DNA of 32,000 bases, taken from contig CP104013.1 in NCBI GenBank assembly GCA_025839675.1, positions 300,001-332,000 on the forward strand, written 5' to 3'. Position 1 is the stretch's first letter; each line of letters starts with the position of its first letter. This DNA is from Candidatus Lokiarchaeum ossiferum. Its GTDB lineage: Archaea > Asgardarchaeota > Lokiarchaeia > Sigyniarchaeales > Promethearchaeaceae. Position numbers and translations under genes: made by a program. The notes under the pieces were generated by a model. That model saw nothing but the letters and a program-made list of their open reading frames with translations, was not told where the DNA came from and searched no databases. Positions 1 through 32,000 of this stretch are shown here, in pieces.

Positions 1-356
1 TGTTGGCAAGAATACAATATCTAAATATTAATCTGAGTATTTAAAGGTTTTGATCATAAGACAACTAAATGTTAATTAAATTACTAAAATCCCGGATAAC
101 AGTTTTAAAAATTAAATAATGAGAAATATTTGTTTAATTAAAAATATCTCAACCGATTTTCATTGAGTAATAAATCGGAAATTTCAGATTCCCAATAGAA
201 GCACTTTAATCGAATAGAACCAATCGATGGAAAAAATTCTATACTAAAAATTTTATTTTAAAATAAATTTAGCAAATGATTAGGGTTTAATAAAATTTGA
301 TTAAAAGTAGATGAATTTTACAAGTACTCAGTTAAAATTGACCTTTCATTAAAATC

Positions 357-1070
357 TTAATACTTAGCGAGAAATTCTAATATTTCAGGAAGTTCGTGGA
401 TAACCATAATATTGTCAAAAGAATATTTATGGTTTTGATCCAACAAAACAGGAATCATCCCAATTCTCTTAGCCATTTCAATGTCCATTTTCAAATCATC
501 ACCTACATGAATAATCTTTTTTGGATTCGTTGTTTGCATTAATTCCACTGCAGTTTGATAAACCTCTATATCATCTTTATTGTACCCATAATCTTGAGAG
601 TGAATAAAAATATCAAAAAAGTCAAAAATCCCGAGTTCTTTTAGTTTGGAATGAACTTTCATACGATCTCCATTAGTTAATAAACCAATCTTCAAATTTT
701 TTCTCTTAATTTGTTCAAGAGTTTCTTTACAGCCAGAATTCAAACTAAAATAATTAAAGAAGTTCTCTTGGAATTCTTCACTAATGATTTTGCTTGATCC
801 TTCTCGTTTCAGTCCTATAGTATCAAGCATAATTCCATTAAGGTTATTTCTTTCATCATTTGTTAAATTCATATAACTTCTCCCATAAGCATATTGAAGT
901 CGATTTATTTCTTCCATTTGTTTTTGTAAACCCTTATTTATTAGAGTATTGCTAAGAACCACGTCAGAACCTAAACGATTTAATATTCTGGACCATACCT
1001 TATAATAAGCACGAACTGAATCGATTAGTGTTCCAAAGAAATCGAAATATATCCCAATAATTTTGTCCAT
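357..1070 (-). CDS. HAD-superfamily hydrolase (haloacid-dehalogenase-like subtype)
   Basis: The ORF is 357..1085, but its listed start is GTG. The ATG at 1070 gives MDKIIGIYFDFFGTL, placing HAD motif I right at the N-terminus. Other motifs are LLTNG (motif II region) and HVGDDLKMDIEMAKRIGM (motif IV). Motif I reads D-F-F, not DxD. Confidence 0.8.
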   Translation of the reverse strand: MDKIIGIYFDFFGTLIDSVRAYYKVWSRILNRLGSDVVLSNTLINKGLQKQMEEINRLQYAYGRSYMNLTNDERNNLNGIMLDTIGLKREGSSKIISEEFQENFFNYFSLNSGCKETLEQIKRKNLKIGLLTNGDRMKVHSKLKELGIFDFFDIFIHSQDYGYNKDDIEVYQTAVELMQTTNPKKIIHVGDDLKMDIEMAKRIGMIPVLLDQNHKYSFDNIMVIHELPEILEFLAKY

Positions 1071-1246
1071 TATTAAATTTGGCACCTTTCCAACATTTCA
1101 AGTCCATATCAAATTAAATCTTATCTGCTTCAAAAATGAATAACAACTTGCTAATAAACAACATGAATACATTTTTTTTCTAATTCTTTGATAATTTATT
1201 CATATCAGAACTTACGAAGAAAACCAATAGAAGAAAATACTTGGCG

Positions 1247-1801
1247 TTATTTAATTTGTTCGTAATATTTTAATCTATTTAACATTAAATTATAAATTGG
1301 ATCATCAGATAATGCATTCGTTGCCAAATTTGCAAAAAACTTACTTTTTTTAAGAAGATAATTATAGTTATCCATTCCATCTACATAATTTTTAGCGGAA
1401 TAAATAAAATAACTTAAATTATCGTAGATATCTGCAGCTTTGACTATTAATGCGCTTTTCCCGTGATTTAGACAACGTTTAAACATATCTTGATATCTCT
1501 CTTCTAAATTTGCAATTTCGACATTAAAAGAATTGATTGCAACAAGTTCTGCAATTTCATTACCAAATTTCTCAGCAATATCGCTTTTAGTAATTGATGA
1601 ATCCTCAATTAAATCATGCAATATACCTGCAATTATTACAAATTTCGGATAATTGAATCTCAATATTGTCATTCCTACACGTATACTATGCAAAATTACT
1701 GGCTTAGGATTGTTTCCAGAAGAAAGAATATTCTTGACTAGAAAGTTAATTGCGTTCTCAATTTCTTTATCTGAAGAATGATCGTGGAAAATGGAATACA
1801 T
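1247..1801 (-). CDS. Stand-alone HD-domain phosphohydrolase of the RelA/SpoT (Mesh1/SAH-like) hydrolase type
   Basis: 184 aa. Motifs HSIRVG, AGILHDLIEDS, KFGNEIAELV and ALIVKAADIYDNL match the H..., HD..ED and KxADxxxN pattern of the (p)ppGpp-hydrolase HD_4 family. There is no synthetase domain. Confidence 0.75.
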   Translation of the reverse strand: MYSIFHDHSSDKEIENAINFLVKNILSSGNNPKPVILHSIRVGMTILRFNYPKFVIIAGILHDLIEDSSITKSDIAEKFGNEIAELVAINSFNVEIANLEERYQDMFKRCLNHGKSALIVKAADIYDNLSYFIYSAKNYVDGMDNYNYLLKKSKFFANLATNALSDDPIYNLMLNRLKYYEQIK

Positions 1802-1966
1802 ACTTTTAATAAAATTTTAATCTAAATAAGCTTAATTAGATATCAAGATTTTATTTGTATCAGAAAATGTTCATCCTTATTTCTTTTGGAGTATCTAGTT
1901 TCTTGGTTGTAGATGGTTAATGGTTTACCGTTTATTGAACCGCAAATATGATTTATAGAAAAAAAT

Positions 1967-2812
1967 TTATAATTTATTAAGAAACTTATCAAAGTATTCA
2001 TAGAATTCTTCTTTATTCCCTAAATGCACATTGTGGTCGGGAAGTGACATTTCATAAGCAACACAATTTGAAAGTAAAGATTGCATTTTTTGATAATCTT
2101 CATCAGGCACCGCCTCATGACTACTAGATCTTATAATGATGACTGGACACTTAATTTTTGGTAATATATGGTACCAATTCTGTTCATATGCAATATTTGC
2201 TGTCATCGCTTGAGTACTGAACATCATTTGATATCCCTCTATTGTCTCCACTAAGCTATTCATGAAATATTGATAACCCAGGTCTGAATCAGTTTCCTTT
2301 TTGATTAATTCCATCGCTTCATTTAATGTAGGAAATGGCAAGGGCCAATTATTTGTAACTGGGTCTTTTAGATTGATTTGTTCAAGAGGTGTTCTATTCT
2401 GTTTAAGAGGTCCAGCAGGGGATTTATCAAGTAAACCAAGTGCTTTGACGTAATTTGGGTAGAGATCAGTAAAATAACTTGCAATACGCCCCCCCATTGA
2501 ATGACCCACTAATATAATTGACTTTATTTCTAAGTAATTCAGCAATTTGTAAAGATCTTCAGCCATTTCTTCTGCTGTATACTTTGAAATGGGTTTACTG
2601 CTAAGTCCATGCCCTCTTTGATCTGGTGCAATAATTCGATATTTATTTCCATATTTTTGGATAAAATCGGCCCAAACTTCTGCTCGACCCCATCTACCAT
2701 GAAGACACACAATCACAGGTTTTTCTGATTTTGTATCAAAATAAAACAAATCAATATCCTTCAATTTAACTAATTCTCTATAAATCTTTACTTTTTTCAT
2801 ATGATCGCTCAC
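1967..2812 (-). CDS. Alpha/beta-fold hydrolase
   Basis: 281 aa with VCLHG (oxyanion region), the GHSMGG nucleophile elbow, and C-terminal D...H (PDHNVH). The listed start is GTG; an ATG four codons in (2800) is an alternative. Confidence 0.85.
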   Translation of the reverse strand: MSDHMKKVKIYRELVKLKDIDLFYFDTKSEKPVIVCLHGRWGRAEVWADFIQKYGNKYRIIAPDQRGHGLSSKPISKYTAEEMAEDLYKLLNYLEIKSIILVGHSMGGRIASYFTDLYPNYVKALGLLDKSPAGPLKQNRTPLEQINLKDPVTNNWPLPFPTLNEAMELIKKETDSDLGYQYFMNSLVETIEGYQMMFSTQAMTANIAYEQNWYHILPKIKCPVIIIRSSSHEAVPDEDYQKMQSLLSNCVAYEMSLPDHNVHLGNKEEFYEYFDKFLNKL

Positions 2813-3078
2813 TTAAATACGATTATAATTCACATAACGAAGTCCTATCCATTTTCTAAGAGAGTTTTCGTCATGAATTCTCATATTTTCTTAAAATTGC
2901 AATAAATATAAAACTGATTTCTATATTGAATTTATTATTTATATTATAAATTAGTTATTTTCTAAGAGAAAATGCTTGTGACCATTGTGTACAGAAAAAA
3001 AGAAAGATTAATTCATTCATCTTTATATTCAACTTTCTTTTTTTACCAAAAAATACATTCTGGTATTATCTACATACT

Positions 3079-4731
3079 TCATATCGAATTTATTTCTTCA
3101 TCATTTTCTATCTCAGGAAAGAATTTGTGGATTCCAATCCGAAATTTTTCGCGAAGAATTTCCAGTTTATCAGGTTCAGCAGTTAAGTTGACATTTCTTA
3201 TATATGACAAGCATTCATCATCTAAAATAAATTTCCTTAACAAAATCAATCGATTCCGTAAATTTCGATTATGAGTTGCTACCAAAATACTAAAAAGAAA
3301 TTTGTCCTCACTTGATAACACCACCAACGAAATCCCTTCAAATTCTATAGATTTTAATGAACCTTTTATAAAAATTGTTTCAGCTAAGGAGTTAATTGCA
3401 TGAATTAATGCACCAACTAATTCTTTTGGTGATCCATGTTGTATATCAAACTTTCCTTTTGAGTAAAGCATTATACCTGAAGGTGAAACGATAAAAATCG
3501 CATTAGCTTTCCCCATTTTAAGCAAAGTATGAGGTACTATTAGAATGAGCAGAAAAGATATTATTAAAATACTGATAGAAATCCAGATTGAAATGTATAT
3601 TTCAAATCTTTGATCAAAAAATCCACCAATTAATGATCCTATGAAATCAAATATAAAACTTATCCCAAAAGTTAATCCAGAATAAAGAAATCGCAGTCTG
3701 GGAGGGGTAATATCAGCTATTTTTAGAACTCCAAATTCTAAGATCAAGTAATAACCAGTTACCTCAAAAAGAAGACTTATTACTGAGAACGGTAAATAAA
3801 TTCCAATAAACATTGAGATTAAAGTAGATATGATCGCCATTAAGAATATTAAATATCTTCCCCCTTTATCAGAGAGCCATCCAAATATAAAAGCACAGGA
3901 ACCTGAAATTATAAAACTAAGAGCTCGCAATGAACAAGTTGAATCAATACGAAGATGGGCCAAGATTAACGAATGGGCAATTCCATTTCCTATAAAGAAG
4001 ATAGAGACTGCAGAAATTGTAAAGATCACATTTTTATCAAATATGGGAATTATTTTTTCTCGGATTTTGGGACTTAAATTATGGATTGATTTTGGCTCCT
4101 TCCATCTAAAAAAACGCCAGAGAATTACCATACCAAATATTGCTATTCCTATCCAAACTAAGATTAAAATGTTAAGATTTATCTCAGGTTTAAGGTTGAA
4201 GCTATAATTTATCATAGTAATTATCGATGTAAAAAATAACGCTAAGCCAATGCTCAATCCAATGGTTTTCCCACGATCTTCTGGAAATAGTGAGCGACTT
4301 ATCAATAATGTTAGATAAGCGTATGATCCATAGCTCAAAAAGCTAAAAATGGGGAGATAGATGAAAAACCAAATAATTTTACTCAAATTCGGTGAAACGT
4401 GAGTCAATAAATATGATATTGATAAAATTAAAATTGTTACTGAAAAAAAAAAGAGAATAATTTTTTTATTATTTGATTTCAGATTAAAATTTTTAAAAAA
4501 CAAGAAAATCCAGATGATACAAAACAATATTGCCGAAAAGAGCATTATAATAAAGAAATTTTGAAAGAATATTGTCCTTTCATCAACATTAAAACTAATA
4601 AATGCGAGATTTAATAATATGGTCCCTCCAATTCCAGCATCAATCAAAAAACATAGAAACGCAATTAATAGGGTATAACTCACTTCTTTTTGTTTGAAAC
4701 TAAATTTTTCATTATCAATTGAATGTTGCAC
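3079..4731 (-). CDS. MFS-type 12-TM membrane protein fused to a C-terminal soluble alpha/beta (longin/roadblock-like) domain
   Basis: 550 aa. I count 6+6 hydrophobic helices with a basic central loop. MFS motif-A-like FGWLSDKGGRY lies between TM8 and TM9, with PEDRGKTIG after TM4 and TPPRLRFLYSG after TM10. The C-terminal ~145 aa (approx. 3082..3520) is soluble: AIFIVSPSGIMLYSKG...ELVGALIHAINSLAETIF...LKSIEFEGISLVVLSSEDKFLFSILV. Start codon is GTG. Confidence 0.7.
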   Translation of the reverse strand: MQHSIDNEKFSFKQKEVSYTLLIAFLCFLIDAGIGGTILLNLAFISFNVDERTIFFQNFFIIMLFSAILFCIIWIFLFFKNFNLKSNNKKIILFFFSVTILILSISYLLTHVSPNLSKIIWFFIYLPIFSFLSYGSYAYLTLLISRSLFPEDRGKTIGLSIGLALFFTSIITMINYSFNLKPEINLNILILVWIGIAIFGMVILWRFFRWKEPKSIHNLSPKIREKIIPIFDKNVIFTISAVSIFFIGNGIAHSLILAHLRIDSTCSLRALSFIISGSCAFIFGWLSDKGGRYLIFLMAIISTLISMFIGIYLPFSVISLLFEVTGYYLILEFGVLKIADITPPRLRFLYSGLTFGISFIFDFIGSLIGGFFDQRFEIYISIWISISILIISFLLILIVPHTLLKMGKANAIFIVSPSGIMLYSKGKFDIQHGSPKELVGALIHAINSLAETIFIKGSLKSIEFEGISLVVLSSEDKFLFSILVATHNRNLRNRLILLRKFILDDECLSYIRNVNLTAEPDKLEILREKFRIGIHKFFPEIENDEEINSI

Positions 4732-4787
4732 TAGTTAATTTTGTAGTATGAACTTATTAGTCTATGGTAACTATCTCACATTAATGT

Positions 4788-5007
4788 GAATAACCTAAAA
4801 AAAAAGTTTTAATCGATTAAGATGTGATTTTTTCTAGTAAATCAAAGGTTAATAAAGCCACACTTATTAATTGTTTAAAATTCACTGTATCCACCAATTC
4901 AAGATAATAAGATGTGGCATCAAGAATCCTTCCCATATTATACCAGAATATGTGTGTATCTATGTTCTAAAGTTCCTCCCATGTCTAAACATGTATAGTT
5001 TTTTTAT
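4788..5007 (-). pseudogene. Decayed internal fragment of a paralog of the 6595..7725 gene
   Basis: Manual alignment pairs 4788..5007 with 6752..6970, with most positions identical. The minus-strand translation is KKLYMFRHGRNFRT*IHT[1-nt frameshift]FWYNMGRILDATSYYLELVDTVNFKQLISVALLTFDLLEKITS*SIKTFF. The intact gene reads KKPYMFGHGRNFRSLKPPFFWYNVGTVLDATSYYPKLVNTLSFKQLLSVALLSFDSKGEITPKSIKTFF. The fragment has two in-frame stops and one frameshift. Confidence 0.75.
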
Positions 5008-5217
5008 TGCGTACAATGACTCTAAATCTTTAACCACTAAAATTTATTGATAATAATTGAAGAAAATTCTTTTTTTTTGTACTTAATAATTAAAATGGGA
5101 TAAATTCAATCTTAAGAAGCAAAATAACAGAGCATCTCGAATAATAACTTTATAATATACTAAAAAAAAATTTTTGTTAATACTTTAAAAATGATAAAAA
5201 CCAAATAAAATCGCTTA

Positions 5218-6330
5218 TTATGGTATAAATGAAAAATTCTTTTGTACATATTGGGATGCGGGTTCAAACATTGATATATGTTCCATTTCTTCATAGAATT
5301 CCGAAAATTTGCTATGAAAATCCTTAGTAAATTGAATTAAGGCATTTTTCAAAGATTTTGAGGCTTGAGTCGCTTCTAACATAAATACTAGCGGATGTTT
5401 ATGATCCCGATATAGAAGAATAACTCGATCTGCTAAGTGGATTTCTGATATTTCTCCCGTTAGAAGAATAGATTGAAAGACTTGATCAATTCCAATAATT
5501 AAACTACTAAGTAAGGTTTGTTGATCTGCTTCATTCATTGTTTTTGGAGTTTTTATTGTTTGTTCTGAAATTGATTCGAATTTATTTTTACTTTCCCAAT
5601 TATATGAGAAAATAGGTATTCCATTCTTTTCTTTAATTACATTCAGTTGATACACTTTAAAAGGTAATATAAAGGCTAATTTTGGCTCTTTTATCATTGC
5701 TATTGTCATAATTAATACTCCAATACCGAATGGTAACATATAAATTCCTGGCACCACCAAAGTGATGCCTGTAAGTATCAATATTGTTGTAATTACTCCC
5801 AAAATAAAACCTCCAATCAGATTTATTAATGTTATTGATTTTAAATACAACGGTGCAACGATATAGAGTTTGAAACAATAATAAACAAGTAATCCACTCA
5901 TAAACAAATTCAACGCAGTTTGTGTAAATCGTAATACACCTACCATTTGAAAGCTCGGATCTCCATTATCAAATGGTAAGGGTGCAATATTTCCTTCAAG
6001 AGATGAACTATAAAGAACAAGTGTCCCAAGAATTGATACCAAAATCAATTTTATTGGATCTAACCTTATTCTAATTAGAGAATCGACAAAAATTGTGATT
6101 ACTACTCCCGTAGGAACTAAAACCCAGATACTTATCCGATACAACCAAATACTTTCAAATATATAAGAAAATGCTTGAAATAATACAAATAATGATAAAA
6201 AGAACCATCCAATTGCCATTATCAAATAATGTCTAAATTTTTTGTTTTTAAAATTGATTAGAGCTAAAATAAATGAAGTACAAACTGGAACTAATGCTGA
6301 TAAGCAAAAAATTGCTTCAAGGGTAAACAT
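5218..6330 (-). CDS. 7-TM membrane protein with a C-terminal soluble alpha/beta (longin/roadblock-like) domain
   Basis: 370 aa with an ATG start. Seven hydrophobic helices span residues ~5-213. A soluble domain follows (approx. 5221..5686): YQLNVIKEKNGIPIFSYNWES...QQTLLSSLIIGIDQVFQSILLTGEISEIHLADRVILLYRDHKHPLVFMLEA...LKNALIQFTKDFHSKF. Confidence 0.65.
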   Translation of the reverse strand: MFTLEAIFCLSALVPVCTSFILALINFKNKKFRHYLIMAIGWFFLSLFVLFQAFSYIFESIWLYRISIWVLVPTGVVITIFVDSLIRIRLDPIKLILVSILGTLVLYSSSLEGNIAPLPFDNGDPSFQMVGVLRFTQTALNLFMSGLLVYYCFKLYIVAPLYLKSITLINLIGGFILGVITTILILTGITLVVPGIYMLPFGIGVLIMTIAMIKEPKLAFILPFKVYQLNVIKEKNGIPIFSYNWESKNKFESISEQTIKTPKTMNEADQQTLLSSLIIGIDQVFQSILLTGEISEIHLADRVILLYRDHKHPLVFMLEATQASKSLKNALIQFTKDFHSKFSEFYEEMEHISMFEPASQYVQKNFSFIP

Positions 6331-6594
6331 GATATAAATTTATAATAATCTTATACAAAAATATTTGCCTTATTGCATATTATTTGACAATTAAGATAGG
6401 ATAGTTGTAAATTTTCTCAGAGCAAAACAAAATTTAATCCTTCGTAAAAAATTGCATTTAGCAAATAGTAGAAGAATGATACTCATCCTTAGAGCAAATA
6501 TTGCACACGAGACTTCTGAATATGATTGAATAATTCTATTTGAAGATTTATTAGATCGTTAGTTGATAGAAATCTGTATTATTTATGATATTCC

Positions 6595-7725
6595 TTATTT
6601 TTTCTTAGTGGTGTCTTTTGATCCTGCGAATTGGTTTCCATCTAATTTTAAGACTTCGTTTATTAAAGAAACATTAGTATCGACTGCTCTTTTGCAAATG
6701 CTGGACAGATAATAAGTAACCCATGGGGAAAAATTCTTTTTCTGACCAAAGGAATAACCTTTAAAAAAAGTTTTAATCGATTTAGGGGTGATTTCTCCTT
6801 TTGAATCAAAAGATAATAAGGCTACACTTAGTAATTGTTTAAAACTCAAGGTATTAACTAATTTGGGATAGTAAGATGTGGCATCAAGGACCGTTCCAAC
6901 ATTATACCAGAAAAAGGGGGGCTTTAATGACCTGAAGTTTCTTCCATGTCCAAACATATATGGTTTTTTCGTAGATCGATCATTCCAGCAATTAAGTAAA
7001 GTTTTTCCGCACTTTATCAGATTTGCAGGCCTTTTGGCTAAAGGTATCTTATAATAACCTCGTAAAACATCAATTATTAACATTGGACAAACTTCATTTT
7101 TTCTTCCAGGTCCTCGAAATTGAGATTTCAATCCAGGTAAACATTTCCATCCAATGCCGTTCTCAGTATCTTCAACTAAATCGTTAATACGTGATATTGC
7201 GGATTTAACCGCTGATTTTTGTTCATATCCAAATAGAAGCATCAATGTAGTTATAAGATGATGATCACACAAGATACTTTCCCACATATTTAATTTTTCT
7301 TTTGTTTTCCGGTTATATACTTCCCCATACCAGAGAAATTGCCCTGTATCCTCGTCAGTATGCTCCAATAATGAGTCTAAAATATTTTTGATTCGAATAT
7401 CATCTTCTACCTTTATCCCCCAATTATGAAGCAATAATAGTTGATTAGGAATATAGCGAGGATCATTATGACCTGAAACCTTAAAATCTTTCCAACGGGG
7501 TAAATTTGATAATATAGCTTCTACTAAAGGATCCTTGAGCATTTTAGCTTTAGCATTTTGGACTGTGATATTTTTCTCTGGAAGTTCTAAAAGATCTGTG
7601 AGAGTTTTATAAACAGTGAAGGATTCTCCAGATCGTAACAATCTTTGGCGATTATCTTGTGGTATTAATTTTAACCAACTTGGTTTCACAGATAGTTTTT
7701 CTAGAATTTCGGGAGAATCTTCCAT
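6595..7725 (-). CDS. Conserved-looking hypothetical protein (possibly an alpha/alpha-toroid repeat fold; tentative)
   Basis: The long ORF is 6595..7842, but its first 39 codons are low-complexity (MSFCKCNNHNISS...) and overlap the divergent gene. The ATG at 7725 (MEDSPEILEKL...) is the more plausible start. D-x-G-x-x-W-like elements recur (EDTGQFLW, ENGIGW). I recognise no firm family. The partial paralog remnant at 4788..5007 shows amino-acid-level conservation, which supports this as a real gene. Confidence 0.6.
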   Translation of the reverse strand: MEDSPEILEKLSVKPSWLKLIPQDNRQRLLRSGESFTVYKTLTDLLELPEKNITVQNAKAKMLKDPLVEAILSNLPRWKDFKVSGHNDPRYIPNQLLLLHNWGIKVEDDIRIKNILDSLLEHTDEDTGQFLWYGEVYNRKTKEKLNMWESILCDHHLITTLMLLFGYEQKSAVKSAISRINDLVEDTENGIGWKCLPGLKSQFRGPGRKNEVCPMLIIDVLRGYYKIPLAKRPANLIKCGKTLLNCWNDRSTKKPYMFGHGRNFRSLKPPFFWYNVGTVLDATSYYPKLVNTLSFKQLLSVALLSFDSKGEITPKSIKTFFKGYSFGQKKNFSPWVTYYLSSICKRAVDTNVSLINEVLKLDGNQFAGSKDTTKKK

Positions 7726-7842
7726 ATTGTGAATTTTAATAACATTAATGCATTTTTTAATTTTCCCAACAAAACAGAAGATACAGTTTTTAAAGTAAAT
7801 GGTGCTTGAAATATTATGGTTATTACATTTACAAAAACTCAA

Positions 7843-9093
7843 ATGGAGTCTATTACAGATTGGTATGATCTTCTAATTGTAGGAGCTGGAACTGCCGGTC
7901 TTACCACAGCTATCATTGCAGCTCGTCAAAATCTACGGGTTTTGGTTTTAGAGAAAGGCTCAAAAGTTGGACCTCTCCCTCGTGGTGAAAGTATGGCCTA
8001 TTTTCCGCTGGAAGATGAGATATTAGGGAAAGGGTTCATTGAAAGCATAATGACTGTTGGCCCTTCGTTTCGCCGATATCATAGCCCGATGGATAAAAAA
8101 CAAACGTTAGTAGATGTACACACCCCCTATCGATTTTTTCCATGGCATCCTTTTATAGAACGATTTGAGCAACGGGCTATAGCAGCCGGAGCATCAATCC
8201 TAACTGGGGTGGAAGTTCTCGCTCCAATCATATCCCCATCAGGAATATGTATTGGGGTTCAATGCAAAAATGCTCAAGAAGAAAGTCACGAATATTTTGC
8301 TTTATCCACTATTGGGGCAGATGGTCATTCTTCTGTAATGGGGCAATCTTTTGGAGTTGATTACTCAACAATAAATTGTCCGATTGTTAAATTTCTTGGT
8401 GATAATGCTCAAGTTGATATTTCTAAAACTCCAAATCCTCAATTCTTCATGCTTTCCCCAGGACAATTGGAAATTGCACCGCACTTTCCTCCAGCGGCTG
8501 CCTACTATTTTCCGATTGGAGGCAATAAAATTGAAGCTGGCCTGATGTTACGCATGGGTCAATTATGCAAAATGAAGAACATTAAACAACCTTCCAATGA
8601 AGAAATTATGAAGGTATGGGGTTTTTTAAAAGCCCAATATCCTGGATTTTCTTCAGTTTTTACAGATATTAAAGTTGAATATGAAGGTCTCACTCAGATG
8701 CCGAACGCACGTATGGTGGAACATTTTATTCTCGGTAAGGGTGGAGCTGTTTTAGTGGGAGATAGTGCAGGTTTTGTAGATGCCAATGGATCTTCCGGCC
8801 TATATTATGGAATGAAAATGGCCGCTGAATGGGTAGGCATCTTATCAGTCCCTATTAATCAAGTCCAAGAAACAGACACAAATTTCTCACAGAAAATCAA
8901 TGATATTTGGAAGAATGCAAACAGAGAAGAATATGAAAAAAATTTTCGAAAGACAGATGTTTGCAAACATATAAAAACATCTTATAAATTGATTGGTTTG
9001 TCAGAAACGTTAATCTTCCGCTGGATTAAAACTGCAAAAGGTCTCAATAATATCTGGGGGCTTTTTTCGTTTATGATTAAGTCGGCAAGTTGA
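7843..9093 (+). CDS. FAD-dependent oxidoreductase, geranylgeranyl-reductase family
   Basis: MESITDWYDLLIVGAGTAGLTTAIIAARQNLRVLVLEKG is a GxGxxG Rossmann motif followed by an acidic residue. GADGHSSVMG and LVGDSAGFVDANGSSGLYYGM match the GGR/FixC-type signature. The ORF opens at 7816, but the ATG at 7843 gives the canonical N-terminus. Confidence 0.8.
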   Translation: MESITDWYDLLIVGAGTAGLTTAIIAARQNLRVLVLEKGSKVGPLPRGESMAYFPLEDEILGKGFIESIMTVGPSFRRYHSPMDKKQTLVDVHTPYRFFPWHPFIERFEQRAIAAGASILTGVEVLAPIISPSGICIGVQCKNAQEESHEYFALSTIGADGHSSVMGQSFGVDYSTINCPIVKFLGDNAQVDISKTPNPQFFMLSPGQLEIAPHFPPAAAYYFPIGGNKIEAGLMLRMGQLCKMKNIKQPSNEEIMKVWGFLKAQYPGFSSVFTDIKVEYEGLTQMPNARMVEHFILGKGGAVLVGDSAGFVDANGSSGLYYGMKMAAEWVGILSVPINQVQETDTNFSQKINDIWKNANREEYEKNFRKTDVCKHIKTSYKLIGLSETLIFRWIKTAKGLNNIWGLFSFMIKSAS

Positions 9094-9112
9094 TTATCCA
9101 CTTCATTTTAAA

Positions 9113-9122
9113 TTTTTTTTTT
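9113..9122 (+). terminator. Oligo-T tract downstream of the reductase gene
   Basis: A T10 run starts 20 nt after the TGA stop at 9091..9093. Oligo-T tracts act as archaeal termination signals, but the context is A/T-rich, so specificity is low. Confidence 0.3.
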
Positions 9123-9210
9123 GATTACAACTATCTTGTTAATCAAATAATCCATGTGAAATTTTTAGCAGATTTCTAAAACTAAAAGTGTAAAAAAAAA
9201 AGTATTACCT

Positions 9211-10065
9211 TCAATCTTCTTTGGTCATAAGAGTTTGATTCGTTTTATCTCGAATAAATAATAAACATGCAATCAAACCTCCAAGGATACTGATCCCCAC
9301 ATAAATCCAATAAAGAGGTTGAGCTGAAGCGGGTTGATCGTCATAAAACATATAGAATATCACAAAGGCCGCATTGAAGTTCCCATGCAACAGAATCATG
9401 ATTAAGATGTTTCCCTTTGCTTTTTGATAAATGTAGGAGTATATCAGCGAAGTGAACATTGTCATTAAGATAAATCCCAGATATGGTGTAATGTTGTGCG
9501 AATCCCAAAGCATGAACCAGAGAGGTGTGTGCCAAATTCCCCAGATTGCACCAATAATAAGGCTAGTTGTGATAGGAGAATATTTTTTTAACAGTTGGCC
9601 TTGTAAATACCCACGCCACCCGATTTCTTCTTGACCTCCCCCTAAAACTGAAACGAAGACTATATAGGGAATATACAACAAATATGGAATAAACCAAGGA
9701 TCACTCGGTAATGGGCTCGGAGGGAGGGATAATCCGAAAATCCATCCAATTAAATGAGATAAACCATTGATCAGGAGAGGTAAAATGAAGATAATACTTA
9801 AAAATAACCCCCATCGGTTAATTCCCTTTCTTGAAAAACATTTTTTTAGATGTTCTTTAAATGATTTGTTTTCACTCCGTAAAGCCATAAATGATCCAAA
9901 AGCCGGAGCAAAAGCTCCGATAATAAGAGCAATGAAATAAATTGCATTTGACAATTCTTCAGAACCTAATGAAATAATCCCGAAATATTCTAACACGGAA
10001 GGAATCCACAAAATCCATGAAAATAGAAATGTAGAAGCTAAATAAGTGAGTATGTTTCGACTCAT
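9211..10065 (-). CDS. CPBP-family (CAAX/Abi) intramembrane glutamic metalloprotease
   Basis: 284 aa, polytopic. Motifs are GGGQEEIGWRGYLQ (EExxxR), WGIWHTP (FxxxH-like) and LLHGNFN (the third His motif). Confidence 0.85.
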   Translation of the reverse strand: MSRNILTYLASTFLFSWILWIPSVLEYFGIISLGSEELSNAIYFIALIIGAFAPAFGSFMALRSENKSFKEHLKKCFSRKGINRWGLFLSIIFILPLLINGLSHLIGWIFGLSLPPSPLPSDPWFIPYLLYIPYIVFVSVLGGGQEEIGWRGYLQGQLLKKYSPITTSLIIGAIWGIWHTPLWFMLWDSHNITPYLGFILMTMFTSLIYSYIYQKAKGNILIMILLHGNFNAAFVIFYMFYDDQPASAQPLYWIYVGISILGGLIACLLFIRDKTNQTLMTKED

Positions 10066-10276
10066 GTTTTGATAAGTGAACTCACCTATATAAATGATCT
10101 ATAAACCAATAATTTCAGACAAATTTGATACTTTTTTCGCCTGTTTGAAATAAATGTGTCAAATAGGCCAGAGTTTTTTTTTCCATCATTGATCTTGTTT
10201 AGTTTTATTTTCCTTCTAATTATTTCTTTTTTGATTTTTCCCCAGATTTTTAAGTTTATTTCGATTAATTATTCCC

Positions 10277-11236
10277 ATGGAAAAGTTTTCGGTAATTGAT
10301 GGCCATATTGACACTGTCATGCGTATTTTACAAGATGGTCGTAAATTTTATGAAAGATCAAAAGAAGGACACTGTGATCTCCCTCGTATGCAAGAAGGCC
10401 ATGTTCAAGCGGCCTTATTTGCCATATTTCCAGCCATGACCAAAAGAAACATCCTTGATGGCTTAGATCAATGGTTCAAAGTGGCTTCAGACCCTCGAAA
10501 TCGTATTCATCAAGTTAAAACTATTGATGATTTTTCGATTGCACAACAAGAAAATAAAATCGGAGCGGTCTTACATTTTGAAGGAGCAGGAGGAATTGAT
10601 AAGAAATTCCAATTGATGCGGTTAGGATATCAATTAGGATTACGCACGATGGGGCTCAGCTGGTCTAATGTCAATCGATATGCTACCGGATCTATGTTTA
10701 AAGGTGATCAAGTTGAAACTGGTTTAACAGATAAAGGAATTCTCTTGATGGAAGAAGCTCAAAAACTCGGTATTACCATCGATGTTTCGCATTTAAATGA
10801 TCTTAGCTTTTGGGATGTCGTGAAGAATACTTCAAAACCATTTATAGCTTCACATTCCAATGCTCGTTCGGTTTGCAATCATCTGCGCAATCTTACGGAT
10901 GATCAAATTAAAGCGGTGCATGAAAAAAAAGGAACCATCGGGATCAATTATTCTAAAGGCTTTTTGTTAGAAAATGCTTTTGAAAAGCCCGAGATCGAAG
11001 TGGGACTTGATATATTCAAGAAACACATTGATCATATAGTTAATTTAACCGATATAAACACTATCGCTTTAGGTTCGGATTATGATGGAACCACGGTTCC
11101 CGATTGTTTGAAAGATTCTTCTAGTTTCCCAATTCTCTTCAATTATTTGTTGGAAAATGGGTATAGCAATCAAGATATTAAGAAATTAGCTAGCGAAAAC
11201 TTACTCCGGGTCTTTAAAGACACATGGAAAAACTAA
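10277..11236 (+). CDS. Membrane (renal-type) dipeptidase, peptidase family M19
   Basis: 319 aa with IDGHIDT (HxD zinc ligands), HFEGAGG, LSWSNVNRYATG, IDVSHL, ASHSNAR and LGSDYDG, all in the canonical M19 order. Confidence 0.9.
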   Translation: MEKFSVIDGHIDTVMRILQDGRKFYERSKEGHCDLPRMQEGHVQAALFAIFPAMTKRNILDGLDQWFKVASDPRNRIHQVKTIDDFSIAQQENKIGAVLHFEGAGGIDKKFQLMRLGYQLGLRTMGLSWSNVNRYATGSMFKGDQVETGLTDKGILLMEEAQKLGITIDVSHLNDLSFWDVVKNTSKPFIASHSNARSVCNHLRNLTDDQIKAVHEKKGTIGINYSKGFLLENAFEKPEIEVGLDIFKKHIDHIVNLTDINTIALGSDYDGTTVPDCLKDSSSFPILFNYLLENGYSNQDIKKLASENLLRVFKDTWKN

Positions 11237-11450
11237 TTGTTACCGCTTCTTGGCTAATTTTTATTTTTTTTCTTGTTATAGCTACGTTGGATGCAAAGCA
11301 TTTTAAACTTTTTTTCAAAAATTGTTGTGTTTTTAAACAAAATACTTGATATACCTCATTTTGTCTATACTTAATTTCGAGGTTAATTAAAATTTCATCA
11401 ATATAATAGTAGATTAGTTCAAAATTAGTGATGTTCTTAATAAGAAGCGG

Positions 11451-12029
11451 TTATTCTTGACTTTTAAGATACTTATAATTTTTTTTTAAAAATTGTAGAT
11501 TTTTGATTGTAGAGATCCGTCGATGGGTGATAATCTTCAATAACTCCGAAAACAACCGATTTTTAATTTGAGACATCAGAAAATCTTCCCGTGTATGATA
11601 AAATAATAAAAACCCATCCAAAATTTCTTCAAAAGAAATTTCAAAACCGAAAGTTTTCATCAGATTAATCGCAAAGTTAAAATCTCTTCGTAAGTATGCT
11701 TTTTTGTTCGTAGTGTAGTTCAATATTAGAAACAAGTCATCTTCACTTGCATTCGAACTAAACAAATTAGAATCAGGGAGATCTACACTTCCTTCTTCGA
11801 TTTTATCCCATAAATTTGTTAAAAACACATTTCCCCAAAATTTTTTCTCATCTTGCAAATTGTACTCTATACGCACGTGTGGATCTTTTCCATTTCGCAA
11901 GAGATTTACTCGGCATACTTTCCTTTTATACCATTTCACAATTTCTCCTAGCACAAAATTAGTATTTTCCCTTGATTTATCTACCGATTTAACAATTCGT
12001 ACTTCAATAAAAGGAGCAAAATGCGACAT
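11451..12029 (-). CDS. Hypothetical protein
   Basis: The ORF is 11451..12041 with a GTG start; the ATG at 12029 gives MSHFAPFIEVRIV.... It is soluble and I recognise no motif. Called only on ORF length and the lack of a competing frame. Confidence 0.45.
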   Translation of the reverse strand: MSHFAPFIEVRIVKSVDKSRENTNFVLGEIVKWYKRKVCRVNLLRNGKDPHVRIEYNLQDEKKFWGNVFLTNLWDKIEEGSVDLPDSNLFSSNASEDDLFLILNYTTNKKAYLRRDFNFAINLMKTFGFEISFEEILDGFLLFYHTREDFLMSQIKNRLFSELLKIITHRRISTIKNLQFLKKNYKYLKSQE

Positions 12030-12222
12030 TTTTGTTATCACTACTTTCTCCGTTTTAAAATTAAATTTATCGAAATTTGTTTAGTTTTTTTTTGATTCTT
12101 TTGATTTAATGAGAAAACATGATAAGTTGAATAATTTTCTTTGTTCATTTTTTTTAGCTGCAGTCTCATAATTCATGTTTTTTACTTAAATTGAATCGAT
12201 GTATACTATTCTTGATTAAAAA

Positions 12223-13350
12223 ATGACCAAAAACCTAAGATTTTGTACATTTTTTATAGTAAGTTTTGTTGTCTCTGTTTGCTTCTTTTCTAAAGCTCAT
12301 TTAGCTACCAGTACTACCCTAACTGAAGATCCTTATGAGATTGTTAAAATTGGTAGTCTTGAAGATTCTCCAGGAATAGATATTCAAGTAGTTGACAATG
12401 TTGCATTTGTAATGTCTTTCACAGATGGTTTTTCAACTTACGATATAAGCAACCCTGCTAAACCAAAAAAACTAGATTCATATGCCCCAACTAACACTAT
12501 AAATCCAATCGTGCATGGTGCTCACGCATTGGACATCAAAGATGACTATGCATTTATTGCCTTTTACCATAGTGGGGTCCAAATTCTTGATATTTCTAAT
12601 CCGTCAAAAATTGCATTGATTGGAGAGTTTAAGGGTGGTCCTGAATACTATTATTCATCCGTTTATGGAGATTTAATGCACTGCATTAAACATAAGAGAG
12701 GATTTGAGGTTATTAACTGCTCTGATCCCACTGATCCGAATATTTTAGGAAGTTATTCTGTAGGAAATTATTATATTTATAATTATGCCTATAAAGATCT
12801 GGCCTTTTTGCAAGATTCTACACAGGGAAAAGCCATAGTTCTCAATATTTCAGATTTCTCTAATATTCTCCCAATAACATCTTTTCCCTTTAAAATGAAT
12901 CAAATGCAAATTGTACATGATCTTGCCTATTTTGCTTTAGATTCAGGAGAATTGAAAATTTATAATATATCTGATATTTTACATCCGGAGCTAATAACTA
13001 ATTATTCTTTAGGTGGAAGTATTAACGATTTAGAAGTAATAGACGATTTGGCATTTCTCTCCCATAGTACAGGGTTGAAGATCCTAAACATCAGTAACGT
13101 TTTATCCCCATTTGAAGTAAATAAGTATGTAAATGCTAAATCTGGAGGAGGATTAGCAGTTTCCAAAAATAAAACCTATATAATTTTTGACGATCGAGAT
13201 GTGGAAATCTATCAATGGCGAGAGGCGACGGATGATGAAGTTCTTTTGGCTAAAAATATTCCAAGTTATTCAGTTGGTTGGATTCTTGGATGGTCAAGTT
13301 TCGTTCTTATTGTATTAATGCCATGGAAAAAAAGAAAAATGTTTTTTTGA
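12223..13350 (+). CDS. Secreted LVIVD-repeat (beta-propeller) protein with a C-terminal TM anchor
   Basis: N-terminal signal-like segment FCTFFIVSFVVSVCFFSKA. LVIVD-type units recur: AFVMSFTDGFSTYDISNPAKPKKL, AFIAFYHSGVQILDISNPSKIALIG, GFEVINCSDPTDPNILG, LKIYNISDILHPELI, AFLSHSTGLKILNISNVLSPFEV. C-terminus is NIPSYSVGWILGWSSFVLIVLMPWKKRKMFF. Confidence 0.85.
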   Translation: MTKNLRFCTFFIVSFVVSVCFFSKAHLATSTTLTEDPYEIVKIGSLEDSPGIDIQVVDNVAFVMSFTDGFSTYDISNPAKPKKLDSYAPTNTINPIVHGAHALDIKDDYAFIAFYHSGVQILDISNPSKIALIGEFKGGPEYYYSSVYGDLMHCIKHKRGFEVINCSDPTDPNILGSYSVGNYYIYNYAYKDLAFLQDSTQGKAIVLNISDFSNILPITSFPFKMNQMQIVHDLAYFALDSGELKIYNISDILHPELITNYSLGGSINDLEVIDDLAFLSHSTGLKILNISNVLSPFEVNKYVNAKSGGGLAVSKNKTYIIFDDRDVEIYQWREATDDEVLLAKNIPSYSVGWILGWSSFVLIVLMPWKKRKMFF

Positions 13351-13359
13351 GGGCTGTTA

Positions 13360-13372
13360 TTTTTTTTTTTTT
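13360..13372 (+). terminator. Oligo-T tract (T13) just downstream of the LVIVD gene
   Basis: Thirteen consecutive T begin 10 nt after the TGA stop (13348..13350). It is the longest T run near any 3' end in the window. Confidence 0.4.
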
Positions 13373-13508
13373 CCAAAACTAAATTGATCTTCCTCGTATA
13401 CCGCATAATTTCTTTTAGTATGTGATCTTGTCTTGTGGATAATATTTGTTTCGGGTTAAAGCCAAAAATTACAGATAAATTTTAATTTTAGTTTAGTTTG
13501 AAAAACGT

Positions 13509-13991
13509 ATGATTCGAGCAATAAATTCTAACGATGAATTGAAATTACTCGTCCCAATCATTCAAAAAGCCAATTTAACCGTCGCTAGCGAGTTCAACCT
13601 AACCATACAAAACGCCCCTACAAATCCAGCCTTCATCACTGAATTTTATTTTTTTGAAGGTATGGAACAAAAAAAACACCAATATTTTGGATATTTCGTA
13701 GACCAAAAAATAGTTGGATGTCTCGCAATTCGATTAATATCGGAAAAATCTTATGGCATTGATAGATTAGCAGTTTTACCGGAATTTAGACATCAGGGTT
13801 TTGGAGAAATGTTAATTCAACATGTGGAAAATCACATTAAATCACTCGGGGGAAAGAAGATTTTGATTGGAATCATATTTGAAAATAAATTACTCTTAAA
13901 TTGGTATCTGAAGCTTAGATTCATCCTAACTGGTACTAAGAAATTTGATCATCTCCCATTTACTGTAGGTTTCATGGAAAAAAATATTTAG
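13509..13991 (+). CDS. GNAT-family N-acetyltransferase
   Basis: 160 aa with acetyl-CoA motif A, RLAVLPEFRHQGFGEMLIQHVE (R/Q-x-x-G-x-G/A). Confidence 0.85.
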   Translation: MIRAINSNDELKLLVPIIQKANLTVASEFNLTIQNAPTNPAFITEFYFFEGMEQKKHQYFGYFVDQKIVGCLAIRLISEKSYGIDRLAVLPEFRHQGFGEMLIQHVENHIKSLGGKKILIGIIFENKLLLNWYLKLRFILTGTKKFDHLPFTVGFMEKNI

Positions 13992-14175
13992 AAAAACGTT
14001 GTTTTAATTCAAATTGGAAAATGTTTTGAAAATTTTTTCTCACCCACATCCTATTTCTCTGCTTTTTTTCTCAAAAATCATACTGGAAACAATAAGTTTT
14101 ATTACCATGATGCTTTTTAAAAAATAGGTAGAAAGTTTAATCGGATTTCAATTCGGTTTTAATTTTTATCAATCT

Positions 14176-14193
14176 GTTTGGAGAAATCCGAGC
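14176..14193 (+). promoter_or_regulatory. Predicted 5'-leader hairpin with a GNRA tetraloop upstream of csp copy 1
   Basis: GUUUGGA-GAAA-UCCGAGC forms a 7-bp stem (with G.U pairs) around a GAAA loop, 24 nt upstream of the ATG. A GTGAT Shine-Dalgarno-like element sits at -12..-8. Confidence 0.4.
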
Positions 14194-14216
14194 ATCTATT
14201 AAATAAGTGATTTATA

Positions 14217-14471
14217 ATGGCAACAGGTTCTGTAAAATGGTTCAATGGCCGTAAAGGCTTTGGTTTTATTACTCCTGACGAAGGAGAAAAAGATGTTTTT
14301 GTCCACTATTCTGCAATTCAAGTGGAAGGCGATGCATTCGCCAGTTTGAACGAAAATGATAAAGTTACATTCGACGCCGTGCAAGGTGAAAAGGGAATGG
14401 AAGCTCGCAACGTAGTTGTGACCGAAAAAGCCCCATACCAACCACGCGAACGACGTGACAATCGCTATTAA
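14217..14471 (+). CDS. csp: Cold-shock domain protein (CspA family), copy 1
   Basis: 84 aa. [35 protein letters not shown] carries RNP1 (KGFGFI) and RNP2 (VFVHY). A C-terminal tail, [15 protein letters not shown], follows the CSD. Confidence 0.95.
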
Positions 14472-14709
14472 GTTAAACATTTTCGTTTAATTTTAATATA
14501 TTTTTTATTTTTCTGAAATTTTACTTCTTCTTAATTATTTAATTTATCATAATTTCATGTTGTTACATTTTTTCATTTTCTTTGAATTGATGATCTTTTC
14601 TTACTTGAAACCGTGTTTTAAAAGGATAAGTTTTTGTATAATGCTGCTTTTATATTCTTGAGTAAAAGAATAAATCGGGTTCAGATTCGATTTTGAGGTT
14701 TGCTTAATT

Positions 14710-14727
14710 GTTTGGAGAAATCCAAGC
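14710..14727 (+). promoter_or_regulatory. Predicted 5'-leader hairpin with a GNRA tetraloop upstream of csp copy 2
   Basis: GUUUGGA-GAAA-UCCAAGC. It has the same position and loop as copy 1. The single leader difference (A here, G in copy 1) changes a U-A pair to U.G, so pairing is kept. Confidence 0.4.
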
Positions 14728-14750
14728 ATCTATTAAATAAGTGATTTATA

Positions 14751-15005
14751 ATGGCAACAGGTTCTGTAAAATGGTTCAATGGCCGTAAAGGCTTTGGTTT
14801 TATTACTCCTGACGAAGGAGAAAAAGATGTTTTTGTCCACTATTCTGCAATTCAAGTGGAAGGCGATGCATTCGCCAGTTTGAACGAAAATGATAAAGTT
14901 ACATTCGACGCCGTGCAAGGTGAAAAGGGAATGGAAGCTCGCAACGTAGTTGTGACCGAAAAAGCCCCATACCAACCACGCGAACGACGTGACAATCGTT
15001 ATTAA
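14751..15005 (+). CDS. csp: Cold-shock domain protein (CspA family), copy 2
   Basis: The protein is identical to copy 1. The only nucleotide difference is CGC/CGT at Arg83 (14465 versus 14999). Confidence 0.95.
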
Positions 15006-15172
15006 GTTAAACATTTTCGTTTAATTTTAATATTTTTTAGATTTTTTAAACTCATTTTAAAACAAAGATTTCGATACTCCATTAAATCAAGGCAATTGAG
15101 AGAGTATTAAGGGATGAATTGATTTATTTCGAAAAAAAGAATATTATTTAATCTTCAGATTTATTCATAATT

Positions 15173-15940
15173 ATGGATAAACAACGCTATTTCTTCGAAA
15201 GGATCATCCTCTACACCTATTTCTTTTTAGGAATTGTAATAACTTTAACCATCTTGAATTCAATGTTCCATTATCCCTTGCCATATAAATTTTGGTTTGA
15301 GCCGATCAGTCGACTAGGAGGAATTCATGCCTATGCGAATGCTCCAAACCAAACTGCTGGAGCGATTTTTGCATCAGGCATGCAATATTGCACATTCATC
15401 TGTGTCTTTCTCTCATTTGCTTATATATATTGGGAAAAGGTAATTTCACCCATTGATTATCAAAAAGACTTTAAATATCATCCGAATCGATGTATGATCA
15501 TCTTAACAAGCACTATGGGTTTAGGGGCTTTTCTCTTAGGGATTCCGTATGATCACACCAAATTAAAGCTTTTACATGCACTTGGAGCTCTAATATTCAT
15601 TGGTAGTTTTTCGATATTAAACATAATTGCTCAATTACATAAAAGAATTCGAAAAAAGGGTAATTCAAATGAAATTTCTTCAGGAATCACTTTGTTTGAA
15701 GCGATTTTAATCGTTTTAATTTTTATTATGATGATCGTTTATTTAATTGCATTTATGCTATTTCTAATGTCAAAGACACCAAGCATTCCATTGCAGTATT
15801 TTAATGCTACGTCTCAAAAAATCATTCTTATTTTATGTTTAGTGGCCATATTTAATCTAGATCCGGATGATGTCTTATTAGAAAGTTTTTGGACAATGGA
15901 TCACTTAAGAGATGCATTTAAACTCAGAAAACGTGACTAA
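15173..15940 (+). CDS. Polytopic membrane protein of unknown function
   Basis: 255 aa with an ATG start and about 6-7 hydrophobic helices. It contains EPISRLGG after TM1. No family assigned with confidence. Confidence 0.6.
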   Translation: MDKQRYFFERIILYTYFFLGIVITLTILNSMFHYPLPYKFWFEPISRLGGIHAYANAPNQTAGAIFASGMQYCTFICVFLSFAYIYWEKVISPIDYQKDFKYHPNRCMIILTSTMGLGAFLLGIPYDHTKLKLLHALGALIFIGSFSILNIIAQLHKRIRKKGNSNEISSGITLFEAILIVLIFIMMIVYLIAFMLFLMSKTPSIPLQYFNATSQKIILILCLVAIFNLDPDDVLLESFWTMDHLRDAFKLRKRD

Positions 15941-16138
15941 AATATGCAATTGAATCTAACTGACTTAATAATTTGACATTTTTTTTTAACAATCTCCTTT
16001 AGAATATAATATTAGATCGCATCACTATCGAAATAATTTAGGTACAATTTAATATAATATTCTAATCAATTGATTGAGCGGGACAATTTTGAGGTGGAGA
16101 AGGATTAGGAAAGGTAATTAAATGAGAATAAATGATTG

Positions 16139-16999
16139 TTATAAAATCTCTGTGAAATTTATTTTTCGGTTTTGAAGTAATATGACCATAAAACCGATTG
16201 AGAAAATTAAAATTTCACTAGAGTAACCTGGAATATTTATTCCTGTATCATGGGGAGAAGTCATTCCAATCATAATATTAATAGTTCTATTAATAGTATC
16301 CGAATCCCCATTAGCATCAGTTACTCTCAAATTGACAACATAGGAACCTTTGATAGGATATCTGTGTATTGGATTTGTATTAATGGAATATGTTTTATCT
16401 CCAAAAGTCCAATAATATGTTAGGGGTCTATTTCCACCGGTTGTTTCATCAGTAAAAGTTACTAATTCTCCAAATTCATCGGAAGAGATTTCATAGTTGA
16501 ATTTTGCTTTTGGATATAAATTATCTTGTACTGTAATCGTTAATGAAGCATTATCCGAATCCCCATCGTTGTCAGTTACCAAAAGGACTACATTATATTT
16601 TCCAGATGAATTATAGCTGTGAGAGGTGTTCTGCAAGCTGGAGACCATACCATCTCCGAAATCCCATAGATATTCCAAGGGAATATCTCCACTTGATGAA
16701 GAATCGAAAAAGTCCACCAATTCCCCCACATAAACAATTTGATTTGAAGCGGTGAAATTTGCAATAGGATATAAATCAAAAGGAGCAGATTTTGTTGAAC
16801 TAACTGAAAGTTTAATACTATTTTTCTCAAAATTGGTATCTATATCATCATAAGAACTATATTTTGAATAAATGCTGGATTCTCCACCCAATTTTGGTTC
16901 AACTATAGAATGATTAATTTTGACTAGAGATATTCCCATCAATCCAAAGACAAGAATAAATAATACCATCATATTACCTTTTCGAGTAGAATATTTCAT
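16139..16999 (-). CDS. Secreted protein with two PKD domains and a C-terminal TM anchor
   Basis: Two PKD signatures are present: YLWDFGDGMVSSLQNTSHSYNSSGKYNVVLLVTDNDGDSDNASLTITV and YYWTFGDKTYSINTNPIHRYPIKGSYVVNLRVTDANGDSDTINRTINI. The ORF opens at 17086, but the ATG at 16999 (MKYSTRKGNMMVLFILVFGLMGISLV) gives a signal-anchor N-terminus. C-terminus is INIPGYSSEILIFSIGFMVILLQNRK.... Confidence 0.85.
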   Translation of the reverse strand: MKYSTRKGNMMVLFILVFGLMGISLVKINHSIVEPKLGGESSIYSKYSSYDDIDTNFEKNSIKLSVSSTKSAPFDLYPIANFTASNQIVYVGELVDFFDSSSSGDIPLEYLWDFGDGMVSSLQNTSHSYNSSGKYNVVLLVTDNDGDSDNASLTITVQDNLYPKAKFNYEISSDEFGELVTFTDETTGGNRPLTYYWTFGDKTYSINTNPIHRYPIKGSYVVNLRVTDANGDSDTINRTINIMIGMTSPHDTGINIPGYSSEILIFSIGFMVILLQNRKINFTEIL

Positions 17000-17162
17000 C
17001 TTAAAATGATAAATTAAACAAATTTTATTTAAAGATAAGTATTTTTTGAATAAAAATAAGAAAACATTCCAATGAACTCGCATCAAAATTATCTCTTAAG
17101 AATAACCGGTTAAAATATAAGCGATATTTTGATAGATCGTCGTGAGTTTTACGGTATATATT

Positions 17163-18332
17163 TTATTTTTCAAGTAAGTTAAACTGGACAATACAATTTA
17201 AAAGAGACCGTGGAATGTGAAAGAAAGTTTTCCATTTTCCTCCTTTTAAATAATGAGTTGGTTCTCCACGTCGATTTAAATAGCCAAACCATTCCCCATA
17301 ATTTCTATCAACGAAATGTCCCCAAATCCATGCATCAATGCGCTTGAACCATTCTAAAAATTTTTCTTGCTTTGTTAAACGATAAGCCAATAGACTCGCA
17401 GTCAGTGCTTCAGTATGCACCCACCAAAGTTTCATATCCCATTGTAATTCTAAGTGGGGTTTTTGAAGGAGATCTTGAAAATAAAATAGCCCTCCATATT
17501 GAGAATCCCATCCGAACTCGAGTTCGGTAAGAATAATTTTACACAATTTCTCGATTACTATTTGATCGCCTTTAATTTCCGCATATTCTAGTAAGAAAAC
17601 ACATCCTTCCAGACCACTCCCAACACAAATTTGCCTTCCGAGACTTGAATCCAAATCTATAGAAAAATCTTGGTTAAGATTTTCCATTAAAACATGACAT
17701 TCTTTATTCCAAAACCGATTAATCACCATATCCATTGCATCCTCGATAAGGTGATCAAATTTCGGAGTCTCAAAACATTCTCGCATAATATTACCCAGAT
17801 TGGCGGTAATTAAGGCATGATCCATATAATGTTTGATGGGTTGAGCCGGCATCATCTTTGACCATTTCCCCTTGGGATTAGAGAGACGATCTATATAATT
17901 TTGCATGGCCAATTCAGCCGTTTTTTTATATTTGTCTTGAGATGTTGCTTTGTACAAAGCAGCAGCACCCATTACTGCGAAAGCTTCAGAATAAATATTA
18001 TATGGAGCAATTAAGGGGTTACCCTTTTGATTGAGGGCAAAATAGAAGTTTTGATTTTCAGAATACCCATGAGTAGTTAAAAAGTCATAACCTTGTTCTG
18101 CTATTTTTAGCCACTCATTTTGTCGATATGGGGTCATATAAAGGGTAGCAAATTGGTACACAATCCGCCACTGCATCCATATATATTTTGTTGTATCGAA
18201 AACCGATCCATCACGATCTAAAAGTGTAAAATACCCCCCATATTCCGAATCAATGGAATTTTTCTGCCAAAAGGGGATGATTGAATTTAATAATTCATCT
18301 TCATATTTTTTCTTAAAAGCAGCCCACGACAT
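17163..18332 (-). CDS. AGE-family epimerase/isomerase (N-acylglucosamine 2-epimerase / cellobiose 2-epimerase-like)
   Basis: 389 aa. The N-terminus LLNSIIPFWQKNSIDSEYGGYFTLLDRDGSVFDTTKYIWMQWRIVYQF is typical of the AGE (alpha/alpha)6-barrel family. Later elements are GGLFYFQD, WWVHTEAL and GEWFGYLNRRGEP. Confidence 0.85.
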   Translation of the reverse strand: MSWAAFKKKYEDELLNSIIPFWQKNSIDSEYGGYFTLLDRDGSVFDTTKYIWMQWRIVYQFATLYMTPYRQNEWLKIAEQGYDFLTTHGYSENQNFYFALNQKGNPLIAPYNIYSEAFAVMGAAALYKATSQDKYKKTAELAMQNYIDRLSNPKGKWSKMMPAQPIKHYMDHALITANLGNIMRECFETPKFDHLIEDAMDMVINRFWNKECHVLMENLNQDFSIDLDSSLGRQICVGSGLEGCVFLLEYAEIKGDQIVIEKLCKIILTELEFGWDSQYGGLFYFQDLLQKPHLELQWDMKLWWVHTEALTASLLAYRLTKQEKFLEWFKRIDAWIWGHFVDRNYGEWFGYLNRRGEPTHYLKGGKWKTFFHIPRSLLNCIVQFNLLEK

Positions 18333-18422
18333 TACTAAGAGAGATTAATCTCATGTACAATTTAGGATTTTTCCTCGGTGAAGAAACAATCCTTTTTTTA
18401 TGATTGATCGTAGTTTTAAATT

Positions 18423-19307
18423 ATGCAATATGGAGTTATAGTGCATGGGGGAGCAGGTGATTTTCCTAATGTGCTGATTAAAGATCATCACAATGGTGTG
18501 TCTATTGCAAGCCAAATCGCATATCAGATATTAGAGAAAGGAGGGTCTGCCATAGATGCAGTCGAGCAAGCCATAATTTCATTGGAAAATGATCCAACCT
18601 TTGATGCTGGGAAAGGATCCTTCTATAACAAATATGGAGAAATTGAAATGGATGCCATAATTGCCACAGATAGCTATCAAGTTGGGTCCGTCTGCTCTAT
18701 AAAAAATGTGCAAAATCCCATCCAAGTGGCGCGTTTAGTAATGGATAAAACAAAAAATATCATGTTAGTAGGAAAAGGGGCAGAACTATTTGCTCGGGAA
18801 CAAAAAATTCCTTTTTATCCTTCCAAAATGTTGCAAGGGAGCAAAGAATTGGAGTTAATCTACGGAAAAGAAAAAATGAATAAATTTCTACAAAAAAATC
18901 AACGTTTGGGGACCGTAGGATGTGTATGTTTAGATAAAGCAGGCCACTATGCCATTGGATTATCCACAGGAGGTTCTTTCATGAAAATGAAAGGTCGAGT
19001 TGGAGATACTCCTTTATGGGGTTCGGGGGGGTATGTTGAACCTATCGGAGGTGCCGCTGCCACGGGAATGGGAGAAGATTTAATTAGAATTCTGATCACT
19101 CGTCAAGCCTTAGATTATCTTCGAAACGGTCTGAGTGCCCAAGAAGCAGCAACTCGGGTCATTAAAGATTTAAAAGATAAAACGAACAGCAGTGGGCGGA
19201 TAATTTTGATTTCAAACGCTAGTTTTGGATATGCCTTCAATACCAAAAAAATGTCCATAGCTTACCGTGATGATACAATGAAAGAAGTGCATGTTACGTT
19301 TAATTAA
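18423..19307 (+). CDS. Isoaspartyl peptidase / plant-type L-asparaginase (Ntn hydrolase)
   Basis: 294 aa with HGGAG, DAGKGS, the autoprocessing site LGTVGCVCLDKAGHYAIGLSTGG (Thr nucleophile), GRVGDTPLWGSG and TGMGEDLIR. Confidence 0.9.
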   Translation: MQYGVIVHGGAGDFPNVLIKDHHNGVSIASQIAYQILEKGGSAIDAVEQAIISLENDPTFDAGKGSFYNKYGEIEMDAIIATDSYQVGSVCSIKNVQNPIQVARLVMDKTKNIMLVGKGAELFAREQKIPFYPSKMLQGSKELELIYGKEKMNKFLQKNQRLGTVGCVCLDKAGHYAIGLSTGGSFMKMKGRVGDTPLWGSGGYVEPIGGAAATGMGEDLIRILITRQALDYLRNGLSAQEAATRVIKDLKDKTNSSGRIILISNASFGYAFNTKKMSIAYRDDTMKEVHVTFN

Positions 19308-19333
19308 TCAAAAAAAAACCATATTGGGAATGG

Positions 19334-19372
19334 AAAGGGCTCAGGTTATTCTCGAACCATCATTTTTTGCAA
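19334..19372 (+). repeat. 39-nt direct repeat, copy A
   Basis: aaagggctcaggttattctcgaaccatcattttttgcaa matches 21862..21900 at 36 of 39 positions (manual alignment). It lies 27 nt after the asparaginase stop and contains a T6 run. Confidence 0.8.
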
Positions 19373-19400
19373 GATGAGTTTGCAAGTTGAAAAAATTTTA

Positions 19401-20456
19401 TTAACATTTTTTTACAATTGAGTTGTACACTTTTTCAATGTGTTTTGTTTGTTCCTCAAGTGAAAAAACACTTTTTGCAAAATCATGACCTGGAATTGAG
19501 AAAATATTAAAACTTGGATTGATTAGCTCAATTTCATTTACCTTTAAATTTTCATCTTTTCCAATTAAGTCCAATCTCATATAATGAAAAGGATATTCCT
19601 GTTCAACTATTGAAATTATTTTATCAATAATTTCTCGTTCTTTACTACTAATTTTATATTTTTCTAAAATAGCACCATTATAATAATCAACGATTTTAAT
19701 ATTTTCATCAGAAGGCATGAAATTTCTTCTTGATAATGTGATTTCTTTATCAATAATCGCTATTTTTATTTCACCGTATTTTAAAAAATCATATTCAAAT
19801 TTTTGAACGATTATTCTTTGAGAATTGATAATTTTTTGATAAGTTGAAGCATGTTTTTCAAAGGTATTATGATTATAACTTAAATAATATTGTTCTAATT
19901 CTTTTAACGACAGTTTTCCATCTAAAATAAGGATTCCTTTAGCCCTTTCTGAAATCAAAGGTTTTGCAATATAAATTTCTTTATCATTGTTTAATTGAAT
20001 TAATTGATCTAAAGTTTCAATATTTGAAGTTGGAATAACTGGAACACCAAGTTTAGATAGATGAATCAAATATTCTTTGGAAGCATTTTGAATAATGGTT
20101 TCCACAGGATTCATAAATTTTGAATTAGGAAAATTTTTTCTTAAATAATCAATTAAATTGAAAAATTCTTCTGTTTGTTCAGATAAACCGTATGCTATGT
20201 TCTTAGATTCTATTTCTTTTCCAAAAACTCCAAAATAAAATAAATCTATTTCATCAAAAGGGACATTAATTTCTTTTTTAGATTTATAATCTAAAGCAAT
20301 TAAATGATTTGAATTTTGATTTCTTCTACAATCAATTACATATGAATTAACTCCTTTTGATTTAAAAAATTCTAAATAAGGAGTAGCTTCGTCTGTAAAT
20401 TGATATTCCTTTGTGTTCAAAGGATTCAAATATTCCGCAATTATACCGATTTTCAT
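19401..20456 (-). CDS. ATP-grasp-fold ligase (RimK/GshB-like; substrate unknown)
   Basis: The ORF opens at a TTG (20480). The ATG at 20456 (MKIGIIAEY...) follows GAGGAAG and lies 10 nt after the racemase stop. The pre-ATP-grasp and ATP-grasp layout is: NASKEYLIHLSKLGVPVIPTS, IYIAKPLISERAKGILIL, IIVQKFEYDFLKYGEIKIAII, HYMRLDLIGKDENLKVNEIELINPSF. Confidence 0.65.
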   Translation of the reverse strand: MKIGIIAEYLNPLNTKEYQFTDEATPYLEFFKSKGVNSYVIDCRRNQNSNHLIALDYKSKKEINVPFDEIDLFYFGVFGKEIESKNIAYGLSEQTEEFFNLIDYLRKNFPNSKFMNPVETIIQNASKEYLIHLSKLGVPVIPTSNIETLDQLIQLNNDKEIYIAKPLISERAKGILILDGKLSLKELEQYYLSYNHNTFEKHASTYQKIINSQRIIVQKFEYDFLKYGEIKIAIIDKEITLSRRNFMPSDENIKIVDYYNGAILEKYKISSKEREIIDKIISIVEQEYPFHYMRLDLIGKDENLKVNEIELINPSFNIFSIPGHDFAKSVFSLEEQTKHIEKVYNSIVKKC

Positions 20457-20466
20457 TTTTCTTCCT

Positions 20467-21219
20467 CTATACTTCTGCAATTCCTTCCTCAGAAACAGAA
20501 TTAATTATAATATTTTCATTTGATTCAAATAAGGCTCTTTCAACTGCAGCTTTTGCAATAATCTCTGAAGGATTGATGAGAATATACGGTACTTTTTTTG
20601 GATCTAAAAGCATTGAAATCTCTGTGCACCCACAAATAATTAATTCAGCACCTGATTTTGTTAAATTATTTCCTGCCTTTTTTAGAAGTTTTCTTGGATA
20701 TTTCTTATATTTAGATTTAATTCCCATCCTCCCATAAATTGATTCCATAACTAATAGTTCTTGATCTTCTTGATTTGGGATAATTGTTTTTATTCCTTCT
20801 TTTCTTAATTCTTCTTCATAAACTTTGCTTTTTATTGTTCCAGTTGTTGCAAGCAAACCTACTTTTTTAACATCAGGATAATTTTGAGAAATAAAATTAA
20901 CTGTTTCTTGAATCATATTTAAAATAGGAATTTTTACACTTGATTGAACTTTATCAATAAAAAAATGTGCAGTATTACAAGGTATTAAAATAAAATCAGA
21001 CCCTATTTGTTCGAGAACTTTTGCTGTTTTAATCATTTCGGGTATAGGATTTTTTCCCCCATATAAAATTGCCTTAGTTCTATCTGGTATTTTTGGGTTA
21101 CTATAAATTATTGTTTGAATATGGTCTTGATCTTTTTTAGCCGGAGTTAGTCAAATTATTTGTTTATAAAGTTCATTAGTTGCTTCCGGGCCCATTCCAC
21201 CTAATATTCCAATTTTCAT
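20467..21219 (-). pseudogene. Asp/Glu-racemase family gene (aspartate-racemase-like) interrupted by an in-frame TGA at codon 23
   Basis: From the ATG at 21219 it reads MKIGILGGMGPEATNELYKQII-[TGA 21151..21153]-LTPAKKDQDHIQTIIYSNPKIPDRTKAIL...MIKTAKVLEQIGSDFILIPCNTAHFF...LIICGCTEISMLL. That is one frame of 250 codons with both catalytic Cys motifs. The ORF track reports only the part after the stop (20467..21036). Confidence 0.85.
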
Positions 21220-21861
21220 TTTTAATCTTTCCTTTATTCTATTTCCGTTCCTTCAAATATTTTGAAAGTTTATTGATTTCCTTCTTTAGAAATTAAACTT
21301 TCAGGGACAATTGGAACTTTACCGCCCCAACTTTTAATAATAGTACCCAGCAATTTATTCAAATTTCACAATTAGAAAATACTATTTGCTGAACACTTCG
21401 TCGAATTAAAATAAGCTAATAAATACGTAAACAGTTTTAATTCTAATATACATTAATATAAGAAATCCTTTTATTAAAGATTTCCGATGAAATTTCTGCT
21501 TTTCCAAAATAATAAATTCACTTTCTATGCAAAATATATCTCAAATTGTTCCTAAATATTAAATAAAATTATATAGATCGGTCATCTTCATAGAGTTCAC
21601 ATTGAAAGCAGAATTAATTCTTCTATTTTCTATCATATGCATGTTCAATGTAATTGAAACTCATTTTCCTGGTCTATTAACTAATTTTTGGCTTATTGTA
21701 TGAGAAATAGTTTGTGAACTAAATTTTTCGACAAGTAAGTTCCTCTCTATAAGATTTGAATTAGATTCTGCTGCAGTAGAAAGGCTGAAATTAAAAATAG
21801 AGAGAAAACACGATGGAAGATTTAAAATTTAAAATATATTAACTCATCAAGGTCGAAAAAT

Positions 21862-21900
21862 AAGGGGCTCAGTTTATTCTAGAACCATCATTTTTTGCAA
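21862..21900 (+). repeat. 39-nt direct repeat, copy B
   Basis: aaggggctcagtttattctagaaccatcattttttgcaa matches 19334..19372 at 36 of 39 positions. It lies inside an ORF-free stretch. Confidence 0.8.
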
Positions 21901-22256
21901 TCAGATACTGTTTTCATCATTGCCCATCTAAGTATAATCATGCACCTCATTAAGAATTATCGATGATATTAAGATTTACATAAAGTTAAATGTATCAATC
22001 CTTAGATATTTCATATCCAAAAAAATTACTCACAATCTTGACGATATAGAATAAGTGTGTTATATTATGAAATTTAAGCGGAAAATGGAATCTATTTTAC
22101 TAATCTATATTATATTTAAAAAATCTTTTATTTCAAACTTTTAGTTTAAGCTCATTAAGCCAAGACCATGCACAAAGAGAAAAACATGAGAGATCAAAAA
22201 GTGATTCTACAAAATTTGAATCGAAACCTGAATTATCGTTATTTAAAAGTATTATA

Positions 22257-22472
22257 TTGAACCATCCTGAAATCTCACTTGATGATTTAGCTTTTAAAAT
22301 GAATACAAATAAAGCCGATCTATTTACAAAATTAATACAATGGAGTGACCAGATTCCCTTTACTATTACTAATGGGTCCATTTTGGTGACTAATATTGAA
22401 GATTTTATTAAAAAACTTGATATCCAATTCGAGGAATGGGGTCAAGAAAATTCATTAAAATCGAAAATATAA
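22257..22472 (+). CDS. Short paralog of the C-terminal domain of the 22580..23236 protein (possibly a truncated gene)
   Basis: The 71-aa ORF starts at TTG. The frame is open from 22104 without any ATG. ...LSLFKSIILNHPEISLDDLAFKMNTNKADLFTKLIQWSDQIPFTITNGSILVTNIEDFIKKLDIQFEEW aligns with ...FSQFQQILLQKKEITINEMALELHMKKIDLFEKLIKWSEQIPFTIIKDKIVVTDLNKFIEQLDEQFQDW. About half the residues are identical by eye. Confidence 0.5.
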   Translation: MNHPEISLDDLAFKMNTNKADLFTKLIQWSDQIPFTITNGSILVTNIEDFIKKLDIQFEEWGQENSLKSKI

Positions 22473-22579
22473 ACATACAATTTATCTAATCTTTTTTTGA
22501 AGAAGATAAAAAGGGAAATCTTCCTTTTGTGGATTATTTCTGCTTAGGAACGAAGACTTAAATTTTCAACATCTATAGT

Positions 22580-23236
22580 ATGTACATACTTACTTCAATA
22601 AGATTGATATTTTTAATAGAAGAGATGAGATATGTTGTGAATGATAACTCTAAAATAGGATTAGCGATTTCCATTCTGGTAATAATTGGGCTATTTGTGT
22701 TAATTCCCTTTGATATGTACCCAGTAATCATTTTTGTGGTCTTTATTGTTGGATTATTACTTGCAATAGCATTTTCTGCCAAAGGACAGCAACTATTCTC
22801 CCGTGGTAGTAATGTCCAACGTTGGGAAATTGGCAAAAAGGAAATAACCCATTCTGAACAACAAGAACCTAAATATCAAAAAGAAATCGAATATAGGGAA
22901 GATATTGGAAATTCGGTTCTAAATAAGCTTGAGACAGTTCCAAATTCTCAAAAATCTGTATCCCCAAATCAAACCCAATCCGATTTTTCTCAATTTCAAC
23001 AGATTTTGCTTCAAAAAAAAGAAATAACTATAAATGAAATGGCTCTGGAGCTTCACATGAAAAAAATTGATCTATTTGAAAAATTGATTAAATGGAGTGA
23101 GCAAATCCCATTTACAATTATCAAGGATAAAATTGTTGTAACAGACCTTAATAAGTTCATTGAACAGTTGGACGAGCAATTCCAAGATTGGGATAAAAAT
23201 GAATCAATAAAAGCGGGTAAAATAACGATTAGTTAA
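22580..23236 (+). CDS. Membrane-anchored protein (2 TM) with a C-terminal winged-helix-like domain
   Basis: 218 aa with two hydrophobic helices (IGLAISILVIIGLFVLIPF, VIIFVVFIVGLLLAIAF), a polar linker, and the domain shared with 22257..22472. An alternative ATG at 22625 gives MRYVVNDN.... Confidence 0.6.
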   Translation: MYILTSIRLIFLIEEMRYVVNDNSKIGLAISILVIIGLFVLIPFDMYPVIIFVVFIVGLLLAIAFSAKGQQLFSRGSNVQRWEIGKKEITHSEQQEPKYQKEIEYREDIGNSVLNKLETVPNSQKSVSPNQTQSDFSQFQQILLQKKEITINEMALELHMKKIDLFEKLIKWSEQIPFTIIKDKIVVTDLNKFIEQLDEQFQDWDKNESIKAGKITIS

Positions 23237-23250
23237 ATTTCATTTCAATA

Positions 23251-23838
23251 TTAAAATGGACGAAAGGTATGAACTGTCCATTGCCATTTTTTTTGCAGAT
23301 TCTTTAACAATTCATAGTATCGTGAAGCATTCTTTATAGAATAATGTTCATATTCTTCAATGATGGTCTTCACTGGAGATTCAAAGGTTCGCACATCTAA
23401 CTTATCGATAAATTTACACCAACTCGCAATATGAAAATCTTTTTCTTCGATATAAAAGGGAAATATTTCACAATTGAATGGTTTAGCATCAGGAAATAAG
23501 CATCCATCTTGTCCCAGTAATGGACATCTACCCCGTGTCTTAGCTATAGCAAGGATTTCATAGAAATCTTCTTTTACAAGGGTCATTTTAGTTAACAAAT
23601 TGGAATCGGGACAATGCCACCATCTTGAAGCTGCTTCATTAATAAATTTTTTATGAATTCGATAAACCACAAATTTTTGGCAAATTTTGGGTGGCAGTGT
23701 TCCTTGCCCAATTTCAACTAATGTATGGTATCCACACACTCCCGTAGGTATCCCATGACAACAAAATTTGCAATCTTCGCAATAAGGGATAGAAATAGTT
23801 GTGCTGGAATAAGAGTTCATAATAGGCGCCCGTTTCAT
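23251..23838 (-). CDS. YkgJ-family (UPF0153, CxxCxxCC) zinc/iron-chelating cysteine-cluster protein
   Basis: CEDCKFCCHG is the CxxCxxCC motif. It is followed by CPLLGQDGCLFPDAKPFNCEIFPF, which matches CPFL..G.C.IY..RP..C..FP. Confidence 0.8.
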   Translation of the reverse strand: MKRAPIMNSYSSTTISIPYCEDCKFCCHGIPTGVCGYHTLVEIGQGTLPPKICQKFVVYRIHKKFINEAASRWWHCPDSNLLTKMTLVKEDFYEILAIAKTRGRCPLLGQDGCLFPDAKPFNCEIFPFYIEEKDFHIASWCKFIDKLDVRTFESPVKTIIEEYEHYSIKNASRYYELLKNLQKKWQWTVHTFRPF

Positions 23839-23851
23839 TCCAATATTTTAA

Positions 23852-24514
23852 TTAAGAAAAATGTGAGAAAAGAGCGTTCAAATCTAAGTCTGCAAAGCTT
23901 TCAATTACCAAATCGGCATCTTGAAGTTTATCCCTTGGAAAAGTATTTGCAATAGCTACAGTGTAAGCTCCACTAGCTTTAGCTGCAATAATTCCAGATA
24001 ATGAATCTTCAATTACAATGCTTTGTTCTGGTTTTGAATTTAACTTCGCCATCGCGGTTAAAAATATATCTGGAGATGGCTTGGCATGTTTTACATCATC
24101 AGCGCAAATTATCATATCAAATTCATCGCGAAGCCCCGTTTCTGTAAGACTATAATTAATTTTGTCCAAGCTTCCAGAGGAAGCGACAGCTATTTTTAAC
24201 TTGAGGGATTTAGCATCATGAATTATTTGCCGGATCCCTGGTACTGGGTCAAGATGATTTTTGGAGATTTGATAGTAAGTATCTTCCTTTTTTTTGGCCA
24301 GAACATGCAATAAATCTTTAGAGTAGTCGATGTCATATTTCTCTAAATAAAATTTAGCAGCATCAGTCGAATTTTTACCTAAAATTGCATTATAATCCGT
24401 CCCCACTTCTAAATTGTATTCTTTTTTCATTAAAACATTCCAAGCTCCGCAGCTAAATTTTTCAGAGTCCACCAATACGCCATCGCAATCAAAAATTATT
24501 GCTTCTAAGGTCAT
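23852..24514 (-). CDS. HAD-superfamily hydrolase, beta-phosphoglucomutase/phosphatase-like (subfamily IA)
   Basis: AIIFDCDGVLVDSE (DxDG motif I), AVASSG (motif II), K...EDSLSGIIAAKASG (motifs III/IV). Confidence 0.85.
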   Translation of the reverse strand: MTLEAIIFDCDGVLVDSEKFSCGAWNVLMKKEYNLEVGTDYNAILGKNSTDAAKFYLEKYDIDYSKDLLHVLAKKKEDTYYQISKNHLDPVPGIRQIIHDAKSLKLKIAVASSGSLDKINYSLTETGLRDEFDMIICADDVKHAKPSPDIFLTAMAKLNSKPEQSIVIEDSLSGIIAAKASGAYTVAIANTFPRDKLQDADLVIESFADLDLNALFSHFS

Positions 24515-24672
24515 TAGAAATTAAAAATGCGTAAAGCTTAATAAAAAATATGATTCCATTTCTATACTCCACTAGCTTATTTCTTCTTAAAAGGATTGTT
24601 GCTGGGTCCTATTTTTAACTAACTTCTAAGAAAGATTTATTAATTGAACATCGTATATTTAAGATAATAGAA

Positions 24673-25077
24673 ATGATGGGTATTGTTTCTGATCTCCTTG
24701 ATTACATATTTTCAGGAATTGTTAAACTATTCTTGCCCCGAAATACTAGTAACAACTATGGAAAAGGTTGGCCGGTTATTGTCACGGGATTTATTGATAT
24801 CACCTTAGTTCTAGCAGTGGTATTTGTCCCAATTTTTCTATGGAAAATTATTATTATCATTATCTTGGTGTATGGTATTATGATGTTTCTGGATTTTTTT
24901 ATAGGATATTTAAATGTCAAAAATAAAGACTTGCCAGGAACTTTGAGATATTGTGAACGTTGTGCAAAGAATATGGGTCGATTTCGATCAGTTTGTCCAA
25001 GTTGTGGTTGGTCCTTAAAAGCAAAAAAACAAAAGAAGCAAGCGGAAGTCAAAGAAGAACCCTATCAAGATCTTTGA
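24673..25077 (+). CDS. Small membrane protein with a C-terminal zinc-ribbon
   Basis: 134 aa with two hydrophobic helices, then CERCAKNMGRFRSVCPSCGW (CxxC-x10-CxxC) and a Lys-rich tail. Confidence 0.55.
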   Translation: MMGIVSDLLDYIFSGIVKLFLPRNTSNNYGKGWPVIVTGFIDITLVLAVVFVPIFLWKIIIIIILVYGIMMFLDFFIGYLNVKNKDLPGTLRYCERCAKNMGRFRSVCPSCGWSLKAKKQKKQAEVKEEPYQDL

Positions 25078-25115
25078 ATTGAAATGAGTAAATAAAAAAA
25101 AGATGAATCTTGCAT

Positions 25116-27908
25116 TTATTTAGCAATCATTTGAACATCACAGTGTTGTGGATATTCTACAGTACCACAATTCATTCCGCCAAATTTAGGATCAAGATTC
25201 ATCCAACAGACTAGTTTTCCTTCATGAGGGATCATATCCCTGCCACAATGCTTTGGTAGGCTTTCTTCATGCCCACATTTTTCACATACTAATTTACTTA
25301 CCATTATATTTTTTTCTCCATCTTTTAATATCATTTCTGAATTGATTTCATTACCAGAACGAGTCCCATGAGATATTTCGTCATTAATAACTTTGGATTT
25401 TTCATTCTGGGAATTAATATTCTCTTTTATTTTGTTCAAATCAAGCCGTTTTAATAATAACGCGGAAGTGACTACCGAAACAGAACTCAGAGCCATAAAT
25501 AAGGAAGCTATTCCAGGAGGCACAAAAAACCCAAGAATTCCGAAAAATACACCCGCTGCGAAAGGGATTCCAATCAGATTATAAATTCCCGCCCAAAATA
25601 GATTCTGTTTCATTTTATTATAAGTTTTTTTTGAAAGAGTAATCGCTGCGATTATATTCTGTAATTCACCCTTAATTAATACGATGTCTGCTGATTCCAT
25701 AGCTATATCTGTTCCAGATCCAATTGCAATACCCACATCCGCTTTTGTTAGTGCCGGAGCATCATTAATTCCATCCCCTACCATAGCAACAACTGCATTT
25801 GGACGACTTTGAATTTCTTCAATTTTCGCAAGTTTTTGAGATGGAAGAACTTCAGCGAAATATTCTTTTATCCCAATGGATTGGGCGATTGCTTTGGCGG
25901 TTTTCTCGTGATCACCAGTCAACATGTAAGTACGAATATTTTGCTGATGTAATTCTGCAATGACCGCCTTAGAATTCGGTTTTAATGTATCCATAATTGC
26001 CAAGATACCAATTATTGCTCCATTCTTTGCTACAAACACAACTGTGTTTCCTTGCGATTGCAATTGATCAATTTCATTTTTGGCCATCTGCAAAGAGATG
26101 TCTTCCTTTTCCGCAAATTTAAGATTACCTACAATTATTTTATCGCTACCGATTTTTCCCATGATTCCAAACCCAGGAATATTTTGAAAATCTTCAACTG
26201 AACTTAGTTTTATCTCTTTATCGAGTGCTTTTTCAATAATAGCCTTTCCTAATGGATGCTCTGATCCTTGCTCAATAGATCCCGCAAAATAGAGTACATC
26301 CTTCATTGTAGCTTGATTGAATGGAAGATTTTTTACCACATGGGGTTTACCCATGGTTAGAGTGCCTGTCTTATCAAATACTATATGATTGACTTTATGA
26401 ACCGTTTCGAGACTTTCTCCCCCTTTAATAAGAATTCCCGATTTCGCCCCTAATCCCGTACCAACCATAACAGCGGTAGGGATAGCCAAACCTAAGGCAC
26501 AAGGACACGAAATAACTATGACACTCACAAATCGGAGTAAAGAATCTTCAAAAGTATACGATTGTCCCCAAAACCAATAGGAAAAGGTGATTAATCCGAT
26601 TGCTATGACAGTAGGTACGAATATATTGCTAATTTTATCTGCGAGTAATTGCATTGGAGGTTTTTCAGTTTGCGCACCTCGGACCATGTGAATTATTCGA
26701 CTTAAAACGGTATCATTTCCAATTTTATCGACTTTGATTTTTAAAAGTCCATTTTGATTCACCGTTCCCCCAATAACAATATCTTCAGGGCGTTTTTTAA
26801 CCGAAATAGATTCTCCTGTTATCATGGATTCATCCACACGAGAAATTCCTTCTTCTACAATACCATCAATCGGTATTTTTTCTCCTGGTTTTACCACAAG
26901 AATATCATTTAGATCAATCTCATCGATATCCACATCCACTTCAATACCGTCACGTAAAACTCGCGCAGATGTTGCTTTCAATTCCATTAACTTTGTTAAG
27001 GCGGTTGATGTTCTACCTTTAGCAATGGACTCTAACCATTTCCCCAAGGCTATGAAAGTAAAAATCATAACAGATTCTCCAAAAAAGATATCTCCATAGC
27101 CGGTAAATGTGGAATAAACGCTATAAAGATAAGCTGTTCCACTCCCCAATGCTATTAGAACATCCATATTGGTACTTTTATTTTTTAAACTGGAGTAAGC
27201 ACCTCTATAGAAAAAGGAACCCACAACTATTTGAGAAATTGTCGTTAAACTAAATAAAACATATCGAATTGGTTGCATATAATCCATAAATATATCTGTA
27301 AACAAGTTGATTTGACCAATGGTGAATATTGGGAGCAATATGATAGCACTAACCAAAAAGAGACGCTTTTTATGTCGTATATCATCTTGATAGTTTTCTC
27401 GCTCTTGTTCTAAAATTCCTTGAGTTTTTTTACCTTCAATTCCAAGTTTATAGAACTCTTTCATCACTTTATTTTCTGAGATTTCTCCTGAATTAAAATT
27501 TATTTTGAACAATTTCTTTTCATCTATAAAAGTAACTGAATAAATACCTTGTATCATCTTAAGTGATAATATTGCTTGTGTAATCATTGAATTCTGAGTT
27601 GTGGGGTCTGTTGAAATTTCTAATCTCGAAAGAGTCGCTTTATATCCAATATCTTTTACAGACTTTAGAATTTCGTCGAGATTGACCTGATTTTTGTTAA
27701 AGCTTACCTTAGCGCTTTCTGTAGGAAGAACTACATCTACTCGTTGAATCCCTGGAAGGGATTTAAGTCTTGTATTAATTTTCAATGCACAATTCGCACA
27801 TGTCATTCCTGAAATATTCAAATTTAATTCTATATCGTCTTTATCGAGATGATTTACTGGATTACTTAAGGAAGTTATATTCGTAGAATCATAGCCATTT
27901 TGAACCAT
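25116..27908 (-). CDS. copA: Copper-translocating P1B-type ATPase with an extra Cys/His-rich C-terminal domain
   Basis: HMA domain [11 protein letters not shown]; TGES (MITGESISV); CPC ([11 protein letters not shown]); DKTGTLT; SEHPLG; [12 protein letters not shown]. The ORF opens at a TTG (27947); the first ATG is at 27908 (MVQNGYDS...). The C-terminal ~110 aa beyond the last TM form an extension ending in a 61-aa Cys/His/Met-rich module. Confidence 0.95.
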
Positions 27909-28066
27909 ATTATAAAGAATAATCTTCAAGATATTGAATTTCTTCAATATGAAAAATAATTATTCTGGGAAAATTGATTATATCAGAAAAGAAAATCGGA
28001 CATATTTTATAGGATGAACCTAAATTGATCATAAAATAAGTAATAATTTGGGAAGGAAGCAAATCT

Positions 28067-28645
28067 ATGGAATTAACGAAAAAATATCTAAAAGAAGCCA
28101 TTTCTGGTGAATCTTCGGCGGTTGTGAAATATACGGCTTTTATGGAAACGGCGACACAAGAAGGATTTACAAATATCGCGTACCTTTTTAAAGCATTAAT
28201 TGCTGCAGAACAAATCCACATTCAGAATCATCGAAAAGCGTTAAAAGACCCCGACTTTCAACCAAAACTCGAAAATTTTCAACAAAAAACTACTTTATTG
28301 AATATTGAAAATGCCATTGAAGGGGAACTCTATGAATATAAAACGATGTATCCAACATTCATGAAAGCCATTAAAAAGGAAAGAAAAACAATGTATGGAA
28401 AAGTGGGCTATTTATCCTTTGAATGGGCTCGAAATGTCGAAATTACTCATGCTAACGCTTTAAAAATCGCATTGTCGGCTCTCCAATCTGGAAAAGATCT
28501 TGGACCAACAGAAATCTGGGTATGTAAAGTCTGTGGTAATCTAGTTCTTGGTGATTTACCTTCAGAACCTTGCCCAATATGTAAACATGATCCTCACTTC
28601 TATAAATTAATTAAAAATGAATCTATCGAAACTGGAGAAAAATGA
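28067..28645 (+). CDS. rbr: Rubrerythrin
   Basis: The four-helix di-iron motifs are GESSAVVKYTAF, AAEQIH (ExxH), AIEGELYEYKTMYPTF and VEITHAN (ExxH). A C-terminal rubredoxin-like CKVCG...CPICKH follows. Confidence 0.9.
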   Translation: MELTKKYLKEAISGESSAVVKYTAFMETATQEGFTNIAYLFKALIAAEQIHIQNHRKALKDPDFQPKLENFQQKTTLLNIENAIEGELYEYKTMYPTFMKAIKKERKTMYGKVGYLSFEWARNVEITHANALKIALSALQSGKDLGPTEIWVCKVCGNLVLGDLPSEPCPICKHDPHFYKLIKNESIETGEK

Positions 28646-28648
28646 ACT

Positions 28649-29365
28649 ATGTCAAATAAACCCTATGAAGATAAATTTCACCTTGAAGGTGGAGAAGTTA
28701 TCCGTCAAATCACTTTTGGGATGAATGATGGAGTAGTTTCCATTTTTGCCTTACTCGCTGGTGTTGCTGGTGCAGGTCAATCTCCCAAGACCATATTAAT
28801 TACGCTTTTAGCTGCAACCATAGCGGGAGCACTAAGCATGGCTGCGGGAGAATTTATTAGCGGTAAATCTGAAAAACAGTTTTTTCAACATGAAATCGAG
28901 CAAGAACGTATGGAAATTCACCTCACCCCTGAGATCGAGATAGAGGAAATACGATTAATTTATCAAAAAAAAGGATTTGAAGGAAAATTATTGGAAGAAA
29001 TTGTAGGACAAATAATCAAAGATGAAGATCGGTGGGTTCGTGAAATGGTTATTGAAGAATTAGGCGTGACAGATTTAGAACAAGAAACAAGTTTGAAAGA
29101 ACCACTCATAATTTTCTTTGCTTTCATTTTAGGCTCACTCTTTCCAGTCTTGCCATATCTTATTTTCCAAACTGTATTTGACGGCACCATTATATTCTGG
29201 ATCGCAACCATCTTAACTTTTGGAGGTCTATTTATGGCTGGGGCATTGAAAAAATTTGTAACAGGTGCAATATGGTGGAAATCCGGTATTGAAATGTTAA
29301 TTGTTGGATTATTTGCTTATGGCGTTTCTTATTTCATCGGAAATCTTGTTGGTGTAGCAATCTAA
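28649..29365 (+). CDS. VIT1/CCC1-family iron/manganese transporter
   Basis: ITFGMNDGVVSIFALLAGVAGAG is the VIT-family N-terminal signature. It is followed by a cytoplasmic acidic metal-binding helix region (EIEQERMEIHLTPEIEIEE) and C-terminal TM helices. The start lies 3 nt after the rubrerythrin stop. Confidence 0.9.
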   Translation: MSNKPYEDKFHLEGGEVIRQITFGMNDGVVSIFALLAGVAGAGQSPKTILITLLAATIAGALSMAAGEFISGKSEKQFFQHEIEQERMEIHLTPEIEIEEIRLIYQKKGFEGKLLEEIVGQIIKDEDRWVREMVIEELGVTDLEQETSLKEPLIIFFAFILGSLFPVLPYLIFQTVFDGTIIFWIATILTFGGLFMAGALKKFVTGAIWWKSGIEMLIVGLFAYGVSYFIGNLVGVAI

Positions 29366-29734
29366 AATTTTTTTTATTTCTAAAAAATTATTCAGTTCCT
29401 CGGAGTCAATTCCAAGAATTTATCATATTTTTAGGAGAAATATAACCGATTTATTCAAGAATATGAGACTGAATAGTAGTCTGGGTGTTAATTGAAAATT
29501 CAAAAGGGTGTATTCCTCATCAGATAACTAAATGTAATTAATAATCTTTAGGAGTTTTCGAATCAACAGAAATTGTATGTTTATTTCCTTCCCTTGGGCA
29601 ATTATTTCATAAATTCATATTATAATCTTCCCTTACTGAATGAAAAAGTTTATTTTTAATATCGATATGTACAATCATACATATCGTGAATATAAATTCA
29701 ATTTGAAAATATTCTCGATTATATCGTGATACAT

Positions 29735-31354
29735 ATGCTATGGAATATAGAATTGCCCAGAAATGATATTGATCATATTTCCAGCTATAAACTAGGATCA
29801 ATAGAACGCAAACGACTAGAACAAGAATTAATAAAAATGAAATCTGAAGTAATTGAGATCCCTCTAATAATAAATGGAAATCCTGTAAAAACAAATAATT
29901 TTTTTGAAGTTAGGGCCCCTCATGATCATTCAATTGTACTTGCAAAAGCATATCTTGCAGAAGAAAAACATCTTGAAGAAGCAATTAACTCAGCAATAAT
30001 TGCTCAAAAGAATTGGTCATCAATTGACTGGTATCACAGAGTTGTTATCTTTAAAAACGCAGCATCTCTATTGGCAGGTCCTAAAAGGATAGAAAATATC
30101 GCTGCCATAATGCTAAATCATTCAAAAACACCTTATGAAGCTGAAATTGATTTGGCAGAAATGATTGATTTTTTAAATTTTAATGCTAAGTATCTGGAAG
30201 AAATTTATCAAATCCAGCCAAATCAATCTATTAATGAGCGAAATCGATTTGATTGGCGCCCTCTAGAAGGTTTTGTTCTTGCAATTCCCCCATTCAATTT
30301 TTATTCTATTGGAGGTAATCTACCCACAGCACCTGCGATATCTGGAAATGTTGTATTGTGGAAACCTGCCAGAAGTGTAGTTTTTTCAAACTATAAAATT
30401 ATGGAAGTTTTAATGGAAGCAGGATTACCGGCTGGAGTAATAAATTTTGTTCCCTTCAACAGTAATAATTCGAATATTATCTATAAAAATTCAAATCTCG
30501 CAGGATTTCATTTTACTGGAAGTTATGAGACCCTTGTTACAATATATCAAACGATCTCCCAAAATTTGAAATATTATAAAAATATTCCTCGAATAGTTGG
30601 AGAAACTGGTGGAAAGGATTTTATTTTCCTACATTCATCAGCAAATATTCAATCAGCAGCATTTAATATTGTTCGTAGTGGTTTTGAATATCAAGGTCAA
30701 AAATGTTCCGCATGTTCAAGAGTTTATGTTCCACAAAGCCAATGGGTTAACCTAAAACAAAAACTTATGATAATTCTTAAAAATTTTTCATTTGGAGATA
30801 TTGCGAATCTTAATTGTGCTGGAGGGGCTATTATTAATAAAAACGCTTATGAAAAAATTGTATCCTACTTAGATATTGCAAAAGAAAATCCAAAAACCTA
30901 TGAGATTATTTATGGAGGTTCTTTTGATTCAAGTAAAGGTTGGTTCATATCCCCTTGCCTCGTCCAATCTAAAGATCCCAGAAGTAAGTTAATGGAAGAA
31001 GAAATTTTTGGACCTATTGTGACAATCTATGTCTATCGAGATGAAGAATTTGAGTCAACTCTTAAAATTGCAGATGAAACTTCCCCATATGCTCTTACTG
31101 GAGCAATATTTGCCCAAGATAGATATGCTATTGAAAAAGCTGAAAAAATTCTAAGATTTGCAGCGGGTAATTTCTACATTAATGATAAACCAACAGGTGC
31201 TATAGTAAGTAGGCAGCCATTCGGAGGTACTCGTTCATCCGGGACTAATGATAAAGCAGGATCAAAATTAAATCTTCTACGATGGCTTAGTCCTCGTACA
31301 ATAAAGGAAAACGCAGTAGCTGCAAATAATTGGAAACCTCCTTTTCTAGAATAA
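29735..31354 (+). CDS. L-glutamate gamma-semialdehyde (1-pyrroline-5-carboxylate) dehydrogenase, ALDH4-type
   Basis: About 540 aa of the aldehyde dehydrogenase fold: WKPA, GETGGKDF, catalytic FEYQGQKCSACSR, EEIFGPIV. The long N-terminal arm with a YKLGSIERKRLEQEL... segment is typical of long-form P5CDH. The ORF opens at a GTG (29726); the first ATG is at 29735. Confidence 0.88.
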   Translation: MLWNIELPRNDIDHISSYKLGSIERKRLEQELIKMKSEVIEIPLIINGNPVKTNNFFEVRAPHDHSIVLAKAYLAEEKHLEEAINSAIIAQKNWSSIDWYHRVVIFKNAASLLAGPKRIENIAAIMLNHSKTPYEAEIDLAEMIDFLNFNAKYLEEIYQIQPNQSINERNRFDWRPLEGFVLAIPPFNFYSIGGNLPTAPAISGNVVLWKPARSVVFSNYKIMEVLMEAGLPAGVINFVPFNSNNSNIIYKNSNLAGFHFTGSYETLVTIYQTISQNLKYYKNIPRIVGETGGKDFIFLHSSANIQSAAFNIVRSGFEYQGQKCSACSRVYVPQSQWVNLKQKLMIILKNFSFGDIANLNCAGGAIINKNAYEKIVSYLDIAKENPKTYEIIYGGSFDSSKGWFISPCLVQSKDPRSKLMEEEIFGPIVTIYVYRDEEFESTLKIADETSPYALTGAIFAQDRYAIEKAEKILRFAAGNFYINDKPTGAIVSRQPFGGTRSSGTNDKAGSKLNLLRWLSPRTIKENAVAANNWKPPFLE

Positions 31355-31381
31355 TGATATAATAGGGATAAAGATTGAAAA

Positions 31382-32000
31382 TTATAAATGATCTTTAGGT
31401 TGTTTCCAATCCGCAGAAGAACTGTATTTTTTTACTTCTCGTTGAGCTCTCTTGAGCGGTGCTAATGTACCAGGACCACCAACGCAACCGTAGGGACAAG
31501 CCATTCCTTCCACAAGTAGTGGTGAAGGATCGAGTTTCCCCTTTTCCAATTTTTTTAATAGAATCACACATTCTTTCAAAGTATCCGCAGCAATAAGTGG
31601 AATGTCGTGATCTTGTCCAATAATTGCTTTGGTTTGTTCTATAACTGCGTTTGCTACTCCACCTGCGACGGGAAAACCACGACCTAAAGCCGATGCATCA
31701 TGCAGTTCTTCCGTACCCACCATTTTTGTTACATCAATATTATTTGCTTGAAATAGAGCTGAGAGTTCTTCAAAAGTAATAACAAAATCCACAAATTCAG
31801 CGACTTTAGGAATAAAACATTCTTCCTTTTTGGCGATGCAAGGACCTATGAAGACTACTATTCCATTAGGATCTTCTTTCTTGATTTGTTTAGCAATTTC
31901 TACCATGGGTGCAAAAGATTCGGATATATTGAGAGCAAAAGTAGAAGGAAATTTTTTTTCTGCCATCATTGCCCAAGCGGTGCAGCAACTTGTCCCAACA
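31382..32000 (-). CDS. [FeFe]-hydrogenase-like catalytic (H-cluster) domain protein; 5' part lies outside the window
   Basis: The reading frame continues upstream of the listed Met to the window edge: ...GTSCCTAWAMMAEKK. The three H-cluster motifs occur in order: TSCCTAW (P1), FIGPCIAKKEE (P2), EGMACPYGCVGGPG (P3). Confidence 0.8.
   Translation of the reverse strand, partial: VGTSCCTAWAMMAEKKFPSTFALNISESFAPMVEIAKQIKKEDPNGIVVFIGPCIAKKEECFIPKVAEFVDFVITFEELSALFQANNIDVTKMVGTEELHDASALGRGFPVAGGVANAVIEQTKAIIGQDHDIPLIAADTLKECVILLKKLEKGKLDPSPLLVEGMACPYGCVGGPGTLAPLKRAQREVKKYSSSADWKQPKDHL

Follow-up and report, generated by a model that had tools for sequence, protein, structure and literature searches.

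A single gene of Candidatus Lokiarchaeum ossiferum encodes, in one polypeptide, a divergent membrane domain with the MFS fold and a C-terminal domain assigned to the longin class at the level of fold. We read the product as a divergent MFS secondary transporter with a cytoplasmic longin-type tail that probably serves as a dimeric, partner-binding platform, and hold this reading with a confidence that falls just short of even. An earlier note, based on the letters of the 32-kb stretch of DNA analysed here (the window), had proposed such a fusion and rightly guessed an Asgard-like source. It also knew of no characterised transporter fused to such a domain, which agrees with the open-access literature, where no description was found; a folded longin-class C-terminal domain of ~145 aa, undescribed there for MFS proteins, sets this protein apart from other members of the superfamily.

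The ORF list of the window contains the reading frame uninterrupted and exactly as claimed (3079-4731 (-), 550 aa), and every quoted string was found in its translation, i.e., the three membrane-part motifs at the residues listed in Table 1 and the four soluble-part strings within residues 411-502. Over its last 408 aa the translation matches P0001, a 408-aa L. ossiferum entry in the protein database, with 100% identity; this entry begins at residue 143, so that TM1-4 are missing from the deposited model. Since coding conservation reaches upstream of residue 143 in a metagenome contig (L001), a Loki MAG locus (L002) and protein P0005 (544 aa, 37% identity to the window protein), the longer model is preferred; the deposited start was probably mis-called, and the 550-aa model is probably real. 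The N-terminus itself is kept in P0005 and in L002 (positions 3889-4632, ATG start, MNSIDEQIKFSFKQFEV). Because conservation in these same three homologs spans the whole length, from N-terminus to C-terminal tail, the ORF is not a product of chance. Moreover, the junction from TM12 to β1 is unbroken in the window protein, P0002, P0003, P0004, P0005, P0006 and P0008 (i.e., all members with enough sequence), and this continuity across independent genomes and metagenomes led us to reject an assembly error or a spurious joining of two genes.

Table 1. Position, strand and character of the features discussed in the text (positions are those of the window).
Feature	Residues	Position	Strand	Remarks
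Complete gene	1-550	3079..4731	minus	550 codons + stop, GTG start; MFS and longin-type domains in one polypeptide
Divergent 12-TM MFS-fold domain	1-402	3526..4731	minus	6+6 helices; N- and C-termini predicted cytoplasmic
Internal codon, start of the deposited 408-aa model	143	4303..4305	minus	P0001 opens MISRSLFPEDRGK
PEDRGK loop after TM4 (TM4-5)	150-155	4267..4284	minus	Conserved in homologs
GWLSDKGGRY, motif-A-like TM8-TM9 loop	284-293	3853..3882	minus	ISDKIGRY / LSDKFGRY in homologs
PPRLR, TM10-11 loop	343-347	3691-3705	minus	Pseudo-symmetric counterpart of PEDRGK; conserved in homologs
Linker, predicted cytoplasmic longin-type α/β domain and tail FFPEIE	403-550	3082..3525	minus	AF2, Foldseek and profile searches
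Predicted strands and helices of this domain	β1 409-415, β2 421-426, α1 436-451, β3-5 459-484, α2 489-502, α3 505-511, α4 520-537			
Degraded partial copy (internal piece) of the 415-aa ORF at 6595-7842		4788..5004	minus	Spacer between the two longin-domain genes
370-aa protein with ~7 TM helices, upstream neighbour		5218..6330	minus	C-terminal ~155 aa (about 5221-5685) homologous to the tail of the target

That the N-terminal ~400 aa adopt a 6+6-helix MFS fold was supported by hydropathy, AF2 modelling, Foldseek and the Pfam MFS_1 E-value. Hydropathy and AF2 agree on 12 TM helices in two halves of six, separated by a long basic central loop, and the protein shares this arrangement, together with cytoplasmic termini, with MFS transporters. 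In the full-length AF2 model, 12 long helices and an additional central-loop helix were obtained, with pLDDT mostly 70-90 across the helices, and the predicted topology has a positive-inside bias (25 Lys+Arg in predicted inside loops vs. 4 outside). Comparison of the modelled membrane part with the PDB via Foldseek yielded 208 matches at E<=1e-3, and the best 50 of these 208, for which TM-scores of 0.45-0.65 (normalised to target) were obtained, are all MFS proteins; PfHT1, SV2A, VMAT1/2, MFSD10 and NorA are among its structural neighbours. The sequence is more divergent than that of typical MFS proteins, since Pfam MFS_1 (PF07690) matched the window protein with 24.8 bits (E 1.2e-5, profile positions 3-300) and its homolog P0002 with 32.0 bits (E 8e-8), both under the gathering score of 33.4 bits. 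A precomputed PF07690 match is listed for P0001 and P0002 in the protein database, and the membrane part had zero NCBIfam matches and zero PDB sequence matches.

MFS motif A reads G-x-x-x-D-[RK]-x-G-R-[RK] and is located in the TM2-TM3 loop and/or its TM8-TM9 repeat. The target resembles MFS transporters in a motif-A-like G-x-L-S-D-K-x-G-R loop and in loops of the 'P-E-D-R-G' type after TM4 and TM10; unlike in typical MFS proteins, no motif A was found in its TM2-3 loop (KNFNLKSNNKK). Polar residues within the membrane are conserved as well, namely Asp31 in TM1, Asn/His in TM7, and Glu322 and Tyr-Tyr in TM10, with His252 also among the conserved intramembrane residues. This suggests that the membrane part has kept the ability to bind a substrate or proton and is more than an anchor.

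For the last ~145 aa, a soluble strand-helix pattern of the longin/roadblock class had been proposed. AF2/DSSP indeed gives E-E-H-E-E-E-H-H-H (in the domain model, E15-21, E27-32, H42-57, E65-70, E73-79, E85-90, H95-108, H111-117 and H126-143), and the modelled five-stranded antiparallel sheet follows the β-β-α-β-β-β-α(-α) order of the longin/roadblock superfamily. This domain model, built with AF2 on an 8-sequence alignment, is of moderate confidence (pLDDT 68.8, pTM 0.66), and the domain falls to pLDDT 40-60 in the full-length model. The class itself was borne out at the fold level by Foldseek and by weak sequence matches to MglB and Fuz_longin_1. The best 50 Foldseek matches are mostly longin/roadblock proteins (E about 1e-3, TM-scores about 0.5), headed by TRAPPC subunits, Nprl, COPZ1 (ζ-COP), MglB/MglC, LAMTOR, Fuzzy, AP2-σ and Sec22b, with TRAPPC 7b6d_E as the best match (E 6e-4, TM 0.51/0.56). 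Many of the matched proteins are subunits of GTPase platforms, i.e., TRAPP, GATOR1 Nprl, Ragulator, Mon1-Ccz1, Fuzzy-Inturned and MglB/MglC.

At the sequence level, MglB ranked first in the PDB profile search (E 0.03) and was the best PDB sequence match for two different profiles; a single-sequence PDB search with the tail returned nothing, and the tail of the window protein had zero Pfam matches even at E<=10. Its relatives matched Pfam weakly (Fuz_longin_1 with E 1.3e-3 to 0.03, LAMTOR5 with E 0.18), and Fuz_longin_1 was the commonest match among members of the MFS-fusion family (two of eight, best E 1.3e-3) and of the 7-TM family described below (two of ten, weakly). Since the gathering threshold was reached for none of the Pfam longin or roadblock models, all sequence matches to known families being sub-threshold, and the MglB match has an E-value of only 0.03, the tail is assigned no further than to fold or superfamily, as a predicted longin/roadblock-class fold, and filed as an apparently Asgard-restricted, new sequence family that has no Pfam model.

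Within this class, the model fits longin better than roadblock in its helix order and its lack of an N-terminal soluble helix. The GTPase-regulating longins (TRAPP Bet5/Trs23/TRAPPC2, Mon1-Ccz1, Fuzzy-Inturned, Nprl2/3 and the FLCN/C9orf72 type), the σ/ζ adaptors and the longin SNAREs share with it the order β-β-α-β-β-β-α-α, with no N-terminal helix and with extra C-terminal helices, and the best full-length longin structural matches in Foldseek cover 137-149 of 156 columns. Roadblock/LC7 proteins (MglB/MglC of Myxococcus, LAMTOR2-5 of Ragulator and the actinobacterial conservon protein CvnB) share the α/β core, but their alignments to the target domain span about 80-100 residues only. Moreover, roadblock has a helix before β1, whereas the target has TM12 and a linker there and carries its extra helices at the C-terminus, which is the longin arrangement (PMC10933270). 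The domain differs from that of longin SNAREs, which is N-terminal in a single-pass protein, by its C-terminal position on a polytopic one, and from most other longin proteins, which are soluble, by its membrane tether.

The gene upstream of the target encodes a protein with ~7 TM helices that ends in a homologous domain, so that one tail domain terminates two membrane-protein families, MFS and 7-TM. Alignment of the profiles of the two tail-domain families (A3 vs. A7) with hhalign gave a probability of 95.1% (E 3e-8, 129 columns), and the real score of 52.7 compares with a top score of 19.5, and a probability of at most 2%, among 60 column-shuffled controls. In both families the domain directly follows the last TM helix and ends in a conserved aromatic/acidic tail, FSFIP(EYD) in the 7-TM family vs. 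YFPEIE in the target; the 7-TM family is built on another scaffold and is more widespread than the MFS fusion. It comprises 12 Asgard homologs (P0010-P0021) from Lokiarchaeia, Hodarchaeota and Promethearchaeota MAGs, and its membrane scaffold had zero Pfam or PDB sequence matches.

A BLASTP comparison of the two neighbouring tails detected no homology (E 0.76), and the relationship is visible only through profile-profile comparison. Two further candidates for related genes near 7-TM homologs were discarded: a 553-aa gene upstream of the L006 homolog, considered as an MFS-longin relative, is a repeat-rich surface protein, and the MFS genes beside the homologs in L010 and L017 are related neither to the target nor to one another.

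The two longin-domain genes lie side by side in L. ossiferum only. The spacer between them holds a degraded copy of part of a nearby ORF (79% identity over 218 nt by blastn, E 4e-50; 69% identity by tblastn, with a stop and a frameshift), and this pseudogene fragment points to a recent local rearrangement. An Rfam scan of the window identified zero RNA families.

In the mechanism that we propose, TM12 would run via a basic linker of ~10 residues into the cytoplasmic longin-type α/β domain, which, by analogy with other longin/roadblock domains, most likely dimerises to form a platform at the inner membrane face. Its partner in pairing could be either a second copy of the tail or its paralog on the adjacent 7-TM protein. 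The platform would then bind a soluble partner, most plausibly one of the many small GTPases of Lokiarchaea, and could read out the conformational or substrate state of the transporter; alternatively, the state of the partner may gate transport. Longin/roadblock dimers act as GTPase platforms from bacteria to eukaryotes, and Loki genomes encode about 40 longin and about 40 roadblock proteins, some of them fused to GTPases (PMC10933270, PMC4917890). The nutrient-sensing transceptor coupled to a small GTPase that the earlier note proposed found support neither in the gene content of the window nor in a conserved GTPase neighbourhood; we infer a possible GTPase-platform function for the fusion protein, and a possible transceptor function purely by analogy with PQLC2 (PMC7039192).

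The strongest competing explanation, which we regard as a serious though rather unlikely one, is that the tail is solely an autoregulatory or oligomerisation module, dimerising the transporter or plugging its cytoplasmic gate, with no GTPase or signalling involved. STAS, CBS and RCK domains act in this way on other transporters, and some longin domains have roles without GTPases, e.g., in SNAREs, in σ/ζ adaptor subunits and in SRX. This explanation would suit the intrinsically dimeric nature of the roadblock and longin folds (PMC10933270), and in the searches made the tail domain was always found covalently on polytopic membrane proteins and never free. It is also consistent with the genomic context, as the absence of a GTPase gene, already stated in the earlier note, held across the 32-kb window, and no conserved GTPase neighbourhood was seen across the related loci examined. 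A GTPase gene lies within about 4 kb at three of 11 related loci; the density of GTPase genes in Asgard genomes would predict roughly 15%, and the difference is not significant. Such genes at distances of 1.3 kb in L018 and 3.3 kb in L002 are hints of a GTPase link, and none was seen in flanks of 4-10 kb at L004, L006, L008, L010, L016 and L017. A 269-aa soluble protein, encoded immediately upstream of the L002 homolog and roadblock-like on visual inspection, was dropped, as hhalign gave it a probability of <1% to either domain family.

Two observations nevertheless speak against a purely autoregulatory tail. Since one domain occurs on two unrelated scaffolds (MFS and 7-TM), a generic partner-recruiting module fits better than a gate tailored to the transporter. 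Moreover, the gene for P0011, the nearest ortholog of the 7-TM neighbour, follows an Arf/Ras gene on the same strand at a distance of 105 nt, and the two are apparently co-transcribed. Because Asgard GTPase genes do not, in general, share operons with those of roadblock or longin proteins (PMC10933270), gene context can neither prove nor disprove a GTPase link.

The platform reading can be extended to a broader proposal, which we consider distinctly unlikely as it stands, i.e., that Asgard archaea may fix GTPase platforms to the membrane through longin-type fusions to polytopic proteins, in this case the MFS transporter and the 7-TM receptor-like protein of the adjacent gene. The fusion proteins would be receptors that sense a substrate or ligand and in turn recruit or regulate small GTPases, and would represent a single-polypeptide forerunner of the transporter-Ragulator, C9orf72 or TRAPP couplings of eukaryotes. 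The solute carrier SLC38A9, of the APC/LeuT fold, couples to Ragulator-Rag, and PQLC2 is a carrier of the PQ-loop fold; neither fold is MFS. PQLC2 couples to C9orf72-SMCR8-WDR41, a longin platform that regulates small GTPases (PMC7039192). Couplings of this kind are the functional analogy drawn in the earlier note. Both couplings are non-covalent, substrate-dependent and shown experimentally, whereas the platform-like domain of the target is covalently fused and its coupling to a GTPase is hypothetical, and neither carrier is homologous to the MFS target. Conservons (PMC13343842, PMC13621833) bring a roadblock protein together with a membrane sensor and a small GTPase, a logic that resembles the proposed coupling; the platform of conservons and of Ragulator is a separate polypeptide, whereas that of the target is fused.

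More improbable is that the gene is a decaying, lineage-specific accessory without important function in L. ossiferum, and the fusion an accident in the course of being lost. The MFS-longin family comprises only ~8 sequences among 1.8 billion representative proteins and a 5.8-billion-protein index, and in three of its five lineages the gene is disrupted or truncated: L002 carries an in-frame insert of ~190 nt with stop codons (no clear terminal inverted repeats were found), L011-13 are truncated by a TnpB-like IS ORF, and L003 is a remnant of 119 codons. The rearranged region in the window would also be in line with decay, and the fusion family may be dispensable. However, the L. ossiferum gene (550 codons) and that of L004 (544 codons) are both intact at only 37% identity, with membrane and tail motifs conserved, which argues for long-term purifying selection, and the domain is conserved in the broader 7-TM family too.

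A scan of a genome collection recovered the P0005 locus only, and two metagenome scans gave nothing or generic MFS motif matches only; the variability of alignments A1 and A3 precluded pattern scans. P0007 (1498 aa, 7 stretches) was set aside as a repetitive, spurious match, and tRNA-like DNA upstream of the L003 remnant was unconfirmed by ARAGORN or Rfam.

About as improbable as a decaying gene is a PAS/GAF/profilin-like tail through which a cytoplasmic metabolite would regulate transport allosterically, since, despite the structural relationship of longin to GAF and PAS (cited in PMC4917890) and the GAF-containing photosensory-core chains of bacteriophytochromes at Foldseek ranks 16, 28, 37 and 48, these chains have lower TM-scores (0.30-0.36, rmsd 9-14 Å), all better matches are longin or roadblock proteins, and the sequence signals favour MglB and Fuz_longin_1 rather than GAF or PAS.

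Small GTPases number about a hundred in Asgard genomes, and longin and roadblock proteins number dozens. The Asgard proteins that were tested in human cells did not localise to membranes, and the context within operons was uninformative (PMC10933270). Longin-type domains on a transporter and on a 7-TM protein offer two tractable candidate membrane-side docking sites, and the receptor reading, if true, would explain how Asgard GTPases that have no lipid anchors reach membranes. If a GTPase partner were found, the logic of solute carrier, longin/roadblock platform and GTPase would predate eukaryogenesis. Regardless of any GTPase, the analysis adds an unannotated sequence family of longin-like domains, an MFS domain architecture that is new and, for an Asgard archaeon in culture, a corrected gene model.

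The final 408 residues of the target ORF are 100% identical to a deposited NCBI 'hypothetical protein' (P0001), which lacks the 142 conserved N-terminal residues that form TM1-4. Because the 544-aa homolog P0005 (locus L004) aligns with the target beginning at residue 1, the L002 homolog from a Loki MAG starts with an ATG and an N-terminus (MNSIDEQIKFSFKQFEV) that corresponds to the window's MQHSIDNEKFSFKQKEV, and the frame is open and conserved 5′ of the deposited start on a metagenome contig (L001), the 550-aa model is the real one. The L. ossiferum gene model should extend to the GTG at 4731. All strings quoted from the target in the earlier note were found where it had placed them. Elsewhere in the window, a 189-aa Asp/Glu racemase ORF appears N-terminally short, since it matches profile positions 58-210 of 211 only; it shares 14 nt with the beginning of a 359-aa ORF that matched nothing in Pfam.

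Coordinates of the target, its neighbours and features at related loci (window coordinates unless a locus is named)
Feature	Position	Strand	Description
Target ORF	3079-4731	minus	uninterrupted, 550 codons, GTG start
Deposited-model start	residue 143		'LISRSL', internal codon of target
Deposited start and upstream part (with TM1-4) missing from P0001	4303-4731
Spacer copy	4788-5004		218 nt
7-TM neighbour	5218-6330	minus	370 aa; next gene upstream of target, same strand
ORF containing spacer source	6595-7842		415 aa
Source of spacer copy	6752-6969		internal to 415-aa ORF
Rce1-like ORF	9211-10065	minus
359-aa ORF	19401-20480	minus
Racemase ORF	20467-21036	minus
Insert in L002 homolog	L002 4600-4800
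P0006 truncation	L011 1-1005
P0006 truncation	L012 2-424
P0006 truncation	L013
Arf/Ras/Roc gene	L005 180-761	same strand as P0011	193 aa; metagenome contig
P0011	L005 866-1984	same strand as GTPase gene	105 nt downstream of GTPase gene
MFS gene	L010 5934-7301
MFS gene	L017 8-832

The membrane part of the target is very divergent at the sequence level, with no match in NCBIfam or PDB sequence searches and a Pfam MFS_1 match (E 1.2e-5, profile positions 3-300) of 24.8 bits vs. the 33.4-bit cut-off (32.0 bits for the homolog P0002). Hydropathy analysis gave 12 hydrophobic segments, and an AF2 model from an 8-sequence alignment (mean pLDDT 70.3, pTM 0.70) consisted of 12 long helices in a 6+6 arrangement with a basic central loop. 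Foldseek comparison of this model with the PDB returned 208 matches at E<=1e-3, and those listed were all MFS transporters (PfHT1, SV2A, VMAT1/2, MFSD10, NorA, GLUTs and ferroportin). The motif-A-like sequence GWLSDKGGRY lies in the TM8-9 loop, and no such sequence was found at the canonical TM2-3 position. Predicted cytoplasmic loops hold 25 Lys and Arg residues vs. 4 in the external loops; both termini, and hence the tail domain, are cytoplasmic. Asp31 (TM1), an Asn/His in TM7, and Glu322 with a Tyr-Tyr pair in TM10 are conserved in homologs covering these helices, from which we infer that a binding or coupling site may have been kept.

For residues ~405-550, searches of Pfam and NCBIfam and a single-sequence search of the PDB gave no match. 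Among 1.84 billion representative proteins, searched exhaustively with phmmer, only five real relatives were found; a profile search of a 5.8-billion-protein index likewise gave five. In every relative with enough sequence, the tail is joined directly to TM12. An AF2 model of the tail-domain alignment (pLDDT 68.8, pTM 0.66) had the order β-β-α-β-β-β-α-α-α, and longin/roadblock proteins made up 46 of its 50 best Foldseek matches, including the top ones. These comprised TRAPPC chains (7b6d_E, E 6e-4, TM 0.51/0.56; 7u06_D), Tca17, sedlin, synbindin, Nprl in GATOR1, ζ-COP, AP2/AP1 σ, the longin domains of Sec22b and VAMP7, Fuzzy-Inturned, Mon1-Ccz1, LAMTOR subunits, MglB and MglC. Moreover, the best PDB matches of the family profile were three MglB entries (E 0.03-0.05), which came up again with the full-length profile, and Fuz_longin_1 was the commonest Pfam match among family members (best E 1.3e-3); these independent sequence signals, all sub-threshold, agree with a longin/roadblock fold. 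Since the model has extra helices after α2 and no soluble helix ahead of β1, the tail is a longin and not a roadblock arrangement as these are defined in PMC10933270. The target feature is real and its first structural reading, an MFS fold with a longin/roadblock-class C-terminal domain, correct, with neither an unrelated fold, nor disorder, nor failure of the MFS match being found. We consider this architecture secure: the target is an MFS transporter to which a cytoplasmic longin-type domain is covalently attached.

The 7-TM neighbour had no Pfam or PDB sequence match and belongs to an unannotated family; 12 homologs were found in MAGs of Loki-, Hod- and Promethearchaeota. Its ~7 TM helices are followed by a C-terminal soluble region of ~155 aa with the strand/helix order of the target tail. 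BLASTP found no similarity between the two tails; profile-profile comparison matched them over 129 columns (95.1% probability, E 3e-8), with a score of 52.7 vs. a mean of 12.7±2.1 for 60 column-shuffled controls (maximum score 19.5, maximum probability 2%) and 15.8 for a reversed alignment. Two of ten members of the 7-TM family match Fuz_longin_1, weakly. Since the tail profiles match and the controls are clean, two unrelated polytopic scaffolds carry one Asgard-specific longin-type C-terminal module. The adjacency of both genes, found in L. ossiferum, was not conserved at the other loci examined. The spacer between them holds a copy (79% identical, E 4e-50) of part of a 415-aa ORF that has no Pfam match. 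With its stop and frameshift this copy is a pseudogene relic, which points to local duplication or a fairly recent local rearrangement. An MFS gene lies within ~1.3 kb at three of eight loci of the 7-TM family (L010, L017 and the window); these MFS genes are mutually unrelated at the BLASTP level, and their proximity could reflect chance or functional pairing.

As the earlier note had stated, the window holds no recognisable small GTPase gene, none being found by Pfam scans of 27 of its larger ORFs, nor was one found in the examined flanks of six further related loci. GTPase genes do lie nearby at three related loci: a 339-aa Arf/Ras protein is encoded on the other strand 1.3 kb from a 7-TM family member (L018), a Ras-family gene lies 3.3 kb from the MFS-longin homolog (L002), and at L005 a GTPase gene precedes P0011, the closest ortholog of the 7-TM neighbour (55% identity), in what looks like an operon. 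At a density of ~100 GTPase genes per 5-6 Mb of Asgard genome (PMC4917890), chance alone would place one within ±4 kb of roughly 15% of loci; three of 11 is therefore no significant excess, and the L005 tandem is the only suggestive case. Because the genes for Asgard GTPases and for their presumed regulators generally do not share operons (PMC10933270), gene context has little power for or against a GTPase link. A tail that is purely autoregulatory or dimerising is a possible, if rather unlikely, alternative. The window also contains an Rce1-like type II CAAX prenyl endopeptidase family protein (Pfam E 8e-16). Eukaryotic Rce1 processes prenylated small GTPases; since the prokaryotic family is broad, this ORF allows no inference.

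The MFS-longin family has few members and is fragile, with intact copies in L. ossiferum and at L004 only. The L001 copy ends at the contig end, and the L002 homolog is interrupted, in frame, by ~190 nt of AT-rich sequence containing several stop codons and bordered by a short GTTATTTAT repeat. A search of this insert for terminal inverted repeats gave none that were convincing; an assembly error, an intron-like element and a MITE-like insertion are possible explanations. On contigs of at least three different samples, P0006, the Kariarchaeaceae-type homolog, is cut off at TM11 by an IS insertion into the gene, TM1-10 being replaced by an abutting TnpB/IS200-605 OrfB-like ORF (zinc ribbon and RuvC-like motif, 22-nt overlap); in a Kariarchaeaceae MAG, the last 119 codons are all that remains. 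The two intact copies are 37% identical with motifs conserved throughout, which speaks for purifying selection wherever the gene has been retained, and the target is improbable as a decaying accessory gene.

The other four of the 50 best tail matches were bacteriophytochrome chains (ranks 16-48), and a GAF/PAS-like metabolite sensor is a quite improbable reading of the tail. In the target, known folds are combined in a new architecture that also represents a new sequence family. A non-exhaustive search of the searchable literature yielded no account of a longin/roadblock domain fused to an MFS or 7-TM protein. The closest analogies are MglA-MglB, SLC38A9 with Ragulator, PQLC2 with C9orf72-SMCR8-WDR41 (PMC7039192) and the actinobacterial conservons (PMC13343842, PMC13621833); in all four the platform is a separate polypeptide, whereas the longin-type domain of the target is covalently attached. 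We tentatively propose that the tail would act as a longin platform fixed at the membrane, probably a dimer and perhaps one formed with the domain of the 7-TM neighbour, through which a soluble partner would be recruited and linked to the state of the transporter; a small GTPase would be the most plausible partner, although this step is itself doubtful.

Follow-up and report, generated by a model that had tools for sequence, protein, structure and literature searches.

The gene at positions 5218 to 6330 of the window (the whole stretch of 32,000 nucleotides analysed here) encodes a protein that joins a bundle of seven transmembrane (TM) helices to a cytoplasmic C-terminal domain predicted to have a longin-type fold, and a homologous domain is found at the end of the MFS-like transporter encoded next to it. 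What is undescribed here is a longin-type sequence family lacking a Pfam or NCBIfam model, together with the fusion of this family to integral membrane scaffolds. In this regard, an earlier sequence-only reading, which had proposed an undescribed signalling output, was right about the sequence family and its integral-membrane fusion but not about the domain itself, whose fold is a known one. Around a hundred small GTPases are encoded in Asgard genomes, along with dozens of longin/roadblock proteins. The longin fold, a GTPase platform, is massively expanded in Asgard archaea (PMC10933270; bioRxiv 10.1101/2020.10.19.343400), dimers of longin and roadblock domains are described as GTPase platforms (Levine 2013, as cited in PMC10933270), and the native regulators of Asgard Arf GTPases have been described as unknown (PMC11914678). 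The 7TM-longin and the MFS-longin are candidate membrane-anchored regulators of these GTPases. The parts of the 7TM-longin gene are the following:

5218..6330, minus strand: 7TM-longin gene, an open reading frame with an ATG start, 370 aa, stop codon at 5218-5220
5689..6330, minus strand: seven-helix membrane domain, residues 1-214, from the helices of the AlphaFold2 (AF2) model; N-terminus predicted outside, hairpin 115-129 in an outer loop
6049..6084, minus strand: motif D-x3-R-E-x2-D-P-x-K, residues 83-94, predicted cytoplasmic, at the inner end of helix 3 and in the next loop
5656..5688, minus strand: juxtamembrane motif EPKLAFILPFK, residues 215-225, joining helix 7 to strand 1
5221..5655, minus strand: predicted longin-type domain, residues 226-370, from AF2 and Foldseek, ending in the conserved C-terminal motif FSFIP
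5533..5595, minus strand: insertion, residues 246-266, between strand 2 and helix 1, modelled with low confidence

The reading frame had been located correctly from the letters, and it lies on the minus strand. Its 370-aa product shares 97% identity with a hypothetical protein from Candidatus Lokiarchaeum ossiferum, and the alignments with homologues begin at residue 1. The AF2 model of the protein (mean pLDDT 79.8, pTM 0.68) contains seven long helices in its first part (residues 4-30, 33-58, 61-86, 92-109, 132-158, 161-187 and 198-214), with a beta-hairpin (115-129) connecting helices 4 and 5. Lys and Arg residues are concentrated on one side of this bundle, with 10-11 in the predicted cytoplasmic loops of the target versus 1 in the outer loops, and with 2.3-2.8 per inner loop versus 0.0-0.8 per outer loop in 109 full-length relatives. 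Following the positive-inside rule, this bias indicates an N-out, C-in topology and therefore a cytoplasmic C-terminal domain, so that both the seven helices and the cytosolic domain of about 155 aa claimed beforehand are borne out by the model and by the loop charges, which agree in placing the domain in the cytosol. The extracellular N-terminus of the target is reduced to 3 residues, and there is no extracellular domain.

The most conserved segments of the 7TM-longin family are all cytoplasmic. In the alignment of 109 sequences, conservation of the membrane half is almost confined to two motifs, D-x3-R-E-x2-D-P-x-K, where D83 is kept in 90% and K94 in 84% of the relatives, and A-P-x2-L-K, with P160 in 96% and K164 in 82%. 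The juxtamembrane EPKLAFILPFK is the best-conserved stretch of the whole protein, showing a mean column entropy of 1.59 bits versus 2.86 bits for the TM helices, and its residues L222, P223 and F224 are invariant or almost so across the relatives. Pairwise identity within the family reaches 40% in the cytoplasmic part versus 22% in the membrane part, as one would expect if a conserved output were joined to a diversifying input. No feature of the 7TM bundle points to a ligand pocket, and the poor conservation of the membrane half would suit a plain anchor as well as a diversified sensor.

The C-terminal domain of the AF2 model comprises strands at residues 226-233 and 239-244, a long helix (267-289), three more strands (296-298, 303-308 and 314-320) and two final helices (325-345 and 352-365), in keeping with the succession of strand, long helix, strands and helix read beforehand from the sequence. 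This order of strand-strand-helix-strand-strand-strand-helix-helix, with a five-stranded antiparallel sheet, two C-terminal helices and no soluble N-terminal helix, is that of the longin fold in the predicted model. The pLDDT falls below 50 across residues 249-292, a region that includes most of the 246-266 insertion, which is restricted to Lokiarchaeum-like orthologues and appears as a gap in all other aligned relatives. Foldseek matched the target with 9ddt_B (AP-1 sigma3, TMt 0.70), AP-2 sigma (0.58-0.60), the TRAPP chains 2j3t_C and 3cue_C (0.50-0.51) and Mon1-Ccz1 5ldd_E (0.50); the matches listed for this tail and for that of the neighbouring transporter also include COP zeta, AP-3/AP-4 mu, SRX and Ykt6. 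The target thus superposes on solved longins with TM-scores of about 0.5 or more, at modest E-values; those behind the longin assignment range from 1e-2 to 2e-4.

Sequence searches give little more than a hint in the same direction. Pfam yielded no match on the target and NCBIfam none above threshold, and searches of Pfam, NCBIfam and PDB sequences, run with single sequences as well as with profiles built from 10 and from 104 members, returned nothing above threshold. None of the curated longin families (Fuz_longin_1, Intu_longin_1, Sybindin, Clat_adaptor_s and others) reached its gathering threshold. The only recurrent Pfam hint on the tail was a sub-threshold Fuz_longin_1 in 2 of 10 and 4 of 104 relatives (best E 9.6e-4), accompanied by one Intu_longin_1; both are longin domains of Rab exchange factors. 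An hhalign comparison of the domain profile with human AP2S1 and with the YKT6 longin domain was not significant, a result of little weight. As for the related Roadblock/LC7 domains, these follow the order helix-strand-strand-helix-strand-strand-strand, with the N-terminal helix packing on the sheet. Membership of this MglB-like group was rejected, since only TM7 and a 5-residue turn precede strand 1 of the model and two helices come after strand 5. Moreover, roadblock structures (LAMTOR4/5, MglB) rank lower in Foldseek, matching a core of about 90 residues only or with an rmsd of about 9-13 A, and on the model the roadblock resemblance is confined to the superfamily level.

A second membrane protein carries a domain of the same kind, and it adjoins the first one. 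The MFS-type reading frame begins 486 bp downstream of the 7TM-longin gene on the same strand:

3079..4731, minus strand: MFS-like transporter gene, 550 aa, about 12 TM segments, with a homologous C-terminal longin-type domain; homologues P0014, P0162 and P0163
3106..3525, minus strand: predicted longin-type domain of the MFS-like protein, residues ~403-542, from the profile match, AF2 and Foldseek
4787..5010, minus strand: decayed fragment of a paralogue of the 415-aa upstream gene, situated in the spacer that separates the two longin-fusion genes; context rather than a functional part

The tentative assignment of the scaffold relies on a sub-threshold Pfam MFS_1 match at residues 22-327 (E 1.2e-5, 24.8 bits versus a gathering cut-off of 33.4), on the presence of PF07690 in the database Pfam annotation of P0013 and P0014, and on hydropathy, with 11 clear TM segments and one likely. 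BLASTP between the two tails found nothing (E 0.87), so profile methods were required. A tail HMM built solely from the tails of the 7TM family, MFS sequences excluded, was run against the 73 reading frames of the window, and recovered residues 412-517 of the MFS-type one with 24.8 bits (E 5e-8) and no other significant match besides the family's own; the same HMM gave 30.5 bits on a 54%-identical relative of the MFS protein from another contig. Both tails share a C-terminal motif, in which F..SFIP(E) aligns with F....KFFPEIE. The AF2 model of the MFS tail, at low confidence (pLDDT 59.8), follows the order strand-strand-helix-strand-strand-strand-helix-helix-helix, with one extra short helix behind the third strand group, and its top 50 Foldseek matches are all longin or roadblock (best, TRAPP core 7b6d_E, E 2e-4). 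AP sigma, TRAPP Bet5/Trs23, Fuzzy and Mon1-Ccz1 were matched by the models of both tails. Judged from these profiles, the similarity of the two tails lies far above chance. In this way, two different scaffolds, a seven-helix bundle and an MFS-like transporter of 12 TM helices, do sit side by side as had been proposed, the domain seen in the MFS fusion some 500 bp downstream is a homologue, and the likeness of both tails to longin/roadblock folds holds when they are examined by Foldseek.

The adjacency of a 7TM-longin and an MFS-longin gene is not conserved on the one informative contig (locus L017). A third large protein search, performed with the MFS-type tail, returned fragments of the same MFS family only and no other architecture. 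By tblastn, the decayed fragment between the two genes is 69% identical to residues 311-364 and 290-305 of the 415-aa protein (E 3e-19), with a frameshift and an in-frame stop.

A large family stands behind the target. The domain profile retrieved 1736 representatives at E<=1e-3, of which 233 reached E<=1e-30, and at the latter threshold the 7TM-longin family comprises at least 233 clusters at 50% identity. Almost all of the best 150 of the 1736 representatives are 355-365 aa long, with the domain at the extreme C-terminus. All members placed taxonomically so far are Asgard archaea: 16 of 16 genome loci and all named homologues belong to the Promethearchaeota/Loki, Hel and Hod lineages, the cultured Promethearchaeum syntrophicum MK-D1 among them. 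The longin-type domain is modular. A profile including the MFS tails, searched against 951 reading frames from the window and 23 other loci, was significant for the family and the MFS fusions and, in addition, for one stand-alone protein and one TPR protein, followed by a few weak matches. The stand-alone version has 148 aa (E 4e-10), the match on the tail of the soluble TPR protein is partial, covering about one third of the profile (E 6.6e-6), and a second 7-TM scaffold, unrelated to the first, gives a weak signal of the subfamily. A profile of the N-terminal 7TM part found family members only among the reading frames of the compared loci. Paralogues are also often clustered: MK-D1 has three copies in tandem, two other genomes have a pair each, and at locus L019 a 7TM-longin gene abuts a stand-alone longin gene; together with the MFS-longin of the window, these arrangements are consistent with heterodimeric platforms.

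As for the function of such proteins, the most probable reading, though somewhat short of an even chance, is that the cytoplasmic longin domain is a platform anchored by the 7TM bundle that recruits or regulates small GTPases. Binding of a GTPase by the tail is a candidate function, and the sensor and signalling roles ascribed to the 7TM-longin and MFS-longin are putative. The longin domain would be a membrane-tethered docking platform, probably working as a homodimer or as a heterodimer with a paralogous longin, after the model of the eukaryotic platforms TRAPP Bet5-Trs23, Mon1-Ccz1, Fuzzy-Inturned and FLCN-FNIP. Such a platform would bring a soluble, non-lipidated Asgard small GTPase to the membrane or switch it between nucleotide states. 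As for the variable membrane half, it would either respond to a cue from outside or from the membrane, which in the MFS fusion would be substrate flux, or merely set the location of the platform. The motifs of the inner loops and the juxtamembrane PKLAFILPFK are likely coupling elements between membrane domain and platform. Longin-fold domains also serve purposes without a GTPase, as in SNARE regulation, in coat cores and in the ligand binding of related PAS/GAF-like domains.

A broader version of this idea, which we regard as doubtful, is that the Asgard archaea possess a whole class of polytopic receptors and transporter-receptors hard-wired to longin GTPase platforms, with the 7TM-longins as the missing membrane-resident recruiters, exchange factors or GAPs of some 100 small GTPases that are not prenylated. 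If true, this would be a prokaryotic counterpart of the logic by which a 7TM receptor switches a G protein, the MFS-longin would resemble SLC38A9-Ragulator-Rag nutrient sensing condensed into one polypeptide, and the coupling of membrane sensing to small-GTPase switching would predate eukaryogenesis. The 7TM-longin family offers a testable candidate for how lipid-anchor-free GTPases reach membranes and for who regulates them, and the set of candidates is widened by related proteins in which the domain sits on a transporter or a TPR protein or forms a free subunit. A GTPase link, if it holds, would bear on the pre-eukaryotic origin of receptor-to-GTPase signalling and of membrane identity; even without it, the family is a sizeable set of uncharacterised Asgard membrane proteins and merits a database model. 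As members occur in the cultured MK-D1 and in the likewise cultured Lokiarchaeum ossiferum or a very close relative, pull-downs, localisation and nucleotide-exchange assays are feasible.

Partners were sought in the gene neighbourhoods; the sequence-only reading had suggested looking for co-occurring GTPases elsewhere in the genome. No GTPase gene is encoded in the 32-kb window. Near family members, GTPase genes occur at 5 of 22 loci, close to the chance expectation given a GTPase gene density of about 2% in these genomes; GTPase neighbours are not enriched overall, and none is conserved across loci. LRR protein genes, present at 4-5 of the 22 loci, are likewise in line with their genome abundance. 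All-against-all clustering of the reading frames of 17 loci detected no neighbour conserved across them, with synteny only between close relatives; in addition, P-loop motifs were scanned for, candidate neighbours were run against Pfam, and the precomputed Pfam annotation of five more contigs was used. In one case, that of the nearest orthologue from another species (55% identity), a GTPase gene of Arf/Ras type sits 104 bp upstream in the same orientation. In the literature, the genes for GTPases and for platforms are reported to be seldom in operons (PMC10933270). The 415-aa gene upstream of the target (6595..7842) was tried as a partner and rejected, having no homologue in the other loci. 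Rfam and tRNA scans of the window, whose G+C content is about 30%, revealed no RNA genes.

A different and rather unlikely explanation dispenses with GTPases altogether, the domain regulating its own membrane protein through metabolite binding or dimerisation, so that the 7TM protein would be a channel or transporter and the MFS protein an allosterically controlled transporter. The occurrence of the domain on a transporter scaffold (MFS_1, residues 22-327) and the lack of a conserved GTPase neighbour fit such self-regulation, and so do the conserved inner loops and juxtamembrane motif, which suggest a tight coupling of tail and membrane; longins, moreover, fall within a broad PAS/GAF-like superfamily with many roles outside trafficking (PMC4917890). 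Nevertheless, a subfamily that also exists alone and on a soluble TPR protein suits an interaction module better, and a tail conserved far above the membrane part in more than 100 divergent members suggests an external partner over co-evolution within one chain, while the nearest structural matches are longins of GTPase platforms and coats, not PAS/GAF domains.

It is less likely still that the 7TM part is simply a stable anchor on which the longin nucleates a coat-, tether- or SNARE-like complex of the kind built with AP sigma/mu, COP zeta/delta, SR-alpha SRX or the longin SNAREs; a complex with a part in forming the protrusions and vesicles of Lokiarchaeia would be an example. The top Foldseek match, a clathrin adaptor sigma chain, with COP zeta, AP-3/AP-4 mu, SRX and Ykt6 listed too, speaks in favour of an adaptor, as do the barely conserved TM helices and outer loops and the large paralogous expansion. 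On the other hand, seven helices, a chain length fixed at about 360 aa and an outer beta-hairpin that is conserved exceed the needs of an anchor, the neighbourhoods examined hold no coat, SNARE or ESCRT genes, and no SNARE or coiled-coil partners are reported from Loki genomes (PMC4917890). Finally, that the similarity of the tails is compositional chance or an annotation artefact among AT-rich genes for Ile/Lys/Phe-rich proteins, as the BLASTP E of 0.87, the low G+C content (~30%) and the lack of above-threshold matches in Pfam, NCBIfam and PDB sequences might suggest, is hardly credible and effectively refuted, since an MFS-free profile matches both MFS tails (24.8 and 30.5 bits) and none of the other window reading frames (73 in all), the 951-frame search, a few weak matches aside, is significant only for the family, the MFS fusions and two further proteins (one stand-alone, one with TPR repeats), two independent AF2 models give the same element order and the same longin matches, and the domain is conserved across hundreds of divergent homologues.

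Returning to the GTPase platform, the best structural matches of both tails, and the same predicted fold, are found in eukaryotic longin platforms and coat cores (TRAPPC1/C4, Mon1-Ccz1, CPLANE, AP sigma/mu, COP zeta), whose dimeric mode the clustered Asgard paralogues fit. The Asgard tail differs from them in lacking sequence membership, with Pfam scores far under gathering; and while the eukaryotic longins are soluble and reach membranes via lipids, lipidated partners or GTPases, the Asgard domain is covalently part of a polytopic membrane protein. Soluble longin/roadblock proteins of Asgard archaea share the organisms, the superfamily, the lineage-specific expansion and the domain shuffling, but their known architectures are stand-alone or fused to GTPases, TRAPPC3, DENN or two-component domains. 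In this line, 7TM or MFS fusions of longins are not mentioned in the text of Liu et al. (bioRxiv 10.1101/2020.10.19.343400), its supplementary asCOG tables apart, or in that of Tran et al. 2024 (PMC10933270), and our literature searches found no published description of membrane-fused longins.

The MFS-longin recalls by analogy the lysosomal SLC38A9-Ragulator-Rag system, whose transporter acts as a receptor, as a polytopic transporter is in both cases coupled to a cytoplasmic platform of longin/roadblock type. In eukaryotes this coupling is non-covalent, through the N-terminal tail of the transporter, and Ragulator is a separate lipid-anchored roadblock complex. No Rag-type partner for the MFS-longin was identified. 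With the 7TMR-DISM proteins, the 7TM-longins share seven helices in N-out/C-in orientation, a cytoplasmic module that is conserved and a membrane or outer part that varies, but they lack a large extracellular domain of DISMED type. Sub-threshold Pfam matches to 7TMR-DISM_7TM and HisKA_7TM appear in 4 and 1 of 104 relatives, respectively (best E 2.6e-3 and 4.9e-4), and the target itself has none. Anantharaman and Aravind reportedly described in 2003 bacterial 7TMR-DISM proteins with diverse intracellular signalling modules; we know of no longin output among them.

Foldseek of the membrane half gives weak matches to microbial rhodopsins and GPCRs (E ~1e-2, TM-score 0.3-0.5). Two features are shared with GPCRs by analogy, a conserved acidic/basic motif where helix 3 ends on the inner side and a beta-hairpin that separates helices 4 and 5, but these receptors act on heterotrimeric G proteins via their own helices and not via a fused platform. 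GPCR membership was rejected, as there is no Pfam 7tm match and the Foldseek similarity is that of a generic seven-helix bundle (E 0.02-0.1, TM-score 0.3-0.46, rmsd 6-13 A). A microbial rhodopsin was likewise discarded, despite a weak match to rhodopsin 8rss (E 1e-2, TMt 0.48), because helix 7 of the target (198-214) has no retinal lysine, the first being K214 at its cytoplasmic end, and no lysine is conserved there in 109 relatives. Lastly, longin SNAREs (Ykt6, VAMP7, Sec22b) and phytolongins (PMC2779197) also hold a longin at the cytoplasmic side of a membrane, and Ykt6 is among the Foldseek matches. Their longin is N-terminal and their single anchor or lipid C-terminal, with a SNARE motif between them that phytolongins lack, whereas in the proteins described here the order is reversed and the longin follows an anchor of 7 or 12 helices, with no coiled coil.

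The gene under study is a complete open reading frame of 370 codons with an ATG start, in a window of ~30% G+C, and its product, which neither Pfam nor NCBIfam recognises, shares 97% identity with a hypothetical Candidatus Lokiarchaeum ossiferum protein. Its setting is as follows:

3079..4731, minus strand: MFS-like gene (550 aa), 486 bp downstream of the 7TM-longin gene on the same strand
4787..5010, minus strand: remnant of a decayed paralogue of the 415-aa gene, located within the 486 bp that separate 7TM-longin from MFS-longin
5218..6330, minus strand: 7TM-longin gene, the target
6595..7842, minus strand: 415-aa ORF immediately upstream of the 7TM-longin gene, without Pfam or NCBIfam match
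9211..10065, minus strand: Rce1-like (CAAX protease / CPBP family) intramembrane protease (E 8e-16), 3 kb from the 7TM-longin gene

An AlphaFold2 model built on 13 homologues (mean pLDDT 79.8, pTM 0.68) shows seven long helices (residues 4-30, 33-58, 61-86, 92-109, 132-158, 161-187 and 198-214), with a beta-hairpin at residues 115-129 between helices 4 and 5, followed by a tail of two strands (226-233, 239-244), a helix (267-289), three strands (296-298, 303-308, 314-320) and two last helices (325-345, 352-365). The predicted cytoplasm-facing loops hold 10-11 lysines and arginines against 1 in the others, a bias also seen per loop in an alignment of 109 full-length relatives (2.3-2.8 inside, 0.0-0.8 outside), and because of this charge distribution the N-terminus of the family is placed outside and the C-terminal domain in the cytoplasm. 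Model and loop charges thus bear out the sequence-only reading, which had described seven helices followed by a ~155-aa cytosolic domain. When the full-length model was compared with the PDB by Foldseek, the membrane half showed only a generic 7-helix similarity to microbial rhodopsins and GPCRs, and weak matches to 7TMR-DISM_7TM and HisKA_7TM appeared in 5 of 104 family members.

The neighbouring MFS-like ORF contains about twelve hydrophobic segments and ends in a C-terminal extension of ~145 aa; MFS_1 matches its residues 22-327 below threshold. Although BLASTP found no match between this extension and the 7TM-longin tail, an HMM built solely from tails of the 7TM family matched residues 412-517 of the MFS-like ORF (24.8 bits, E 5e-8), the sole other significant match among the 73 ORFs of the window, as well as, on a different contig, the tail of an MFS relative with 54% identity (30.5 bits). 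The alignment of both tails spans the whole domain at ~19% identity and includes a common terminal motif, F-x-x-x-x-x-S-F-I-P(-E) in one tail and F-x-x-x-x-K-F-F-P-E in the other. The two tails are homologous, and the earlier suspicion of one C-terminal domain shared by two membrane scaffolds lying side by side proved to be real. Two observations concern the gene models of the MFS-like proteins. The public call P0013 (408 aa) begins at an internal codon of an ORF that continues 142 codons upstream, and since MFS_1 matches from residue 22 of that longer frame onwards, the deposited model is probably truncated at its N-terminus. Moreover, an MFS-longin relative in MAG contig GCA_030588345.1 (L017, 3889..5718, plus strand) was called as two genes (247 and 237 aa) separated by a small ORF on the opposite strand, which points to a frameshift, misassembly or a pseudogene.

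The elements of the target tail follow the order strand-strand-helix-strand-strand-strand-helix-helix, without a soluble helix ahead of the first strand. The order of secondary structure separates the longin from the roadblock arrangement (PMC10933270), and the latter is ruled out for the tail by its element order and the missing soluble N-terminal helix. Foldseek matched the tail of the full-length model to AP-1 sigma3 (9ddt_B, TM-score 0.70 on the target), AP-2 sigma (0.58-0.60), TRAPP Bet5/Trs23 (0.50-0.51), Fuzzy and Mon1-Ccz1. The MFS tail, modelled separately with low confidence (pLDDT 59.8), showed the same element order plus one short helix near the C-terminus, and its best fifty matches were all longin or roadblock structures, including the TRAPP core (E 2e-4), Fuzzy, Mon1-Ccz1, AP sigma and mu, COP zeta and Ykt6, as well as SRX, LAMTOR and MglB. 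At the sequence level, Fuz_longin_1 hints appeared in 2 of 10 and 4 of 104 relatives (best E 9.6e-4) and an Intu_longin_1 hint in one relative; a PDB sequence profile search with the tail found nothing, nor was the tail placed in any curated longin sequence family. As predicted structures, both tails match longins, and a longin fold for the target tail is well supported; the output domain is therefore not an undescribed one, as had been supposed.

The longin fold and its expansion in Asgard archaea were already known: the first Loki genome contained 41 longin-like domains (PMC4917890), 130 roadblock/longin asCOGs have been counted in Asgard archaea (bioRxiv 10.1101/2020.10.19.343400), and the architectures described are either stand-alone or fused to GTPases, TRAPPC3, DENN or two-component domains (PMC4917890; bioRxiv 10.1101/2020.10.19.343400). 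What is new is an abundant architecture on generic membrane scaffolds; our literature search found no description of a longin fused to 7TM or MFS proteins, though these may be listed in the asCOG tables or in Klinger et al. 2016. A search of the tail profile against 1.84 billion representative proteins matched 1736 at E<=1e-3, 566 at E<=1e-10 and 233 at E<=1e-30. Among the best 150 of the 1736, almost all are 355-365 aa long with the domain at the extreme C-terminus, and those that are shorter resemble fragments. Every named homologue and each of the 16 loci from species-representative genomes belongs to Asgard archaea, including Promethearchaeota/Lokiarchaeia, Helarchaeota, Hodarchaeota and the cultured Promethearchaeum syntrophicum MK-D1, and some genomes hold several copies (no fewer than four in a Helarchaeota MAG, and a tandem pair in each of two Promethearchaeum MAGs). 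Residues 1-211 share a mean pairwise identity of 21.6%, against 39.9% in the cytoplasmic part, and column entropy falls from 2.99 bits in outer loops and 2.86 in helices to 2.36 in inner loops and 2.01 in the longin core, and is lowest in the juxtamembrane segment PKLAFILPFK (1.59). Within the membrane half, conservation is limited to a few positions on the cytoplasmic side: a D-x3-R-E-x2-D-P-x-K motif where helix 3 ends on the inside, and A-P-x2-L-K in the stretch between helices 5 and 6. A poorly predicted, lineage-specific insertion between strand 2 and helix 1 occurs in the target and its 55% orthologue.

Searching the domain profile against the 951 ORFs of all fetched loci revealed three further proteins besides the 7TM family and the MFS fusions, which together with nearby family members are:

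L019 (fetched locus), 5001..6074, plus strand: 7TM-longin gene
L019, 6071..6517, minus strand: stand-alone 148-aa longin-type protein (E 4e-10), convergent and abutting the 3' end of the former
L019, 7643..8641, minus strand: different protein of seven hydrophobic segments, weak domain match (E 3.6e-3)
L007 (MK-D1 chromosome), 6771..10371, plus strand: three tandem 7TM-longin paralogues
L007, 13846..15807: 654-aa TPR-repeat protein, 3.5 kb past the tandem array

The membrane part of the third L019 protein has no detectable relation to the 7TM domain of the family, and the C-terminal end of the TPR protein aligns with roughly a third of the profile (E 6.6e-6). On L019, three domain-bearing genes lie within a stretch of 3.6 kb (5001..8641). 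Found alone, on TPR repeats, on other scaffolds and near paralogues, the longin-type domain is a mobile module whose genes tend to cluster; the 7TM-longin/MFS-longin pair is one instance, and this pairing is not kept on L017, the only other MFS-longin contig inspected.

Altogether, the evidence strongly supports a protein that spans the membrane several times, N-out and C-in, and carries a longin-fold domain in the cytoplasm as its conserved modular unit. This domain would act as a platform fixed at the membrane and, as we tentatively but quite seriously propose, one for GTPases. In every well-studied case, GTPase-regulating longins form a dimer that docks the GTPase on a helix/sheet face, as in TRAPP, Mon1-Ccz1, Fuzzy-Inturned, FLCN-FNIP and GATOR1 (PMC10933270). 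A conserved cytoplasmic partner and hetero-dimerisation would fit here, because the tail is the more conserved part, sits on unrelated scaffolds, has a free-standing paralogue and belongs to clustered paralogues. As for the 7TM half, its variability may mark a diversified sensor, in likeness to bacterial 7TM receptors with their diverse intracellular modules, or a mere address tag, and the sensor and signalling roles of both 7TM-longin and MFS-longin proteins are ones that we infer. Less probable, though plausible, is a domain that controls the attached transporter or channel allosterically or by dimerisation. A nucleus of a coat- or tether-like assembly is slightly less probable again. For the small GTPases of Asgard archaea neither regulators nor membrane recruiters are known (PMC11914678), which is why the 7TM-longin family matters: it is a concrete candidate for either function, present in both cultured Lokiarchaeia-type organisms.

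The gene neighbourhood was also considered with regard to the GTPase platform. The 32-kb window contains no GTPase, roadblock or trafficking gene, and its neighbours include the unannotated 415-aa protein, an FAD oxidoreductase, an M19 dipeptidase, hydrolases, a P-type ATPase, rubrerythrin, VIT1 and an aldehyde dehydrogenase. In eukaryotes CAAX processing is tied to GTPase lipidation; the Rce1-like/CPBP family is common across prokaryotes. No conserved neighbour family emerged across 22 distinct loci beyond the synteny of close relatives. Co-occurring small GTPase genes, which the sequence-only reading had proposed to look for, lie near family members in 5 of the 22 loci (Ras/Arf-type), about the chance level: Lokiarchaeum has 109 GTPase genes among 5381 (~2%; PMC4917890), so about five are expected among the ~250 neighbour genes examined. 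One of these neighbours would be a good first candidate partner, in a contig (L018) of JGI metagenome 3300037245 carrying the closest orthologue from another population (55% identity):

L018, 180..761, plus strand: Arf/Ras/Roc-type small GTPase gene, 104 bp upstream, on the same strand, of the orthologue at 866..1984

Soluble longin and roadblock genes of MK-D1 likewise lack operon linkage (PMC10933270), and its absence here speaks neither for nor against a GTPase partner. Leucine-rich-repeat proteins lie a few kb from 7TM-longin genes in 4 of 16 genome loci and one further contig (L004, L006, L009, L012, L020), which may be chance since these proteins are abundant in such genomes.

The 415-aa ORF has no homologue in any other fetched locus, and its real start is probably a Met at about residue 40 instead of the listed TTG. 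Its decayed paralogue is interrupted by a frameshift and a stop codon in frame, and matches residues 290-305 and 311-364 at 69% identity (E 3e-19); the resulting layout (415-aa gene, 7TM-longin, pseudo-415, MFS-longin) hints that a block of two genes was duplicated locally long ago. Elsewhere in the window, a 189-aa ORF (20467..21036, minus strand) matches just positions 58-210 of the Asp/Glu racemase profile (211 positions in all) and overlaps the beginning of a 359-aa ORF without family match (19401..20480, minus strand), which may reflect a gene-boundary problem or a fusion/fission event.
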